Positions 1 through 64,000 of a stretch of 64,000 nucleotides of DNA are shown here, piece by piece. This stretch comes from an uncultured Alphaproteobacteria bacterium. GTDB taxonomy: Bacteria; Pseudomonadota; Alphaproteobacteria; Rhizobiales; Rhodomicrobiaceae. Every line of letters begins with the position of its first letter. Within the stretch, counting starts at the first letter, position 1. Location of the stretch: positions 8,026-72,025 of the forward strand of contig CAVVJJ010000005.1 of assembly GCA_963748525.1 (NCBI GenBank), given 5' to 3'. A model generated the notes under the pieces. That model saw nothing but the letters and a program-made list of their open reading frames with translations. It made no database searches and had not been told where the DNA came from. Position numbers and translations under genes: made by a program.

Positions 1-527
1 GTTGATGGCGTTGACCTGGTAGTAGCGCGGGGCCTTGCCGCTGCCGTCGTCGAAGTAGTCCTGGAGGACGATCTGTTCGGCGTCCGGCGTCAGGCCCTTC
101 CAGGCGCGGTACCGCGCCCAGAGTTCGTGCGGGCGACGGGAACTCGTCGAGCGCGAGATTCGCTTCGATCTGCGGCGCTCGTGCCGGTGCGGTCGTGGAA
201 GACGAAGCCGTCGCCGTTGGAGGAGAACACGAACGGGATGTCGAGCGTCTCGGCATAGTCCAGGGCCTGCTGCATGCCGTCGCCGACGCTGTGATTGTTG
301 TCCTTGGCCTCGATCACCGCGATCGGGATATTCGGCTTGTAGTAGAGGACGTAGTCGGCCCGCTTGGCCTTGCCGCGCGTGACCAGCTTGCCGCGGACGA
401 TGATCCGGCCCTTGGTGAAGTAGACCTCCTCGCGCATCTGCGACATCTCGTCCCAGCCCGCCCGCTTGACGGCGGGCAGGATGAACTTGGTGCAGATGTC
501 GCGTTCGCTGAGGCTTCGTTTATCCAT
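1..527 (-). pseudogene. hsdR: Type I restriction enzyme R subunit (HsdR), N-terminal part. It runs off the left edge and its reading frame is broken twice.
   Basis: ORF 90..548 reads [25 protein letters not shown]...[47 protein letters not shown]. Hand translation of 1..180 finds the expected continuation in the two other minus frames: [14 protein letters not shown], then [43 protein letters not shown]. Confidence 0.8.
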
Positions 528-597
528 TGCGCAAGGCGAATCCTTCAACTGTTAAGACAAAAAGCAGTATTGGCACGGTTCCCCCCAGATTGCACCG

Positions 598-637
598 GGT
601 GCGAACCCGCGAACCCAGGTGCGAACCGGGTTCGCAC
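598..637. repeat. Three copies of a GTGCGAACC-like motif, including the perfect 19-bp palindrome GTGCGAACCGGGTTCGCAC at 619..637
   Basis: Read directly: ggtgcgaacccgcgaacccaggtgcgaaccgggttcgcac. It lies in the gap between the hsdR start and the last gene of the integrated element. Confidence 0.6.
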
Positions 638-735
638 GTCTGCCGCTGGCGAAAGCCCGCGCTGCCGCCGCCCGCATACGCCAAGCGCCGGGAAGAACCT
701 AACCGGGCGGGCCTCATGTCGGAAGCCGTGACGCA

Positions 736-993
736 TCACTCCTTACCGTCCAGTTCGTCGATGAAGCCCTTCATCTCGCGCAACAGGTCCGCGAAGTGGC
801 GGCGTTCCGCGATGTGTTCGGCGGTGTATCGGCCATGCTTGAAGGCGTGGCTATTGCCCTTCGGCGCGCCCTTGGCCTTGCCGCCGTGCATCCGGCAGCG
901 CCCGTTCGCCATCGCGGGCGATTGGCAGGACGTCCCGTTGCGGGTCCGGGCATGGCATCGTGGGCTCAGGTGCATGGGCAATTTGCTTTGCAT
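736..993 (-). CDS. Small Cys-rich HGG-motif (HGGxSTG-like) zinc-ribbon protein of mobile elements. The start is uncertain (993 or 975).
   Basis: The C-terminal part of ORF 736..1158 reads PRCHARTRNGTSCQSPAMANGRCRMHGGKAKGAPKGNSHAFKHGRYTAE. It overlaps the 3' end of the upstream gene. Confidence 0.5.
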   Translation of the reverse strand: MQSKLPMHLSPRCHARTRNGTSCQSPAMANGRCRMHGGKAKGAPKGNSHAFKHGRYTAEHIAERRHFADLLREMKGFIDELDGKE

Positions 994-1526
994 GGGGTTG
1001 TTCCTTGAATGTGCTGGCGTCCCCACCCCCCGGCTGGCCGGGTGCGGCGACCATGCCGACCACCGCTTGCCCGCCCGCATGGACGTGGACGTGCTCGACG
1101 GTAACTTTCTGCTGGCCCTTGCCGCGATGGCGGTTGAGGGCTTCGACCAGCGCCGCATAGGTGCGGGAAAGCTTGTTGGCTTGGGTGAGGTTCTCGCGCC
1201 GCCCCTCGAAGGATTGTTCGCCGATCATGGCGCGCCGGTAGCATTCCATCGCGGCGTTGTGGGCGGCGACCAGTTGTGCGGCCATCATGCCTTCGAGTTC
1301 GTCCTTGGGCGCGATGCCGATCAGCGCCGCAACGGTCGCGCTTAGTTGCTTGTCGCGTTCCTCGGCGCTTGAGTTCTTCATCCACAAGGCTTGCACCGCC
1401 TGATTGGCGAGCGTGTTGTTCCAGTGATCCGATTGCGATCCGCCGATGTTTTTCAGCCGCCCTTCGGTCGTCGGGATCGTCGGCGACCACGGTTGTCGGC
1501 GTTGTGGCGGGATTTCTTGCGGTCAT
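851..1526 (-). pseudogene. Conserved mobile-element protein of unknown function, split by a 1-nt frame change at a T5/A5 run (1449..1453)
   Basis: The ATG at 1526 gives MTARNPATTPTTVVADDPDDRRAAE. The other frame continues NIGGSQSDHWNNTLANQAVQALWMKNSSAEERDKQLSATVAALIGIAPKDELEGMMAAQLVAAHNAAMECYRRAM...GKGQQKVTVEHVHVHAGGQA. Confidence 0.55.
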
Positions 1527-2029
1527 GGCAATGTTCTCGTTTCGCTAATCTCGAAGGTTGAAAGGGCGGCGATAGCTTCAGCTTTCCGGCTTGCGTGCCA
1601 GGCGGGCCAACATCGCGAATGCAACCAGGCATTGCCGGTCGTTTCCGTGCCGAAGGGAAGCAGCGGATCATGGCCGTGTTCGGCTTCGCCGCAACCAAGG
1701 CAGCGACCGGGCGGCGAGCGCACCGGGTTGCGGTTGAGCCATTCGGCGACGCAACAGGCAAAGGCGCGGGCCACGGCTTGATCGCGTGGCAAGCCTCCGT
1801 CGAACTCGGCAATGCCCGCCCGTTCATCGAAGAAGGCCCGCCAGTCCTCGCCCGACCAGCCGTCGCCGCCAGGGCGCAGCAACGCGATCACCCGCGCCTT
1901 GTGATGCGCCAGAAGGTCCAGCACGGCGGACGGTGGCGCGGCGTCGGCATCAAGCGTGAGGGCATCGCCGTCGATCCCGATCCGAACGCCAGCCGCCCGT
2001 GCGAGCTTCAGGGCATGAACGGCGCTCAT
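1523..2029 (-). CDS. Hypothetical protein of the element with a Cys/His-rich C-terminus
   Basis: 168-aa ORF whose stop and start overlap its neighbours. It contains CLGCGEAEHGHD...LHSRCWPAW. Confidence 0.6.
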   Translation of the reverse strand: MSAVHALKLARAAGVRIGIDGDALTLDADAAPPSAVLDLLAHHKARVIALLRPGGDGWSGEDWRAFFDERAGIAEFDGGLPRDQAVARAFACCVAEWLNRNPVRSPPGRCLGCGEAEHGHDPLLPFGTETTGNAWLHSRCWPAWHASRKAEAIAALSTFEISETRTLP

Positions 2030-3981
2030 AGCCGCGCCCTCCAGCCTGCGTTTTCCGGCGCGGAATGGAGCGGGTGAATGTCGTCCGCACCGTCCGCATC
2101 GGTCTCAATCATGTTTTTCAACGGGTTGGCGCGGACGGTTGCGGCGGTTTCGCCCGGTGAACCGTCCGCTGGATCGCCGACCGTCCGCAGTTTTCGGCTT
2201 TCAAAGCCGTTGCCAATATTGGGTTTCACCGGATCGGCGGACGTCGCGGACGATGCGGACGGTCTAGCCCCTCGGGTTTCTGGCGCAACAGGTTGCCCGG
2301 TCGTGGTGATGCGGATCATCCGTGTCCGTGCCCGCCCTTCACGCTCGAAGCCGATCTCGATGCCGATCTTGCGCAGGAAGGTCGCCGCCCGGCGCAGGCG
2401 GCCCGCCAGCGCCCGAGGGCTATCGGGCCAGGTCTTCGACTTGGCGACACGCTCGCCCGCCATTTCGGCAAGGGCACCCAGAAGGTCCGAGGCGGTCCCC
2501 GTCCACTCCGTCCGCGCCTGCATCAAGGCCCGATAGTGGCGGCGATCGGATCGGCGTCGATCACGCCATCCACCGCCTCGTCACGGTTGCCGCAATAGGC
2601 CGACCAGAACGTGCCCGAGGGCCAAAACGCCGTTTCGCAGGCGGTCGCCCACAGGGCGAAGTCTGCCATGCGCGGCAGCTTGTCGAGCTTGGTGCCGGCA
2701 GATTCGGCAAGCCCTTCGCCACCGCATCGAGCAGCGCGCCCAGGAGGCGCGGGCGTTCGGCCTCAAACGCTGCCCATAATTCCTGCCTCGGGGCGACGGC
2801 GTTCTTCCGGGATTGGTTCCAGCGTCAGGAACAAGGCGCGATCGGCCAGATCGGGCCGGGTGACGATATCCTCGATGCCGTTCAGGATCATCGGGCGCTG
2901 CGGCGTCGAACAGCACTTCATCCTGATCGGAGTAAAGCTGGCGAACGGCGAAGCCGCCGCCCGTGGCGAGGCGGCAAAGCGTGTCCGAAATCCAGGCGGG
3001 AAGGCCCGACACATTGTCGAAGGCGAGCACATGGCCGTTGCTTGCGGCGATGAACAGGTCGCGATCCTCGCGCGGCAAGGCCCGCAAGGGCGCGGTGTTG
3101 GGATCGAGCAGCGCCCGCAGGATCGCCGAGAAGGTCGATTTCGCCGAACCCTGCTCGCCCGACAAGACGATCACCGGATAGGGACCGCGATTGCGCAGAC
3201 AAGCCAAAGCCCAGGCGACCACCAGCACGAAATCGGCGTTGGTTTGCACATTGAGGAACGGGCGCAAGGCTTCGATCGAGCCGCCGCCTACCGGTATCGG
3301 CATCGCCTTCATGCCGGAAGCGCGCCGGAAACGAACGGGCGGATTGTCAACGATGCGCCAGCCGGTGGCGTCGATCTCGATCGCGCGCCATGCCTCGTCA
3401 CCGAGGTCGAGATAGAGCCGCCCGTCGAGCCCGCCGACGCGGATATGCACCTGCCGTTCGGGCGCATCGAAGTGCGCCTTGGCCTCGATGACGTTCAGCG
3501 CCGATTGCAGCGCTTCCGAACTCGGCGCGCCACCCGTCTCCTCAAAGAAGCGCCGCGCCAGCCAGCGACGGAAGCCCTTGGCGCGGATCGGCCAGGTTTC
3601 GCGATGGCCGTTGATGTCTAGGTCGGCATAGCCGCTGCCGTCTGGTGTATGGAACAAGGCGACGGATTGGGCGAGGTCGATCAGGATGTCGGCTTGCGTC
3701 GGCCCGCGCCCGCCTTGATCGCCGTTCTCCTCGGCGATGGCGTCATCGAGCGCCGTCACGCGGGCTCCGGCTTTCTTGAGTTGCGAACGCAGCGCCTCGA
3801 AGGCGGCGCGGTTGTCCTGCTTCAGCGCCGCAAGCGCTCCCAGGGCTTCCGGCATGAACGGCGCGCCGGGATCGGTAGCAGTCTGCTCGACGAGCCCGGC
3901 CAGCGGATCGGGAATAGCCTCGGCAGCCTCGATGGCATCGAGGATCAGGCTTTCCGGTTCAAGAATGTTGTCGGCGCTCAT
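2026..3981 (-). pseudogene. Primase-associated P-loop ATPase (SF3-helicase-like), interrupted by at least four frameshifts
   Basis: The protein starts MSADNILEPESL and carries Walker A VLSGEQGSAKST. The continuation pieces QRPMILNGIEDIVTRPDLADRALFLTLEPIPEERRRPEA, ELWAAFEAERPRLLGALLDAVAKGL, AESAGTKLDKLPRMADFALWATACETAFWPSGTFWSAYCGNRDEAVDGVIDADPIAA and LMQARTEWTGTASDLLGALAEMAG lie in different minus frames. Confidence 0.75.
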
Positions 3982-4874
3982 TGCTCGCCCTCCGTGAATG
4001 CGGGGTTGCGGGCCTTGAGCAGATCGTTGAAATCCATGCCGCTTGGCGCGCGGGCGATCCGAACGTTTCGCCCTTCGCGTTGCCATCGCCGGGCGCAGTG
4101 CTGCGCCGCCGCTTCGCCGGGTTCGTCGCCATCGGCGAGCACGATCACCTCGACGATGGCGCGCGGCAGATCGAGCGAGCGAAGGCCCGAGGTTGAAAGC
4201 GCCGCCCATGCCGGTTTGCCGGTCGCCTGCATCGCGGCAAGGCAGGTCTCGATCCCTTCGCCGACCATCAGCACGTCGCCGGTTTCGCCCAGGCGAACCA
4301 CGCCGCCACGACAAGGCCCAAGCATCATCTTCGTCGGATCGACAGGCGCTTTTCCGTGACCGTCGCGGGCAAGGAAAGTACGATGAATGGCGATCGGCGA
4401 ACCGGTTTCGCCGTGCAGCACCAGCGACACCATGGCAGGCCAGACGCCGCCTGAAGCGTGCTTCAGGCCGGGATGGAAACGCAAACTTGGCAGCAGCGAG
4501 GGCGCGATCCCGCGCGATCGGAGATAGGTTTCGCCGAGCGAGCCCGCGATGTCTTGCGAGGCCCGCCAGATCGCAAGCGCCGCCTCGGTGCGCGCCTTGG
4601 CATCAGGATCGGGTTCGCGCTCAAGGTTCTTCCGGTGCTTTCGGACAATGCTGCCAGGGCGTTTGCCGGTCGCGTCCCACAAGCCGCGCTCTGAAAGGGC
4701 GGCGATCACGTCACGCTGGTCGCAACCGGCGTGGCAGCGCACCAGCACTTTGCCGTTCGGTCCCGCGCTGATCGCAAGGCTCGGGCTTAAATCGTCATGG
4801 GCCGGGCATCGCGCCATCCATGTTGCGCCCGCCCGGTGCCCGCCAAGGGCTTTGGCGATGGTTTCAGCGGTCAT
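3978..4874 (-). CDS. Toprim-domain primase-like protein with an N-terminal zinc-binding motif
   Basis: Reads MTAETIAKALGG...ARCPAHDDLSPSLAIS...VRCHAGCDQRDVIAALSERGLW, then the Toprim segment VLMVGEGIETCLAAMQ...VIVLADGDEPGEAAAQ. An ATGA overlap links it to the next gene. Confidence 0.8.
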   Translation of the reverse strand: MTAETIAKALGGHRAGATWMARCPAHDDLSPSLAISAGPNGKVLVRCHAGCDQRDVIAALSERGLWDATGKRPGSIVRKHRKNLEREPDPDAKARTEAALAIWRASQDIAGSLGETYLRSRGIAPSLLPSLRFHPGLKHASGGVWPAMVSLVLHGETGSPIAIHRTFLARDGHGKAPVDPTKMMLGPCRGGVVRLGETGDVLMVGEGIETCLAAMQATGKPAWAALSTSGLRSLDLPRAIVEVIVLADGDEPGEAAAQHCARRWQREGRNVRIARAPSGMDFNDLLKARNPAFTEGEQ

Positions 4875-5118
4875 GGCGCACCTCGCCATCGTTCGGTTCG
4901 ATCGGCGCGGCGCAATCAATCGCGGCGGCGAACAATTCGGCGCGGCGCCATTCGGCGAGGACGCCGAAGAAGCCGGTAACGGAATGAAGGATTTGCCGCG
5001 CGTCCTCATCGTTGAGGTCGCGGCCCATGCGCGGTTGCCAGATTTCGCGGGTGCGAGCGATCTGCCGACCCATTTCGTTGTCGTTTGCAGCGTCGAGACG
5101 TTTCATCGAAGACCTCAC
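4864..5118 (-). CDS. Hypothetical small protein of the element
   Basis: 84-aa ORF, co-oriented, overlapping the primase start by 11 nt. Confidence 0.5.
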   Translation of the reverse strand: MRSSMKRLDAANDNEMGRQIARTREIWQPRMGRDLNDEDARQILHSVTGFFGVLAEWRRAELFAAAIDCAAPIEPNDGEVRHDR

Positions 5119-5238
5119 GGGCGGTTCAGCCGCTCCGTGCTCCTGGCCTCCGGTCTCGGATTCCCACCGATGACGTTGTGCCCAAAGGGATTTGCATCTT
5201 CTGGCGTCCCCGTCTCAGGGATCGCCGCTTGGTGTCGT

Positions 5239-5460
5239 CTAGCGCGGCACCTCATGTTCGGGGATCGTGAACTTGTGGCTTTTGCCAGCGCGGATCACGA
5301 GTTGCCGCTTGCCGCCGTTTGCGACCTCGCAGGCGATCGAGTAGTCGAAGAAGCCGTGCTTCAGGCCATCGACGACAAGCCCTTCGAGCCGGTCGAGGGC
5401 TTCGCGGACCTGCCCGCTCTTGGCGCGCTGGAACGGGGCCATGTCTTGCGGTTCAGCCAT
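5239..5460 (-). CDS. Hypothetical small protein of the element
   Basis: 73-aa ORF, co-oriented, overlapping the upstream ORF by 8 nt. Confidence 0.5.
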   Translation of the reverse strand: MAEPQDMAPFQRAKSGQVREALDRLEGLVVDGLKHGFFDYSIACEVANGGKRQLVIRAGKSHKFTIPEHEVPR

Positions 5461-5722
5461 TGTGGAGCAATCCTTTCATGTCCTTGATGGCGGCGGCGAA
5501 AGCCAAAGGGCGAACGCTGGTCGCGTCGCCGTAAAAGGCCATCACGTCATCACGACGCGAGGCGCGATCCCGAAACACGAAGACCTTGCGCGCGCCCTCG
5601 GCACGAAGGCCCTGAAGTTCGTAGCCCGAGCAGCGCAGGAAGCAGGCGAGATAGAAGTCGCGCGTCTCGAACGCGGCGGGTTGCCGCTCCTGTGTCGTGG
5701 CTTGTCTTCGTTCAGTTGACAC
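5453..5722 (-). CDS. Hypothetical small protein (resembles the type often annotated DUF5659; from memory, unverified)
   Basis: 89-aa ORF containing FETRDFYLACFLRCSGYELQGLRAEGARKVFVFRD. Confidence 0.5.
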   Translation of the reverse strand: MSTERRQATTQERQPAAFETRDFYLACFLRCSGYELQGLRAEGARKVFVFRDRASRRDDVMAFYGDATSVRPLAFAAAIKDMKGLLHNG

Positions 5723-5747
5723 TTGACGATCTCCTCAAAAAAGGGGT

Positions 5748-6521
5748 TCACGCGCCATCGGTGAGAAGGCGCTGCAACGGCACCGTGCGGTGCAAAAGCC
5801 CAAGCCTTTCGAGGCGAATGCGCATCGCGATCGGCGAGACGAGAAACTTTTCGGCGAACGGCTTGGCAAAACTGTCCAAAGCCTGATCGTCGGTTTCCGT
5901 GAACTCGGCACCGGGAATGCGGCATTCGAAGCGGGCGATTTCGACGAAGGGATGCTCGATCGGCGTCGCGGGTTGAAGCACCCGCCGCTTGCGGTCGGGG
6001 AAAGCCTTATCCCAGGCGGCGAACACCAGTTTGCGCGGCATCAGCACGCAGGAGGCATACAGATCGGCTTGAAACTCGATCCGCTCCTTCGCCTGGCTAG
6101 TTCGGCAAACGACGCTCGGCGCGGCATTCGGTTCGAGAAGCGATGTCTGCGCCGGGTCTTTGCCGAACAATCCGCGATGAAGCCGCCAATGGCCGATTTC
6201 ATGCGCCGTCGTGTAACGATAGCGCCCTTCCTTGGCTGGATTGACGTCGGGATCGAGGCTTTCGTCGATCACGATCCGCTTCTGGTCGAAGAAGATCGCG
6301 CCGAGGATATCGGGATCGAAGCCGATGCCGGAACGCGGCACGCCGAAAAGCCGGTGCGTGTCGTCGAACTCGATGCCGATCTTGAGGTGCTTTTCGATGA
6401 TGTCGTCGATCGGGATCGGCGCTTCGATCGGCATCCCGCGTTCCCGCGCGTAGTCGGCAAGGAGCGCTTGCGCGTCCTTCTCGATCGCCTCATCGGACAT
6501 ATAGGCAACTTTCAATCCCAT
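5748..6521 (-). CDS. ImmA/IrrE-family zinc metallopeptidase
   Basis: HEXXH motif TTAHEIGHWRLH. It sits directly downstream of an XRE repressor gene, which is the ImmR/ImmA arrangement. Confidence 0.8.
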   Translation of the reverse strand: MGLKVAYMSDEAIEKDAQALLADYARERGMPIEAPIPIDDIIEKHLKIGIEFDDTHRLFGVPRSGIGFDPDILGAIFFDQKRIVIDESLDPDVNPAKEGRYRYTTAHEIGHWRLHRGLFGKDPAQTSLLEPNAAPSVVCRTSQAKERIEFQADLYASCVLMPRKLVFAAWDKAFPDRKRRVLQPATPIEHPFVEIARFECRIPGAEFTETDDQALDSFAKPFAEKFLVSPIAMRIRLERLGLLHRTVPLQRLLTDGA

Positions 6522-6573
6522 CGCGTTTTCATCCTCATCTGCATCGTTTCAAACTTCACCGCCGTTCAGGCGT

Positions 6574-6921
6574 TCACTTGTCCTTCGACTTCTGCGCCTC
6601 GCGGGCCAGCCGCGTGAGTTCATCCGCCGTCAGGCCCTTGGTTGTCCGCAGTAGCGCCGCGACCTCGACCGGATTGCGCTTGATGATGTCCGAAAGATCA
6701 GTGGCGACCTTGCCCGCCCGTGCCAGAAGCTCATCGACGTCGCAGCCGATCACCCCGGCAATCAACCGAACCTTGTCCTCGGCGGGCGGCGGAAACTCGT
6801 CGCGCTCGACCTTGGAAACATAGGTCGGGCTCACGCCGATCATTTTCGCCATTTCGCGCAAGCCGATCTCCTTTTCTTCACGCCGCGCCCGGATGAACGC
6901 GCCAAACTTCTCCCCTGACAT
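6574..6921 (-). CDS. XRE-family helix-turn-helix regulator (ImmR-like)
   Basis: Reads MSGEKFGAFIRARREEKEIGLREMAKMIGVSPTYVSKVERDE. ATG at 6921. Confidence 0.8.
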   Translation of the reverse strand: MSGEKFGAFIRARREEKEIGLREMAKMIGVSPTYVSKVERDEFPPPAEDKVRLIAGVIGCDVDELLARAGKVATDLSDIIKRNPVEVAALLRTTKGLTADELTRLAREAQKSKDK

Positions 6922-7548
6922 GCTGGTTTCTCCCGTTACCTGTTTATGAGGCACTCTACACTCAATTCGCTCGTCGCCGTCAACTGATATCTAAACACTC
7001 TTAAGCGAGGCGGTTATGCCGCAAGGCCAAACTCGCGAACATCTTCCAGAATGCGCCGGAAATCAGCGCTTGGCGCGAGGCACATGGTTCGATATCGAGT
7101 GACGAAGGGGAGCCACTCCGCCCTGGAGGCAGTTTTTCCGGGCGACCTGTCACCGCCCCTCACCTCATGTTTTTCAGCGGGCGTCACAGGCTATGCCACG
7201 CGGTCGCTTGCCGTCCCGCCCCTCTGACGGTATTGGCGACGGTATTAGAGGGACGTTTCATGTTGCTGAGGCGTACGCCTGCTCGAACCCCGCGAACGGC
7301 CTATAAGTGACCGGCGGCAGAGGTCTATATCTCTATGCGGCGCCGCAAGGATGGCGCCTTTGGCGCTTCAATTGCCGCCGCAGGGGCGCGTCGTGGAATA
7401 GGTCCGACGGCGACCAGCCGTCTCTCGACTTCACATTCAGCAGTGCAATCCCCTGACCGAAGTCCTTGCAATGCCGTTGCGTTTCTTTTGCATCGCGAAA
7501 AGTAGCCGGAACGGGTCATCTGTGAGCCTCCCGCCTCTTATGCGTTTC

Positions 7549-7583
7549 TTTCCGCTTTCGGGTACGAGGTCGTGTGAGAAGTC
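7549..7583. repeat. Left terminal inverted repeat of the IS
   Basis: The reverse complement matches 9223..9257, apart from a 6-nt mismatched block. Confidence 0.75.
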
Positions 7584-7654
7584 GTCAGTTTCTGGCTGGA
7601 CGGGACCACAAGTGGTTACGCCAGTCTGAGCGGGTCATTTTGGGCCGATATGGG

Positions 7655-9163
7655 CTATGAGAAGCAGATGAGAGCCTTCGGCGCGGTGTTACAGGCCCCG
7701 GCGAGCAGCGATTTTGCCTTTTCCTGGCTCCATACTCGCATCACTTGAAGCAACTTTGACACGCCGAGGATATTCATGGCGCGCTTCATGTTGTAGGACA
7801 GGACGTGGAGAGACATCTCTGTCCTGACATTGCCCAGCCTTTTCATCAGGAAGTGCGCCGAACCCATCCAGAACTTAAGGGTTCCGAACGGATGTTCCGC
7901 GGTGCTGCGCCGTTCGGTCATCGCGTCCGGCCGCCGGTCCAGCCGGTCTTGGGCGGCCTCCAGAACGGCTTCATGCTCCCAGCGCTTGATGCGGCGCTCC
8001 CTGCCTGTGGTGCATTTTCCTTTCAGCGGACAGGTTAAGCAGGCCGTCGCCCAGTAGCTCCGCAAGACTTTGCCGTCTTCTTCGTTGGTGTAACGATAGG
8101 TCAAGCGCTGGCCGGCGGGGCAAAGATAGACATCCTCGTCCGCTTTGTAGACGAAGTCCTGCTTGCCGAAACGCCCCTCGGCCTTAGACCCCGAGGTTGA
8201 AAATCTGGGCACATACGCCGTCGCGCCGGCTTGCCCGCAGGCAAGAATTTCCTTGCCGTCGTAGTAACCGCGATCGGCGAGGGCCTCGATGGCTTCGGCG
8301 CCAAGGGCCTCCTTGGCCTGCCCGGCCATGCTGGAGAGTTGGTGACGGTCATTGACAGCGTTGGTGACTTCGTGAGCGACGATGAGGTGATGCTCCGTCT
8401 CGACGGCGCATTGCACGTTGTAGCCGACGGTCCCCGTCGCCTTGCCTGTCCCTTGCATCGAGCGCGCGTCGGGATCGGTGAGCGAAATCTGTGTGTCCTT
8501 GGCGCTCGCAAGCTGCGCCTCGATCCCTTTCACGCGCTCGATTTCCTGCTTCAGCCTGTCGATTTTGCCCTTGAGCCGCGCGCGCTTGATTTCGGGCGTC
8601 GAGGGCTGGCGGTCGGCGGTTTCAAGCTCAGACAAATAGCGCTCGATGCTCGCCTCGATCTGCTCCAGCCGCTTGGCCGCCTTGGCTTGCGTGAAATTCC
8701 GGTCGCGCGAGTTGACTGCCTTGAACTTGCTTCCGTCGATGGCGACCGTTGTGGCCGTGAGCAGGCCTGCCCGCCCGCAGACCACGATGAACTCGCGACA
8801 GACTTTGCGGATGGCCGGGCCATTATCCTTGCGGAAATCGGCGATGGTCTTGAAGTCCGGCGCCAGGCAGCCCGTCAGCCACATCGCCTCGACGTTGCGC
8901 TGGCATTCCCGCTCAAGCCGGCGGCTGGACTGAACGCGGTTGAGGTATCCGTAGACGTAGAGCTTCAGCATCACCGCCGGATCGTAAGCGGGCCTTCCCA
9001 TCAGCTTCGGATGAACGCGCCAGAAGCCCAGCTGGCCGAGATCAAGCTGATCCACGAAGAAATCGACCACCCGAACAGGATTATCCTCGGCGACATAGTC
9101 TTCCAGCTGCGCCGGAAACATCGTTCCCTGAGTGCGATCCGCCCCGCTCACAAAGCTCGTCAT
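7655..9163 (-). CDS. IS1182-family DDE transposase
   Basis: Reads MTSFVSGADRTQGTMFPAQLEDYVAEDNPVRVVDFFVDQLDLGQLGF...; the Cys-rich CPAGQRL...CLTCPLKGKCT segment is typical of the family. Confidence 0.85.
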   Translation of the reverse strand: MTSFVSGADRTQGTMFPAQLEDYVAEDNPVRVVDFFVDQLDLGQLGFWRVHPKLMGRPAYDPAVMLKLYVYGYLNRVQSSRRLERECQRNVEAMWLTGCLAPDFKTIADFRKDNGPAIRKVCREFIVVCGRAGLLTATTVAIDGSKFKAVNSRDRNFTQAKAAKRLEQIEASIERYLSELETADRQPSTPEIKRARLKGKIDRLKQEIERVKGIEAQLASAKDTQISLTDPDARSMQGTGKATGTVGYNVQCAVETEHHLIVAHEVTNAVNDRHQLSSMAGQAKEALGAEAIEALADRGYYDGKEILACGQAGATAYVPRFSTSGSKAEGRFGKQDFVYKADEDVYLCPAGQRLTYRYTNEEDGKVLRSYWATACLTCPLKGKCTTGRERRIKRWEHEAVLEAAQDRLDRRPDAMTERRSTAEHPFGTLKFWMGSAHFLMKRLGNVRTEMSLHVLSYNMKRAMNILGVSKLLQVMRVWSQEKAKSLLAGACNTAPKALICFS

Positions 9164-9222
9164 CAGTTCTCCTCGCCACTTTGGCGAGGAGAAGTTTAGG
9201 CGCAATCGCTATTCTGAAGCTG

Positions 9223-9257
9223 GACTTCTCACACGACCTCGGGTTCCAAAGCGGAAA
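9223..9257. repeat. Right terminal inverted repeat of the IS
   Basis: See the left IR. Confidence 0.75.
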
Positions 9258-9525
9258 TCTCGATCGTCTAAAACAGCCTCAAGCCACAGGTTCGCTTTCG
9301 CGCTTTATGACCAAGGCGTAGGACAGCACGCGAAAGGGGACGACGCCATGTCACTGGTGACCCGCCGGCCGCGGCGACAAGGCGAAGGCAAAGCTCGGCA
9401 CGCCCGTGGCTTAAGACGCTATTGACCTGATTGGAGCTATTTTCAATAAAAACGCGGCCGGTCTGGCCCTTGTTTGCCCCGCTGTCCCTTACCCTTATCG
9501 TCGGAAAGCGCCTCAGGATAGCGCC

Positions 9526-10207
9526 ATGCCAAAGCTGCCTTCTGCTTCAGCCAAGCCTGCTTTGTACCGTCTGGTCGAGCTGTTTCACGAAGCCTTTCCC
9601 AGCCGCCGCTGGTGTCCGTTTTTTCAAGATCTGGCGAAATTTGCGAAACGCAAACTGTCTGTTGCTGATCGGGACATTATTATCAAGGCGTCCCTAAGAC
9701 TTCTTGCAAGAAAGCCCTATGTGGAAACGAAGGAAGAATACCGCGAGCGCCTAAAATTGGATGGTAAAGACAGAACAGAACTGGTCAAACGCCTCAAGAG
9801 TATCCGCTCATCCTCCAAAACCATTGCTAGAGATATAGAGTTTATCGTAAGCTGTGACGCTTGGATCATCGAAAAAATATTCATTTCTTCTTGATTTTTA
9901 CAAGCCGTTTGATGCTTCTGCTTCTATCGCGCCGGTAGATCAAGTGATAGCGCGTATTCAAAGTGCATCGAAAAGCGCCGTCGCTCAGTGCCCGAAGAAG
10001 GGGAATCAGGGCCCGAAGCCTGATACGGCAATCAGATTTTTTATCGCAGAACTCTCGCAAATTTTCGAGAATAAGATAACCTCTGGTTACAATGAAAAAG
10101 AGGTGCGGCGCGTTTCTTCCTTTATTGATTTCGTGAAAGCCATTCTCCTTGCGCTTCCCGAGAATGCGATAATGGGGTGGCAGGGCATTTTCTCGACGGA
10201 GGTATAG
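9526..10207 (+). pseudogene. Hypothetical gene in an AT-rich block, split into two ORFs (9526..9894 and 9854..10207) at an A6 tract
   Basis: Removing one A from the A6 run at 9872..9877 joins ...CDAWIIEK to YSFLLDFYKPFDASAS... in one frame of about 227 codons. Confidence 0.5.
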
Positions 10208-10351
10208 AAGCGCATGTGGAGGCTGTGCGCGCGGACCTCGAGAACTATGTGAGACTTATCAAAAAAACAAAGTGGCCTCTGGCAGACTGAGTTTTTCGAG
10301 ATTCCAGCCCAAAACTCACGCCGATGACCCTAGGTACACAATCGTGCATCG

Positions 10352-10588
10352 TTATTCCGTACCTGGCCTGCACATGGCCGAAAATTCTGTACGGAGTAAC
10401 CCATGAAAGCTGCTGGCCTCCGCATTCCGGAAAAGGCGCGTCGTGGCGACAATGGCAAAGCCTGCCTCGATCAGCACCTCAAACCGGGTGGAGGCGAGCG
10501 GCAGCGGCTGCCGGCCGCCGCGGACAAACGCGCCGGCGACGAAGGCGTGTAACGGATCAATCATGCTCTGCGGCGTCATCCGGGGCAC
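10352..10588 (-). pseudogene. 5' remnant of a VIT-domain (vault inter-alpha-trypsin / vWA-type) gene
   Basis: MTPQSMIDPLHAFVAGAFVRGGRQPLPLASTRFEVLIEAGFAIVATTRLFRNAE resembles a VIT-domain N-terminus. The similarity is lost after about residue 56, where base composition changes. Confidence 0.4.
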
Positions 10589-10931
10589 GGCTCCCCTCCC
10601 TCAGCAAATCGTTCAACAGTTCGGCGACGCGTGTGGCGAGCGGTTCGACGCGAACGCCGCTGCCAATCAGCGCCGGATCGACGACAAGCGTGACGCCCGG
10701 CGCGACGGGAAAGGGCGCGCCTTCCCCGGTTTCCAGGAGCAACTTGATCGCCGCCGGCGGAAACCCAAGCTCCCGCAAAGCGTTGTACCGGCGGATGGCC
10801 GCGACATGATCGTCGCCGTAGGTCGCGCGAGCGCGGCCCCCACGTGGCGAGGGAATGAACCCTTCGGCGATCAAATAGCGGATTTGACGCTCCGGTACGC
10901 CAGTGACAGCGGTAAGCTCGTGAATGTTCAC
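10557..10931 (-). CDS. MerR-family HTH transcriptional regulator
   Basis: VNIHELTAVTGVPERQIRYLIAEGFIP...AAIRRYNALRELGFPPAAIKLLL. The GTG start at 10931 is preceded by GAAAGGAGG. Confidence 0.7.
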   Translation of the reverse strand: MNIHELTAVTGVPERQIRYLIAEGFIPSPRGGRARATYGDDHVAAIRRYNALRELGFPPAAIKLLLETGEGAPFPVAPGVTLVVDPALIGSGVRVEPLATRVAELLNDLLREGSRAPDDAAEHD

Positions 10932-10940
10932 GCCGCCTCC

Positions 10941-10963
10941 TTTCGACAATATTCTTGTCGAAA
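10941..10963. promoter_or_regulatory. Palindromic candidate operator TTTCGACAA-N5-TTGTCGAAA upstream of the MerR gene
   Basis: Read directly. A further half-site, tttgtcgaagg, lies at about 10994..11004. Confidence 0.45.
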
Positions 10964-11293
10964 CGGATGGGGCGGTCAAGTCTTTTACAAATCATTTGTC
11001 GAAGGGAGTGAAGCGCGGGAGCTTGACGGCTTCTTGGCGGAAAAGAAAGGCTGCTGAAAACACAACGGCGTGCCGGGATCGACATTTCGCGTTCCCCCCG
11101 CCCCCGATGCCGCCTAAGCCGAAATGGAGCGTTGGCACACATTTCTCGCCTTACGTCGCAATTTGAGGGAAGCAGAACGCGAGTTCGCCACAGCATGAAC
11201 CGGGTTTCGGCACGGCTCAATACGCCGTCAGCGAAGGGGAAGCCGGGGGCGCACAGCTTATGGCAGGCTTAACTGAAGAAAGGAATGCCGCAA

Positions 11294-11390
11294 ATCACGC
11301 TAGATGTCGGCTGGAAGCCGGTCAAGACTTTCGAGGAAGGCCTCGCGGAGACTGTGACCGGGTGTATTCACAACCGCGCTTGGGCATTCT
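11294..11390 (+). pseudogene. rfbB: 3'-terminal remnant of dTDP-glucose 4,6-dehydratase
   Basis: ITLDVGWKPVKTFEEGLAETVTGCIHNRAW matches the conserved RfbB C-terminus (LGWKP..TFE.G..KTV.WY..N..W). There is no upstream continuation in any frame. Confidence 0.5.
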
Positions 11391-11589
11391 CGAACGCGGT
11401 TACCAAGGCCGAACGGCTAGGCCATGCGGGTGCGGACCTTGAAAACGCGACAGTTTATGACCCGGATCAAAGCGGCCGATGACGGAATGTGGGAACAGGC
11501 TATGAAAGCGAGGCAACAGCCACGAATGCAGATTTGACGAATGCAACTGGTTTGTCACCGTCACGCTTTCGGGTTGTGGGAGCAGGGCT

Positions 11590-11931
11590 ATGAGGTTTCT
11601 TTCTAGCCTGTTGGCGTTTGTATTAACGATTTTTCTTTCGAATGCTTTATATACGTACTTCGCAATGAACTTCACAATAACGATGCGAGACTTACTGCTG
11701 GGTGTTCAGAGCATTCGCGATCAGTTGGGCCACCTCGTTTCATCTGAAAAGTTCACCGTTTGGGTAGATATTTTTTTGGAGCCGAACCTAATTGTTTTCG
11801 TGGGCGTCAATATTTTGACCTGGTTTTTTCTCGCCATCGTTTTCTCAGCCTTTTGGAGAGGACCGCAACGTCCATCCGCTGCCGTGGCATCCGCAGCCGC
11901 AATGAGGCTGCCATTCGGGCGTTGGGGCTGA
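11590..11931 (+). CDS. Small membrane protein with two hydrophobic segments
   Basis: 113 aa. Reads FLSSLLAFVLTIFLSNALYTYF and NLIVFVGVNILTWFFLAIVFSAFW. AT-rich; 48 bp upstream of the next gene. Confidence 0.5.
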   Translation: MRFLSSLLAFVLTIFLSNALYTYFAMNFTITMRDLLLGVQSIRDQLGHLVSSEKFTVWVDIFLEPNLIVFVGVNILTWFFLAIVFSAFWRGPQRPSAAVASAAAMRLPFGRWG

Positions 11932-11979
11932 AGGGATGAAGCTTCCCAAAGAGTTTCCGCTCACGTCCCGAGCAACAAA

Positions 11980-12525
11980 GTGAATGGCGGTGACAAGGGG
12001 CATACTGTACAGCAACTCGATGTACGCGCACTTCTGGATGTATGGTATCGTAGGGCGCGCGAGGCGCAATTCGCCCACTATCGAGCCGCTAAGCGTTTCT
12101 CACAGCTCAACGATGGTCTTGGCATTCTGGCTGCCCTTATGACGGCCGGGCTCGGCCTTCAGCTTGTGCAGGTTCTTAATGTCGGGTCGTGGCTGAATTT
12201 GCGCGGCGACACTTTGGATTTAGCATTGGGCGTTTCGGGGCTCATAGCCGCCGCTTTAACAACGATTCAGACTATCATGCGCTATTCGGAAGCTGCTGAA
12301 AGACATATCAGAGCCGCTGCGCTTTACAGCTCGATTCGAAGGGAAATCGAAGTGGCGAAGACTCTTGCCCCGGACACTATAGAAAGCGATCGCAACGTCA
12401 TAGAATCGATCCGGAGCCGTCTCGATGAAGCCGCCGCCGAGACGCCGGATGTTCCGGCCGCGGTTTTTCGCCGGACCGTCGAGGAACTCGAACGCAAGAG
12501 CGGGCCAGGACCGCATCTTATATGA
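11980..12525 (+). CDS. SLATT-like two-transmembrane protein (predicted membrane effector)
   Basis: Layout: N-terminal helix WYRRAREAQFAHYRAAKRF, TM1 GLGILAALMTAGLGLQLVQVL, TM2 LALGVSGLIAAALTTIQTIM, then RYSEAAERHIRAAALYSSIRREIE. GTG start. Confidence 0.5.
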   Translation: MNGGDKGHTVQQLDVRALLDVWYRRAREAQFAHYRAAKRFSQLNDGLGILAALMTAGLGLQLVQVLNVGSWLNLRGDTLDLALGVSGLIAAALTTIQTIMRYSEAAERHIRAAALYSSIRREIEVAKTLAPDTIESDRNVIESIRSRLDEAAAETPDVPAAVFRRTVEELERKSGPGPHLI

Positions 12526-12832
12526 GAACCGTTCGCGCGAGGAGGTGGTCTGCTACCTCCCGGTTAAGGCATTGCTAGTATTAGGTGAAATGAGGCCTTG
12601 CGTTTTGCCGATTCCGGGGCTATGTAACTGGCTTCCAATTTGTCGGTCTGGTGTGGTTTGGCCACATACCGGGACAGCGATCCCAAGAAAAAAACAGTTC
12701 ATCTTGAGTAGCGCCCCTTGACGGATAAGCACAAATCGGAACCTAGTTCGGCGGAGGTGCTGCGTCGAACGTTTAGCTTCAGACAACGGGAAAAAAGATG
12801 CGCGGACCGATCATACTTCCAACTTCCCTTTT

Positions 12833-14275
12833 TTAAAGTAGGGCGCTGCCGAACTCGCTTTTCAAAAGCTTGGAATAGCCCATTCGCTCGTGGAGCTTTT
12901 GAAAAGCGACGCCAGCTTTGTCTTCGGCAGAACTATCGTAAGCGTTTCTGCACTTCATAATACCAGCCTCTATCTCCTCTTCCGATTGCGCAAAAGCGAT
13001 AAGGAATGCGCCGAGCGTGTCTTGAACCGCGCGGAAGTTTTCGTGTGCGCTGTCAAGAAAATCGAGGTTGAGTTCGCACCGCAATCTTTCGCACTCCGCC
13101 AGAAACTGCGACGTTTCGGTTTGCATCGCGCCGTCGATCAGGTAATTGAGCAGATTGAACTTCAAGTACCAGACCGTGGTATCGTCACCGTCGGGACTCC
13201 CTTGAGACATTCTCAGATAAGTGCGAATAACGGAGATGGCGTTGTCTCTTTCGCCGATCATGTACAGGATGCTCGATTTCCAGAATGCCGCCTCGCTGCC
13301 TGTCTTGCCCTTATCTGCTATCCAATCTTCCATGTACTGAAGAGCGATACGATTGAGATCGTTTGCCTCTCGAATCGACGCAAGAAGCAGCATAAGCTGG
13401 AACGCAGGCTCAATGCCGTTCTGCTGCCGCATGCATTCAATATCGTTTACAATCGTCTTCAGACTGATATCTCTTATCGAACAAATCGAAAATATATTAG
13501 CCAACTCAGTGATCCGTCCATGAAATTCTCTACAGTGTCGAGTGAGATCGGGGTCCGTAAATTCCCTATCGGCAAGCTTATCGAGCGCAGCGGTCCGCGC
13601 CGCGCGACGAAGTTTCTTTTCAAACATCCACTCTTTATTGACCATAAGCCTCAGATTTTCGCTTTGCACCTCCAGCGCTTCTATACTGTCGCCCATGCTT
13701 TGCATCAGCTCCCTAGCGTGGCGGCTCAGAGTGTTGGACGGTCTGTAGATGAAGTCATGCGTTTTGCAACTCCACGCATCGTGCAGGATCGTTTTAACCT
13801 GGACTTCGCATAAAAAGTTTCTTAGATCTAAGCGATTGCATCTTAAAATAAGATGATGAGCATGGTATCCTAATTTATCACGATAAACTTCATCGACAAC
13901 TGAGAAATCGTAGGCTTCGACAGATCGCTTTATCTCGTCGACAACTCTACTAATTTGAGATCTATAATAAACAAGCACACGACACGCAACAATATCGTGA
14001 ACATGGGCTGCTCCCTTATCTTTCCACGCAGCCGGATCTCTTTCTTTAAATTTTACAATTTTAGCTGTTAAGCGGTTTATATCCTTTATTTCTCCGGACT
14101 GACCCGGATAGTCCCTGCGGGAGTAAGCAAAAAAAACTGCTTCTGTACTCCATCGAAGCGGAACAATACGTTCTTGAAGATAGGCTTTTACCAGTTTCAC
14201 GAGGCGTAAATAATGCGCTTGATTGTCAAATAGAAATTTCTGCGTTTCCGCAAGCACTCTATCAAATTGAGTCAT
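12833..14275 (-). CDS. RelA/SpoT-fold (RSH synthetase-like) nucleotidyltransferase fused to a helical C-terminal domain of about 270 aa
   Basis: Motifs HDIVACRVLVYY (DxxGxR-like), GYHAHHLIL (GYxSxH-like) and CEVQVKTILHDAWSCKTHDFIYRP (EIQIRT..WA..H..YK-like). There is no HD hydrolase domain. The C-terminal sequence is TPR-like and helical. AT-rich. Confidence 0.7.
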   Translation of the reverse strand: MTQFDRVLAETQKFLFDNQAHYLRLVKLVKAYLQERIVPLRWSTEAVFFAYSRRDYPGQSGEIKDINRLTAKIVKFKERDPAAWKDKGAAHVHDIVACRVLVYYRSQISRVVDEIKRSVEAYDFSVVDEVYRDKLGYHAHHLILRCNRLDLRNFLCEVQVKTILHDAWSCKTHDFIYRPSNTLSRHARELMQSMGDSIEALEVQSENLRLMVNKEWMFEKKLRRAARTAALDKLADREFTDPDLTRHCREFHGRITELANIFSICSIRDISLKTIVNDIECMRQQNGIEPAFQLMLLLASIREANDLNRIALQYMEDWIADKGKTGSEAAFWKSSILYMIGERDNAISVIRTYLRMSQGSPDGDDTTVWYLKFNLLNYLIDGAMQTETSQFLAECERLRCELNLDFLDSAHENFRAVQDTLGAFLIAFAQSEEEIEAGIMKCRNAYDSSAEDKAGVAFQKLHERMGYSKLLKSEFGSALL

Positions 14276-14421
14276 ATATCTTTTTTACATCGTTCGGCGA
14301 TGCAATCCCCCAGTCGAAATTAGTACACAAAGCCAGAAGCGAGCCTTCGGATCAGAGTTGCCGAGGGTGGCTTTTTAAGCATCTTGATATGCCATGGGAT
14401 GCAACCCAATAGCAATCAAAC

Positions 14422-14979
14422 TTGAGATTGCGTGAGCGCGACATTTTTTTGTTACGTCCGAGCGCACCCTTTCCCACTCCCGCCGCCCTTGCAGAGAGAG
14501 GCTATAGAATGTATGCCGCAAATCCAGCCTTCCAGCACACCCAGGTCTATGGAAGGCGTTATCGGTTTGAAGACATCCTGGCCGCGTTCTTCGAGCAGGT
14601 GATTTCGCGCGCCCGGAGGTCTGCGTCTTTACCACGCCGGCTTGATTGGAAGGCCGGTAAAATTTGCTGGCCTTAGTCCGGACGCGGCGCTCGCGCAACG
14701 GCGCTACGAGGCGGCGTTCAAGCGCTTCGGCTTTGATGAAATCCATCATGTTATGGAGCCCATAGCCGCCGCCTATTTTTACGCACATAAACAGACGCAG
14801 GCCTCCACCGTTTTGGTTGGCGATTTCGGCGAAGGCCGGGATTCCGGCGGACGCCATCGACCGGGTTTTCCTCACCGGGCGGCACATCCTTCGTACCGGC
14901 CATCAGAAGAATTTTCGCACAGCGTTTCGGCGCGGAGAAAGTAAACTCGGGCGATAAGTCCGAGCCGCTTTATAAGCGC
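14422..14979 (+). pseudogene. Hsp70-like (YegD-type actin-fold ATPase) gene remnant with frameshifts and a large internal deletion
   Basis: The pieces RYRFEDILAAFFEQV, LIGRPVKFAGLSPDAALAQRRYEAAFKRFGFDEIHHVMEPIAAAYFY, VLVGDFG, ADAIDRVFLTG and GTSFVPAIRRIFAQRFGAEKV lie in different frames. Confidence 0.6.
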
Positions 14980-17346
14980 GTGTTTCAGGCCCGCGAGCGG
15001 GTGTTGGGCCCCGAGAATCCGAACACGCTTCAAATCCTCACCAATCTGGCGAATATCTATCGGGAGCAGGGCCGCTACGCGGACGCAGAGCCGCTATACA
15101 AGCGCGCTCTTCAGGGCTTTGAGAGGGTAAAGGGCCCCGAGGACCCCCTAACTCTGGGCAGCCTTAACAATCTCGCGTTGCTCTATCGTGAACAGGGCCG
15201 CTACGCGGATGCCGAGCCGCTTTATAAACGTGCGATCGAGGCCAGCGAGCGCGTGCTTGGAAAGGAGCATCCCGACACGCTCGGGAGCCGCAGCAACCTG
15301 GCTGTGCTCTATCAAGACCAGGGCCGCTATGCGGAGGCAGAGCCCCTTTATAAGCGCGTGCTCGAGGTCCAGCAGCGGGTGCTCGGCAAGGCGCATCCCT
15401 ATACGCTTGGCAGTCTCTACAATCTGGCATGGCTTGATTTCCAACTGGGCGACTGGGCAGGCGCCGCCCGATTGTGGCGGCGTAGCGCTGCCGCGATCGC
15501 TGAGCGGGAGCAGCGCAGCGCGCAGGATTCCGGGCAAGCCCTGACCGGCGAAAAGAAAAGCGAGGCGGATCGCGCGAGCAATCACTTTCTGGGTCTCATA
15601 AAGGCGGTGAGTCGCCTCGCGAGCGAAGGCCAGGCGCCCGGCGCACCCGCGGCGCGCGAGACGTTCGAGATAGCGCAATGGGCTGCCGGCTCCGAGGCGG
15701 CAAAATCGCTGGCGCAAATGGCGGCGCGTGGCGCCTCGCGGGATAAGGCGCTCGCTGTGCTGGCGCGCGAGCGCCAGGATCTCGTCGCGGAATGGCAGAA
15801 GCGCGACGGCTTGCGCAACGAATGGCTCGCCAAGACGCCGGATAAACGCAACGCCCAAGGCGAGGCCGAGAACACGGCCCGGCTTACCTCGATCGAGGCG
15901 CGCATCGGGGAGATTGACGGCATCCTGAAGGACAAATTCCCCGATTACGCCTCCCTCGCCAGTCCCGCGCCAATCAGCGTCGAGGATGCGCAGGCTCAGC
16001 TTCTTCCCAACGAGGCGCTGGTGCTTTTCCTCGATACACGGGAATGGAAGCCCACGCCGGAGGAGACCTTTATCTGGGTCGTGACCAAGACCGATATGCG
16101 CTGGGAGCGTTCCGATTTGGGCACGAAGGCCCTCTCCCGCGAAGTGCAGGCGCTGCGCTGCGGCCTCGACGACGCGGCGTGGGACGACCAGCCCTGTGCG
16201 GAACTTGCCGGCCAAAATTACACATACAAAGACCGGAATGACGGCAAGGCGCCGCCCTTCGATTTGGCCCGCGCCCATAAGCTCTACGAAGCGCTGTTTG
16301 GCCAGGTGGAGGATTTAATCAAGGGTAAAAGCCTCCTTATCGTGCCATCCGGACCGCTCACGCAATTGCCGTTCCAGGTGCTGTTGACGGCGGCGTCTCA
16401 AAGCGGCGATCACCGTTCCGCCCCTTGGCTCATCCGCGAGCATGCGCTCACCGTGCTGCCAGCCGTTTCCTCGCTGAAGGCGCTGCGGCGCGTCGCGCGG
16501 CCCAGCGCGGCGACGCGCGCGATGATTGGCTTCGGCAACCCGCTCCTCGACGGCGACCAGAGCGACAAGCAGCTCGGCGCCTATTTCAAGAAGCGCGCCC
16601 AGCTCGCCCGCGACAAACAGCGTTGCCCCGAGACGCCTTGGCAGCGCTTCGCCGCTCTCGTTGGAATAAGACGCGGGGTGGCGCAGGTTCAAACGCGCGG
16701 CGAACTCGCCGACGCCGATTTCCTGCGTATGCAGGCGCCGCTGCCGGAGACCGCTGATGAACTTTGCGCCGTCGCCCGCGACGTGAACGCCGATCTGGCC
16801 GAAATCCGGCTCGGCGCCCGCGCCACCGAGCGCGAAGTGAAGCGCCTGAGCGAGACGGGCGAACTCGCTCGCTATCGCATCGTTCATTTCGCCACCCATG
16901 GCGCGCTGGCGGGGCAAGTTACGGGCAATGCCGAGCCGGGCCTGCTGTTGACGCCCCCCGAAAGCCCGAGCGAGGGTGACGATGGCTATCTCACCGCGTC
17001 CGAAATCGCCGGCCTGAAGCTCGACGCCGACTGGGTGATCCTGTCGGCCTGCAACACGGCCGCCGGCGGCGCAAAAGGCGCCGAGGCGCTATCGGGCCTT
17101 GCGCGCGCCTTCATCTATGCGCAGGCGCGCGCGCTCCTTGTCTCGCATTGGGAGGTGAATTCGGACGCCACCGTCAAGCTCATAACCGGCGCCATACGCC
17201 GGCTTGCGGCGGACAAGGCCATGGGCCGCGCGGAGGCGATGCGCCAATCCATGCTCGCGCTTATCGACGGCGGCGCGCACGAAGAGACGCATCCCGCCTT
17301 TTGGGCGCCGTTCGTGCTCGTCGGCGAGGGTGGAGCCGGGAGATAG
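14980..17346 (+). CDS. TPR-repeat + CHAT-domain caspase-like protease, apparently 5'-truncated
   Basis: Repeated units read LG.EHPDTL.S..NLA.LY..QGRYA.AEPLYKRAL. The CHAT His/Cys dyad context is RIVHFATHG ... DWVILSACNTAAGG. The reading frame is open upstream into the Hsp70-like remnant, and the only start is a GTG without an SD. Confidence 0.75.
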   Translation: MFQARERVLGPENPNTLQILTNLANIYREQGRYADAEPLYKRALQGFERVKGPEDPLTLGSLNNLALLYREQGRYADAEPLYKRAIEASERVLGKEHPDTLGSRSNLAVLYQDQGRYAEAEPLYKRVLEVQQRVLGKAHPYTLGSLYNLAWLDFQLGDWAGAARLWRRSAAAIAEREQRSAQDSGQALTGEKKSEADRASNHFLGLIKAVSRLASEGQAPGAPAARETFEIAQWAAGSEAAKSLAQMAARGASRDKALAVLARERQDLVAEWQKRDGLRNEWLAKTPDKRNAQGEAENTARLTSIEARIGEIDGILKDKFPDYASLASPAPISVEDAQAQLLPNEALVLFLDTREWKPTPEETFIWVVTKTDMRWERSDLGTKALSREVQALRCGLDDAAWDDQPCAELAGQNYTYKDRNDGKAPPFDLARAHKLYEALFGQVEDLIKGKSLLIVPSGPLTQLPFQVLLTAASQSGDHRSAPWLIREHALTVLPAVSSLKALRRVARPSAATRAMIGFGNPLLDGDQSDKQLGAYFKKRAQLARDKQRCPETPWQRFAALVGIRRGVAQVQTRGELADADFLRMQAPLPETADELCAVARDVNADLAEIRLGARATEREVKRLSETGELARYRIVHFATHGALAGQVTGNAEPGLLLTPPESPSEGDDGYLTASEIAGLKLDADWVILSACNTAAGGAKGAEALSGLARAFIYAQARALLVSHWEVNSDATVKLITGAIRRLAADKAMGRAEAMRQSMLALIDGGAHEETHPAFWAPFVLVGEGGAGR

Positions 17347-17464
17347 ATCGCTTCCGCTGTTGTCCAGCATGAGCGGACTGATCCTGGCCCGGGTCGAGTT
17401 CGCCGCTCCGGGTCATAAGTGACGGTTTTCCAAGCGGATTCAGCGAGTCTGCTCTACCTCCAGT

Positions 17465-17490
17465 AGCCGAAGGAATTTTTGCGACCGCGA
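17465..17490. repeat. Copy 1 of a dispersed intergenic repeat (agccgaaggaatttttgcgaccgcga)
   Basis: 25 of 26 nt are identical to 25323..25348. Weaker similarity extends about 30 nt upstream. Confidence 0.7.
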
Positions 17491-17671
17491 TGGCGCTCCG
17501 GGTCAGGTGGGGCGTTTATTCAGGAAAATAAGCGAGGCCGCTAATCCTTCAGCAGCCGTAAAGATTTTTGCAAGTGCGAGAAATGGCGTTGGCCAGGCTG
17601 GGATTTCTCGGGCGCGGCAGCTTTATCTTCCGCTTCCGGTAGGGTCGGCAAGGCTTGGTCGCCCCGTTCTG

Positions 17672-18067
17672 TCACGGTGCGCTCTCAAGCGCATCTGTGA
17701 CGGCCTTGGGATTTCGCGCGATCACCTTAAGATAGGCTCGCGCGCAGGTGTCGGGTTCGCTCTTGCCTTGTTCCCAATCACTAAGCGTGCCGAGAGGGAT
17801 ATGGAAGTGAGCGGCAAACTCCTCCTGAGTGAGCCCCAAAGCCCGTCGCATCACTCTCACCTGAGGGATGCGCCGCAGCTTCTTCTCGCGTTCCGGCGTG
17901 CGCGGCTTGTTGTCGGGATCGGAAAGGGCAGCGGCTTCTATGACCTCGTCACTTTGCTTAGGGAGCGGTCCAGGATCTGGCAGCGCTTTTTCCCGGCCAT
18001 CGGCAAGTTCCCGGACAAGCTTCCCGTCAGTCCTCCTGCGCCGCACGATAATAGTTTCGTCTTTCAT
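17672..18067 (-). CDS. HTH (XRE-like) antitoxin partnered with the BrnT-family toxin
   Basis: Reads MKDETIIV...MRRALGLTQEEFAAHFHIPLGTLSDWEQGKSEPDTCARAYLKVIARNP. The start overlaps the toxin stop (ATGA). Confidence 0.7.
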   Translation of the reverse strand: MKDETIIVRRRRTDGKLVRELADGREKALPDPGPLPKQSDEVIEAAALSDPDNKPRTPEREKKLRRIPQVRVMRRALGLTQEEFAAHFHIPLGTLSDWEQGKSEPDTCARAYLKVIARNPKAVTDALESAP

Positions 18068-18441
18068 AGTCTGTCGCCTCGCGCGCCGAAATAATGCGAA
18101 CACGCTCTTCGCGTTCGGTACACAACCACCAATATGCCGTCCCCAACACGGCCCATTAGCAGGAAGCGGTCTTCCCCGTAGTCTTCGCTCTCATCGAGTT
18201 CGACAAGAGCGAACGGATCCTCGAAGGCGATAACCGCGTGCTCAAACCTTACGCCGTGCTTTTTGAAGTTGGCGGCTGCCTTGGCGCGATCCCACTCGAA
18301 GTCGATTGCTGAGCAAGTGGATATCTGAAAGTGGGGGTGGAGCGGAAACCTCCATTCCGAGCAGAACTCACCCTTGGGGCCATCAACGACCCTTGGACTT
18401 TTGAAATTCGATAGCCCGGATATCTCACCAAGATCGCTCAA
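18064..18441 (-). CDS. brnT: BrnT-family toxin. The C-terminus is probably frameshifted and the N-terminal start is uncertain.
   Basis: Reads FEWDRAKAAANFKKHGVRFEHAVIAFEDPFALVELDESEDYGEDRFLLMGRVGDGILVVV. The family-typical tail TEREERVRIISAREATDYERR is in another frame that would end at 18027. Confidence 0.65.
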   Translation of the reverse strand: MSDLGEISGLSNFKSPRVVDGPKGEFCSEWRFPLHPHFQISTCSAIDFEWDRAKAAANFKKHGVRFEHAVIAFEDPFALVELDESEDYGEDRFLLMGRVGDGILVVVYRTRRACSHYFGARGDRL

Positions 18442-18472
18442 TCGCCTTGGAAGCGCTTCTGTGTTCTATGCC

Positions 18473-19414
18473 TCAATCGCTCAGCATTATCTCAGACTCG
18501 GCGACGCGGTCCCAATGGGGAACCGCGCCAAAGCGCTCGACAAGAAAATCGATAAAGGTGCGAACCTTGGGCGGCGGTCGACGATCTGGAGGGTACACGG
18601 CAAAAATGCCTTCCAAGGGAGCCGGTTGGCGATCGAGCCTGAGCGGGACGAGCAGCCCTTCCGCGATCTCCCGAGCGACCAGGAATATCGGCTGGCAAAC
18701 GATGCCCTGTCCGGCAATCGCGGCAGCGACAAGCGCATCGCCATTATTGGCTTTCAGGCTTCCGCTCACCGGTACGCTGATTTTTTTCTCATCGCCGAAT
18801 TGCCAACGGCCTGCGCCAGTGCTCCGCGAAAGCGTGTAACCAAGGCAATTGTGGTATGCGAGTTCATCAACCGTCCTTGGCGCGCCTTTTTCCTTGAGAT
18901 AGGCGGGTGCGGCGCAAACAACTGTGCGGCAAGGGGCGAGCTTCCGCGCAATGAGGCTTGTATCTTCCATGTTCCCAATTCGCACGGCGAGATCCCAACC
19001 CTCTTCTATGAGATCGATGCGCCGGTCATTGAGGCCGAGATCGATGGTTATGCCGGTGTGGTTTCGCAGAAAGTGAGGGATTAGCGGAGCGATCTCTCGC
19101 ACGCCGAATGAGACGGGCGCGTTGAGACGAAGCGTGCCGCGGACTTCGACAGCGCCTGCGGCGGCTTCGGCTTCGGCGGCGTTCACCTCGCCAAGGATGC
19201 GTTCGACGGCATCGAGATAAGTCCGTCCCGCCTCGGTCAGCGTGAGCCGCCGCGTGGTCCGGTGCATGAGCTTCAGGCCGAGACGAGCCTCAAGGGCCGC
19301 CACGTGCTTTGTCGCCATGGTCTGCGACATGCCGAGGGAGCGTGCAGCCGCAGACAGGCTGCCTAAAGCTGCCACGCTCGCAAACACCTGCATTCCGGTC
19401 AAACGGTCGAGCAT
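18473..19414 (-). CDS. LysR-family transcriptional regulator
   Basis: Reads MLDRLTGMQVFASVAALGSLSAAARSLGMSQTMATKHVAALEARLGLKLMHRTTRRLTLTEAG. It is divergent from the downstream operon. Confidence 0.9.
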   Translation of the reverse strand: MLDRLTGMQVFASVAALGSLSAAARSLGMSQTMATKHVAALEARLGLKLMHRTTRRLTLTEAGRTYLDAVERILGEVNAAEAEAAAGAVEVRGTLRLNAPVSFGVREIAPLIPHFLRNHTGITIDLGLNDRRIDLIEEGWDLAVRIGNMEDTSLIARKLAPCRTVVCAAPAYLKEKGAPRTVDELAYHNCLGYTLSRSTGAGRWQFGDEKKISVPVSGSLKANNGDALVAAAIAGQGIVCQPIFLVAREIAEGLLVPLRLDRQPAPLEGIFAVYPPDRRPPPKVRTFIDFLVERFGAVPHWDRVAESEIMLSD

Positions 19415-19523
19415 TTCCCATCGCTCTCACACTGTCGGTGGGAGATGATAGCACCAGAAAGGGAATTATCCATCGGCGCGTTGAGTGGCATCTAGGCGAC
19501 ATGTCCATTCAACGGAGGCTCTC

Positions 19524-19958
19524 ATGATCGACACACGAACTGCTCCTTATGCAGCGCTTCTTTTGCGCGTCAGCCTTGGCGTTCGCTTCCTGGCCCACGG
19601 GCTTCTGCTCAAGGTCCTCACCTTTACCGTTCCGGGAACGGTCGGCTATTTCCAGAGCATCGGCTATCCCGGCTGGTTCGCCTATCTTGTTATCGCAGGC
19701 GAAATAGGCGCTGGCATTCTGCTTATTCTCGGGACATACACCCGCGTGATTTCGCTGATGGCGCTTCCCATCCTCATCGGCGCGACGCTGCAGCATATTG
19801 GCAATGGCTGGGTCTTCTCGGGCGCTGGCGGCGGCTGGGAATTCCCCGTCTTCTGGATTGCAGCGCTCTGTGTGCAGGCGCTCCTTGGCGGCGGCGCCTT
19901 CGCCTGGCGGCCGTCTTTCGGACTGGCGTCGCCGAAACGCGTTGAACACGCGCTTTAA
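19524..19958 (+). CDS. DoxX-family membrane protein
   Basis: Reads APYAALLLRVSLGVRFLAHGLLLKV and has four hydrophobic segments. GGAGG lies 6 nt upstream of the ATG at 19524. Confidence 0.8.
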   Translation: MIDTRTAPYAALLLRVSLGVRFLAHGLLLKVLTFTVPGTVGYFQSIGYPGWFAYLVIAGEIGAGILLILGTYTRVISLMALPILIGATLQHIGNGWVFSGAGGGWEFPVFWIAALCVQALLGGGAFAWRPSFGLASPKRVEHAL

Positions 19959-19975
19959 CAACTGAGAGGGTCGCC

Positions 19976-20506
19976 ATGACTGAAACCGCGCCAGTTCTTC
20001 CAGCAATCGAACCGCACCTGACGCCACGCGCGATCAATCCTGGCGTCCGCATCGGCCACGTGCATCTGAAAGTGGCCGACCTCGACCGCGCGCTCGCCTT
20101 CTATTGCGGCGTGCTTGGGTTCGAGCTGAAGCAGCGGTTCGGCAATCAGGCGGCCTTTCTCGCGGCTGGCGGCTATCATCACCACATCGGGCTGAACACT
20201 TGGGAAAGCAAAGGCGGCTCCGCGCCGCCGCCTAGGGCGACTGGCCTCTACCACGTCGCCCTTCTTTATCCCTCGCGAGCCGCATTGGCCGATGCCTTGA
20301 AGCGCTTGCTCGCCGCCGATTTTCCCATCGAGGGCGCCGCCGATCACGGCGTCGGCGAGGCGATTTACCTGCGCGATCCTGACGGCAATGGCGTCGAACT
20401 TTGCTGGGACCGGCCCGAGGCCGAATGGCCTCGCAATGGAGACGGAACAATCGCGATGACGACCGAGTATCTCGATCTTCGCGCGCTCCTGCGCGAAGCG
20501 GTATGA
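19976..20506 (+). CDS. VOC-family (glyoxalase/dioxygenase-fold) protein
   Basis: Reads IGHVHLKVADLDRALAFYCGVLGFEL...GLYHVALLYP...AIYLRDPDGNGVEL. Confidence 0.85.
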   Translation: MTETAPVLPAIEPHLTPRAINPGVRIGHVHLKVADLDRALAFYCGVLGFELKQRFGNQAAFLAAGGYHHHIGLNTWESKGGSAPPPRATGLYHVALLYPSRAALADALKRLLAADFPIEGAADHGVGEAIYLRDPDGNGVELCWDRPEAEWPRNGDGTIAMTTEYLDLRALLREAV

Positions 20507-20533
20507 CCTTTCAACAGGAACAGGAACACAATC

Positions 20534-21085
20534 ATGAGCGCCTATAAGATCGCCGTCATCGTCGGCAGCTTGCGCCGCGACTCGCTGAACCGCCGCCTCG
20601 CCGCCGGCCTGGCTGAGATGGCGCCGGCCGATTTCTCATTCCAGGACGTCGAGATCGGGGATTTGCCGCTCTACAATCAGGACGAGGAGGCTTCGCCCGC
20701 GCCTTCGGTCAAGCGGCTCAAGGCGGACATCGCCTCGGCGCAGGGGCTGCTCTTCGTGACGCCGGAGTATAATCGCTCCATTCCCGGCGTCCTCAAGAAT
20801 GCAATCGACCACGCCTCGCGGCCCTATGGGCAAAGCGTGTGGTCGGGCAAACCGGCCGGCGTGATCGGCGTTTCGATCGGCGCCCTTGGAACGTCGCTTG
20901 CTCAGCAGCATCTGCGGAACATCCTCGCCTATCTCGATGCGCCGACGCTCGGGCAGCCGGAGGCTTTCATCCAGGCGAAGGACGGCCTGTTCGAAGCCTA
21001 TGGCAGAATCGGCGGCGGGAGCCGGGAGTTCCTCCAGGCTTGGATGGATCGCTATGCGGCGTGGGTCAAATGGCACAACGCCTGA
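20534..21085 (+). CDS. NADPH-dependent FMN reductase (ChrR/YieF-like)
   Basis: Reads KIAVIVGSLRRDSLNRRLA...LLFVTPEYNRSIPGVLKNAIDHASRP. Confidence 0.85.
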   Translation: MSAYKIAVIVGSLRRDSLNRRLAAGLAEMAPADFSFQDVEIGDLPLYNQDEEASPAPSVKRLKADIASAQGLLFVTPEYNRSIPGVLKNAIDHASRPYGQSVWSGKPAGVIGVSIGALGTSLAQQHLRNILAYLDAPTLGQPEAFIQAKDGLFEAYGRIGGGSREFLQAWMDRYAAWVKWHNA

Positions 21086-21104
21086 CCGGCAGGAGAGCTT
21101 ATTC

Positions 21105-22058
21105 ATGCTCGTGAACGGCCAATGGAGGTCGGATTGGCATCCGGTCCAGGCAACCGACGCCAAAGGCGGCTTCGTCCGGCAAACCTCCAGTTTCCGCAAC
21201 TGGGTTACGCCCGATGGCGCGCCGGGGCCGACCGGCCGCGGCGGCTTCAAGGCCGAGGCGGGCCGCTATCATCTTTATGCTGCGCTCATCTGCCCCTGGG
21301 CCTCTCGCACGCTCATCGCGCGAAAACTGAAGCGGCTCGATGATGCGGTGGGCGTCACCATTGTCGAGCCTCAGATCGCCGAACAAGGGTGGCGTTTCGG
21401 GGACCACCCAGGCGCCGGCCGCGATACGCTCAATGGCGCGACTTACCTCCACGAACTCTATTCACGCGCCGATCCGCACTTTACCGGACGCGCAACAGTC
21501 CCGGTGCTGTGGGACGCCAAGACAAGCGCCATCGTCAATAACGAGTCCGCCGACATCGTGCGGATGTTCAATTCCGGTTTCGGGGCGCTGGCCGACGACG
21601 CCGTCGACCTTTACCCGGAAGCGCTGCGGCGCGAGATCGACGCATGGAACGCGCGCATCTATCCGTCGCTCAACAATGGCGTCTATCGCGCAGGTTTTGC
21701 GACCACGCAGGCCGCCTACGAAGAGGCTTACGAAGCGGTTTTCGCCATGCTCGACGAACTGGAGCGGCATCTGGAAAACCGAAAGTATCTCATTGGCGAG
21801 CGCCTTACTGAAACCGACATCCGTCTGTTCGTGACCCTTGTGCGCTTCGATGTGGCCTATCACGGCCTGTTCAAATGCAATCGCAAACGCATCGCCGACT
21901 ATCCCGCGCTGACCGCCTATCTGAGGCGCATGCTTTCGGCGCCCGAGATCCGCGAGACGGTGAACATCGACCATATCAAGCAGGGCTACTACTCGATCCG
22001 CGCTCTCAATCCGAGCGGTATCGTCCCTCTCGGACCGCAGCTTGGCGCCGAATTCTGA
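21105..22058 (+). CDS. yqjG: Glutathionyl-hydroquinone reductase (Xi-class GST, YqjG-like)
   Basis: Reads FRNWVTPDGAPGPTGRGGFKAEAGRYHLYAALICPWASRTLI...ATVPVLWDAKTSAIVNNESADIVRMFN. Confidence 0.85.
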   Translation: MLVNGQWRSDWHPVQATDAKGGFVRQTSSFRNWVTPDGAPGPTGRGGFKAEAGRYHLYAALICPWASRTLIARKLKRLDDAVGVTIVEPQIAEQGWRFGDHPGAGRDTLNGATYLHELYSRADPHFTGRATVPVLWDAKTSAIVNNESADIVRMFNSGFGALADDAVDLYPEALRREIDAWNARIYPSLNNGVYRAGFATTQAAYEEAYEAVFAMLDELERHLENRKYLIGERLTETDIRLFVTLVRFDVAYHGLFKCNRKRIADYPALTAYLRRMLSAPEIRETVNIDHIKQGYYSIRALNPSGIVPLGPQLGAEF

Positions 22059-22362
22059 CCCGTGCAGCGGGTCAAGGCAGCCTTGGCGCGACTGGCTCGG
22101 CGCTGACAAGAACGCTCAGACAGAACCAATTCCACGCGCCTTCTCAGAACGGCCCGGCAAAGTTACCCGACACGATGAGCGCGCCAAAGTCTATTTGGGC
22201 AGCGGTGGGTCAAGGCGCGGTCTGATTCACGATTTCAAGTGGAACGCTCAACCCTCGTAGCTGGCGGAATTTTTGAATGCAAGAAACGGCGCTCGGGGCC
22301 AATAGCAGAATGGTGGCTTGAACCGTGGCATCCGCTCCTTTAGGGGACGGGGCGAGATCCTC

Positions 22363-22839
22363 TTATTGCCGCGAGGGAGGCCCAGGCTGCCAATCCGCAA
22401 GCTTCGACCTGCCAGTCGGCGACATTTTCGCTGCCGCGGATACGATCACATTCTGCAACAGCTGATTGAGACGGAGGCTCGCTGCTTCTGCCTCCGACAT
22501 TGCTTTGCGCGCAGCCTCTGCATCGTAGGTTTGAGCACTCAACGTGAGCCGCACGTTGTCCCGGGCGCGGTGGGCCGCTGTGTGCGCTTCGTCGACGGCC
22601 TCGGACTTTTTTCCAAATTCCGTTCGAAGCACGCTCGCATCCTCAGCCGGGAGGCGGGAGGCAAGCCTCTCAAACTGGTACGCCGGGCCGCCTTTTCCCG
22701 GGGACATCGGCTGGTGCAAGGCGGAACTCAATAAGAACGCCGCTATGCCGCAGATCAGGAAGGCGTTCAGGGCCAGGGACCACAGGAGGAGCCCGCGCCG
22801 GGGGCGCCCTTCTGAAACAACAGTCTCTTGATCGCTCAT
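22363..22839 (-). CDS. Periplasmic Spy/CpxP-like (heavy-metal-sensor type) protein with a membrane anchor
   Basis: 158 aa with one N-terminal TM and a helical Ala/Glu-rich body. An ATGA overlap links it to the anti-sigma gene. Confidence 0.55.
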   Translation of the reverse strand: MSDQETVVSEGRPRRGLLLWSLALNAFLICGIAAFLLSSALHQPMSPGKGGPAYQFERLASRLPAEDASVLRTEFGKKSEAVDEAHTAAHRARDNVRLTLSAQTYDAEAARKAMSEAEAASLRLNQLLQNVIVSAAAKMSPTGRSKLADWQPGPPSRQ

Positions 22840-23351
22840 CAGAATGTTCCGATCGAGGTGTCTGTTTGGAAGAGGACAGCGGTCACGTCTGCGCTGGCTT
22901 CCTCCGGGGCTGCCGCCAGATCCTGCCGGGCCACCATGCTTTGCTGGGCCCAGAACAGACCTAAGGCGACGCCAAGAGCCGCTGCGAAGGAAAGCGCTGC
23001 AACCTGCCGCAGGAGGGCTCCTTGCGCTGGCAAAAACGCCCATGGCTTTGGCTTCTGCCGGATGGGCCGCGCTTGAACCGGCGCCTTTGTGTTTAGTCTC
23101 TCCTGGGCCGGCAGTTTTCTGGGAAGGCCAGCAAGAATGCGGGAAGCGATTTCCTCGTTCCCTCCTCCAAACTGCCCACGGGTGAGGTTGTGCTGAATCA
23201 ATCGGTCGAGGCGGCGCGCTTCCTCGAACGCTTCCGCAGCAGTTGGGTCGCTCGCGATAAGGCGCTCAGCCGCAATCCGGTCGGCCCCCGGCCATGCCAA
23301 GAGATCGCTGCCGTGGCTATCGAGAAGGTCTTGAAATCGGTCGCGGTTCAT
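22839..23351 (-). CDS. Anti-sigma factor (single TM)
   Basis: 170 aa, directly downstream of the ECF sigma gene. It has an N-terminal cytoplasmic helix region and one hydrophobic segment, VAALSFAAALGVALGLFW. Confidence 0.65.
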   Translation of the reverse strand: MNRDRFQDLLDSHGSDLLAWPGADRIAAERLIASDPTAAEAFEEARRLDRLIQHNLTRGQFGGGNEEIASRILAGLPRKLPAQERLNTKAPVQARPIRQKPKPWAFLPAQGALLRQVAALSFAAALGVALGLFWAQQSMVARQDLAAAPEEASADVTAVLFQTDTSIGTF

Positions 23352-23361
23352 GCTGGCTTCC

Positions 23362-23985
23362 TCAGCTTGCTGTATCGGGTCTCGCGCCCAACTCGGCGCG
23401 GAGCATTCTCTTCGCGCGGACGAGAAGAGCCTCGACGCTTGAAATCGTGGTTTCGAGCACAGACGCCGTCTCGGCGTTGCTTAATCCTTCGTAGTAAGTG
23501 AGCACGATAGCGGCCCGCTGCCGGTCGGGAAGGTTCGCGATCGCGGTTGCGACAAGCCTGTCCGTTTCGCGCCTCTCAAGCTCCTCGGCAGCGGATGGGG
23601 AGGGATCGGCTGGATCGCAGGCTTCGTCAAGCGGGGCGAAACCTTTTTGGCGCTGCCTGTTCAGGCAAAGATTGAAGCTCACCCGATAAAGCCAGGTCCT
23701 GAAAGCTGCATCCGGGCGCCAGCGTGGCGCGCTGACCCAGACACGGATCATGGCCTCCTGAACGACCTCTTCGGCATCGGCGTCATTTCCGAGCATGCGC
23801 CTCGTCAGCGCAAATGTTTTCGCGGCATGACGGCCGGCAAGGCATCGAAAAGCGGATTCATCGCCTCGGGCCACGCGCAGCATCAAATCCTCGTCGCTCG
23901 TCTCTTCCAAGCCGCTTGCTTCCTGCGGTGTTTCACCGTGATGCGCCTGGGATCGCGGCGCTGGGCTATATTTGAGTGATGACAT
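23362..23985 (-). CDS. ECF-type RNA polymerase sigma-70 factor
   Basis: Region 2 reads DADAEEVVQEAMIRVWV...FRTWLYRVSFNLCLNRQR. Region 4 reads LPDRQRAAIVLTYYEGLSNAETASVLETTISSVEALLVRAKRML. Confidence 0.9.
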   Translation of the reverse strand: MSSLKYSPAPRSQAHHGETPQEASGLEETSDEDLMLRVARGDESAFRCLAGRHAAKTFALTRRMLGNDADAEEVVQEAMIRVWVSAPRWRPDAAFRTWLYRVSFNLCLNRQRQKGFAPLDEACDPADPSPSAAEELERRETDRLVATAIANLPDRQRAAIVLTYYEGLSNAETASVLETTISSVEALLVRAKRMLRAELGARPDTAS

Positions 23986-24303
23986 GACGAATGGCCTCGT
24001 CAATGTCTCTGAGGTTTTGCACACAATGGCCCCAATAGCGACGCGGATTGCCTTTCCCGCCTCTTGCGCTCAAGCCTCGATCGCGACCTGCTACCCAACT
24101 TGAACCCGCCTCAAAGGGAAATCCTGCGCAGGACAAACTATTTTTTGCCGATCCCCGGAGTGAAAGCCCGGCGATCCAAAATTTCAGGCGTCAGCGCAGG
24201 AAATCGCGAGGACCCGTGTTTAAGCCGATAAGTCCCTCACAGCTGCTGGCCACGGCGAGGTTCTAAAGCCTTCAGCTCCCAGGGGTTTCGTAGACATTCA
24301 AAA

Positions 24304-24915
24304 ATGGAGAGTTCCGTGGAACGCGATGACTACACATCGGGGGCGAAGTCGCTGCATTGGCTCATCGCTCTGTTGATTTTTTCCCTCTTCCCGATCGCCT
24401 GGGTCATGGGCGATTTGTCTGGCATCGAAAAAGCGCAAGCCTACAACTTACATAAGTCGCTCGGCATCATCGTATTGGCCTTGATGGCGCTCCGAATAAT
24501 ATGGCGGGGTTTACACGCTGCGCCCGCCTTGCCTGCCACGATGCCGAAGCTGGAGCAAGCCGCCGCTAAGTTTGGACATGTTGCTTTCTACGTGTTGCTT
24601 TTCGCGCTGCCCTTGACCGGCTGGGCGCTTATCTCGACCTCAACCAGACCATCGCTCTTTTTTGGATATACGGCCATCCCCGTGATCCCTTGGCTTAGCG
24701 ACCTGCCGGCCGAGGCTAAGATGGGCTACCACCAGATCTTCGAAGGTGCGCATAGCCTGCTGGCCAACGTGCTCCTCTTCCTTATCGCGGCGCATGTCGC
24801 GGCGGCCCTCCGCCACGCGGTTCTCCTCAAGGATGGAGTCTTTTCCCGCATGCTGCCTCGCTTTGGGCGCAGCGCCGAGCCGTCATCGCCAGCGCTCCTC
24901 GTGAAAAATCGCTGA
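24304..24915 (+). CDS. Cytochrome b561-family protein
   Basis: Reads SLHWLIALLIF...LHKSLGIIVLALMALRIIWR...FGHVAFYVLLFALPLTGW...AHVAAALRH. Confidence 0.85.
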   Translation: MESSVERDDYTSGAKSLHWLIALLIFSLFPIAWVMGDLSGIEKAQAYNLHKSLGIIVLALMALRIIWRGLHAAPALPATMPKLEQAAAKFGHVAFYVLLFALPLTGWALISTSTRPSLFFGYTAIPVIPWLSDLPAEAKMGYHQIFEGAHSLLANVLLFLIAAHVAAALRHAVLLKDGVFSRMLPRFGRSAEPSSPALLVKNR

Positions 24916-25322
24916 CATCGCACCCTGCCCGAAGAGCGCTCGACGGGCGGCAAAGGCGCAGGGTGAACACGTCACGGCTTCCACTCGAGACCATACCAAA
25001 ATCGAACCATGAAAATCGATATAGGGAGCACATCAGGATGATCTTTCGATCCTTGCCTGCAGAAATGCTAGGCTCCATTGTTCTGAAGCTTGGGCAGCCG
25101 ATAATGCGGACCACCCTTTCAACCGAAGCGCGTTGCGCATTGGGGCTTGCACCCTTAAACACCGGCCCTGCCATTTCCCTGCGCTTTCCGCGTCCCGGCC
25201 CAAATCTCGAGAATGGACGCGGCGCCCGTAACGAGCCACGGCGTCGGTTGCCCCACGTCCCCTGTGGGGTAAAAGCGTCGATTTTTTACACGCGATTTCA
25301 ATGATTCCGCTTATCCGCCAAC

Positions 25323-25348
25323 AGCCGAAGGAATTATTGCGACCGCGA
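25323..25348. repeat. Copy 2 of the dispersed intergenic repeat (agccgaaggaattattgcgaccgcga)
   Basis: See 17465..17490. Confidence 0.7.
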
Positions 25349-25467
25349 AGTAGTTTGGGCAGCGGCGCACATCGATCCCAATCACAACTGCGGATCTTCA
25401 GCTAGATCGGATTATCCCCGCGTGTACGGGGGACTTGAGGGTGCCGAGGCCCACTGCAGTCGCGCAT

Positions 25468-27252
25468 TTATCGGTGTGAACGCTTGTTGGCTGCAGTCCG
25501 GCGGCTAAGCGCCCACACATAGGCCGCAACGGCCTTCACCTGCGAAGAAGAAAGCTCTGCGCCGCCCATCGGAGGCATGGGCGATCGGTATTTTTTCGGC
25601 TCCGGCACACCGTTCTCGATCGTTTTTTCGATCGACTGCAGGCTTCCATCGCCCCAAAGCCAATGGCCGCTAACAAGGCTTGGCGCCAGCGGCGAGCCTT
25701 CGGCATTGGAGCCATGGCAACCGGCGCAGGTTGCCCCTTGGAAAATCTGAGCGCCAAGGGCAACCTGGTCTGGCGCTATGCCGGGAGGAGCGGGGAGGTT
25801 GGCCTCGCGGCCGGCGCCCGGATGAGCGCCTTCCGGAGGGCCAACGAGAGCGGGAGAAGTTGACGCGGAAGGAGCAGGCGCGGGCTGAAGTCCTGCCACG
25901 TCAGCTTTTCCGTTGTAACTGACGCGCCAAATCCGGCCCCGCTGATCGTCCGATATGTAGAGCGCGCCATCCGGGCCGATTGCCAACCCCGATGGCCTAT
26001 GGGCGGCTTGGCCCGGCTCCTTGATGGCGCCCGCGAAGCCGTCGGCAAACACCACGAACTTGCCGGAAGGTTTTCCTTCCGCGAGAGGCTGGAATACCAC
26101 GTTGTAGCCGCCTTGGGGGAAGGGCGCTCTGTTCCACGAGCCGTGAAAGGCGATAAAGGCGCCCTCCCGATAAGGCGATGGAAACTGCCCCCCTTTGTAG
26201 ATCGCGAGATCGTTCGGCGCCCAATGGGCTGGGAATGCTGCGACGGGACCCCGTTTTTCCGCGCAGAGGCCGATTATCTTGCCGTCGCCGCCATATTCCG
26301 GAGCGAGGACGAGCCTGCCCAACGTCAGGTCGAAGTAGCAATAGGGCCAGCCATAATCGGCGCCGCGTTCAAGCCGAACGAGTTCTTCGGCGGGCTCGTT
26401 GGCCCCTTGCTCCGGCGTGTAGAACTTGGGCCAGTTCTCCCGAAGCTGATCGCGGCCGTGCTGTGTCGCGAAAAGTCTTCCGGCGCTGTCGAAGGCAAAA
26501 CCTTCGCCATTCCGAAGGCCCGTTACAAAGCGCTCGGAAGGCGAAAAGCGCTGACCCGTTTTGTTGGCGTCGTAAAGCCACGTGCCGGCGCGCGTCTCCA
26601 ACTCGGCGCAGGGCTCGATCCCCGGCGAGTTTGGCATCCGGTTCTGTTTCTGGCAGGAGTTGGTCGGCGAGCCGAGGTCGACATACAGATTGCCTTGCGG
26701 GTCGATCGTGAAGGGATGCATCGGGTGATCGCCCGTGAGCGGCAGCCCCGAAACAATCACATCCGGACGTTGAGATGGATCGATGTTGCCATCGTGCAGC
26801 GCGTATCGTTCAATGCGATCATTTACTTCAGCGTAAAGCGCGCCCTTGTAGAGAGCGATGCCAGTGCCGCCTGCGTCTCCGCTCCGGATCGTCCCGCCGA
26901 AGCGGACAATCTTATCTGCGTGCCCGCTGCCCTTCATATCTTGTAAAGCGACAAGAAAGCCGCCGGGCGGAGGCTCGTCATACCCATAGTAGCGCCCGCT
27001 CCAGGTGTTGACGTAGACGACGCCATTCGGCGCAACTGCCATATGACGGGCATGGCCAATCTTGTCCGCGAAGACAGTGGCGCAGAAGCCCGGAGCAAGC
27101 GTGATGCCGCCGTTGCCGGAATCACAATTTGCGGCGCTGGGGTGCGCTTGCTCAGACGTTGCCGGTATCGCGAGAACAAGCAACAGGATCGCGATTATGA
27201 CAATCATCGCGAGAGGTTGCAGATCATCCTGACTTTTAGGACTGATGTTCAT
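25468..27252 (-). CDS. PQQ-dependent sugar (sorbosone/glucose-type) dehydrogenase with a C-terminal cytochrome c domain
   Basis: Beta-propeller motifs: HPMHPFTIDPQGNLYV, GADYGWPYCY, FHGSWNR, RPSGLAIGPDGALYISDD. The C-terminus carries the haem site CAGCHG. Confidence 0.85.
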   Translation of the reverse strand: MNISPKSQDDLQPLAMIVIIAILLLVLAIPATSEQAHPSAANCDSGNGGITLAPGFCATVFADKIGHARHMAVAPNGVVYVNTWSGRYYGYDEPPPGGFLVALQDMKGSGHADKIVRFGGTIRSGDAGGTGIALYKGALYAEVNDRIERYALHDGNIDPSQRPDVIVSGLPLTGDHPMHPFTIDPQGNLYVDLGSPTNSCQKQNRMPNSPGIEPCAELETRAGTWLYDANKTGQRFSPSERFVTGLRNGEGFAFDSAGRLFATQHGRDQLRENWPKFYTPEQGANEPAEELVRLERGADYGWPYCYFDLTLGRLVLAPEYGGDGKIIGLCAEKRGPVAAFPAHWAPNDLAIYKGGQFPSPYREGAFIAFHGSWNRAPFPQGGYNVVFQPLAEGKPSGKFVVFADGFAGAIKEPGQAAHRPSGLAIGPDGALYISDDQRGRIWRVSYNGKADVAGLQPAPAPSASTSPALVGPPEGAHPGAGREANLPAPPGIAPDQVALGAQIFQGATCAGCHGSNAEGSPLAPSLVSGHWLWGDGSLQSIEKTIENGVPEPKKYRSPMPPMGGAELSSSQVKAVAAYVWALSRRTAANKRSHR

Positions 27253-27324
27253 CGCCTGGGCTCCACTTTGGTGATCGCGAACGGAGGTCCCATTCGGTTG
27301 CCTACGGCCTGCGAGAGCGCAGCC

Positions 27325-28314
27325 TTAGGCGGCTTTCCGTTCAGGAGGCGCCATGAATTCAGGTCCCACAGGATCTTTCACGGTCTCTGCGAGAATTTGG
27401 TCCACGGCGCGCTTGGCCTCGCCGTCGAGAGACCAGCCGAAGACTTCGTTCACCGGCGCCAGCTGCTGCGGCGTTCGCGCGCCCCATAATGCGATGGTGT
27501 CGCCTGCGTCGAGCACCCAGCGAACGGCAAGGGCCAAGACCGTTTTGCCGTAGCGCTCTTTCGCGAAGTCATCCAGCTTTCGGACGGCGCTCAGATAGTG
27601 CTGCAGCCTCGGCGGCTGGAACTTGGGGTCCGATTTGCGGAGATCGTCGCCTTCATAAGCGGTCTTATCCGTAATTTTGCCAGTCAGCAGACCGCGGCAG
27701 AGGGCGCCGTAAGCCAAAACGGCGAGGCGATGCGCCTTCGCGTATGGTAAGACGGCTGTTTCGATTTCCCGCTCGAAAAGATTGTAGGGAGGCTGAACGC
27801 TGCTGAGCGGAGCGGCAGACCGAAAGCGATCCATCTGAGCCGGGGTGAAGTTACTGACCCCGATCGCCCGAATCTTGCCCTCCCGCTGAAAGCCGGCGAG
27901 GGTAGCCGCTGTTTCCTCGATGGGCACGCTTTCATCAGGCCAGTGCACTTGATAAAGATCGATGACGTCGGTTTGAAGCCTGCGAAGCGAATCCTCCAGT
28001 TCGGCGCGAAGCCTTTTCGGGGAGGAATTCCTGAAAATTTCGCCATCCCGCCATTCAAGGCCAACCTTGGTGGCGATAATCGCATTGGCGCGTCGGCCCC
28101 CTTCGAGAGCCTTGCCAACAATCTCTTCCGAGCGGCCGAAGCCGTAGACGGGCGCCGTGTCGATTACGTTGATGCCGGAGTCGAGAGCTGCATGGATCGT
28201 TCGGATCCCGTCTTTCTCGTCGCTGCCGCCCCACATCCAGCCCCCGATGGCCCAGGTTCCGAGCGCGACGCGTGAGGCTGGCCGCGCCAGGCCCTCGATT
28301 TCGATATGCTCCAT
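27325..28314 (-). CDS. Aldo/keto reductase
   Basis: Reads MEHIEIEGL...LGTWAIGGWMWGGSDEKDGIRTIHAALDSGINVIDTAPVYGFGRSEEIVGKAL. ATG at 28314. Confidence 0.9.
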   Translation of the reverse strand: MEHIEIEGLARPASRVALGTWAIGGWMWGGSDEKDGIRTIHAALDSGINVIDTAPVYGFGRSEEIVGKALEGGRRANAIIATKVGLEWRDGEIFRNSSPKRLRAELEDSLRRLQTDVIDLYQVHWPDESVPIEETAATLAGFQREGKIRAIGVSNFTPAQMDRFRSAAPLSSVQPPYNLFEREIETAVLPYAKAHRLAVLAYGALCRGLLTGKITDKTAYEGDDLRKSDPKFQPPRLQHYLSAVRKLDDFAKERYGKTVLALAVRWVLDAGDTIALWGARTPQQLAPVNEVFGWSLDGEAKRAVDQILAETVKDPVGPEFMAPPERKAA

Positions 28315-28720
28315 GTTGTTCTGCCGTTTGACGTTCCGGGTTGCTTGAGGCGCATCGACGCTTGCAGGGAGCGAGCCTCTATTCCGGTCTATTAACTTCC
28401 GTTCAGGAAAGCCGATCCAAAAGCTTGCGCCAAGTGGTGCAGGAGTTCTTACGAACTCGCCGAATCTTGCAGCAATATTCGCGCCTGCGCCCTTTTCGGC
28501 GGAGCGGGAGACAACTCTGGTTTCGGTAAGCGGATTGGCCGCGCTCGTCGTTAATGTCACGGCGCGGTCGGCTGTAGCGGCGCGTTGCGCTCACGCCGCT
28601 CCTGGTGCACGACGCCCGGACCGCTTGCCGGCGCCGCAGATGATCTCCACGTCCTTAGGACGGCGATTTGATCGAACCAACCCCGGTCAAATCGGGCGCC
28701 ATCGTGCGAGAGATTTTCGG

Positions 28721-29437
28721 ATGGATAAGCCAGCACTCAGACCAATTACTGTCCCCTGGCCGGTCCCCGTCGTGTTGAGCATCGTCGCCGGCTACGTCGA
28801 CAGCTGCACCTATCTCGGACTATTTGGCGTTTTCGTCGCGCAGGTGACGGGTAGCTTCGTCCTTGCCGGAACGCAATATTTCAAGAGCGAGCCAGGCGCG
28901 CTTGCCAAACTTCTCGCTATCCCTTTTTTCTTTTTCGCAGGCATGGCCGTAACGTTGCTTGTTTATTCGATGAGAGAGCGCCCACGCGCCGCTTTAGCTT
29001 GGAGTTTGGCGGCCGAATGCATCTTGTTGATTGGATTCTTGGCTTCGGGTCTCGCCGCCACGCCCTTTCGCGGTCCGGACACGCCGGACGCCATTATCGC
29101 CCTAATGTTTGGAATGACGGCAATGGGCGTGCAAAGCGCGATCGTGCGGCTGCTGATGCGGGGCATGCCCTCGACCAACGTCATGACCACGAATACAACA
29201 ATGCTCGCCATCAATGCGGCTGAAATGCTGCTTGGATGGATCCAGCGCCGCAAAGCCGATAATCCAGATTTTGCTAAGGCGCGCCGCGAGTTCGCCGTTC
29301 TGCTCCCTCTTGGGCTAGGGTTCCTGGGGGGAACCGCGCTCGGAGCTGTTGCCTACCTCACTGTTGGACTGCTCTGCGTAGTGTTGGCGGTTCTGCCAGT
29401 AGGGTATATGGCGGCGTGGTACATGCGCCGCTTATAG
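28721..29437 (+). CDS. YoaK/DUF1275-family membrane protein
   Basis: Reads LSIVAGYVDSCTYLGLFGVFVAQVTGSFVLAG and has multiple TM segments. Confidence 0.8.
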   Translation: MDKPALRPITVPWPVPVVLSIVAGYVDSCTYLGLFGVFVAQVTGSFVLAGTQYFKSEPGALAKLLAIPFFFFAGMAVTLLVYSMRERPRAALAWSLAAECILLIGFLASGLAATPFRGPDTPDAIIALMFGMTAMGVQSAIVRLLMRGMPSTNVMTTNTTMLAINAAEMLLGWIQRRKADNPDFAKARREFAVLLPLGLGFLGGTALGAVAYLTVGLLCVVLAVLPVGYMAAWYMRRL

Positions 29438-29611
29438 GCCAAGTCACACTGGCCTCACCGGCTGCAAAGATTAACGCTTCTGGCTAAGCCGGAGATGACC
29501 CACATCGGGCTGGCGGCTTCCTGCGAACGCGACTAGGTCGCACCCGTAGCGCGCTCCGTGTGCGGCTTAGTCCCGGATCGAATGCGATCAATAGCCCCAA
29601 TAACGGCCCCG

Positions 29612-31027
29612 TCACTGCCGCCGTTCGCGCAGGAATTGGAAGAACTCAACGCCCTCGCGGAGGCGCCGCTTCATCATAGTGGGGCTCACCGCCATCTCGG
29701 CCACGATGGCCGCGATCTTCGGCGCGCGGAAATAGAAGCGCTTGTAGAATTCCTCAACCGAGTTGAAGATCTCCGTGTGGCTCAGATGCGGATAGCTCAA
29801 CGGCGCGAGCTGCACGCCGTTCTCGTCTACGTAATGGCGATCTTCGCTGAGCCAGCCTTCCTCAATCGCCTGCTTGTAGAGATGGGTGCCGGGATAGGGC
29901 GCGGCGAGCGACACCTGGATGGTGTGCGGATTGATCGCCTGCGCAAAGCGGATTGTCTCCTCGATGGTCTCGCGCGTCTCGCCCGGCAGCCCCAGGATGA
30001 ACGTGCCATGGATGGCGATGCCAAGCTCGCGGCAGTCCTTGGTGAAGCGGCGCGCCACATCGACGAGCATGCCCTTCTTGATGTTGTGCAGGATTTGCTG
30101 GTTGCCGCTTTCGTAGCCGACGAGCAGGAGCCTGAGCCCGTTGTCCTTCAGCACCTCCAGCGTCTTGCGCGGCACATTCGCCTTCGCGTTGCACGACCAG
30201 GTTACGCCGAGCTTGCCCATTTCGCGGGCGATGGCCTCGGCGCGCGCCGTGTCGTCGGTGAACGTGTCGTCGTCGAAGAAGATCTCCTTCACTTCCGGGA
30301 AGTTCGCTTTCGCCCAGCGTATCTCCTCCATGACATGGCCGACGCTCCGCGTGCGGTAGCGATGCCCGCCGATCGTTTGCGGCCAGAGGCAGAAGGTGCA
30401 GCGCGACTTGCAGCCCCGCCCGGTGTAGAGCGACAGATAAGGGTGCTTCAGATAGCCGATAAAGTATTTCTGGATGTCGAGGTCGCGCTTGTAGATGGGC
30501 GTAACGAAGGGCAGGAGGTCCATGTTTTCGAGGATTGGGCGATCCTCGTTATGAACGAGCGCGCCTTGGGAGTTGCGGTAGGAGAGACCCTTGATCGCGT
30601 CCCAATCGCGGCCCTCGGCCAGCTCCTTGACCGTGAAATCGTATTCCTCGCGCGCGACGAAATCGATGGCCTCAGACGCCGCGAGGCTTCCTTCCGGGTC
30701 GACGGCGACCTTCGCGCCGATGAGGCCGATCTTAAGGCCCGGCTTCGCCTCCTTCAGCGCCTCCAGCGCCGCCACGTCCGTCGGGAAGGACGGCGTGGAG
30801 GTGTGACAGATCACGGAGTCGAAATGATCGACTTCTCGAATGACTTCTTCGAGGCCGATTCCGTGCGGCGGCGCGTCGATCAGCTTGCCGGAGGGCGCCA
30901 TCGCCGCGGCCTGAGCCAGCCAGGTCGGATACCAGAAGGAACAGATTTCGCGGCGCGCCTGATAGCGCGAGCCCGCGCCGCCGTCGAAGCCGTCGAAAGA
31001 GGGGGCCTGCAAAAACAGGATGTTCAT
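29612..31027 (-). CDS. hpnJ: Hopanoid-biosynthesis-associated radical SAM protein HpnJ
   Basis: Reads MNILFLQAPSFDGFDGGAGSRYQARREICSFWYPTWLAQAAA...YTGRGCKSRCTFCLWPQT. Confidence 0.85.
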   Translation of the reverse strand: MNILFLQAPSFDGFDGGAGSRYQARREICSFWYPTWLAQAAAMAPSGKLIDAPPHGIGLEEVIREVDHFDSVICHTSTPSFPTDVAALEALKEAKPGLKIGLIGAKVAVDPEGSLAASEAIDFVAREEYDFTVKELAEGRDWDAIKGLSYRNSQGALVHNEDRPILENMDLLPFVTPIYKRDLDIQKYFIGYLKHPYLSLYTGRGCKSRCTFCLWPQTIGGHRYRTRSVGHVMEEIRWAKANFPEVKEIFFDDDTFTDDTARAEAIAREMGKLGVTWSCNAKANVPRKTLEVLKDNGLRLLLVGYESGNQQILHNIKKGMLVDVARRFTKDCRELGIAIHGTFILGLPGETRETIEETIRFAQAINPHTIQVSLAAPYPGTHLYKQAIEEGWLSEDRHYVDENGVQLAPLSYPHLSHTEIFNSVEEFYKRFYFRAPKIAAIVAEMAVSPTMMKRRLREGVEFFQFLRERRQ

Positions 31028-31036
31028 CAGCGTCTC

Positions 31037-32254
31037 CTAACGATTGACGAGCGTGCCGTCTGCAAGCACGTCATACGAAGCGCGCTTCCAGGATATGCCG
31101 GTTCCGCACAAGCTCCAGACGAATACGGCAAACGCGAGGAGGTCGGCCGCGGGCAGCAGCCAGTAGTCCTGGCGGCCAAGCTTGAAGGAGCGTTCCACCG
31201 CCATGCAGACGCTGATGCGCAATCCGACCGCCAGCGCCGCGAGCGCAAGACAAGCGCCATTGCCGGCCGCGGCGCCGAGAACCGCCAGCGCGAAGGGATG
31301 CGCGACGAACGAGCCGAGATAGCCCGGCAGGTCGATGGAGCGCACGGTGCGCGCCCAGCGAAGCTGATGGCGAAACAGATCGAGGAAGCTTTCCTCATGG
31401 CAGACATGGGCCACCGATGTTGCGCCGATCTCCACGCTAAGCCCCATTTTGCGCACGGCCGCTCCAATCGCATAGTCGTCTGCAAGCTGGTTCGCGAACG
31501 CCTCAAAGCCGCCAATCGCCTCAAGCGTCTTTCGCCTTAGCGCGATGGTCGAGCCGAAGCAAGGCTTCGCAAGCCCAAGCGCCAGCCCCACGAGCACATT
31601 TGGCAGGAAATGCGTGTTGATGCCGAGGCTTGCAAATTTGGACCAGACCGGCCCCTCCGCCTCGCCTGTGTAGAGAACGGTGACGGCGCCCGCGCCCGGC
31701 TTCTGAAGAAGAGCCACGACGTTTCGCAGATAATCGGGCGGAACGAGAATATCGCTGTCCGCCGCGATCAAAATGTCATGCGCCGCGGCCCTCTGCATAT
31801 TGATGAGGTTCGTGACTTTCGCGTTTGTCCCATGCGACGCTCCGTCGACCGCTATGGCCATGTCGGCATCCGGGAGCCGCGACTTCACGCGCTGCGCCAC
31901 GGGCAGAGCTTGGTCCGCGCCATCGTGCAGGCCAAAGACGATCTGCACGGGCGCGCCGTAATCCTGGACGCAAAATGAGGTCAAGCATTCGGCGAGGCTC
32001 GGCTCATCGCCGTGAAGCGGCTTCAGGATGGTCACAGCCTCGGGCGCAGCCGCGGCATTGCAACCGCGAGGCCGAAGCAGAACGATCAAAATCGCCGCGA
32101 CAAGATAGAGGCAGCCGAGGCAGGCCACGGCCGCGCAGATCCCCCCAAACTGCGAGATCACGACGCGCGCCCCCGGCTGACCTTTGCTCCGAACCTTTCG
32201 TCCAGCTCCTCGCGCGGCACGGAAACGCAAAGTCGATAACCGCTGGGGCTGCAA
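31037..32254 (-). CDS. hpnI: Hopanoid-biosynthesis-associated glycosyltransferase HpnI. The start is uncertain (a GTG near 32164 is plausible).
   Basis: Reads VTILKPLHGDEPSLAECLTSFCVQDYGAPVQIVFGLHD...ILIAADSDILVPPDYL. It lies directly upstream of hpnJ. Confidence 0.8.
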   Translation of the reverse strand: MQPQRLSTLRFRAARGAGRKVRSKGQPGARVVISQFGGICAAVACLGCLYLVAAILIVLLRPRGCNAAAAPEAVTILKPLHGDEPSLAECLTSFCVQDYGAPVQIVFGLHDGADQALPVAQRVKSRLPDADMAIAVDGASHGTNAKVTNLINMQRAAAHDILIAADSDILVPPDYLRNVVALLQKPGAGAVTVLYTGEAEGPVWSKFASLGINTHFLPNVLVGLALGLAKPCFGSTIALRRKTLEAIGGFEAFANQLADDYAIGAAVRKMGLSVEIGATSVAHVCHEESFLDLFRHQLRWARTVRSIDLPGYLGSFVAHPFALAVLGAAAGNGACLALAALAVGLRISVCMAVERSFKLGRQDYWLLPAADLLAFAVFVWSLCGTGISWKRASYDVLADGTLVNR

Positions 32255-32869
32255 GCCCGATCAATCATGAAAATCAATATGTTCTCCGCGATCCGGCGGC
32301 CGAAACCCGCTCCGCCATGAAGTTCGCCGGACCCGAAGCGGATCCGCCCCGCAAGCTCAAAAGCCGCTCCCTCTTTTCCGCCCCGCCAAGCGTCATCTCC
32401 GCCTTTATCGCCCCGCAAGCTTAGGATGCGTCGGCCACTGAGAATAGATTGAGAGAATGGACCAAACTACGGCTGTACGCCAGCGCCTACATGATCGCGC
32501 TACGGTGCTCGGACGGGATGGGTATCTTCTCGTTCCAAAAGGATGGAGTTCGGCGATCGTTGCGCCCGCAAGTGTGATTGTCCACCAATCGAGCATGCGG
32601 CGAGATTGAAGCTCCGTCAGACAGATGCGGAAAACCCACGCCGTATCGAAGAAATAGCAGGAAACGCCGCTACGGCCTTTAGCGCTGCGGGACGGATCGG
32701 ATAGAGCCGCGTGGCCGGAATTCGACGTCTGAACGCATTGTTATGCGGCGATAGACAGGCAGTTAATCTTATTTGGACCACCCTTGAGACGATAAATATT
32801 ACAAAAACGGAACATTCACCCGCCCCATATAATTTGATCTTGACACGGAATCAACAAAGGGAGGCCGTT

Positions 32870-33856
32870 GTGTTCAGTCGGCATGTTAGAAATATATCTC
32901 TTCTAAACTCAAGCGCAGGCTTATGCTTGATAATCGCGGGGCTCGCGCCTTTCGGTGTTTCAGTCGCGCAAGCGAATATTCCAGACGCTTCGTCGCTGTC
33001 GTCCAGCTTCGCGTCTCCGCTCGGCGTCCTCAAGGAAGCGCAGGATGTTTATTCGAAGGAATTCGGGATGGTTTCCGCGATGCCGGGCGGCAGCCTCGCT
33101 CCGCGCGAAAAAGCCGCGAAGGCTCTGGAGGAAATCAGGTCGAGAGTTCTTCAGGTTCGCAATTCGGATAAGGTTCCGGGCGATCTCCTGAACGATACGC
33201 TCGTAGCCATCGACGAAGCGCAGACTGCGCTTTTGACCGACGGCGCGCAGACAATCGCTTATTCGCTTGCGACTGTCGGCCAGGAAATTCAAGCCATCGA
33301 GGCCAAGCTATCCGGCAACGCGCCCCAGACAGCCATGCAGTCCGCCATGGCCCAGCAGCCAGCGCAAGCCCAACCGCAATACCCGGCGCCGCAAGCCGCG
33401 CCCGAGCAGCGGCAGCAGCCCCAGCAGATGGCGGCTAATGAGCCCAACCCGCAAACGGCGGCCAATGAGGCCAAGCCGCAAACGGCGGCTAATGAGCCCA
33501 AGCCGCAAATGGCGGCCAATGAGTCCAAGCCCCAGACCGAGGCGGCTAAGCCCAGCGCGGCTGAAGCCACTCAGCCGAACCCCGCTCAGAACACAATCGC
33601 CAACCGGCCGCGAAACGATATCGTCGGCAAGACCCTCTATGACAGCGCCGGCAATGAGGTCGCCAAGATCCAGGACGTGAAAACTGCTCCGGACGGCAAG
33701 ATCCAGGCTGTCGAGATCGATGTCGGCGGGTTCCTGGGCATTGGCGCAAGACGCATCCCCGTACCCGTCGATCAGCTGCAACTGAAGGGCGATCGCATCC
33801 AGGCGACGTCGCTGACACAGGATCAGATCCGGAACCTCCCCCACGAAGCGAAGTAG
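32870..33856 (+). CDS. Secreted PRC-barrel domain protein with a Pro/Gln-rich repeat linker
   Basis: The GTG at 32870 lies 5 nt after AAAGGGAGG. There is a signal-like N-terminus, and the C-terminus reads IVGKTLYDSAGNEVAKIQDVKTAPDGKIQAVEIDVGGFLGIGARRIPVPVDQL. Confidence 0.75.
   Translation: MFSRHVRNISLLNSSAGLCLIIAGLAPFGVSVAQANIPDASSLSSSFASPLGVLKEAQDVYSKEFGMVSAMPGGSLAPREKAAKALEEIRSRVLQVRNSDKVPGDLLNDTLVAIDEAQTALLTDGAQTIAYSLATVGQEIQAIEAKLSGNAPQTAMQSAMAQQPAQAQPQYPAPQAAPEQRQQPQQMAANEPNPQTAANEAKPQTAANEPKPQMAANESKPQTEAAKPSAAEATQPNPAQNTIANRPRNDIVGKTLYDSAGNEVAKIQDVKTAPDGKIQAVEIDVGGFLGIGARRIPVPVDQLQLKGDRIQATSLTQDQIRNLPHEAK
33431..33538 (+). repeat. Four tandem 27-bp coding repeats (AANEPKPQT units) inside the PRC-barrel gene
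   Basis: The units gcggctaatgagcccaacccgcaaacg / gcggccaatgaggccaagccgcaaacg / gcggctaatgagcccaagccgcaaatg / gcggccaatgagtccaagccccagacc were read directly. Confidence 0.85.
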
Positions 33857-33874
33857 CTTTCTGTCCGCGCAGCA

Positions 33875-33902
33875 GGGCCGGCCGCTCGGGCGGCCCTTTT
33901 TT
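33875..33902 (+). terminator. Rho-independent terminator after the PRC-barrel gene
   Basis: GGGCCGGCC-gctc-GGGCGGCCC followed by TTTTTT. Confidence 0.7.
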
Positions 33903-34106
33903 GCGCCCGCAAGCTGGGGATGAGCGGCCGCGGCCGGGCTGACAACCCCCTCGCGGCAGGCCTACTATGGCGCGGCTGACGAGTCGGATGCTTTCTGGGG
34001 TTGTTTCGGCCATGCGCAATGATGGTGTCGGGTGAGCGATCTCTTTCAGTTCAACGAGGCCGCCCTGCCTTGGAACGCCGAGCAGAAGCCTCCATGTTCC
34101 CATGGC

Positions 34107-36254
34107 ATGGCTTCGCCGACAACAGAACCGGCCTTGCGCCCCGCGCCGCAGGGGGAAGACGTCAGCGCTCTTTTTGCGCCGCTGAAAAGCGTGAAGGGGC
34201 TCGGCCCTCGCGCGGAGGAGCTTCTGACCAAGCTCCTGGCAAAGCCGTTTAGCGCGCCGCGGGTCATCGATCTCCTCTGGCACTTGCCGTCGGGGTATGT
34301 CGACCGGCGGCTGTCGCCCTCCGTCGCTGACGCCGCTCCAGGCGCCATCGCCACGCTTGTCGTGACGGCCGTTCGCTATCAGGCGCCGCCGAAGTCGGCG
34401 GCCCGCGCGCCGCTCCGCGTCGTCAGCGAGGACGAAAGCGCCTCCCTCGACATCGTGTTCTTCCATGGCGACCGCAACGCCATCCGGGGGCTGCTGCCGC
34501 TGCATGAGCCTCGCATCGTCTCGGGACGCTTGGAGCGCTACGGCGCGCGCCTGCAGATGTCCCATCCCGATTACATCCTCAAGCCTTCAGAGCGCGGGCG
34601 GCTTCCCAGCATTGAGCCCGTCTATCCCTTGACGCTGGGCCTCACCCAGAAATTCATTTACCGCATTGTGGGCGAGGCCTTCGCAAAGGCGCCCGATTTC
34701 CCCGAATGGCTGGACGCCTCGCTAGTGGCGGCGGAAGGCTGGCCGTCCTTCTGGCAGGCGCTGCAAATCCTGCATCGGCCGCAATCGGCCGCCGAACTTG
34801 CGCTGTGGCCGAAGGCGCGCGAGCGGCTCGCCTTCGACGAAGTGTTCTCGGCGCAGCTCGCCATCGCGCTGGTGCGGCGCGGCTACCGCCAGCTTACGGG
34901 GCGCTCGCTCGTCGGCGACGGCCGTTTGGGCCTTGCGATGCGGAGCGCGCTGCCCTTCAGCCTGACCCGCTCGCAGGAACAGGCGCTCGCCGAAATCAAG
35001 GCCGACATGGCCGCGTCCCGCCGCATGCTGCGGCTTCTTCAGGGCGATGTCGGCAGCGGCAAGACGGTGGTGGCGGCGATCGCCATGGCGGCGGCGGTCG
35101 AAGCAGGCGCGCAGGCCGCGCTGATGGCGCCGACTGACGTATTGGCGCGGCAGCATCTCGACACGTTGACGCCGCTGTGCGAGGCCGCGGGCGTCTCGCT
35201 CGGCTATCTGTCCGGCCGCGAGCAGGGCAAGACGCGCTCGGCGCTCCTCGCAAAGCTTGCCTCCGGCGAAATCCAGATCCTGGTTGGCACGCACGCTCTG
35301 TTCCAGCCCGAAGTGACGTTCCGCGACCTCGGGCTTGCGGTCGTCGACGAGCAGCATCGCTTCGGCGTGGCGCAGCGGCTCGCCTTGCAGGAAAAGGCGC
35401 AAAAGGGCGACGCCGACATTCTCGTCATGACAGCGACGCCGATCCCTCGCACGCTGCTGCTCTCGCTGCATGGCGATCTCGACGTGTCGCAGCTCACCGA
35501 GAAGCCGGCCGGCCGCAAGCCCGTCGCGACGCGCGCCGTTCCTCAGGAACGGCTGGAGGACATTGTCGAAGGGCTGCATCGCGCGCTTCGCGAGGGTGCG
35601 CAAGTCTATTGGGTCTGCCCCGCGATCGACAGCGAAACGGCCCGCGAGATGACGGCGGCGGAGGAGCGCGCGGCCCATCTGCGCCAGATTTTCGGCGAGC
35701 GCGTCGGCCTCGTCCATGGCGGGCTGTCCGGAGCGGACAAGGACGCGGCCATCGCGGCGTTTGCGGCGCGGGAGACCTCGATCCTGGTGGCGACGACCGT
35801 CATCGAGGTCGGCGTCAACGTGCCGAACGCAACCGTGATGATCGTCGAAAACGCGGAGATGTTCGGACTGGCGCAGCTCCACCAGCTTCGAGGGCGCGTC
35901 GGCCGGAGCGCGGCGCAATCGTCCTGCGTCCTCCTCTACAAAAGCCCGCTTTCCGAAACGGCCAAGGCGCGGCTCGATATCCTGCGGCAAGTCGACGACG
36001 GCTTCGTCATCGCGGAGGAGGATCTTCGCCTGCGCGGCGGCGGGGAGGTGCTCGGGCCGCGGCAGAGCGGAGATCCGGGCTTCCGGCTTGCGCAATGGCC
36101 GCAAGCCGCGCCGCTCATGGAGCGCGCGGCCGACCTCGTCCGCTACCTGCTCGCGCGCGATCCCTACCTCAAATCCGGGCAAGGGCTGGCGGCCCGCCAA
36201 TGCCTCGTTCTGTTCGAGCGCGACGACGCCATGCGGCTATTGCAGGCCGGCTAG
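34107..36254 (+). CDS. recG: ATP-dependent DNA helicase RecG (an alternative GTG start lies at 34032)
   Basis: Reads LFAPLKSVKGLGPRAEELL, Walker A LLQGDVGSGKTVVAA, DEQHRFGV and QLHQLRGRVGRS. Confidence 0.9.
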   Translation: MASPTTEPALRPAPQGEDVSALFAPLKSVKGLGPRAEELLTKLLAKPFSAPRVIDLLWHLPSGYVDRRLSPSVADAAPGAIATLVVTAVRYQAPPKSAARAPLRVVSEDESASLDIVFFHGDRNAIRGLLPLHEPRIVSGRLERYGARLQMSHPDYILKPSERGRLPSIEPVYPLTLGLTQKFIYRIVGEAFAKAPDFPEWLDASLVAAEGWPSFWQALQILHRPQSAAELALWPKARERLAFDEVFSAQLAIALVRRGYRQLTGRSLVGDGRLGLAMRSALPFSLTRSQEQALAEIKADMAASRRMLRLLQGDVGSGKTVVAAIAMAAAVEAGAQAALMAPTDVLARQHLDTLTPLCEAAGVSLGYLSGREQGKTRSALLAKLASGEIQILVGTHALFQPEVTFRDLGLAVVDEQHRFGVAQRLALQEKAQKGDADILVMTATPIPRTLLLSLHGDLDVSQLTEKPAGRKPVATRAVPQERLEDIVEGLHRALREGAQVYWVCPAIDSETAREMTAAEERAAHLRQIFGERVGLVHGGLSGADKDAAIAAFAARETSILVATTVIEVGVNVPNATVMIVENAEMFGLAQLHQLRGRVGRSAAQSSCVLLYKSPLSETAKARLDILRQVDDGFVIAEEDLRLRGGGEVLGPRQSGDPGFRLAQWPQAAPLMERAADLVRYLLARDPYLKSGQGLAARQCLVLFERDDAMRLLQAG

Positions 36255-36428
36255 TCTAGGGGCGCAAACTGTATTCGCGACCGGCCCCGAGCGGTACACC
36301 CGTGCCGGCGATTGCGTGCTGATGTTTTGCCGGCTGCTCCTGCGCTCCCTCGGCTCGCCGTTCCGCTTGGGAAGCGCCTCCTTTGGGCTGGTTTTGTCGA
36401 AAGGAAATGCGTTGTTTGTGCTCAGCGC

Positions 36429-36911
36429 TTATTTTGCGCGCATTCGATTCCCCTTCGGATTATGCTCGACCTCAGCGAGGCCCAGTTCTTCCATCAGAGG
36501 CGGCACATACATGGCAAAACGGCCGCGTAATCCTTTCTTGCGTCCGTACCATCCCCCTTGCGGATTATCCGCCGATCTCCCCCACGCTTCGACAGTTCCC
36601 GGCTTTGCGGGCTTTTGCTCATCCGCCGACCCGAGTTCCATCCAATCTCCATGGGTCTTGAGCATCGCGTGGAGATCATCGAGGCAACGATAATCGTAGT
36701 GCAAAACCGTCTTTCCAACCGTGCAAACCAAAACATCGTCATCGCCGATTTTGGCCTTATGCATGGTGAATTCTGATGTTTGCGGCGGTGTCTTGAGATG
36801 CCACGGGTTTTCAGCCGTCCCCTTTTCGGGTTTTCCCACATCCGCCTCTTGTATTGTTCCACAGCCGCTGGCAGCGTCCCGCGCCCGCAAGGAATATAAA
36901 ACAGCGCCCAT
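36429..36911 (-). CDS. Conserved hypothetical protein
   Basis: 160-aa ORF containing GTAENPWHLKTPPQTSEFTMHK...GKTVLHYDYRCLDDLHAMLKTHGDWMELGSADEQKPAK. The start is uncertain. Confidence 0.55.
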   Translation of the reverse strand: MGAVLYSLRARDAASGCGTIQEADVGKPEKGTAENPWHLKTPPQTSEFTMHKAKIGDDDVLVCTVGKTVLHYDYRCLDDLHAMLKTHGDWMELGSADEQKPAKPGTVEAWGRSADNPQGGWYGRKKGLRGRFAMYVPPLMEELGLAEVEHNPKGNRMRAK

Positions 36912-37046
36912 TTATCCCTCAACTCCAGGCCAGCGCAAGACGATTGATCTCAGGGCAAGCTGCCGGCTCGCGCCAAAGCCCGCCAGCGCAGGCGCGACGG
37001 GTGACCGTCAATACAAGCTGGGGGCAATCGGAAGCGCGGGCCTCGG

Positions 37047-39047
37047 TCAAGCGCGCACGTAGGAGCCGGGCGCGTCCTCGATCGGTGCGACAACGCCGCA
37101 TCCGGGCTCCCGTGGCTCAGTCTGGGCGCCGGACAGCGAAGCGAGCCACTTCGCGTAATCCGGCCACCACGAGCCCGCATGCTCCTTAGCCCTGGCGAGG
37201 AAAGCTTCGACTGACGGAAGCACCTTCGGGTCGCCGTCATCCAGAACCCAATGCATATATTTCGGCTTGGCCGGCGGGTTGATCACGCCCGCGATATGGC
37301 CCGACCCCGCCAGCACGAACCTGACCGGGCCGCCAAAAAGCTTTGCGCCAATCAGGACCGATTGGGCGGGCGCGATATGGTCCTCCTTGGCGGCGAGTTC
37401 ATAGATGGGGATGGTGACGCGGCTCAGGTCCAGTGAGACGCCGCCAAACTTGAGCAAGCCCCGCGCCAGCTTGTTCTCGAGATAGAACTCCCGCAGATAG
37501 AAGCTGTGATTAGCGGGCGGCATGCGCGTCGAATCCGAGTTCCAATAAAGAAGATCGAACGGGAAGGGTTGCTTGCCGAGCAGGTAGTTGTTGACGATGT
37601 AGGGCCAGACCAGATCCTTCGGGCGCAGCGCATTGAACACCGCCGCCATGCGCGCGCCGTCCAGGAACCCTTTCTTCGACATGACTTCATCCAGAGCCTT
37701 CAACTGCTCGTCATCGATGAAGACGAGGAGATCGCCTGCCTTGCTGAAATCCGTTTGCGCAGTGAGGAAGCTTGCCGAGCGGATGCGCTTGTCCCCCGTC
37801 GCCGCCATATAGGCCAGCGTGCAAGCAAGCAGCGTACCCCCCACGCAATAGCCGAGCGCGTTGATCTGAGGCGCGCCCGTAATGCGCAAAACGGCGTCCA
37901 CCGCCTCGAAAATCCCCTCGCGCATATAGTCCTCGAAGGTCTTCGAGGAGAGAGCCGCGCCGGGGTTGACCCAGGAGACGACGAAAATGGTGAACCCCTG
38001 GTCCACCGCCCATTTGATGAAGGATTTCGGCGGCGTAAGGTCGAGGATGTAATACTTGTTGATCCACGGCGGTATGATCAGCAGCGGGATTTCATGGACG
38101 ACGTCCGTCGAGGGCGCGTATTGGATGAGCTGCATCAGTTCGTTCTGGTAGACGATCTTGCCGGGCGTCACCGCAAGGTTCTTGCCCACCTTGAACGCCG
38201 ACATGTCCGTCTGGCGGACCTTCAGAAGCTCGCCCGACTGGTTGAGATCCTCCAGAAGCTGCGTCATGCCCTGGGCGAGGTTCTGTGCGCCCGTCGAAAC
38301 TGTCGTGCGGATCACCTCGGGATTTGTAAAAGGAAAGTTCGATGGCGACAGCGCGCTGACGATCTGATTCAGATAGAATTGGGCCCGGCTCCTCACATGG
38401 GCGTCCACAGTCGTCGCGTTCTCGATCATGCCTTCGGCCCATTTGCCGGACAGCAAATAGGCCTGTTTCATAAAATCGAAGAACGGGTTTTCCGTCCATT
38501 CCTTGTCGTTGAAACGCGGGTCCCCGGGCGCCGGCTTGATAAGCGGCTCCGTTTCCTGCCCGAGAAAGCGCAAATAGGTGCGCCCCCACAGCTCGATCAT
38601 GTCCTGGCCGAGCTTAGTTTGCGCTTCGGCGTAACGTTGCGGGTCAGCCATCCAGTATTGCGCGATAGGCCCGAAAAACTTGCCTGAATCGGCCATGCCG
38701 CCCGCGACTGTGAAGGCCCCGCTGCGCTTGTCCCGGTCCTCGACCAGTTTAGCCAGCGCCATTCCGCCTGCTTCGAAAGCGCGAATCATGTTCGCTGCGA
38801 ACTGCTCCGGCGCATTCGGGACGGGCGTGGGTTCCTCGGGGCGGCCCGTTCTGTCCTGCATACCGGCCGCCGTCTGGACCGCGACTGGCTCCGGCGCCTG
38901 CTTCTGCCGCCCGTCCGCCGTCTTCACGACGCCCAACCCAGGCGACGCGCCCTTGTGCGGGGGCTGCCGGGGCGCTCCTGTCGCCTTCTCGCGCTTTTCA
39001 GGCGCTCGGCGCTTTTTGTCAGACATTTGGCGCTTCCTCGTTCCCAA
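37047..39047 (-). CDS. phaC: Class I poly(R)-hydroxyalkanoate synthase
   Basis: Lipase-box context GYCVGGTLLA, plus LLYWNSDSTRMPPANHSFYLREFYLENKLARG. Confidence 0.9.
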   Translation of the reverse strand: MGTRKRQMSDKKRRAPEKREKATGAPRQPPHKGASPGLGVVKTADGRQKQAPEPVAVQTAAGMQDRTGRPEEPTPVPNAPEQFAANMIRAFEAGGMALAKLVEDRDKRSGAFTVAGGMADSGKFFGPIAQYWMADPQRYAEAQTKLGQDMIELWGRTYLRFLGQETEPLIKPAPGDPRFNDKEWTENPFFDFMKQAYLLSGKWAEGMIENATTVDAHVRSRAQFYLNQIVSALSPSNFPFTNPEVIRTTVSTGAQNLAQGMTQLLEDLNQSGELLKVRQTDMSAFKVGKNLAVTPGKIVYQNELMQLIQYAPSTDVVHEIPLLIIPPWINKYYILDLTPPKSFIKWAVDQGFTIFVVSWVNPGAALSSKTFEDYMREGIFEAVDAVLRITGAPQINALGYCVGGTLLACTLAYMAATGDKRIRSASFLTAQTDFSKAGDLLVFIDDEQLKALDEVMSKKGFLDGARMAAVFNALRPKDLVWPYIVNNYLLGKQPFPFDLLYWNSDSTRMPPANHSFYLREFYLENKLARGLLKFGGVSLDLSRVTIPIYELAAKEDHIAPAQSVLIGAKLFGGPVRFVLAGSGHIAGVINPPAKPKYMHWVLDDGDPKVLPSVEAFLARAKEHAGSWWPDYAKWLASLSGAQTEPREPGCGVVAPIEDAPGSYVRA

Positions 39048-39152
39048 CCCGAAGATTTACTTGAATGCCTTCCTCCCAAGCATTCGCTTCGGGCTTTACT
39101 GAAACATATAACATTCTCGCATCGATTGTGAGGGTCGGCGCCGCTCCTTTTT

Positions 39153-39875
39153 CTAGTAGCGCCGCAACAGGGCGACAAGCTTGCCTTGGATTTTTACGCG
39201 ATCCGGGCCGAAAATGCGCGTCTCGAAGGACGAATTGGCGGGTTCAAGCGCGATCGACTGGCCTCTCTTGCGCAGGCGCTTAAGCGTCGCTTCCTCGTCG
39301 TCGATCAAGGCGACCACAATCTCTCCGCTTTCCGCCGAGGGCGTTCTCTTGAAAATGGCCGTGTCGCCTTCCTGGATGCCAGCGTCGATCATGGAATCGC
39401 CGCGTACTTCAAGCGCGAAGTGTTCGCCCTGAGAGAGGAATTCGGGCGGCATGACGAGGATATGGCTATGATCCTCGATTGCCGAGCGTGGAACGCCGGC
39501 TGCGATCCGGCCCATGACCGGCACCGATACGCCGCCATCCTCGCGATCTCGAAGAAAGGGAGCCTGCGCGGTTTCCTCGAAACCGTAGCGCCTCGTTCCC
39601 TCGATCACCGTCGGCATGAAACCGCCTCGCCGCCGCTCGGCGTCGAACACGGCTCGCCCCCGCTCCGGCATTTTCATCACTTCGAGCGCGCGGGCGCGGT
39701 GAGGCAGTCTCCTGATGAAGCCTCGCTCCTCAAGCGCCATGATGAGGCGGTGGATGCCCGATTTCGACTTGAGATCAAGGGCTTCCTTCATCTCGTCGAA
39801 CGAAGGCGGCACGCCGGTCGCCTCTATGCGATCATTGATGAAGAGGAGAAGTTGCTTTTGCTTTGGCGTCAGCAT
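39153..39875 (-). CDS. lexA: LexA repressor
   Basis: Reads [33 protein letters not shown]...[10 protein letters not shown]...[17 protein letters not shown]...ATLKRL. Confidence 0.95.
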
Positions 39876-39931
39876 GAATGCCCCTGGTCGGGTGGCGAAG
39901 TCGGCTCGTACAAACCGGGAACAGGAATAAG

Positions 39932-39946
39932 CGTTCTCATTGCGTT
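39932..39946. promoter_or_regulatory. Alphaproteobacterial SOS box GTTC-N7-GTTC upstream of lexA
   Basis: gttctcattgcgttc lies 57-71 nt upstream of the lexA ATG. A second, imperfect box, gtacaaaccgggaac, lies at 39907..39921. Confidence 0.7.
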
Positions 39947-39981
39947 CCGCAACAGAAAAGGGCCGCCGCCTGCAGCCAGAG

Positions 39982-41169
39982 TTAAAAATCGAGGGGGATA
40001 ACGGGCGCGAGTTCGCCCTTCGCAAGCGCTGGGGCCTTCGCGGGCCGCACGAGGAGGCAATCCGCGGCGGCGAAGGCGCGCATAAGCGAGCTGTCCTGGT
40101 CGGCGATGGGCGCGACGCCGCCGTCGGTCAATTTCGCGCGCATATAGTGCTCGCGCTCGCCATTCGCGCCGATGTCCACGGCAAGGGGCAGAAGCGGATG
40201 GCGTTCCGCCGTGGGACGGCCGAGAAGGCTGTCGAGCAAGGGCTTCAGAAAAACGCGGGCGCAGATCAGCGCGGAGGCGGGGTTGCCCGGCATGCTCAGC
40301 ACGCGCTGACGGCCGAGAAGCCCGAACATCACCGGCTTTCCGGGGCGCATCGCCGCGTTCAGCACCTGGAAGCGCGCGCCCTCTCCTTCGAGCGCGGCGC
40401 GGACGAGATCGTGCTCGCCGACCGAAGCGCCGCCGATAGTGAGGAGCACGTCCGCATGGCGGGCGGCGGAGGCGCAAGCGGCAAGCGCTTGCCTGTCATC
40501 CGGCGCAAGCTCAAGCAGAAGGGCGGCGCCGCCCCATGCCTCGATGGCGGCCTTCATGCCGGCGGGAACCGACGAAACGATCTGACCCGGGCCGGGCGCG
40601 CTTCCCGGCTGCACAAGCTCGTCGCCATTCGCGAGCACCGCCACCAGGGGCTTGCGCCGAACAGGCACGGTTGCATGGTTCATCGCCGCGGCCAGCATAA
40701 GCTGGCGGCTGCCGAGTTTGGTTCCCGAAGGAAGCAGCGCCTCGCCCTCGGAAAAATCATAGCCGCGCGGCCTGATATACAGCCCCAACGGCGCTCCCTC
40801 CAGGATCTCCACCTCGCTTTCGGAGAGCACGCGCGCATTTTCCTGGATGACGACCGCGTCCGCGCCGGAAGGAATGGGCGCGCCGGTGAAGGTGCGCACC
40901 GCTTCGCCTGCGCCGGTCTCGCCGTCGAAGCCGTGGCCCGCGGCGGACCTGCCGACAACCCTGAGGCGCGCGGGCGCAGCGGCGACGTCGGCGGCGCGCA
41001 CGGCGTAGCCATCCATCGCCGACGCCCGGAACGGCGGCTGGGTTAGCGTCGCCTTCAGGTCGGCGGCGAGAATGCGTCCGGCGGCGTCGAAGATTGAAAC
41101 AGTCTCGCTTTCGACCGCCTCGACGCCGGCCAGGATGCAAGACTGCACCTCGGCAACGGGCGTCAGCAA
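39982..41169 (-). CDS. moeA: Molybdopterin molybdotransferase MoeA (probable TTG start at 41169)
   Basis: Reads [13 protein letters not shown]...[17 protein letters not shown]...[13 protein letters not shown]. Confidence 0.85.
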
Positions 41170-41171
41170 GG

Positions 41172-41663
41172 CTAGCGCTCCCGAGCTGGCGGCGCGAGAT
41201 AATCGCCTGACTTGCCGCCGGTCTTCGACAGCAGGCGAACGCCATCGATGCACATCCCTTTGTCGCGCGCCTTCAGCATGTCATAGAGCGTGAGGCAGGC
41301 GATTGCCACCGCCGTCAGCGCCTCCATTTCGACGCCGGTTTGGCCAATCGCCTTGGCCGCGGCCTGCACGCGCACGCCCGAAAGCTCCGGCAGGAGCTTG
41401 AACTCGACGCCGACCTTGGTCAGCGCGAGCGAATGGCAGAGCGGAATAAGGTCCTGCGTGCGTTTCGCGGCCATGATGCCGGCGATGCGGGCTGCCGCCA
41501 ACACATCGCCCTTCGGCGCGGCGCCGCTTTCGAGAAGCCGCAGCGTATCGGGCGCCATCACGACGAAGCCCTCGGCTACCGCCGTCCTCTCCGTGACCGC
41601 CTTCCCGGCGACGTCGACCATGATCGCTTCGCCCTTTGCCGTGATGTGCGTTAGCTCGTTCAT
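41172..41663 (-). CDS. moaC: Cyclic pyranopterin monophosphate synthase MoaC
   Basis: Reads [21 protein letters not shown]...[25 protein letters not shown]...[11 protein letters not shown]. Confidence 0.9.
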
Positions 41664-42475
41664 GCGCTGGCCGCCTGCCTTTCCAGTTCCGGCGCCAGAA
41701 GCGTGCGCGTCGCGGCCTCGATGTCCGGCTGTCGCATCAGGCTTTCGCCGACGAGGAAGGCGCTGGCGCCCGCCCGCGTCAGCCGCGCAATCTCGCAAGG
41801 CGTGAAAATCCCGCTTTCCGAAATGATAATGCGGCCCGGCGGAATGAGTTGAGCCAGGTGCTCGGTCGTCTCCAGATGCGTCTCAAAGCTGTTGAGGTCA
41901 CGGTTGTTGATGCCGATCAGCCAGCAATCGAGCAGTAGCGCACGCTCTAGCTCCTCTTCATTGTGGACTTCGACAAGGATCGACATGTCGAGGGCGCGGG
42001 CGGTGAAGACGAGTTCGGCCGCAAGGGCGTCGGAGGAGCAGGCCATGATGACGAGGATGCAGTCGGCGCCCATGGCGCGCGCCTCCACCACCTGGTAAGG
42101 ATCGACCAGGAAGTCCTTTCGCAGAGCGGGCAGGCGCGTCGCGGAGCGGGCGGCGATCAGCGCCTCGGGCGAGCCTTGGAAAGAGGGGCCGTCGGTCAGC
42201 ACCGAAAGGCAGGCCGCGCCGCCGCGCTCGTATGCCCTGGCGATGGCGGCCGGATCGAAGTCCGCGCGAATGAGGCCGCGCGACGGGCTTGCTTTCTTCA
42301 CTTCCGCAATCAGGCCGGGCTCGGTCCTGGCCCATTTTCTGGAGAGCGCCCCGAAAAAATCCCGCACGCAGGGCGCGTCTTGAGCGCGCTGCTCAAGCTC
42401 GGGCAAGGGCGTCCTTTCCTTCGCGGCGGCAACTTCTTCCTTCTTATAGGCGACAATGCGATCGAGAATGCTCAT
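41660..42475 (-). CDS. trpC: Indole-3-glycerol-phosphate synthase
   Basis: Reads [19 protein letters not shown]...[41 protein letters not shown]...[10 protein letters not shown]. Confidence 0.95.
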
Positions 42476-42628
42476 GGCGCTGCCGTTTCTTCAATGTCTT
42501 CTCACCAATACGGGACCGTCGGCAATCAGATCGCAAATCCCTGCAAATACTCAAGCTTTTTCAGCATCGAAGTTACAAGTGTTTCAACATATTGCATTTT
42601 GTTGTTAAAGACGCGCAGTTTCCCCGGT

Positions 42629-43669
42629 TTAAGGCTTGGCTGCGGCAATCAGGGCATCGAGCGCGTGTTCGGCGCGGCCCTCGTCGATGGAGGCCGCGGC
42701 GAGGCGGGCGCCCTCTTTCAGCGTGCCGGCTCGCCCCGCTACGATGAACGCGGCGGCGGAATTCAAGAGCACGACGTCGCGGAACGGCCCATGTTCGCCG
42801 CGTAGAAGCGCGCGCATCGCAGCCGCGCAGTCTTCGGGCGAGCCGCCTTGCAAATCCGAAAGCGAGGCCAACGGAACCCCTGCGTCGCTGGGATGAACGG
42901 TGAAATATGTGAGCTTGCCGTCCCTCAACTCGACGACGCGGCTTTCACCGGTCGTTGACAGTTCATCCATGCCGTCGGCGCCATGAACCACCCAGACATG
43001 CTCCGCGCCCGCCCGCCTCATCACCTCGGCCATCGGCGCGAGCCACTGCTCGGAATAGGCGCCGATAAGCTGGCGCTTCGTTCCGGCCGGGTTGACCAGC
43101 GGGCCGAGGAGGTTGAAGATCGTGCGCAGCTTCAGGGCCTGCCGGACCGGCGCCGCGTGGCGCATTGCGGGGTGATGCGCCGGCGCCCAGAGGAAGGCGA
43201 GGCCCGCGCGCTCGAAGCATTGCGCGATGCGCTCCGGCGTTGTCTTGATCGTCACGCCAAGGCGTTCCAGCACGTCGGCCGCGCCCGACTTCGACGATAC
43301 CGCCCGGTTTCCATGCTTCGCCACCGGAACGCCCGCGCCGGCGAGGACGAAGGCGGTCGCCGTCGAAATGTTATAGGTGCCCTTCGCGTCGCCGCCCGTG
43401 CCCACAACGTCGACCGCGCCCAGAGGCGCCTCGACCGGCGTCATGAGCGCGCGCATTGCCGCCACAGCGCCCGCGATCTCGTCGACCGTTTCGCCGCGCG
43501 CCTTCAGCGCCACGAGAAAGCCCGCCAGTTCGATCTCGGAGACGGCGCCTTGCATGATGCAGGAAAATGCCTCGCGCGCCTCCTCCTCGGAAAGGCGCCC
43601 GCCCGAAGCGGCCTTCTCGAAATGTGGACGGAAGGCCGCCGCCAGTTCGCGCGTCTTCGTCTCCGTCAT
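42629..43669 (-). CDS. trpD: Anthranilate phosphoribosyltransferase
   Basis: Reads VDVVGTGGDAKGTYNISTATAFVLAGAGVPVAKHGNRAVSSKSGAADVLE. Confidence 0.95.
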   Translation of the reverse strand: MTETKTRELAAAFRPHFEKAASGGRLSEEEAREAFSCIMQGAVSEIELAGFLVALKARGETVDEIAGAVAAMRALMTPVEAPLGAVDVVGTGGDAKGTYNISTATAFVLAGAGVPVAKHGNRAVSSKSGAADVLERLGVTIKTTPERIAQCFERAGLAFLWAPAHHPAMRHAAPVRQALKLRTIFNLLGPLVNPAGTKRQLIGAYSEQWLAPMAEVMRRAGAEHVWVVHGADGMDELSTTGESRVVELRDGKLTYFTVHPSDAGVPLASLSDLQGGSPEDCAAAMRALLRGEHGPFRDVVLLNSAAAFIVAGRAGTLKEGARLAAASIDEGRAEHALDALIAAAKP

Positions 43670-43800
43670 TGCACGCGCCCTCTAACAGGTTGCTGAAAAG
43701 CCTGATTTCTTGGCTCCGAAAAGCTCAGGAAGAGGTCGCTATCAGCGTTATTCCTCATGGCAAGCCGGTCGAACCATGCAACAGCCTTTTTCGCAGCCTG

Positions 43801-44451
43801 CTAAGCCACAGCCGCGCGCGGCTGCGCGAGGTCGATATTGGGAAGGCTGAGATTTTTCTTGCGCGGCGCCCATTCGATGCCCGCCAGCGTCAGGAAATTG
43901 GCGAGGATCGCATGCCCGTTCTCGCTCGCGATGCTTTCGGGGTGGAATTGCACGCCGTAGGTGCGTTCGCTCTTGTGCTCCAGCGCCATGATGAGCCCGT
44001 CGGCGGTGCGCGCCGTGGCGGTCAGGCACTCCGGCAGCGTATCCAACTCGACGATGAGCGAGTGATAACGCGTCGCCTCGAAGGCGTCCGGAAGCCCTCG
44101 GAACAGGCTTGTTCCCTGGTGATAGATCTTCGACATCTTGCCGTGCATGAGGACCGGCGCGCGAATGACGCGCCCGCCAAAGGCTTGCCCGATGGTCTGA
44201 TGGCCGAGGCATACGCCGAGCAGCGGAATGCGGCCGTTGTTCTCGCGCACGAGCGTGAGGCAGATGCCAGCCTCGTTCGGCGTGCACGGCCCCGGCGACA
44301 TCACGATGGCTTCGGGCGCCTCCGCGATGACAGCCGCCGCGGTTTTCTCGTCGTTGCGGTAGACGCGGGCGTCCACGCCAAGATCGCCGAAATAATGGAC
44401 GAGGTTGTATGTGAAACTGTCGTAGTTATCGATGATGGTGATCATGACCAT
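43801..44451 (-). CDS. trpG: Anthranilate synthase component II (glutamine amidotransferase)
   Basis: Reads ITIIDNYDSFTYNLVHYFGDLG...PLLGVCLGHQTIGQAFGG...YGVQFHPESI. Confidence 0.9.
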   Translation of the reverse strand: MVMITIIDNYDSFTYNLVHYFGDLGVDARVYRNDEKTAAAVIAEAPEAIVMSPGPCTPNEAGICLTLVRENNGRIPLLGVCLGHQTIGQAFGGRVIRAPVLMHGKMSKIYHQGTSLFRGLPDAFEATRYHSLIVELDTLPECLTATARTADGLIMALEHKSERTYGVQFHPESIASENGHAILANFLTLAGIEWAPRKKNLSLPNIDLAQPRAAVA

Positions 44452-44462
44452 TTTCCGCAGGC

Positions 44463-44993
44463 TCAGGCCGCAAGCGTGGCGGGAGCGATGAAAAGGGCGA
44501 CGCGCCCGGCTTCGGGCCGCAGGCTTTTCCAGCGCTCCCCTTCGAATTGAAAAGACACAAGGGCCGCCGTCGGCAGCTTCTCCTCGATCCGCTCAATCTC
44601 GCCGCCGCCGGGCTGCGCGAGCATGATGGCCAAGTCCTGCAGCCCAGGATTATGGCCGACGATCATGACGTGACGAACGTCGTCCGGGCAACTCTTCAGG
44701 AGCTTGAGAAGGGTCTCAGAACTCGCTTCGTAGATCTTACTTTCGAAGCGCGTATCCGGCGGGTCGTCCCAGGCCATCGCCTGAGCGAGCGCGAGCGTCT
44801 GGCGCGTGCGGATCGAGGGCGAGCAGAGGATCAGGTTCGGCCGCAAGCCGCGGTCGCGTATCGCCATGCCCATTTTCGGGGCCGCCTTGAGGCCGCGATC
44901 GGAAAGCGGCCGGTCGAAATCATCGATATTCGGGTTGTCCCTGTCGCCCGACTTCGCGTGGCGGAAGAGCGTTACGGTTTTCATGTCGCGCAT
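44463..44993 (-). CDS. Histidine phosphatase family protein (SixA-like)
   Basis: Reads VTLFRHAKSGDRD...LILCSPSIRTRQT...VMIVGHNPGLQDLA. The start is at 44993 or 44984. Confidence 0.8.
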   Translation of the reverse strand: MRDMKTVTLFRHAKSGDRDNPNIDDFDRPLSDRGLKAAPKMGMAIRDRGLRPNLILCSPSIRTRQTLALAQAMAWDDPPDTRFESKIYEASSETLLKLLKSCPDDVRHVMIVGHNPGLQDLAIMLAQPGGGEIERIEEKLPTAALVSFQFEGERWKSLRPEAGRVALFIAPATLAA

Positions 44994-45003
44994 TTCCCCG
45001 CCG

Positions 45004-46521
45004 CTACTGTCCCCTGCCAGCTTGCCCGGCGAAACGCACCGCCTCCTCAGCCGCGCGGAACAGCGCGCGCGCCTTGCTTTCGCACTCGGCTTGCTCCGAA
45101 GCGGGAACGGAATCGGCGACGATGCCGGCGCCGGCCTGCACATACATGGCGCCGTCCTTCACGATCGCGGTGCGAAGCGCGATGCAGGTGTCCATCTCGC
45201 CATTTGCGGCAAAATAGCCGATGCAGCCGGCGTATACGCCACGTTTCTCGGGCTCCAGCTCGTCGATGATTTCCATGGCCCGCACTTTGGGGGCGCCGGA
45301 GACGGTCCCCGCCGGGAAGCCCGCCATGAGCGCGTCGATGAAATCGTGCTTCGCATCGAGGCGGCCGGCCACGTTTGAGACGATGTGCATGACCTGGCTG
45401 TAATATTCGAGGAAGAAACTGTCGGTGACGCGGACCGTGCCGATTTCGGCGACGCGGCCGACATCGTTACGGCCGAGGTCGAGCAGCATCAGGTGCTCGG
45501 CCCGTTCTTTGGCGTCGGCGAGAAGCTCGGCTGAGAGGCTTTTATCCTCCTCGGGCGTGGCTCCCCGGCGGCGCGTGCCCGCGATGGGCCTGATCGTCAC
45601 TTCGCCCTCGCGAACGCGCACGAGTATTTCGGGGCTCGATCCGGCGACGGCGAAATCGCCGAAATTCAGGAAATAAAGGAATGGCGCGGGATTGACCCGG
45701 CGCAGGGCGCGGTACAGCGCGAAGGGCGGCAGGTCGAATTTCGAGGCAAAGCGCTGCGAGAGCACGACCTGGAAGATGTCGCCCGCCGCGATGTATTCCT
45801 TGGCGCGCGCCACCATGCCCATGTAATCCTCGGGCGCGATGTTCGAGACGGCCTCCGCGAAGGAGGCGTCGAACCCGTTCGCCGAAGAGGCGTGCGCGCT
45901 CCTGGTTTCGAGCGCGTCCTGCACTTCGGCCAGCCGGTCGATGGCGCGTGAAAAGGCTGTCTTGGCGGAGACGCCCTTCTGAGGGCGCACCGTCGTCACG
46001 ATCGTCATCTCGTCCCGCACGGCGTCGAAGATGACCATGATCGTCGGACGCATGAGGAGCGCGTCGGGCGCGCCGATGGGATCGGGCTTCTCGGCCGGAA
46101 GCCTTTCGACGAGGCGCACCGTGTCGTAGCCGAGATAGCCGAAGACGCCGGCGGCCATGGGCGGCAGATGCGCCGGAATGTCGAGACGGGACTCGGCGAG
46201 AAGCGCGCGCAGCGCCTGCAGCGTTCCGCCGTCGCAGGCGGAAAACGCGGAGGCGTCTTCGAGCGGCGTCCTGTTGATTTCGGCGCGGTCGCCATGAGCG
46301 CGCCAGAGGATATCGGGATCAAGGCCGATGATGGAGTAACGCCCGCGAACTGCGCCGCCCTCCACAAATTCGAGGAGGAACGAATAAGGGCGCGAGGCGC
46401 CCAGCTTGAGCATCGCCGCGACCGGAGTTTCGAGGTCGGCGACGAGCCGGGTCGAGACGAGTTGCGCCTCCCCGGCATTATATCGCGGCGAAAACTCCGC
46501 GGCAGAAGGTTCGACCTTCAT
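45004..46521 (-). CDS. trpE: Anthranilate synthase component I
   Basis: Reads LLEFVEGG...RYSIIG; C-terminal GTVSGAPKVRAMEIIDELEPEKRGVYAGCIGYF...ALRTAIV. Confidence 0.95.
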   Translation of the reverse strand: MKVEPSAAEFSPRYNAGEAQLVSTRLVADLETPVAAMLKLGASRPYSFLLEFVEGGAVRGRYSIIGLDPDILWRAHGDRAEINRTPLEDASAFSACDGGTLQALRALLAESRLDIPAHLPPMAAGVFGYLGYDTVRLVERLPAEKPDPIGAPDALLMRPTIMVIFDAVRDEMTIVTTVRPQKGVSAKTAFSRAIDRLAEVQDALETRSAHASSANGFDASFAEAVSNIAPEDYMGMVARAKEYIAAGDIFQVVLSQRFASKFDLPPFALYRALRRVNPAPFLYFLNFGDFAVAGSSPEILVRVREGEVTIRPIAGTRRRGATPEEDKSLSAELLADAKERAEHLMLLDLGRNDVGRVAEIGTVRVTDSFFLEYYSQVMHIVSNVAGRLDAKHDFIDALMAGFPAGTVSGAPKVRAMEIIDELEPEKRGVYAGCIGYFAANGEMDTCIALRTAIVKDGAMYVQAGAGIVADSVPASEQAECESKARALFRAAEEAVRFAGQAGRGQ

Positions 46522-46593
46522 GAAATTTACGATCTCGTAAAGTTGCGCGCCTCATCGTTGTTTCTTTGAGCGATGCCGCCACGCCATCGAATG

Positions 46594-48501
46594 CTATTCG
46601 TCGCCATCGAATGCGCCTCCCATGACGGCGGTGAGGGTCTTCTGATCGATAGAGATGCCGGCGGTTTTCGTCACGCCGCTAAGATATTCGGTGAAATTGT
46701 CTTCGCCGATCTTGCCCGCCAGCTGCTGCTCAAGCTCGCGCGCCGCCAACTCGTTCAGGGGCGGCGGCAGAATAATCTTTTCGACCTGGAACACGGTCCG
46801 GGTTGCGCCATCCCCCGACATCGCCGAACCCGCCCCGCCCTCGGCCAGTGAAAACGCCTGTGCAATCGCCGCGGGCGGCAAGCCCTGTTCGGAGCCTTCG
46901 CGCTTCAAGGGCTTGCTCGTCTTCACCTCGACGCCAGCGCTTTTCGCAATGTCGGCGATCGGCTCGCCCTTGTCGATGCGGGCGACGAGTTCTCGCGCCT
47001 TCTCGACGAGCTTCGTGCGAACCTGCTCCTTTCGCCAGGCGGCATCGACGTCCGCCCTCACTTCATCGAAAGGCTTCTGTCTGGGCTTGATGATGTCCAA
47101 CACCTCGAACCAGGCATAGCCGCCGCTGGGTATCCGCAGCGCCTCGTTTTCCACCCCGACGTCGGTCTTGAAGGCCGCATCGACAAGGGTTGAAACGGGG
47201 ACGCCAGAAAGCGCAATCGCCTTGCCGTCGGCCGACTTGCCCGTGCGGTCGAAAGTCGCTTCCTCCAATGGCAAATCGAGCTTCTTGGCGCTATCCGCGA
47301 GAACGACGCCCGTCGCGCGATCGTCCTCGAAGGCCTTGATCAGCCTCGACATCTCCGCCTTCACGCGGCCGGCAACGAGGTTGGCGCGAATCTGCTCTTT
47401 CGCCTCCTCGAAGCTTTTTTCCTGCCCTGGGATGATCTCAAGCACGCGCATGATGACGGAGGAGAGCGGGCCGTCCGCCACTCTGCTGGTCCAGCCCTTA
47501 TCCGTCGACCAGGCCTCGTCGATAATGGCGTCGCTGGTTGCGAACTTCCGGGCGAACTCCTTCTTGGAGACAAGCCCGATGTCGAGGTCCGGCTGCTTGA
47601 AGCCCGCTTCCTTTGCGACGTCGAGGAAGTCCTTGCCCGCCTTCAGCTCAGCATGAGCGGCCTCCGCGGCGTCATGCGTCTTGAAGGGGATGAGTTCGAT
47701 TTTGCGCCGTTCCGGAATGGCGTACTGCGCGGCCCTGGCGGCGTACTCGGCTTTGAGTTCGTCGTCGGAAATGTTGATTTTTCTCGCAACGGTTTCCGGC
47801 GTTATCGGCAGCACGGCCGTCTTTCGCAGCTCGGGCGCCATGAATTGCGTCTTGCGCTCTTCATAGAACGCCTTCAACGCATCGTCCGTCGGCGCTTCTA
47901 TGGCGCCGGCGGCGTCCGCGTTCAGCGTGAAGTAGGCCAGCGTCCGCTGTTCGTTGCCATAGCGGTTGTAAGCTTCCAGGAGCGTTTTCGGCAGGACGCC
48001 GCTGGTGTCGAAGATGCCGCGAATCTGGCGCCGGATCAGATCGCCGCTGTATTCCTGCTCGAACGCCGGCGCGGAATAGCCGATCTGCTGCAAAAACTGT
48101 TGATATTTTTGCTCGCTAAAGGCGCCCGACTGGTCCTGGAACATAGGCGCGCTCGTAACGCTTTGCTTGATGCCAGCCTCGGATATTCCGACGCCGAGTT
48201 CTTTCGCCTCCAGATCCAAGGCGGCTTCCTGGATCAGCCCTTGCAGTACCCGGTTGGGCAGCCCGAACGCCTTCGCTTCCTGAGGGGAAATCCTGCGCCC
48301 GGTCCTTTGGCTCAGATTATCAAGCACTCGTTGATAGGCGCGGCGATATTGCTCAGGCGTTACCGCCTCCGAACCGACCTTGGCCACCGCCTGTTGTCTG
48401 TAGCGCTCGAAATAATTGTTCCCTCCCATGCTGATCGCGAATGCGCCGATAAGAACGGCGAACATTACGAACACGGCCGCTTTCCGAAGAAATTTCATCA
48501 T
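46594..48501 (-). CDS. ppiD: PpiD-like periplasmic chaperone / peptidyl-prolyl isomerase (SurA N-terminal domain protein)
   Basis: The N-terminal anchor reads MMKFLRKAAVFVMFAVLIGAFAI and is followed by a long helical SurA-like body. Position next to trpE/tpiA is as in many alphaproteobacteria. Confidence 0.8.
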   Translation of the reverse strand: MMKFLRKAAVFVMFAVLIGAFAISMGGNNYFERYRQQAVAKVGSEAVTPEQYRRAYQRVLDNLSQRTGRRISPQEAKAFGLPNRVLQGLIQEAALDLEAKELGVGISEAGIKQSVTSAPMFQDQSGAFSEQKYQQFLQQIGYSAPAFEQEYSGDLIRRQIRGIFDTSGVLPKTLLEAYNRYGNEQRTLAYFTLNADAAGAIEAPTDDALKAFYEERKTQFMAPELRKTAVLPITPETVARKINISDDELKAEYAARAAQYAIPERRKIELIPFKTHDAAEAAHAELKAGKDFLDVAKEAGFKQPDLDIGLVSKKEFARKFATSDAIIDEAWSTDKGWTSRVADGPLSSVIMRVLEIIPGQEKSFEEAKEQIRANLVAGRVKAEMSRLIKAFEDDRATGVVLADSAKKLDLPLEEATFDRTGKSADGKAIALSGVPVSTLVDAAFKTDVGVENEALRIPSGGYAWFEVLDIIKPRQKPFDEVRADVDAAWRKEQVRTKLVEKARELVARIDKGEPIADIAKSAGVEVKTSKPLKREGSEQGLPPAAIAQAFSLAEGGAGSAMSGDGATRTVFQVEKIILPPPLNELAARELEQQLAGKIGEDNFTEYLSGVTKTAGISIDQKTLTAVMGGAFDGDE

Positions 48502-48681
48502 GGGGAATGGACGTCCTTACGCGTTTGGATAAAGCGGGCCTTGATTCAGGCGGGCATTTCTTGCAGGGTCCGCGATGACCGTAATTTAGAGAATAAATAT
48601 GTGGGCGCAATGTTAAGATTCGTCGCGCAGGCCCGCTTCAACAAATTCGTGGGCAAGGCACGCGCCAGGAAGAGAGATGAA

Positions 48682-49476
48682 ATGACAGGTCCGAAGCTCT
48701 TCGTTGCAGGAAATTGGAAAATGAACGGCCTCAAGGCCGACCTGAAGGAAATCGAGGCGATCAAGGCGGGCCTTCTTCCCCGCGATCCCGATGTGGCGAT
48801 CTATCCGCCCGTTACGCTTCTGTCTTCCGCCGTAGCCCTGCTTGAGGGAACGCCGGTCGAGGCGGGAGCGCAAGACTGCCATGCGCAGCCGAAAGGAGCT
48901 TTCACAGGCGATATTTCGGCCCCCATGCTGAAGGACGGCGGCGCCTCATCGGTCATCGTCGGCCACAGCGAGCGGCGTAGCGGCCATGGGGAGACGAGCC
49001 TCGACGTCAGGGCGAAAGCCGCCGCCGCCCTGAAGGCCGGGCTCAAGGCCGTCGTCTGCATCGGAGAAACAAGGGGCGAGCGCGTCGCGGGCCTTGCCGC
49101 CGCGGTTTGCACGCGCCAGCTCGCGGCGAGCCTTCCGGACGAAAGCGCGCCGGAGAGCGTGATCGTCGCTTACGAGCCTGTGTGGGCGATCGGCACAGGG
49201 CTTTCGCCCACAACGCCCGACATCACCGCTATCCACAAGGTTGTGCGCGACGAGCTTCACCGTCGCTTTCCGGAGAGCGCCGGAAAACGATGGCGCATAT
49301 TGTACGGCGGCTCCGTCACGCCCGCCAACGCCGCCTCGATATTCGAAAGCGACGAGGTGGACGGGGTGCTCGTCGGCGGCGCAAGCCTCAGCGCAGTTTC
49401 ATTTCTTGCAATCATCGCCGCTGCCCGGGCGGCATCGGAGCGGCGGCAATCCGAAACGAGCGCAAAGACGGTTTGA
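48682..49476 (+). CDS. tpiA: Triose-phosphate isomerase
   Basis: Reads KLFVAGNWKMNG...VIVGHSERR...VAYEPVWAIGTG...ILYGGSV. Confidence 0.95.
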   Translation: MTGPKLFVAGNWKMNGLKADLKEIEAIKAGLLPRDPDVAIYPPVTLLSSAVALLEGTPVEAGAQDCHAQPKGAFTGDISAPMLKDGGASSVIVGHSERRSGHGETSLDVRAKAAAALKAGLKAVVCIGETRGERVAGLAAAVCTRQLAASLPDESAPESVIVAYEPVWAIGTGLSPTTPDITAIHKVVRDELHRRFPESAGKRWRILYGGSVTPANAASIFESDEVDGVLVGGASLSAVSFLAIIAAARAASERRQSETSAKTV

Positions 49477-49478
49477 CC

Positions 49479-49964
49479 ATGGAGCCAATTGGACATCCGC
49501 ATCGCCAAGCCTTTCGTTTTGCGGTTTCCGTGCTTGCCCTGGGCGCGGCGGCTTTGGTCGCCGCCTCCGCCAAAGCGGCGCCCTTGGATAAGGCCGCCTG
49601 CGCAAAGCTTGCCCAAGACATGCAAAACATGAAAGCGCTGGACGTCGACAAATTGATGGAGAGGGGCCCGGCCTGGGCCGTCTCTCATCTTTCTCCATCG
49701 GATCTTGGGCTCGTGCGGCAATATATCGACCTCGACGAGCAGATGAAGTTTCGCTGTCAGGCGCCCGGCTCGCTCGTGCATCTGAAGCATCTTGAGGACG
49801 AGGACGAGGACGGCTCCGCGAAGGCGGCGGCGGAGGCCGGCGGAGAGAAAACGCAAGGCGCTAACGAAAAAAGCGAGAGCCAAACGGCGCAGCCGCGGGC
49901 CAAAGCCGCCAAGCCGCAGCAGAAGCGCGATAGCGTCGAGGCAGGCTCGCTCGTGGGCCGCTAG
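49479..49964 (+). CDS. Secreted hypothetical protein with an acidic/basic low-complexity tail
   Basis: The signal-like N-terminus reads FRFAVSVLALGAAALVAASAKA. The ATG lies 3 nt after the tpiA stop. Confidence 0.55.
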   Translation: MEPIGHPHRQAFRFAVSVLALGAAALVAASAKAAPLDKAACAKLAQDMQNMKALDVDKLMERGPAWAVSHLSPSDLGLVRQYIDLDEQMKFRCQAPGSLVHLKHLEDEDEDGSAKAAAEAGGEKTQGANEKSESQTAQPRAKAAKPQQKRDSVEAGSLVGR

Positions 49965-50051
49965 GGCCGCGCGAGTTTGACGGCTTGATCTTCCCGCCGA
50001 AACCGGTCATATGACCGTATCTTCCCCCCCAATCTGACCGGTTGCGAGTCC

Positions 50052-50456
50052 ATGGCTACTGTTCTTCTTGTCATTCATATCACGGTCGCGGCCACGATGA
50101 TCGTGTTGATTCTGATCCAAAGGTCGGAAGGAGGCGCTCTCGGCATCGGCGGGGGCGGCGGCGGTTTTGTGAGCGGGCGGGGCGCGGCCAATTTCCTGAC
50201 GCGGACCACGGCGATTCTTGCCGCCATCTTTTTCACGACGAGCATCACGCTCGGCATCCTCAGCCATCGCACCGCGCCGACCTCCGCGGTCGTCCCCACG
50301 GCCGCTCAAAACGGCGTTCCAGCCCCGAGTTCGGCGCCCGGCGAGAAAGCGCCCGAGTCGCTGCCCGATCTCAAATTGCCCAAGCTCAAGCCCGAATTGC
50401 CGGCCGCGCCGGCTCCGGCGGCGCCTGCGCAGCCGCAACTTCCTCAGTCGCAGTAA
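50052..50456 (+). CDS. secG: Preprotein translocase subunit SecG
   Basis: Reads MATVLLVIHITVAATMIVLILIQRSEGGALGIGGGGGGFVSGRGAANFLTRTT. Confidence 0.9.
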   Translation: MATVLLVIHITVAATMIVLILIQRSEGGALGIGGGGGGFVSGRGAANFLTRTTAILAAIFFTTSITLGILSHRTAPTSAVVPTAAQNGVPAPSSAPGEKAPESLPDLKLPKLKPELPAAPAPAAPAQPQLPQSQ

Positions 50457-50510
50457 GTCGCGGTCCTCTCCAAAATGGCCTTCAAGGCAAGGCCGCCAAG
50501 CACTGGTTGA

Positions 50511-52193
<1,683 letters not shown>

Positions 52194-52276
52194 GCGTCGC
52201 GCCAAGACGCAGCCTGTCGTCTTGGAATTGCCCGAAACTGGACTTAGGAAGCGATCGGCGACACCGGGTGAGCGGC

Positions 52277-52687
52277 ATGACAATCACGGGCATTTTGCGG
52301 CTGGTCTGTGTCAGCCTTCATCTTGCGGCGTTGTCTTATGTCTCAGCGGCGCAAGCCCAAGCGGAATCCGTCGCGCTGAAAAGCGGCGAAACGGTTGACC
52401 TGGGCAATCTCTTCTGGGTAGCCAATTGCAAGTCGCTTCTGACTGGCCCGATTACGGTGGAAGTCCTGGACGGGCCGCCTGGAGTTACGGCAGCCGTAAA
52501 GCAGCAGAACGTCATACCGCGCAAATTCAACTGCGCCAAGGAAGTGCCGGGCGGCAGGCTTATTGTGACGGCCCCTCCGGAGATCAAGGAAAAGGCGAGA
52601 GGGACGCTCGTCGTGCGGATGAAATATCCGACCAAGGATGGCGAACGGCAGTGGAGCCGGACGATCGATCTGACGCTTTTTCCCTGA
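52277..52687 (+). CDS. Secreted small protein, paralogue 1
   Basis: Signal peptide followed by VALKSGETVDLGNLFWVANCKSLLTGPITVEVLDGPPGVTAAV. Its C-terminus, LTLFP, matches the neighbour. Confidence 0.6.
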   Translation: MTITGILRLVCVSLHLAALSYVSAAQAQAESVALKSGETVDLGNLFWVANCKSLLTGPITVEVLDGPPGVTAAVKQQNVIPRKFNCAKEVPGGRLIVTAPPEIKEKARGTLVVRMKYPTKDGERQWSRTIDLTLFP

Positions 52688-52731
52688 GTTCGAACAAAGA
52701 CGAAATCGATCGGATTACAAATGGGGGTACA

Positions 52732-53145
52732 ATGAAGTCGCCGTCCATAGCCCGGCTCGCGAGCTTGATTTTGTGCATCCTCGCAGCCACCGCCGCAAAC
52801 GGCCAGTCTTGGCAGTTCAACACGCAGGAAGTCGCGCTGAAAAGCGGAGAAACCGCTGAAGTGATGGACCTTTACTGGGTGACGAATTGCAAATCCTTGC
52901 TGACGGCGACCCCCGAAGTGACCATCATGGATGGTCCTCCGGGCGTGACCGCCGTGGTTGAGGAAGCCATGGTGGTTCCTCGCTTTCAGCAATGCGCAAA
53001 TACGGTCAAGGGCGCCAAGTTGAAGCTCAAAGCGGATGCGATCGACGACCAGACCAATTCCCTCATGACGCTTCGGATAAGATACAAGACGAAAGACGGC
53101 AATCGCGACAGGTCGCTCTCGCTTAAGATGTCGCTTTTTCCATGA
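52732..53145 (+). CDS. Secreted small protein, paralogue 2
   Basis: Signal peptide followed by VALKSGETAEVMDLYWVTNCKSLLTATPEVTIMDGPPGVTAVV. The C-terminus reads MSLFP. Confidence 0.6.
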   Translation: MKSPSIARLASLILCILAATAANGQSWQFNTQEVALKSGETAEVMDLYWVTNCKSLLTATPEVTIMDGPPGVTAVVEEAMVVPRFQQCANTVKGAKLKLKADAIDDQTNSLMTLRIRYKTKDGNRDRSLSLKMSLFP

Positions 53146-54005
53146 CCGAAACTTTTCTCACGCCCAGCCCCAATCCGGTGGTTGAGGTCTGCGGCGTCCG
53201 CATCGGCAACGCCTTGCCGCTGGCGCTTTTCGCGGGGCCTTGCCAGCTCGAAAGCCGCGCGCACGCGCTCGAAATGGCCTCCGCGCTAAGCGAAATCGCG
53301 GCGCGGCTTGGCATCGGGCTCATCTTCAAGACCTCCTTCGACAAGGCGAACCGCACCAGCGCCGGCGCCGCGCGCGGCATCGGCCTCAACGCCGCGCTCG
53401 CCATCTTCGCCGAGATCCGCGAGACGCTTCGGCTGCCTATCGTGACCGACGTGCATGAGGCCGCGCAATGTGCGTCCGTGGCGGAAGCCGTGGATGTCTT
53501 GCAGATCCCCGCTTTCCTGTGCCGGCAGACAGACTTGCTCGTGGCGGCGGCTCAGACGGGGCGGGCGGTCAAGATTAAGAAGGGCCAGTTCCTCGCCCCC
53601 TGGGACATGAAAAACGTCGTCGCCAAGGTCCTAAAGGCCGGCAACCCCAATGTGATCGTCACCGAGCGCGGCGTTAGCTTCGGATACAATACGCTTGTGT
53701 CTGACATGCGCGCGCTGCCGATCCTCGCCGAGACTGGTTGCCCCGTGGTCTTCGACGCCACCCACTCCGTGCAGCAGCCGGGCGGGCAGGGCGCGGCCAG
53801 CGGCGGCGACCGGCGGTTCGTGCCGGTTCTCGCCCGAGCCGCCGTAGCGGTGGGCGTGGCGGCGGTCTTCATCGAGACCCACCAGGATCCCGATCGCGCG
53901 CCCTCCGACGGGCCTAACATGCTGCCGCTTGCCTCGCTTGAAGGGTTGCTGCGCGAACTGATGGAACTGGATGCGCTCGCGAAGAAGAGAAGCGCCGCGA
54001 GCTGA
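53142..54005 (+). CDS. kdsA: 3-deoxy-8-phosphooctulonate synthase
   Basis: Reads LIFKTSFDKANRTS...TDVHE...LQIPAFLCRQTDL...VKIKKGQFLAPWDM...VTERG.SFGYN. Confidence 0.95.
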   Translation: MTETFLTPSPNPVVEVCGVRIGNALPLALFAGPCQLESRAHALEMASALSEIAARLGIGLIFKTSFDKANRTSAGAARGIGLNAALAIFAEIRETLRLPIVTDVHEAAQCASVAEAVDVLQIPAFLCRQTDLLVAAAQTGRAVKIKKGQFLAPWDMKNVVAKVLKAGNPNVIVTERGVSFGYNTLVSDMRALPILAETGCPVVFDATHSVQQPGGQGAASGGDRRFVPVLARAAVAVGVAAVFIETHQDPDRAPSDGPNMLPLASLEGLLRELMELDALAKKRSAAS

Positions 54006-54197
54006 AGATCATCGCCTCGACAAGCTTGCTTTCTCGAGGGCGAGGGGGAGGGGATCAAGGGCCGGACGCCGCGCACGGCCGATGGACAACTGCGACGGCC
54101 GCCGCCGGTCACGACTTTCCGAGCAGTTTTTCATTCGCCTCGACGGCCCCCAAATGTCCTGCTTTTCCTTGTCGTTGCAGGCCCGGTTGTCTCCTCC

Positions 54198-54977
54198 TCA
54201 GGGCGCGTTGGGGCCGGGCCAAGGTCCCCGGCGCAGGTTCGCTATGATGCCTCGCAGGGTGCGAACTTCCTGCTCGGTGGGCGCCATGCGAGCGAACATG
54301 GTTCTGATGTTGTTGACCATGTTTTCGCGCTTTTCCGGAGGGAACAGAAAGCCGCAAGCGTCGAGTTCGCGCTCCAGGTGCTCAAAAAAGCCCATGAGTT
54401 CCTGCCGCTTGGCGGGGCGGCTCGCCTTGAAGCGCTGTCCCGCGCCTTGCGGCGCGTCGGGAAGCTGGCGGCCAAGCGAAACCGGGTTGACCAGCTTTCT
54501 CCATTCATAGGCGAACAGCAGAACCGACTGGGCGAGATTGAGGGACGCAAAGTCCGGATCGACGGGCGCCGTCACGATGACGTCGGCGAGCGCCACGTCG
54601 GAATTCTCAAGCCCGGTGCGCTCCTTGCCAAACAGAATTCCGCATTGCAGCCCGGCCCCGGCGCGCTCGAAAACGGCCGACGCCGCGCCGTCCGGCGCAA
54701 GCACGGGCATCGCCAGATAGCGGCTCCGCGCCGTGGTCGCGGCGAGGAAGTGCAAATCTGCAACGGCGGCTGAAATTGTGGGATATACCGTCGCGCTATC
54801 CACAATCTCAACCGCCAGCGCGGCGGATGAGCGGGCGGCCTGGTTCGGCCAGCCATCGCGCGGGGCGACGAGGCGCAATTCACGCAAGCCGAAATTCGCC
54901 ATGGCGCGCGCGGCCGCGCCGATGTTCTCGCCGAGCTGCGGCTCGACAAGGATGATGGCCGGGGCGGCGGATTTCAC
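54198..54977 (-). CDS. SpoU/TrmH-class RNA 2'-O-methyltransferase (TrmJ/LasT-like)
   Basis: Reads IILVEPQLGENIGAAARAMANFGLRELRLVAPRDGWPN...GILFGKERTGLENSDV. Confidence 0.85.
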   Translation of the reverse strand: MKSAAPAIILVEPQLGENIGAAARAMANFGLRELRLVAPRDGWPNQAARSSAALAVEIVDSATVYPTISAAVADLHFLAATTARSRYLAMPVLAPDGAASAVFERAGAGLQCGILFGKERTGLENSDVALADVIVTAPVDPDFASLNLAQSVLLFAYEWRKLVNPVSLGRQLPDAPQGAGQRFKASRPAKRQELMGFFEHLERELDACGFLFPPEKRENMVNNIRTMFARMAPTEQEVRTLRGIIANLRRGPWPGPNAP

Positions 54978-55087
54978 CTGGGCGTCGGATGAATGGCTGA
55001 CGTCATGGGGGAAGGATTTCCCCTGAGACGGACGCTGTCAAGCGTGCGAAGGGCTCGACCGCCCAGGAGAGCGAACGGCGTCGTAGA

Positions 55088-55594
55088 TTACTCCCCCGCG
55101 GCCAGGGCGCGGCTGCCGAAGGGGGCGTTGAGCCGCACGATTTTCAGGTTGAGATAGGCCGCGAACGACACCCATAGCAGGTAGGGGAAAATCAGCAACG
55201 CCGCCTTCGAGGAGTAGGGGGCGAGGCCCGCGATCAGAGCGGCGACCGAAAGCCACAAGAACGCCACCTCGACAAGAGCCCAGTCCGGCCGCCTGAGATT
55301 GAAGAAGATTGGCGTCCAGAGCAGGTGGAAAAAGATATTGATCGCAAACAAAAGCGCAATGCGCGAGTGTGCGCCGCTATCGCCCGCCGCCGCCGTCCAC
55401 GCCTCAACGCCGCCCCAGGCAGCCAGCCCCAGGATGACGGTCCAGGCAGGGCCGAACGCCCATTCCGGCGGGTTCCACCAGGGCTTGCGCAGAGTGCGAT
55501 ACCACGGGCCAACTTTGGTCAATACAGCGCCGCCAACCAGCACGGCAAGGGTGACAATCGCGGCTACGATGATTGTAAGCGTCATGTTATGCAA
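55088..55594 (-). CDS. tspO: TspO/MBR tryptophan-rich sensory protein
   Basis: Reads WYRTLRKPWWNPPEWAFGPAWTVILGLAAW...LLWTPIFF...YLLWVSFAAYLN. Confidence 0.9.
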   Translation of the reverse strand: MHNMTLTIIVAAIVTLAVLVGGAVLTKVGPWYRTLRKPWWNPPEWAFGPAWTVILGLAAWGGVEAWTAAAGDSGAHSRIALLFAINIFFHLLWTPIFFNLRRPDWALVEVAFLWLSVAALIAGLAPYSSKAALLIFPYLLWVSFAAYLNLKIVRLNAPFGSRALAAGE

Positions 55595-55766
55595 CTGGTG
55601 GCCAGGTGGAGCTTATGCAAGTCTTGCCAAACGCAGGCGGCGCACGGAACACGGCGGATTGAAAGCGCAGCCCCGCACGCTCACGCGGATGTGGATTCTT
55701 GCGTCTGCGTCCTCGCAAGTCTGCGATGGGCGTGATCCACTAGGCGAGGGTAAAGAGGGCGGGGAA

Positions 55767-56573
55767 ATGACGATTTGCATAGCCGTGAAGGCCGCCGAAG
55801 GCTTGGTGATGGCGGCCGACAGCATGGCGACTGTCGAGCGGACGATGCACACATGGCAGGGAGAGCGCCGCGTCGGCAAGACCTTCGTCCACGCCAATAA
55901 GATCGCGCGGTTCAGATCGGCGCCCGTCGGCCTCATGACATGGGGCCTGCCGGGGATTGGGCCGCGGCCGCTGCAAAGCCTGATCCTCGAATTCGAACAA
56001 ACCGCCGCGGCCGATGGTGACGAGGTGAGCGAAGTGGCGGAAGAGTTCGCGGCGTTCCTGAAAGCGCATTATGATTTAGAATACGGCCCCCCGAACCAGC
56101 CCGAACTCGGCGTGTATGTTGGAGGATATTCGAAGGGCGCCTATGTTTCGGACGGCTATGTCGCCGTGCTTCCCTCCACGAGCCGGCCCACCCAGATTAG
56201 ACCCAACCTCACCGGAAACGCCCCAGACTTTGGCGTGAACTGGTATGGGGACATCGTTCCGCTCTTGCGGCTGATAAAGGGTCTCGATCCGCTCGCGATC
56301 GCCGAACTGATCCGCCGGGGCGCCTCCCGCCATGTCGTTCAGCAATGGATGGACGACGGGGTGGGCCAGATGCCGCTTCTGGTCGACGGGATGCCTTTGC
56401 AGGACGCGATCGACCTCGCCGCCTTCCTGGTCCAGGTAACGATCGGGTGCTCCAGGTTCTCTCTTGCGGCGCCGACATGCGGCGGCGACTTCGACATCGC
56501 CGTGATAACGCCCGGCCGCTTTCGCTGGGCGGCCCGCAAGCGCTGGTCGCTCACGGGCGAGGACGCGGATTAG
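55767..56573 (+). CDS. Ntn-hydrolase, proteasome-beta/HslV-like protein (orphan)
   Basis: The N-terminus MTICIAVKAAEGLVMAADS puts Thr directly after the initiator Met and an Asp 16 residues later, followed by a NKIARF Lys motif. 268 aa. Confidence 0.5.
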   Translation: MTICIAVKAAEGLVMAADSMATVERTMHTWQGERRVGKTFVHANKIARFRSAPVGLMTWGLPGIGPRPLQSLILEFEQTAAADGDEVSEVAEEFAAFLKAHYDLEYGPPNQPELGVYVGGYSKGAYVSDGYVAVLPSTSRPTQIRPNLTGNAPDFGVNWYGDIVPLLRLIKGLDPLAIAELIRRGASRHVVQQWMDDGVGQMPLLVDGMPLQDAIDLAAFLVQVTIGCSRFSLAAPTCGGDFDIAVITPGRFRWAARKRWSLTGEDAD

Positions 56574-56850
56574 CGCCGCTTGCCACTTGCGTCCGCTTCG
56601 GCGCCCTTCGGGGCTACGAGCGCCGCGAGCGCGGCCAAGGCGAGAAGCGTCGAGATGATCGTCTGGTCGGTCATGGAGTCGCCCTTCAGGTTTGACCTCA
56701 AGCATAACGCTTCGAAAGCGGCTGCGTTCCACCGGGGCGCGGCATTTCTTCAACGAAATTCTGTTGAACAGGCGGCGGCGCATTTGCTAAGCGCTTGGCT
56801 TGGCCTGCGCCCAAGGCGGGCTGCAACGCCCGAGCTCGCGGAGGAACACG

Positions 56851-57396
56851 ATGAGCGCCGACAATCTCGATCTGAAGAGCCTGGTCCGCACGATCCCGGA
56901 CTACCCCAAGGCCGGCATCATGTTCCGGGACATCACGACGCTGATCGGCCATGCCGAGGGCTTTCGCGCGTCGGTTCGCAGGCTCGCCGCTCCGTTCGAG
57001 GGGCTGAAGGTGGACGCGGTCGCCGGCATCGAGGCGCGCGGCTTCATCATGGGCGGCGCGGTGGCCGACAAGCTCGGCACGGGCTTCGTGCCGATCCGCA
57101 AGAAGGGCAAGCTGCCCTGGCGCGCCGTCGGCCAGGATTACAAGCTCGAATACGGCACCGACATTATCGAGATGCACGAGGACGCCATCCAGCCCGGCGA
57201 GCGCGTGCTCATCGTGGACGACCTGATCGCGACGGGCGGCACCGCGGAGGCGGCCGTGAAGCTCATCCGGCGCCTCGGCGGCGAGGTGGTTGGCGCGGCC
57301 TTCGTCATCGACCTGCCCGAGCTTGGCGGCATGAGGCGCCTTGAGGCGGATCATAGCGTCCGCTCGCATGCGCTGATCGCCTTCGACGGACACTGA
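56851..57396 (+). CDS. apt: Adenine phosphoribosyltransferase
   Basis: Reads [17 protein letters not shown]...[14 protein letters not shown]. Confidence 0.95.
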
Positions 57397-57482
57397 GCAC
57401 GTGCCGGGCGAGGCTGCGCCCAGCCTGCTTGCCGCCGCTTCATCAGTCACGAGGGCCACCCCGGCCAGCCAGCGGATAGGTC

Positions 57483-58451
57483 TTAGTCCTTGAGCGACGC
57501 TCCGAGCGCATCGAGGAGATGCCCCGTCCCTTGTTCCCGGGAGCCGGCATCGTCGTAGCCGTCGAGGAAAGCGCCCTGCTCGGTAAGCGTGAAGACCGTC
57601 TTTCCGCCGTCAGCTTTCAGCTGCACGGTCGCGAGCGAGACTGATATCTTCTTTTCATCGAGGTGCATGACATAGCTATAAACCAGCCGCTCATTCGGAA
57701 TCGCGTCCAGATAGGCAGCCTCGAAGGTGGAGACGACCCCGCCTTCCCACCGCCCCTTCAACCGCTCGCTTCCGCCAACGCGGACATCCATGTGACGCTC
57801 AAGCAATTCCCAGCGATCCGGGGCGCCGCCAAACCACTTTTGCTTCGCCGCTTCATCCGTTAGCGCCTTCCAGACCCGTGCGACCGGCGCGTCATAGATG
57901 CGCTCCAGATGGAATGTTGCATGAACCGCCGAACGGACGCTTGTCCCAGAGGCGCCGGACATGCGCAGAGCTTCCTTCTCCAGCCTGTCGAGGGTGGTGC
58001 GCCATCCTTCAGGCGCGCCCGCCACCATAGGCGCGGCGCTCGACGGCTCGATGAGAGTGTATGTTTGCACAATATCCAGTTGAGTACCGCCAAGCGCGTC
58101 GGAAAAGTCCACCTCGGTGTAGGCTCGGAACAGCGGCGCGCCTGCGTCATTCGTTGCAACCATATCGATTACAAGCCTGGCATGCGGCGTTACTTCAACG
58201 AATGTCCCGCGCGTCCAGTGCTCTTGCCCGGCTGGCGAGCGCATGCAGACCTCGAACGCGCCGCCAACCTGCATCTGCACCGTGGCCTCCGGTACCGTGT
58301 AGGTCTCCGGGCTGAACCAGCTTTTTACGTGATCGGCGGCGCCCCAGGCCTCGAACACCGTCCGGCGTTGCGCGTGGATGATACGCGAGAGCTTAAGCGG
58401 AGGAGGTTGCTGCACGTCCTGGTCGTTTCGCGCCTCAGTCCCCCTACCCAT
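57483..58451 (-). CDS. Tandem SRPBCC (AHSA1/START-like) domain protein
   Basis: Two repeats begin LSRIIHAQRRTVFEAWGAADHVKSWFSPE and LERIYDAPVARVWKALTDEAAKQKWFG. Confidence 0.75.
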   Translation of the reverse strand: MGRGTEARNDQDVQQPPPLKLSRIIHAQRRTVFEAWGAADHVKSWFSPETYTVPEATVQMQVGGAFEVCMRSPAGQEHWTRGTFVEVTPHARLVIDMVATNDAGAPLFRAYTEVDFSDALGGTQLDIVQTYTLIEPSSAAPMVAGAPEGWRTTLDRLEKEALRMSGASGTSVRSAVHATFHLERIYDAPVARVWKALTDEAAKQKWFGGAPDRWELLERHMDVRVGGSERLKGRWEGGVVSTFEAAYLDAIPNERLVYSYVMHLDEKKISVSLATVQLKADGGKTVFTLTEQGAFLDGYDDAGSREQGTGHLLDALGASLKD

Positions 58452-58491
58452 CGACGTCTCCTTTGTTCTCAACGCTTTATCAGATGGGCGC

Positions 58492-60042
58492 TCAACCGGC
58501 AACGCCGGCGTGATCGGCGAGGCGCGCAAGGCTTTCGTTGCGGCCGAGCACGTGCAGCACGTCGAAGATCGGCGGGGAGGTTGGGCGTCCGGTGAGCGCG
58601 GCGCGCAAGGGCTGGGCGACGCCGCCGAGCTTCGCGCCGGCCTCCTCGGCATAGGCGCGGGTCGCGGCTTCGAGGGCGGCGGGCGTCCACTCAGCGAGCG
58701 CCGCAAAGCGCGCGTGCAGCTCTGCGAGATGCTTCTTCGCGTCGCCTTCGAGCAGCTTCGCGGCCTTCTCGTCCACATCGAGCGGGCGCGCGACGAACAG
58801 ATAGCGCGCGGACGTGATCAGCTCGACCAGCGTCCTGGCGCGCTCCTTCAGCCCCGGCATCGCCTGTTCAAGCTTCTGCCAGCCTGCCTCGCCGATGCGG
58901 CCGGCAAACTCCCGCGCCGCCTCGATCTCGGGCAGGATGCGGCGGATTTGCGCCACAAGCTCCGCGTCCGGCGTGTTGCGAATGTAATGGCCGTTCAGGT
59001 TTTCGAGCTTGGCGAAGTCGAAGCGCGAGGGCGAGCGGCCGATGGCGTCGAGGTCGAACCATTCGATGGCCTGTTCGGTCGAGAAAATCTCGTCGTCGCC
59101 ATGGCTCCAGCCGAGCCGCGCGAGATAGTTGCGCATCGCGGCTGGCAGATAGCCCATGGCGCGATAGGCCTCGACGCCGAGCGCGCCGTGCCGCTTCGAA
59201 AGCTTCGCGCCATCCGGCCCGTGGATCAGCGGGATGTGCGAGAATGAGGGAATGTCCCAGCCCATCGCGTTGTAGATCTGCGTTTGCCGAGCGGCGTTGG
59301 TGAGGTGATCGTCGCCGCGAATGATATGCGTGACGCCCATGTCATGATCGTCCACAACCACGGCGAGCATGTAAGTCGGCGTGCCATCCGAGCGGAGCAG
59401 CACCATGTCGTCGAGGTCCTTGTTCGCCCACGCGACGCGGCCCTGCACCTCGTCTTCAACGGCCGTCTCTCCTTCCGTAGGGGCGCGAAGCCTGATGACG
59501 AAAGGGGCGTCTTTCGAAGGCGGTTTCATCGTTCCGTCCCGATAAGGAGACCGAAGAACTCCCATCTTCGCGGCCGCCTCTCCTTGCAAGAGAGCGATGC
59601 GCTCGCGCAGAACCCGCGTCTGGCTTTCGCTCGCGTTTTTTCCCAGCTTTTCGAGTTCGGCCCTGGCGGTCGCGAGCGCCTTTCTGGCCTCGTCCGCAGC
59701 CGCCCGCCGCGCCTCAAGCTCTTCCGGCGTCACATAGCAGCGGAAGGCTTGGCCCTGCGCAAGCATCTCACGCGCCACTTCGGCGTGCCGGCCAGCCATC
59801 GCGAACTGGTGGAAAACCTCGCCCTCCCAGTCGAGTTCGAGCCATTTCAGCCCGTCGATGATGGCGGCGATGGCGGCCTCGGTCGAGCGCGCGCGGTCTG
59901 TATCCTCGATGCGCAGCAGGAACCTGCCGCCCGTATGGCGCGCGTAGAGCCAGTTGAACAGCGCGGTGCGCGCGCCGCCGATATGCAAATAGCCGGTGGG
60001 AGAGGGAGCAAAGCGTGTGACCACGCCCGTTTGCGACGCCAT
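58492..60042 (-). CDS. gltX: Glutamate--tRNA ligase
   Basis: Reads [26 protein letters not shown] (HIGH) ... GAKLSKRHG (KMSKS). 516 aa, with a coiled-coil-like insertion. Confidence 0.95.
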
Positions 60043-60115
60043 GGCGCTTCTAATTCCTGTATGGACTTTTTCCTTGGGCAGCGGTGTAACATGGCGTTTT
60101 GGCAAATGGTAGCGG

Positions 60116-62341
60116 GTGGCGGCGTTGAGCGTAATCGTTCCGGCTGGCTTGGAAGCGCCAAGGCGCGGCGGAAGCGTCGCGCGTGCGCTAGGCTGGCCGG
60201 GCCGCGCGCTTGCGGCGCAACTCGACGCCGAGCAGGGGCGCTGGTTTCTTTGGGTTCCGGTCTTCTTCGGCGGCGGCGTGGCGCTATACTTCGCGCTGCC
60301 CGAGGAGCCCGATCTGTCGCTTTCGCTCGGCCTGTTCGTCGCCGCGCTCGCCGTCCGCGCGCTGGCGCGGTCCCATCTCTTCGCCTTTCTGGTGACGAGC
60401 GTGCTTCTGTGCGTAAGCGCGGGCTTTCTTGCTGCGAAGGTGCGCACCGCCGTGGTCGCCGAGCCGGTGCTGGAACGGCATGGCGCCTACGATATCGAAG
60501 GCTTCATCGAGAGCTTCGAGCGCCAGACGCCGAAGCGCGGACGCGCAATCATCCGGCTTTCCAGCATGAAATACGACAACGCGGACGTCGCGCAGAAGCC
60601 GTTTCGCGTGCGCGTCAGCCTTCGGGGCGACGTGAGCCTGCGGGCGGGCGACGCCGTCAAGGTTCGCGCGCTTCTGGGGCCGCCGCCGGAGCCCGTCATG
60701 CCGGGCGGCTACGATTTCGCCCGTGCGAGCTTTTTCCAGGCGGTCGGCGCCTCGGGCTACTCGTTGTCCAGGCCGGAGCGGATCGAGGGCCGCGAGTTGC
60801 CCTTCGACATGAAGTTCCGGACGCGGCTCGCGGATCTGCGCGCGAGCATCGGCGAGCGGATCGACGCCGTGCTGCCGGGCCAGACGGGCGAGATCGCCGC
60901 GGCATTGACCGTCGGCCAGACGGCGGGTCTCGACGACAGCTCGATGAACGACCTGCGCGGCTCGGGGCTCGCGCATGTGATTTCCATTTCCGGCCTGCAT
61001 ATGTCGCTCGTCGCGGGCGCCGTGTTCTGGTTTCTGCGCTGGTTGCTCGCCCTGTTTCCGTTCATCGCGCTTCGCTTCTCGGCGCGCGCGCTGGCGGGCG
61101 GCGCGGCGCTCTTATGCGTGACGGTCTATCTTGCGCTGTCCGGCGCGGCGATTGCGGCGGTGCGCTCTTACCTCATGATCGTCGTCGTTTTCCTGGCGAT
61201 CCTTCTGAACCGGCCCGCGCTATCCTTGCGCAACGTGGCGCTGGCGGGACTTCTGATTCTGATTGTGCTGCCGGACAGCCTGATCGACATCAGCTTCCAG
61301 ATGTCGTTCGCCGCCACCGCCGCCCTCATCGCGGGCTATGAGCGGTTCGGCCGCTATCTGCATTTCGATGCGAAAAGCGTGCGCGAAAGGCTAACCTGGC
61401 AGCCCGTCTACGTGGTTGGCGGCGTGCTGGTCACGACCGCCACGGCGGGGCTCGCCGTCGAGCCGTTCTCCGCCTACCATTTCCACAATCTCACAAGCTA
61501 CGCAGCGATCGGCAACTTGCTCGGCGGTCCGCCTATCGACTTCCTCGTCATGCCGGCGATGGTGATTGCGCTGATCGCCATGCCCTTCGGGCTGGACGAA
61601 TGGCCGCTCAGGCTGATGGGCTGGGGCATCGACGCCATGATGGCGATCGCCAAATGGGTTGCCTCTTTTCCCGGCGCGCTGATCGCCGTGCCGGCCTTTC
61701 CCTTCGCGGCGCTCTTCGTCATCGTGGCGGGCGGGCTTTGGCTCATCGCCTGGCGTCGGCCGTGGCGGTTGTTCGGCCTCGCCATCATCGGCGCCGGCGT
61801 GGCGATAACATCGTTTCACGACAAGCCCGACATCCTCGTCGACCGCGAGGCGAAAGTCGTGGCGGTGCGCGACGTCCAGGGCAAACTCCAAGGGCCGAAA
61901 TCGAGAAAGGGCGCCTATGCGCTCGGCCAGTGGCTTCGGGCGGACGGCGACGGGCGCAAGCCGAAGGACGCGTCAGCCGGAGCTGGCTGGCAGTGCGACG
62001 CCTATAGCTGCCTCGCGCAGATCAAGGGCCAGCTCGTGAGCTTCATCGCGAAGCCCGACGCCATCCGGGACGATTGCCAGCGCGCCGCGATCCTGGTCGC
62101 TCCGATGGACATCCGGGTCCCCTGCCCGGCGCCGAAAATCATCCTGGACCGCGGCGCGCTTTGGGAGAAGGGCGCCGCCGCAATCTCGATCACCGATGCT
62201 GGGCCGGCCGTCGCCGTGGCGGCGGACAGCCGGGGCGTGCGTCCGTGGGCGCCGCTGCGCCGCCGGCGCGAAGTCATTGCTCCCTGGGCCGAGAGCGGCG
62301 CCTCCGACGAGGACAAGCTGCCCGAGGAAGAGCGCCAGTAA
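60116..62341 (+). CDS. comEC: ComEC/Rec2-family DNA internalisation protein
   Basis: Polytopic membrane protein with [25 protein letters not shown] start, uncertain. Confidence 0.85.
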
Positions 62342-62467
62342 TCTCTGCGCCGCTTGCGCTCGAAACTTGCTCGCGCTCTTGGCGCATGCGCTCCTCTCAA
62401 TTCACGAATCGGGATGGAACCCTTCCTCATCGCGTCGCTTAGCGCGCGGCCTTAAGCTTAACTAGCC

Positions 62468-62554
62468 AGTTTTCAACACAATTCTCTATTATGTTTTGAT
62501 AGCAACTCACCGTCCTTTTGGACGAGTGTTTCAACAAAAATTCTATAATTTTTT
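62468..62554. repeat. Two imperfect direct repeats containing TTTCAAC(A) in the AT-rich leader upstream of the methyltransferase gene
   Basis: agttttcaacacaattctctattatgtttt (62468..62497) and gtgtttcaacaaaaattctataatttttt (62526..62554). A third tttttcaacgggg motif lies at about 62697. Confidence 0.5.
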
Positions 62555-62716
62555 GAAGAAAATATCAATTTATTCGATAAGGTGCTTTTACCAATTAGGA
62601 GATATTTGATCCCTAGCGCGTAGGGAAATTTTACACTAGAAAATTAATTGGCCGCCTGACATGACGCGGGGAGAAGTCTTCTGTCCACTGGCGAAAGTTT
62701 TTCAACGGGGAGGAAA

Positions 62717-63523
62717 ATGTTCAATCCATTCGGAAAGGTTCTTGGCGGATACAGCCAATCTGACGGCACGATTGATTTCTACGGCCGTATCAATTCCGTG
62801 TTGAAACCTGAATTCAAGATTCTTGATTTGGGAGCGGGAAGGGCAGCCTGGTATGAAGACGACGATGTCGAATACAGAAGGTCCCTGCGCCAGTTGAAGG
62901 GCAAGGTCGCGGAGGTCATAGCCGCAGATATCGATCCTATCGTCAAGGAAAACAGGGCGTCGGACAGGCAGATTGTCATAGGGGACCGTTCAATCCCCCT
63001 GCGAGACAATTCAATCGACCTGATTGTTGCTGATTACGTCCTCGAACATATCGATGACGTTGACCAGTTCAAGAAAGAAGTGGATAGGATCTTGAAGGTG
63101 GGCGGGTATTTTTGCGCCAGAACGCCGCATAAATTTCATTATGTGAGCATGGCGGCGAGGGCGGTGAACAATAACAATCACCCGGCGTGGCTGCGAAGCA
63201 TTCAACCGGGCCGGAAATCGATTGATGTATTCCCAACCCAATATAAGCTGAATACCTTTTCGGCGGTTCGCGCCGTTTTTGATGACTATGACGATTTTTC
63301 ATTCCTCTACAGAGCGGACCCATCTTATTTTTTTGGGAATAAATATATATTCAATTTTCTTGCGATGACGCACCGCTTGATGCCCGCGTTCTTCAGCGGA
63401 AATTTATTCATATTCTTGCGAAAAAAGGCGGACCGATCAATTCCCGCGCGCCAGGATTTCAAAGGCGAAGTCAGTGCGCCGAGGCCCGCAAACCGCGAGG
63501 TTCAGTTGGAGGAAATCTGCTAA
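62717..63523 (+). CDS. Class I SAM-dependent methyltransferase (AT-rich, probably acquired)
   Basis: Motif I ILDLGAGRAAW, then DLIVADYVLEHIDDVDQFKKEVDRILKVGGYF. Confidence 0.8.
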   Translation: MFNPFGKVLGGYSQSDGTIDFYGRINSVLKPEFKILDLGAGRAAWYEDDDVEYRRSLRQLKGKVAEVIAADIDPIVKENRASDRQIVIGDRSIPLRDNSIDLIVADYVLEHIDDVDQFKKEVDRILKVGGYFCARTPHKFHYVSMAARAVNNNNHPAWLRSIQPGRKSIDVFPTQYKLNTFSAVRAVFDDYDDFSFLYRADPSYFFGNKYIFNFLAMTHRLMPAFFSGNLFIFLRKKADRSIPARQDFKGEVSAPRPANREVQLEEIC

Positions 63524-63618
63524 CAACTGTTACAAATTAAGAGGAATTGCGGAAACGCTTTTATCATACTATCCAAGGCTGTAAGAACAATTCGTGCTTC
63601 GCCAATTGGGGGGCAGCC

Positions 63619-63891
63619 ATGCATCGAACTCGCGGGGAGTTCGTGTTGCGTGATGAGTTCAAAACTGAAAGGCCGCGCCGCTTAAGGCAAATGGCCGCTT
63701 GCTTCATCGCTGTCGGGATGTGCGCCGGCTTGGGCGCCTGCGCGGAGGACGCCGACTACCCAAGCCTTGCGAAGATCGAGGACGTCGGGACCGTGCTGAC
63801 GCCGGAGGAGCGCCAGAAGGCTTTGGCGGAACTGCAGAAGCTAGATCAGGCCCACAGCGCAGGCACGGTCAATTCCGGCTCGCGGCAGTAA
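63619..63891 (+). CDS. Putative lipoprotein
   Basis: Lipobox-like FIAVGMCAGLGAC. The start is uncertain (63619 or the later MAAC). Confidence 0.5.
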   Translation: MHRTRGEFVLRDEFKTERPRRLRQMAACFIAVGMCAGLGACAEDADYPSLAKIEDVGTVLTPEERQKALAELQKLDQAHSAGTVNSGSRQ

Positions 63892-64000
63892 AGCCCCCCA
63901 AGGATCGGTTGAAGCCCTTCCGCTGTCTTTTTCATTGGCGCTCGCATTCGCGCCCTTGGCCGCTCCGGTTTCCTCATGAAATTGGCTTGTGCAGATGGTT

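Follow-up and report, generated by a model that had tools for sequence, protein, structure and literature searches.

An AT-rich block of three genes occupies positions ~11548-14450 of a 64,000-nucleotide stretch of DNA from an uncultured Alphaproteobacteria bacterium (GCA_963748525.1 CAVVJJ010000005.1:8026-72025; the whole stretch is referred to here as the window), where remnants of rfbB on one side and of YegD/Hsp70 on the other bound it. The three intact open reading frames announced in an earlier note on this DNA are present at the coordinates given there and encode, on the + strand, a 113-aa protein with two transmembrane (TM) segments (2TM; 11590-11931) and a 181-aa SLATT protein (11980-12525) and, on the - strand, a 480-aa protein of the RelA/SpoT fold (RSH; 12833-14275). 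The 48-bp gap between the 2TM and SLATT genes had also been given correctly, and the convergent gap between the SLATT and RSH genes measures 307 bp rather than 308 bp. Their convergent orientation is confirmed and, therefore, the block is not one operon. The AT-rich character reported for the block is likewise evident, with a GC content of 0.49 (11555-14450) versus 0.62 for the whole window, and GC3 amounts to 0.50-0.56 in the three block genes and to 0.66-0.77 in neighbouring genes; the base composition of the three genes is foreign and common to all of them. The dead genes described at both flanks match the C-terminus of dTDP-glucose 4,6-dehydratase (11285-11482, E 3e-5) and a YegD-type Hsp70 chaperone (14642-14941; NCBIfam PRK11678, 2.8e-9), and transposase, Toprim, ImmA, and pseudogene debris surround the islet. 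In several lineages, purifying selection has kept all three open reading frames intact, dN/dS across loci being 0.13-0.21 for RSH, 0.14-0.20 for SLATT, and 0.24-0.45 for 2TM (dS ~0.5-1.3). In at least one deposited MAG, the public gene calls retain only the TPR half of the enzyme and omit the SLATT and 2TM genes altogether; annotation-based surveys would miss the module.

The edges of the shared block were placed by alignments of the block ends and all-vs-all blastn. On the left, homology of the window to other loci begins only at 11548, so that a conserved short leader precedes the 2TM gene (11548-11589, + strand). Two other loci (L002 and L011) have ~170 bp of additional common sequence further upstream and, consequently, the window copy may lack the native promoter region. 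On the right, a conserved region of ~175 bp lies 5' of the RSH gene (14276-14450, - strand) and presumably contains its promoter and leader; homology with the closest relative (L001) continues to 14511. Across loci, block homology stops 15-45 bp before the start of the 2TM gene and, at the other end, ~180 bp 5' of the RSH gene. Neither an integrase or transposase nor terminal inverted repeats were found within the block. The sole flanking direct repeat, the 12-nt ATGCCGCAAATC at 11285 and 14513, was rejected as a mobility signal, since a repeat of this kind is about what would be expected by chance in 4 kb. A phage origin was likewise rejected: a scan of viral contigs returned no relative, tblastn against phages gave one weak match to the RSH domain and nothing else, and the BFVD fold search yielded generic RSH and TPR folds only. 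Family matches in PADLOC or viral contigs reach the domain level at most.

The N-terminal part of the 480-aa protein (aa 1-205; 13661-14275, - strand) constitutes a SYNTH (RelA/SpoT) small-alarmone-synthetase (SAS) domain according to Pfam, NCBIfam, the family alignment, PDB profiles, and Foldseek. The RelA/SpoT fold previously proposed on the basis of motifs is recognized by Pfam RelA_SpoT PF04607 with 38.5 bits over aa 63-179 (gathering cutoff 27 bits; 45.9 bits for the L004 homologue), and NCBIfam gives a partial match of YjbM type. This is the single Pfam match of the protein, which has no HD, TGS, or ACT domain. The catalytic residues align with the RelQ/RelP motifs, and none of R53, K64, D94, Y137, H141, E157, and Q159 varies across the alignment of 76 family sequences; the catalytic set is complete, with the R/K that bind ATP, the DxxGxR Asp, the Tyr of the G-loop, and the Glu/Gln of ExQxRT all present. 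PDB profiles match RelQ/RelP at E~1e-21 and CapRel (7ztb, 9erv) at E 2e-7, and the best Foldseek matches are RelQ 5dec and 3l9d. The protein is thus classified as a small alarmone synthetase of RelQ/RelP type, for which alarmone synthesis is predicted.

The remaining ~270 aa (aa 206-480 plus stop; 12833-13660, - strand), delimited by AlphaFold, Foldseek, profiles, and alignment, had been described as a helical, TPR-like tail devoid of enzyme motifs, and these approaches agree with that description. AlphaFold predicts an all-helical structure (pLDDT 85-95) with a long linker helix followed by ~6 TPR-like hairpins, Foldseek finds the TPR domains of kinesin-light-chain, EMC2, and LGN, and a search with the family profile recovers consensus TPR proteins (6e-10). 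The family alignment contains no invariant polar residue in this domain, which is therefore probably a regulatory or sensor element and less likely an enzyme. The dN/dS of the catalytic domain is about half that of the TPR domain (~0.10 and ~0.20, respectively); selection on the latter is still purifying, and an arms-race regime was discarded. A hydrophobicity scan detected no TM segments in the RSH protein.

The SLATT assignment of the 181-aa protein is upheld by NCBIfam SLATT_4 NF033632 (87.7 bits over aa 19-171, cutoff 55 bits) and by the PADLOC models of CBASS-type '2TM effectors' (6e-10), whose layout fits the TM segments beginning at ~47 and ~78 in the hydrophobicity scan; two central TM helices between an N-terminal and a C-terminal helix, as expected of SLATT proteins, are thereby predicted. 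The protein is predicted to be a membrane-perturbing effector; we know of no nucleotide-binding site in SLATT_4. Its homologues are scarce (9 clusters in 5.8 billion). In three Caballeronia replicons, SLATT genes of 33-36% identity stand alone, with metabolic genes as neighbours, and a SLATT of 57-60% identity (L010) is partnered by a non-RSH, REC-like 483-aa protein at a locus devoid of the 2TM gene. In the close clade, an RSH gene always adjoins the SLATT gene, as would be expected of a SLATT partnered by an enzyme that generates nucleotides or nucleic acids; this does not hold for Caballeronia or L010. The two TM segments attributed to the 113-aa protein were recovered by the hydrophobicity scan, and no family match was obtained for it in Pfam, NCBIfam, or PADLOC. 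Its orthologues in L002, L011, L083, and L084 share 60-64% identity and a conserved C-terminal tail, R-x-P-F/L-G-R-W-G, and the purifying selection noted above identifies it as a genuine gene. The 2TM gene is always upstream of the SLATT gene, at a spacing of 34-48 bp throughout the clade, and this constancy indicates that both are probably co-transcribed.

The spacer that separates the stop codons of the SLATT and RSH genes (12526-12832; 307 nt in the window) differs in length between lineages (307-566 nt) through insertions on the SLATT side, and matched no Rfam family. Alignment and fold analysis delimit within it a conserved core of ~66 nt (12640-12705, + strand), single-copy and near-invariant in five lineages at a flanking-gene dS of ~1. 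The core follows the order TTGTCGGTCTGGTGTGG, loop, CCACATACCGGGACAGCG.TCC, A-rich stretch, and CAGTT.A.CTT, and forms an imperfect hairpin of variable loop with three G-U pairs on the + strand only. Its RNA fold z is weak (-1.3 to -2), and covariation is not assessable because the stems are invariant. A canonical terminator was rejected, as the A-tract sits on the wrong side for either strand. It may be speculated that the core couples the expression of both convergent units.

The ~2.9-kb block is rare and moves among soil alphaproteobacteria. The convergent 2TM-SLATT pair is confined to a close RSH clade of at least 69% identity, distributed over seven lineages and at least five genomic contexts; the loci concerned are the window, a 192-kb contig (P0001), L001 (SLATT end only), L002, L011/L084, L083, and the P0004 contig. 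The co-occurrence that the earlier note proposed to look for is thus found in every close relative with enough flank, since all RSH genes of this clade with sufficient 3' sequence face a convergent SLATT gene, with the 2TM gene beyond it where the sequence reaches. From the other side, wherever flanks are available, each SLATT of at least 79% identity has a gene of RSH size or a RelA_SpoT gene opposite it. The surroundings of the block are different in at least five loci (MerR/rfbB remnant; DUF1428/transglutaminase; surE; PIN-MazE; PIN/patatin), and L085, with a truncated RSH, is the sole exception to the rule that no close-clade locus has only one intact unit. In the P0004 contig, a frameshifted RSH of the clade is followed by a second RelA_SpoT gene (511 aa) directly against the SLATT gene. 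L084 and L011, two loci of 99.6% identity from long-read assemblies, carry frameshifts at different positions, which are thus probable sequencing errors and not decay. The restriction of the association to one narrow clade could reflect a single ancestral juxtaposition.

Beyond this clade, the synthetase-TPR architecture is no isolated case: when clustered at 50% identity, at least 136 clusters have it over their full length (matches at E<1e-30), normally with no SLATT nearby. A repeat homologue search with the family alignment was saturated, adding only P0085 and P0167. Family members are ~470-490 aa long, and their genes are almost always solitary, with unrelated and often housekeeping neighbours. 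Among 48 non-redundant loci, the 47 outside the close clade, the RSH locus of 50% identity (L012) among them, have neither a SLATT gene nor any recurrent partner; therefore, the enzyme works in the absence of SLATT. Foreign GC3 was found in 13/46 members, about a quarter. Compared with the representatives in the PMC10434055 supplement, the synthetase could be assigned neither to DsRel, PsRel, MixRel, BdRel, gRel, ActRel2/3, or CapRel nor to pRel, FpRel, FpRel2, PhRel2, or RelV. On the family profile, true members score 150-220 bits; Tde-SAS reaches 63-73 bits, level with PsRel/MixRel, and the gRel representative 58-60 bits, which brings it no nearer than the rest. Moreover, Tde-SAS does not match the profile of the C-terminal domain, BLASTP identity to it is 21%, and the LHDAW/KTHD motifs of the SAS-TPR family are missing from the multi-family data set of PMC10434055. 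Profile scores, BLASTP, and motifs together rule out membership of the DsRel clade. Among validated toxSAS subfamilies other than FaRel and FaRel2, low scores exclude CapRel (43 bits), PhRel2 (20-23 bits), and FpRel2 (16 bits), and no toxSAS-like operon is apparent, given that no co-directional gene adjoins the RSH gene and family neighbours are heterogeneous. By these sequence comparisons, the SAS-TPR family is large, uncharacterised, and distinct from DsRel.

The model of a sensor and nucleotide generator coupled to a membrane effector, as first suggested, is plausible, and the block is tentatively read as one composite conflict module of abortive-infection type in two convergent transcription units, a reading to which we give somewhat less than an even chance. 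Under this composite reading, a TPR-braked synthetase would signal to the SLATT membrane effector. Binding of a trigger (e.g., a phage or stress-derived protein) to the TPR surface would release the brake, and the synthetase would then move pyrophosphate from ATP onto a purine nucleotide, generating alarmones of (p)ppGpp or (p)ppApp type. The alarmone surge, or the accompanying NTP depletion, would activate a SLATT and 2TM membrane complex that may depolarise or permeabilise the membrane, halting growth before the invader spreads. The composite reading draws on the clade-wide co-occurrence seen from both the RSH and the SLATT sides in differing contexts, the common GC3, the purifying selection on all three genes, and the invariant catalytic residues. 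It also draws on the P0004 partner swap, the conserved spacer element, and precedents comprising SLATT effectors of nucleotide enzymes, the SLATT gene of PANGU, and TPR repression in Tde-SAS. Counted against it are the convergent arrangement, the wider family without SLATT, SLATT relatives that are solitary or differently paired, the narrow clade, the lack of an arms-race signature in the TPR domain or of a known nucleotide site in SLATT_4, matches at domain level, and the loss in the window copy of the upstream region that other loci share before the 2TM gene. A more specific version is rather unlikely in our estimation: here, a nucleotide of alarmone type ((p)ppGpp, (p)ppApp, or a related compound) from the TPR-gated SAS would be the second messenger opening a SLATT/2TM pore, stand-alone SAS-TPR and SLATT genes would have been recently captured into a mobile 2.9-kb cassette, and both units would perhaps be cross-regulated through the spacer element.

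The alternative already raised in the earlier note, namely two independent systems that share one islet, is a serious rival that we regard as doubtful but well within reach. It would comprise a SAS-TPR that is self-sufficient like the rest of its family, acting as a regulatory alarmone synthetase or as an autoinhibited toxin or defence protein encoded by one gene, and a separate 2TM-SLATT unit with its own trigger, both being inherited together since the islet moves in one piece. Clusters of defence genes that do not cooperate are common, and the mostly stand-alone occurrence of both wider families, the separate conserved region upstream of each convergent unit, and the unlinked nearest outgroups (L012 for RSH and L010 for SLATT) agree with such a history. 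However, apart from the truncated RSH of L085, no locus of the close clade has only one intact unit, the spacer element is conserved, and in P0004 a second RSH adjoins SLATT while the first is frameshifted; moreover, the block has reached at least five contexts, keeps tight and similar edges, and brings no mobility gene, a relocation that is more easily explained by selection on the whole unit.

It is also conceivable, but improbable, that the RSH protein is a toxSAS of CapRel/FaRel2 type that pyrophosphorylates tRNA 3' ends, with the TPR domain as a fused antitoxin or sensor and the SLATT pair outside signalling. A single polypeptide with a non-catalytic C-terminal domain resembles fused CapRel, a weak PADLOC match links the protein to PDC-S33, an RSH-containing candidate single-gene system (2.4e-5; relatives to 2e-10), and the quarter of family members with foreign GC3 would be in line with this possibility. 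Nevertheless, the catalytic domain is far nearer RelQ/RelP than CapRel in both profile and fold, PhRel2 and FpRel2 representatives score at 16-23 bits only, family neighbours are mainly housekeeping genes, and the sole characterised SAS-TPR makes ppGpp (PMC10434055). Tde-SAS is in fact regarded as a stringent-response enzyme (PMC10434055), which, together with the housekeeping surroundings of the family and the debris around the islet, is compatible with a last explanation without any conflict system, in which the SAS-TPR is an accessory stringent-response enzyme and the two membrane proteins come from a mobile-element region in ruins, as unrelated cargo or as genes in decay. Only a slim chance is given to this explanation, against which stand three intact genes under purifying selection in several lineages, the relocation as a unit of a block foreign in composition, and the fact that SLATT proteins are known solely from conflict systems.

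Bringing to light the SAS-TPR family, with its at least 136 clusters distinct from DsRel, is of interest in itself. Should the parts of the block cooperate, the products of an RSH pyrophosphokinase would be added to the signals to which SLATT effectors are known to respond, and the block would provide a second independent link between an alarmone synthetase and a membrane effector, after the PANGU operons that bear SLATT; both cases together would suggest a general route from alarmones to the membrane in bacterial immunity. If an alarmone is indeed the messenger, stringent-response chemistry would be wired directly to a suicide effector.

The block may represent nucleotide-triggered suicide defence in a variant not described before. 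The statement that no described system pairs an RSH enzyme bearing such a tail with a SLATT protein needs qualification, as SAS plus TPR was already described in another lineage and RSH with SLATT in some PANGU operons. DsRel/Tde-SAS from Treponema denticola is a biochemically characterised SAS whose TPR brakes ppGpp synthesis (PMC10434055). Like the 480-aa protein, it begins with a RelP/RelQ-like synthetase that bears Syn motifs, continues through a linker helix, and ends in a TPR array, and hhalign finds it collinear with the SAS-TPR family at 98% probability over 311 columns. However, its array comprises four TPRs in ~180 aa, in contrast to ~270 aa of helical repeats, and no SLATT neighbour is reported for it. 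PANGU type I consists of a YejK-like NAP sensor and the GRel toxSAS Pag1B, a pppGpp producer acting in abortive infection, with a SLATT gene in some operons (bioRxiv 10.64898/2026.04.06.716658). In such PANGU operons and in the block alike, a SLATT gene lies beside that of an RSH-family synthetase whose C-terminal domain is regulatory, although this domain is DMK in PANGU and TPR-like in the block, and the PANGU genes are operonic, whereas those of the block are convergent and include an extra 2TM gene. No NAP-like gene occurs among the three genes of the conserved block and the enzyme is not GRel (gRel 59 bits), so identity with PANGU type I was rejected. CapRel(SJ46) likewise combines an N-terminal RSH fold and a possibly autoinhibiting and trigger-sensing C-terminal domain in one polypeptide, but it is distant (43 bits, E 2e-7), modifies tRNA, carries a pseudo-zinc-finger instead of TPR, and has no membrane partner. 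SLATT proteins act as effectors for enzymes producing nucleotides or nucleic acids, and in CBASS-type 2TM effectors, GAP1/DO-GTPase, and UG17/DRT10 (RT plus SLATT_5), as in the block if its RSH acts as predicted, a two-TM SLATT is found beside such an enzyme. The partner in these systems is a CD-NTase/SMODS, TIR, PNPase, or RT; in the block it is an RSH synthetase. Since Pfam, NCBIfam, and PADLOC detected no CD-NTase/SMODS cyclase in any block gene, CBASS identity was also rejected. Finally, the SLATT of the block belongs to SLATT_4, is accompanied by an additional small 2TM protein, and has relatives that also occur as orphans.

The three open reading frames (ORFs) that the earlier note had described in the block are all found, and encode a 113-aa protein (2TM; window 11590-11931, + strand), a 181-aa SLATT protein (11980-12525, +) and a 480-aa RelA/SpoT homologue (RSH; 12833-14275, -). 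The AT-richness claimed for the block is borne out by a GC content of 0.49 versus 0.62 window-wide, and GC3 amounts to 0.50-0.56 in the three genes versus 0.66-0.77 in neighbour genes. Moreover, both dead genes reported at its flanks, an rfbB 3' remnant and a YegD/Hsp70 remnant, are real. Approximately 17 kb around the block are mobile-element debris, beyond which housekeeping genes are located. This debris includes three mobile-element hallmarks upstream of the islet, namely a DUF7146+Toprim protein (3978-5009, -), an ImmA/IrrE-like M78 peptidase (5748-6521, -) and an IS5-family DDE transposase (7655-9205, -), together with a MerR-family regulator and a TPR+CHAT protein. The MerR regulator (10557-10979, -) is located immediately upstream of the rfbB remnant and matches PADLOC 'mad1' weakly (2e-6). 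Between the transposase and MerR, a second low-GC patch (9526-10207; GC ~0.46, GC3 0.48-0.49) contains two ORFs (122 and 117 aa) that overlap at their ends and lack family matches. The TPR+CHAT protein (788 aa, 14980-17346, +; CHAT match 7.8e-55) may be N-terminally truncated, since its GTG start falls within the TPR array; proteins of this architecture are themselves linked to conflict systems. A 12-nt direct repeat (ATGCCGCAAATC) flanks the islet at 11285-11296 and 14513-14524, its right copy being the point where homology to L001, a locus carrying homologues of the block, stops. This repeat is no evidence of a target-site duplication, because its length is about that expected by chance in 4 kb.

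The 480-aa protein matches Pfam RelA_SpoT (38.5 bits, cutoff 27) over residues 63-179, in line with the fold assigned to it from its motifs. When compared with crystal structures, the family profile reaches RelQ/RelP at E~1e-21 and CapRel only at 2e-7, and it matches consensus TPR proteins at 6e-10. The AlphaFold model (pLDDT 78.8 overall, 85-95 in the C-terminal domain) comprises a synthetase core of the alpha/beta type, a linker helix 45 residues long and stacked helical hairpins, and Foldseek returns RelQ (5dec) and 3l9d at the top, followed by the TPR domains of kinesin light chain, EMC2 and LGN. The helical, TPR-like tail noticed earlier is thus recovered by profile, model and structural search, which together indicate that the protein is, as modelled, a small alarmone synthetase (SAS) fused to a TPR-like domain. 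Seven residues corresponding to those that bind ATP or serve catalysis in RSH synthetases (R53, K64, D94, Y137, H141, E157 and Q159) are invariant in a 76-member alignment, in which the C-terminal half contains zero invariant polar residues. Within the enzyme, the TPR tail changes at roughly double the rate of the catalytic domain (dN/dS ~0.20 versus ~0.10), though its evolution is not adaptive.

Only 9 relatives of the enzyme were found among 5.8 billion clusters by a word-indexed search, but scanning 1.84 billion representatives exhaustively with HMMER gave 2981 matches at E<1e-3, 136 of them at E<1e-30, and the strong matches are mostly 460-500 aa long and align end to end. The source's gene call (homologous protein P0003) and the NCBI annotation of a metagenome-assembled genome (MAG; P0006) reduce the enzyme to the ~288 aa at its C-terminus, while the DNA behind both calls contains an intact 477-480-aa ORF. 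Such shortened calls (window 12833-14275; locus L002, 7434-10257) are without any Pfam match, and no gene is called at the SLATT and 2TM ORFs in the deposited MAG of L002. Therefore, the module is invisible to annotation-based surveys.

In a neighbourhood survey covering 70 loci from metagenomes, 7 from genomes and 3 Rhizobium plasmids, a SLATT-like ORF stands beside the enzyme only in the close clade, i.e., where the RSH is at least 69% identical to that of the window. No neighbour family recurs beyond chance among 108 neighbours at 47 non-redundant loci of the wider family, and many of these neighbours are housekeeping genes (tRNA synthetases, PmbA/TldD, DnaK, QueA, GuaA, RibF). Thus, the wider SAS-TPR family behaves as a single, self-contained gene with a patchy distribution; clearly foreign GC3 is found in 13 of 46 of its genes, about a quarter. 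One full-length homologue (32% identical; L004, another alphaproteobacterial MAG, 6296-9440) follows, at a distance of 26 bp, the unannotated gene of a membrane protein of 557 aa; this protein has TM helices at its C-terminus, matches nothing in Pfam, NCBIfam or PADLOC, and is a possible alternative membrane partner. A 595-aa member with an N-terminal extension, labelled 'hypothetical protein', is carried by a conjugative plasmid of Rhizobium sp. B21/90 (NZ_CP072166.1; L082, 5617-7404) between Ser/Thr kinase and diguanylate cyclase genes and without a SLATT gene nearby.

The SLATT layout proposed for the 181-aa protein agrees with its score of 87.7 bits against NCBIfam SLATT_4 (cutoff 55), and the protein also resembles PADLOC CBASS-type 2TM effectors (6e-10). 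The 113-aa protein has two hydrophobic segments, as its description as a two-TM protein implied, and no family match in Pfam, NCBIfam or PADLOC. Only 9 close clusters of the SLATT protein were found, and wherever the flanks were usable, the SLATT gene faces an RSH gene, as on the P0012 contig (identical with that of P0004), at L011 (P0016), at L083 and at L084; on the P0014 contig, a 109-aa gene is followed by the SLATT gene and, across a gap of 312 bp, by a convergent gene whose product exceeds 404 aa. Since L011 and L084 are one locus, 99.6% identical and derived from long-read assemblies, the frameshifts by which they differ are probably errors. When the window, the 192-kb contig of P0001, L001 and L002 are added, these SLATT-side loci represent seven lineages in at least five unrelated genomic contexts, so that the gene co-occurrence for which the earlier note suggested a survey is positive within the close clade. 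The shared homology extends upstream by 15-45 bp from the 2TM gene and by ~180 bp from the RSH gene, and all three genes are under purifying selection. Ahead of the 2TM gene, L002 and L083 still possess the native region. L085 contains a truncated RSH without membrane genes. At L002, the islet has on one side a degenerate copy of the surE 5' part, which is frameshifted, and on the other an intact surE (6725-7273 and 10933-11697); this suggests either an insertion that duplicated the end of the target gene or a scar left by recombination.

The convergent spacer is 92-100% identical between the window and L001, above the coding regions. A single-copy core of ~66 nt (window 12640-12705), also present in L001, L002, L011, L083 and L084, is almost invariant across five lineages despite a dS of ~1, with synonymous sites of the flanking genes near saturation. 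It folds with modest stability as an imperfect hairpin with a variable loop, whose G-U pairs occur on the SLATT-sense strand only, and has no Rfam match; it is not a canonical terminator, and no U-tract adjoins it in either direction. Its distance to the RSH stop codon is roughly constant (121-159 nt), and insertions accumulate on the SLATT side. Possibly, the two 3' UTRs overlap there, or the core is a protein-binding site coupling both units.

Outside the close clade the components are found apart. L012, whose RSH is 50% identical, has no SLATT gene. At L010 (233-2224), a SLATT gene 57-60% identical to that of the window, with no 2TM gene upstream, is followed 19 bp downstream by a co-directional gene for a 483-aa protein with a weak receiver-like N-terminus, no RSH similarity and otherwise unfamiliar sequence; this pair, which an IS transposase adjoins, may represent another kind of SLATT-partner system. 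On three Caballeronia replicons, SLATT genes with 33-36% identity to that of the window stand alone amid metabolic genes, with no RSH or 2TM ORF within 4 kb. Therefore, the RSH and the SLATT component are each able to exist alone, and they are joined in the close clade only.

We tentatively favour, at somewhat less than even confidence, that the three genes form a composite module, because within the close clade they always occur together, share a compositional signature and relocate as a unit with tight edges. Three further points in favour are that SLATT proteins are known as effectors of nucleotide-generating enzymes, that a TPR brake has a precedent in Tde-SAS, the DsRel-type SAS-TPR enzyme of Treponema denticola (PMC10434055), and that a SLATT gene accompanies the toxSAS GRel in some PANGU operons. 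The same linkage could also arise if two independent modules were frozen in one cassette, which the convergent orientation and the solitary occurrence of both wider families make a real, if lesser, possibility. On the P0004 contig (28.7 kb, JGI sample 3300075153), known from its gene table alone, an RSH of the close clade that is split by a frameshift (144 + 325 aa) precedes a 511-aa second RelA_SpoT gene, which lies only 93 bp from a convergent SLATT gene 85% identical to that of the window, after which come an 83-aa gene and a patatin gene. This may be an RSH-for-RSH replacement and, although seen on one contig, suggests added support for the composite module. A tRNA-targeting toxSAS is improbable, as is a role of the block unrelated to conflict, given that the enzyme has RelQ/RelP affinity and that the block is mobile and conserved.

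The SAS+TPR architecture is published: Tde-SAS prefers ppGpp over pppGpp and pGpp as product, also yields some ppApp, and has a TPR domain that represses it (PMC10434055). The window family is collinear with Tde-SAS by hhalign (98% probability, 311 columns). However, among the named-family sequences in the supplement of that paper, Tde-SAS scores 63-73 bits on window-family profiles, no better than PsRel, MixRel, BdRel and gRel, as against 150-220 bits for true members; none of these five is matched by the C-terminal profile, and the LHDAW/KTHD motifs are absent throughout that data set. From these sequence comparisons, we conclude that the window family constitutes a separate SAS-TPR lineage, for which no published name was found in the literature, with a design logic as in DsRel/Tde-SAS. 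The earlier note knew of no system pairing an RSH enzyme with such a tail and a SLATT protein. An RSH-SLATT link does exist, the sole published one found being one sentence in the PANGU preprint (bioRxiv 10.64898/2026.04.06.716658), but PANGU has a different enzyme family and a nucleoid-associated protein as sensor. The SAS, the TPR regulatory tail and the SLATT effector are each already known in kind. What is new is a large lineage of SAS-TPR proteins separate from DsRel, the capture of such a gene, in one rare clade, beside convergent SLATT_4 and private 2TM genes, and the conserved spacer element.

Follow-up and report, generated by a model that had tools for sequence, protein, structure and literature searches.

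Gene content of the locus

The gene under study lies on the minus strand at positions 12833–14275 of the window (the whole stretch of 64,000 nucleotides of DNA that was analysed) and is an intact open reading frame (ORF) with an ATG start, encoding a RelA/SpoT homologue (RSH) of 480 amino acids. The Pfam scan matched residues 63–179 of the protein to RelA_SpoT (E = 1.6e-9, above the gathering score) and gave no match to the HD, TGS, or ACT domains, in agreement with a preliminary description of the locus, in which the protein was taken for a synthetase-only RSH and not for a long Rel/SpoT enzyme. An internal start at Met191 or Met194, which would yield the C-terminal part as a free "antitoxin", was rejected: the ORF is intact in locus L002, and the SD-like AGGGAG is not kept in L003 and L060. 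The database entries P0003 and P0006 (287–288 amino acids) are short gene calls.

Downstream, the RSH gene converges on two co-oriented genes of the plus strand. The first encodes a small 2TM protein of 113 amino acids (11590–11931) and the second, after a 48-bp gap, a 2TM protein of 181 amino acids with a SLATT_4 domain (11980–12525), and the stop codons of the SLATT and RSH genes are separated by a convergent spacer of 307 bp (12526–12832). Comparison of the window with the loci L001, L002, and L003 by blastn delimited a conserved cassette of ~3 kb (11546–14511) that holds the 2TM ORF, the SLATT gene, and the RSH gene, with a GC content of 48–53% against a background of ~63%. The SLATT_4 protein is recognised by NCBIfam (E = 7e-25, 87.7 bits with a cutoff of 55) and by the CBASS "2TM effector" model of PADLOC (E = 6e-10), and contains hydrophobic segments at residues 45–68 and 78–100. 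The small 2TM protein also contains two hydrophobic segments; it had no family match in the domain-model scans, and its ORF is conserved in L002, L003, L066, and L067. The spacer can be aligned throughout in L002 but not in L003, and no significant excess of terminator signal was found within it. On the other side of the RSH gene, 9 nt upstream of its start codon, lies a palindrome, TTGCATC-N7-GATG(T/C)AA (14285–14305, minus strand), which is invariant in the window, L001, L002, L003, and L066; it may be an operator or a hairpin that occludes the ribosome-binding site. The preliminary description had seen no convincing small co-oriented ORF beside the RSH gene that could be a separate antitoxin. 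Indeed, no conserved ORF of this kind lies beside the gene in the window or the cassette, but the description overlooked the convergent pair of 2TM and SLATT genes directly downstream, which is always linked to the RSH gene in this lineage. The region in which the cassette lies also has an IS element and a BrnT/BrnA gene pair, and the MerR gene on the flank of the cassette is not part of the conserved unit.

The catalytic domain is of the RelP/RelQ type

The structure of the RSH protein was modelled with AF2 from 126 sequences (pLDDT 94.5, pTM 0.84), and this model superseded an earlier one built from 8 sequences (pLDDT 67). The model consists of a catalytic small-alarmone-synthetase (SAS) domain (residues 1–184; 13724–14275, minus strand), a long connecting helix of 51 residues (residues 185–235; 13571–13723, minus strand), and an acidic TPR-like solenoid (residues 242–479; 12839–13552, minus strand), with everything outside the synthetase domain being all-helical. 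The first part of the connecting helix corresponds to the C-terminal helix of RelQ and RelP, and RelQ alignments reach approximately residue 217.

Fold, profile, and conservation analyses showed that the catalytic domain has a RelP/RelQ-like pyrophosphokinase fold with an intact catalytic set. The model superimposed on RelQ (5ded) with a TM score of 0.75 and an rmsd of 3.7 Å (Foldseek, E = 1.5e-6), the top 30 Foldseek matches were all RelQ, RelP, or an exported SAS, and no toxSAS structure was among the top 50. The best PDB sequence matches were likewise the SAS proteins RelP and RelQ (residues 89–214), and the family profile matched RelQ/RelP with E values of about 1e-23 to 1e-17, given as 7e-23 to 2e-17 in the comparison with CapRelSJ46 (7ztb), for which E was 1.5e-7 and the alignment is limited to profile positions 58–163. 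The protein thus sided with housekeeping small alarmone synthetases in both the profile and the Foldseek comparison, which counts against the single-chain toxin that had been proposed for it. The catalytic residues Arg53, Lys64, Asp94, Tyr137, His141, Glu157, and Gln159 are intact, being invariant in the 126 homologues (median identity 24%); Tyr137, preceded by Gly136, is the G-loop tyrosine. The RelQ allosteric motifs R1–R3 (KxKxKxxR, EFVT, LAMNFWAT/MNFWA) occur in none of the 126 family members, and they are absent in Tde-SAS of Treponema denticola and in RelP as well (PMC10434055).

The lysine in place of arginine in the EVQVKT motif, which had been pointed out from the sequence alone, is real: it is Lys161 of the ExQxKT motif, and 117 of the 126 family members (93%) have lysine at this position, so that it is a signature of the clade and not a one-off change. 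The further suggestion that it may mark an altered substrate does not follow, since a conservative, clade-wide exchange is by itself no sign of one. The acceptor nucleotide is most probably GDP or GTP, which would give (p)ppGpp; (p)ppApp and pyrophosphorylated tRNA are other possible products of the family.

The C-terminal TPR domain and its possible role as a brake

The C-terminal solenoid comprises ~5–6 helical hairpins and a capping helix and is modelled with pLDDT values >90. The family profile matches consensus TPR proteins (E = 2e-12 to 1e-5), Foldseek matched the region to the TPRs of KLC1, HAP40, and BtubC, and matches in a BFVD fold search with the RSH protein were confined to the catalytic domain. 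The helical repeats that the preliminary description had seen in the remainder of the protein are therefore borne out. The C-terminal domain is acidic (net charge −12, pI 4.8) and the catalytic domain is basic (pI 9.2), which fits an intramolecular brake. In Tde-SAS (TDE1711), the TPR domain causes kcat to be lower and Km to be higher. The preferred product of this enzyme is ppGpp rather than pppGpp or pGpp, and ppApp is synthesised weakly; a relA spoT double mutant is complemented by it without toxicity, and the enzyme is also non-toxic when the TPR domain is removed (PMC10434055). By analogy with this enzyme, it is reasonable to read the TPR domain of the RSH protein as a fused regulatory or autoinhibitory domain.

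The fused autoinhibitory sensor of the preliminary description is retained in this respect, while its other half, a toxin with a phage sensor as in CapRel, is unsupported. Such a single-chain toxSAS would arrest growth by pyrophosphorylating tRNA or by making a toxic alarmone, with its own C-terminal domain restraining the enzyme and a phage protein releasing it. It would be in keeping with the fused protein-binding domain and the opposite charges of the two domains, with the low GC content and mobility of the cassette and the IS element and BrnT/BrnA genes of its region, with a defence-type effector (SLATT) as neighbour, with a weak match of the RSH protein core to the PADLOC candidate PDC-S33 (E = 2.4e-5), and with the kept palindrome over the ribosome-binding-site region, which suggests tight expression control. 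However, the catalytic domain is much nearer to the non-toxic RelQ/RelP than to CapRelSJ46, the fold matches lack any toxSAS structure among the top 50, the TPR domain is unrelated to the C-terminal domain of CapRel, and the characterised SAS-TPR enzyme is non-toxic with or without its TPR domain. In addition, the C-terminal and catalytic domains of the family diverge at equal rates, which speaks against a hypervariable sensor domain and against the CapRel-like reading. Together with the genomic contexts described below, these results make a CapRel-like toxin very unlikely.

The wider family and the mobile cassette

The full-length homologues of the RSH protein, of ~470–490 amino acids, fall into at least 149 clusters when grouped at 50% identity, and the single family member annotated in RefSeq is labelled merely "hypothetical protein". 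The best 150 matches of an exhaustive search measure 460–510 amino acids, compared with 409–415 for the treponemal proteins, and a word-indexed search with the 126-sequence alignment returned the known close relatives and nothing further. At 55 distant loci, the neighbours of the RSH gene are mostly housekeeping genes (ileS, pmbA/tldD, and others). Approximately 3 of the 116 neighbours match defence models of PADLOC, which speaks against a defence-island context for the family and further weakens the comparison with CapRel. Scans of the same 116 neighbours with phmmer, Pfam, and NCBIfam revealed no recurrent SLATT protein, so SLATT is not a general partner of the family, and in a relative at 45% identity (P0010) the RSH gene stands at its locus without SLATT. 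A small ParB/Srx-like gene lies 62–318 bp downstream of the RSH gene in about one-third of the loci of distant members. Adjoining genes for proteins of 448–513 amino acids, considered as tandem paralogues, encode PmbA/TldD, an acyl-CoA dehydrogenase, or a serine recombinase.

Within a narrow lineage (~69–86% identity), in contrast, the RSH gene is arranged tail-to-tail with the 2TM and SLATT_4 pair without exception. The three-gene cassette occurs with unrelated flanks in at least eight contigs (the window, L002, L003, L066, L067, and the contigs of P0001, P0004, and P0162), and all eight SLATT relatives at ≥79% identity adjoin an RSH gene of the same lineage. The linkage of the three genes is thus directly observed, and it is restricted to a narrow, recent clade that was found in 1 of 185,579 species genomes. 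Beyond the clade, SLATT_4 relatives also occur alone on plasmids, and one SLATT protein, at 60% identity, has an unrelated protein of 483 amino acids as its partner. The partner of the distant SLATT in L065 was rejected as a counterpart of the RSH protein; it is unrelated and shows only a weak REC-like N-terminus. The ~3-kb cassette moves horizontally within this rare lineage, with the SLATT_4 protein as a predicted pore-forming effector. Since its genes are convergent and not co-transcribed, they could be co-mobilised without being functionally coupled.

If so, the RSH protein could be an ordinary regulatory SAS that makes accessory (p)ppGpp in a housekeeping capacity, with the SLATT pair hitch-hiking on the same small island. 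The housekeeping contexts of the wider family, the role of Tde-SAS as a physiological source of ppGpp, the P0010 locus, and the solitary SLATT_4 genes all agree with this. Nevertheless, the conserved DNA unit is bounded by the same three genes in several unrelated contexts, and every one of the close SLATT relatives adjoins the RSH gene of the lineage; moreover, the atypical GC content and the extreme rarity point to a mobile accessory module rather than a core regulator. We therefore consider a purely housekeeping role unlikely.

The opposite explanation is a two-part signalling system, in which the RSH protein is both sensor and signal generator and its nucleotide product, whether an alarmone or a related 3'-pyrophosphorylated nucleotide, directly opens or closes the SLATT/2TM pore, following the logic of CBASS with an RSH enzyme in place of the CD-NTase. 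RSH enzymes and CD-NTases share the fold of the Pol-beta nucleotidyltransferase superfamily. SLATT proteins are predicted to act as pore effectors under the control of nucleotide-type signals, DRT10 defence requires one, and the SLATT_4 protein of the cassette matches CBASS 2TM effector models; GRel toxSAS operons have acquired SLATT independently, and the strict association of the three genes across unrelated flanks would be accounted for. Yet the genes form no operon, the link is confined to one shallow clade whose distant relatives lack SLATT, SLATT_4 relatives do without an RSH gene on plasmids or beside an unrelated partner, and SLATT has no recognised nucleotide-binding domain. Direct gating of the pore by the RSH product consequently seems improbable.

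Proposed mechanism

The evidence as a whole leads us to favour, as the likely reading, a small alarmone synthetase with the two domains of the SAS-TPR type, borne on a cassette with 2TM and SLATT_4 genes. In this enzyme, the N-terminal ~180 residues would use ATP as the pyrophosphate donor and the 3'-OH of a purine nucleotide as the acceptor. On the model of Tde-SAS, the acidic TPR solenoid most likely restrains the activity of the basic catalytic domain to a low level, and as a protein-binding module it may also receive a ligand whose binding tunes or releases synthesis. The cassette would then probably act as a growth-arrest module triggered by stress or infection, combining an alarmone with a membrane effector, which is the weakest step of the scheme.

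In a bolder version, the cassette would be the counterpart of CBASS with an RSH enzyme at its core: a cue of infection or stress would be sensed by the TPR domain, the synthetase would be freed, and the SLATT/2TM pore would be gated by a 3'-pyrophosphorylated nucleotide whose dedicated function is that of a second messenger. We put this forward as a speculative and rather doubtful proposal. If true, it would be the first case of an alarmone gating a membrane effector, and the recurrence of SLATT genes beside unrelated RSH lineages (the present clade and the GRel of PANGU) would be explained. Any functional RSH–SLATT link would bridge the alarmones of the stringent response and the nucleotide-gated membrane effectors of anti-phage immunity, and would offer a compact three-gene system for finding SLATT activators.

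Comparison with known systems

Among solved structures and sequences, RelQ and RelP (SAS1/SAS2 of Firmicutes) are the closest to residues ~20–217 of the RSH protein and share its catalytic residues; they are single-domain tetramers of ~210 amino acids with no TPR, and the pppGpp-allosteric motifs of RelQ are absent in the window protein. [quoted passage not shown] The bicistronic toxSAS systems differ in that the window cassette has no coupled or overlapping co-oriented small antitoxin gene.

PANGU type I comprises the NAP Pag1A and the GRel toxSAS Pag1B, with SLATT in some operons (bioRxiv 10.64898/2026.04.06.716658). Like the window cassette, it has an RSH that makes alarmones and carries an acidic C-terminal domain for partner binding, and a SLATT gene is sometimes adjacent; it is activated by a protein ligand instead of by antitoxin loss, as the window protein would be. 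However, the window cassette contains only the 2TM ORF, SLATT, and RSH, with no NAP (Pag1A) gene; the RSH family is distinct, the C-terminal domain is TPR and not DMK, and SLATT is convergent. Type I CBASS with 2TM/SLATT effectors also links an enzyme of nucleotidyltransferase fold to a SLATT-type 2TM effector, but in the window an RSH pyrophosphokinase stands where CBASS has a CD-NTase (SMODS), and the genes are convergent rather than co-transcribed.

The nearest counterpart in architecture is SAS-TPR/DsRel, including Tde-SAS. In both, a catalytic domain of the RelP/RelQ type precedes a C-terminal TPR domain, the chain ends in an extended helix, and the RelQ allosteric motifs and the HD, TGS, and ACT domains are lacking; this likeness is one of domain architecture. 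The window protein is longer (480 versus 410 amino acids), with a longer linker helix, ~5–6 repeats instead of 4, and the ExQxKT signature. Tde-SAS is chromosomal and functionally paired with a SAH, whereas the window gene resides on a mobile cassette with SLATT, where no SAH was seen. Tde-SAS provides the experimental precedent for a fused inhibitory domain, and because the SAS-plus-TPR brake architecture has already been described, the RSH protein introduces no new principle. What is new is a sizeable family of full-length proteins, with its at least 149 clusters, with the ExQxKT signature and a frequent ParB/Srx-like partner, and a rare mobile cassette that joins a SAS-TPR alarmone synthetase to a SLATT pore-type effector.

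Sequence and structure of the RSH protein

The RSH (RelA/SpoT homologue) gene of the window (12833–14275, minus strand) is an uninterrupted ORF of 480 aa, located in a patch with a GC content of 48–53% versus approximately 63% in the window. The RelA_SpoT synthetase domain (residues 63–179, E 1.6e-9) was the sole Pfam match of the protein, with no HD, TGS, or ACT domain; the motif EVQVKT was found, and the top sequence matches among solved structures were the small alarmone synthetases (SAS) RelP and RelQ. The preliminary description was therefore factually correct on these points. A word-indexed search of 5.8 billion clusters returned only 8 close relatives, and among 185,579 species genomes a relative occurs in just one, that of an alphaproteobacterial MAG. 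An exhaustive HMMER search gave 3,114 matches, including 149 clusters (50% identity) with E < 1e-30, nearly all of 460–510 aa and aligned over their full length. By these matches, the RSH protein belongs to a real, sizeable family, with a median identity of 24% to the window protein among 126 full-length members. A homologue on a Rhizobium plasmid is annotated merely as "hypothetical protein". Public gene calls frequently start at the internal Met191/194 (database entries P0003, P0006, and P0008; window 12833–13696), yielding products of 284–288 aa lacking RelA_SpoT annotation. A conserved internal start was rejected, these short calls being a gene-calling artefact, and the catalytic half is consequently unseen in those records.

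Analysis of the 126 full-length members revealed that R53, K64, D94, Y137, H141, E157, and Q159 are invariant; they correspond to the RSH-synthetase residues for ATP phosphate and Mg2+, the G-loop tyrosine, and the catalytic Glu and Gln. Residues K161, W168, H173, Y177, and K178 are conserved in at least 90% of members. The lysine of ExQxKT, present in 117 of the 126, is a clade signature and a conservative substitution. The catalytic residues are under purifying selection throughout the family, and since the catalytic set is invariant, the window enzyme is almost certainly active.

In the AlphaFold2 model of the RSH protein, built on the 126-sequence alignment (pLDDT 94.5, pTM 0.84), residues 1 to ~180 adopt an alpha/beta SAS fold, residues 185–235 form a single helix of 51 residues, and residues 242–479 make up a helical-hairpin solenoid. 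In a Foldseek comparison with the PDB, RelQ (5ded) ranked first (TM 0.75, rmsd 3.7 Å, E 1.5e-6), followed by RelP and an exported Streptomyces SAS, while the C-terminal part was matched by TPR proteins; no toxSAS structure was found among the best 50 matches. The family profile, searched against PDB sequences, matched RelQ/RelP (E 7e-23 to 2e-17), consensus TPR proteins (E 2e-12), CapRelSJ46 (E 1.5e-7), and long RelA (E 1.4). The RelQ allosteric motifs were present in none of the family members. The two domains are oppositely charged, the catalytic one being basic (pI 9.2, net +7) and the TPR one acidic (pI 4.8, net −12). The RSH protein thus joins an intact pyrophosphokinase of the RelP/RelQ type to a TPR domain. 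The preliminary description had proposed a CapRel-like single-chain toxin and phage sensor. Against this reading, the catalytic domain sides with housekeeping SAS, a grouping which that description had itself named as refuting; the C-terminal fold is not related to that of CapRel, and neither domain diverges faster than the other.

The mobile cassette and its surroundings

Directly downstream of the RSH gene, and convergent to it, lies a unit overlooked in the preliminary description, consisting of a 2TM ORF (113 aa, 11590–11931) and a SLATT_4 gene (181 aa, 11980–12525; NCBIfam E 7e-25, above the cutoff; PADLOC CBASS "2TM effector", E 6e-10). The DNA common to the window and other contigs is precisely this trio of ~3 kb (11546–14511), with unrelated flanks, and the trio recurs at loci L002, L003, L066, and L067 and on the contigs of P0001, P0004, and P0162. 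The RSH gene is physically linked to the 2TM and SLATT operon in a mobile cassette. All SLATT relatives at ≥79% identity adjoin an RSH gene of the window lineage, one at 60% identity is instead next to an unrelated 483-aa protein, and SLATT_4 relatives on plasmids stand alone; SLATT appears to swap partners. At the locus of the 60% relative (L065, 233–2224), the 483-aa protein follows 19 bp on in the same orientation and has a weak receiver-domain-like N-terminus and otherwise no recognisable domain. Among the RSH genes, linkage to SLATT is limited to a clade at ~69–86% identity; SLATT is absent at the P0010 locus (RSH relative, 45% identity) and from 55 distant family loci.

On the contig of P0004 (JGI 3300075153), the RSH gene is in two pieces (144 + 325 aa), with a RelA_SpoT paralogue of 511 aa in tandem behind it; further on lie the convergent SLATT gene (P0160, 85% identity) and an ORF of 83 aa, and the vicinity also contains a patatin gene and a VapBC pair. 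In the alphaproteobacterial MAG locus L002, the cassette is flanked by a degenerate copy of the surE 5' end on one side and by an intact surE on the other (6725–7273 and 10933–11697), which suggests an insertion duplicating or replacing the 5' end of its target; the island itself contains no recombinase gene.

A palindrome, TTGCATC-N7-GATG(T/C)AA (14285–14305, minus strand), is located 9 nt ahead of the start codon of the RSH gene and is invariant in five cassettes whose DNA otherwise differs by 10–26%. It could serve as an operator or form a hairpin that occludes the RBS, and no covariation separating the two was found in the five copies.

At the right edge of the cassette lies a truncated YegD-like Hsp70 fragment (14642–14944, plus strand; NCBIfam PRK11678, positions 153–220 of 450), and the cassette, or some event next to it, appears to have disrupted a yegD-like gene. 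After this fragment comes a gene for a TPR-CHAT (caspase-like) protein, with a GTG start (14980–17346, plus strand). A type II TA pair, situated ~3.4 kb away from the RSH gene (17672–18441, minus strand), is composed of a ribonuclease toxin of the BrnT type (PF04365, E 7e-17) and a downstream HTH/MqsA-like antitoxin. On the other side, the low-GC region is bordered on its left by an IS-element DDE transposase (DUF772 + DDE_Tnp_1_6; 7655–9205, minus strand), the ORFs at 9526–10207 have no family match, and a MerR-family regulator is located at 10557–10979.

Genomic context of distant family members

The neighbours at the 55 distant loci are mostly housekeeping genes, ileS and pmbA/tldD among them, and only ~3 of 116 matched defence models. 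This non-defence context of the family also argues against a toxin and phage sensor. The low-GC mobile cassette, surroundings rich in IS and TA genes, the SLATT neighbour, and the invariant palindrome across the RBS region, suggesting tight control, speak for it; we consider it highly doubtful. The sole recurrent partner at these loci is a gene of 111–153 aa, found just downstream of the RSH gene in 18 loci (~12 distinct). Its product has an invariant DGNST motif, weakly resembles ParB/Srx, and may act as a partner or regulator that binds nucleotides. It was seen at L007, L008 (7572–7949), L011, L012, L014, L015, L025, L030, L042, L045, L046, and L048, with ileS adjoining three to four of its loci, and shows weak similarity to ParB_N, Noc, and SbnI (Pfam 0.0026; PDB profile 0.2–0.9).

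Relation to known systems

The DsRel (SAS-TPR) family is defined by its architecture, a SAS domain with a C-terminal TPR domain (PMC10434055). Its Treponema denticola member, Tde-SAS, is a tetramer of 410 aa that prefers GDP, produces ppGpp, makes ppApp weakly, and lacks allosteric stimulation by alarmones; its activity is braked by its TPR domain, and in E. coli it complements a relA spoT mutant with no toxicity (PMC10434055), a further point against a CapRel-like toxin. By analogy with Tde-SAS, the RSH enzyme would make an alarmone of the (p)ppGpp type, and its TPR domain would lower basal activity and offer a protein-binding regulatory surface. The brake in Tde-SAS lends direct experimental support to the fused regulatory domain of the preliminary description, whose toxin and phage sensor are not supported. 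By this analogy, the precedent for a fused inhibitory domain is a non-toxic physiological alarmone synthetase, not a CapRel-like toxin.

From its gene context, the cassette would couple alarmone synthesis to a membrane effector. A functional link is plausible because SLATT proteins are predicted nucleotide-responsive pores, SLATT is required for DRT10 defence, and GRel of PANGU, a second RSH lineage, is sometimes accompanied by SLATT (bioRxiv 10.64898/2026.04.06.716658). An alarmone-gated SLATT pore is rather unlikely. That the SLATT pair simply hitch-hikes with the RSH gene, with no functional coupling, is a live alternative, given convergent transcription and the phylogenetically shallow association.

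Treponemal-size proteins were absent from the best 150 matches of the window family. By its architecture, the RSH protein is a longer, Lys-motif SAS-TPR member, from a rare lineage packaged with a SLATT effector pair. Compared with Tde-SAS, the window family is longer and has more repeats.
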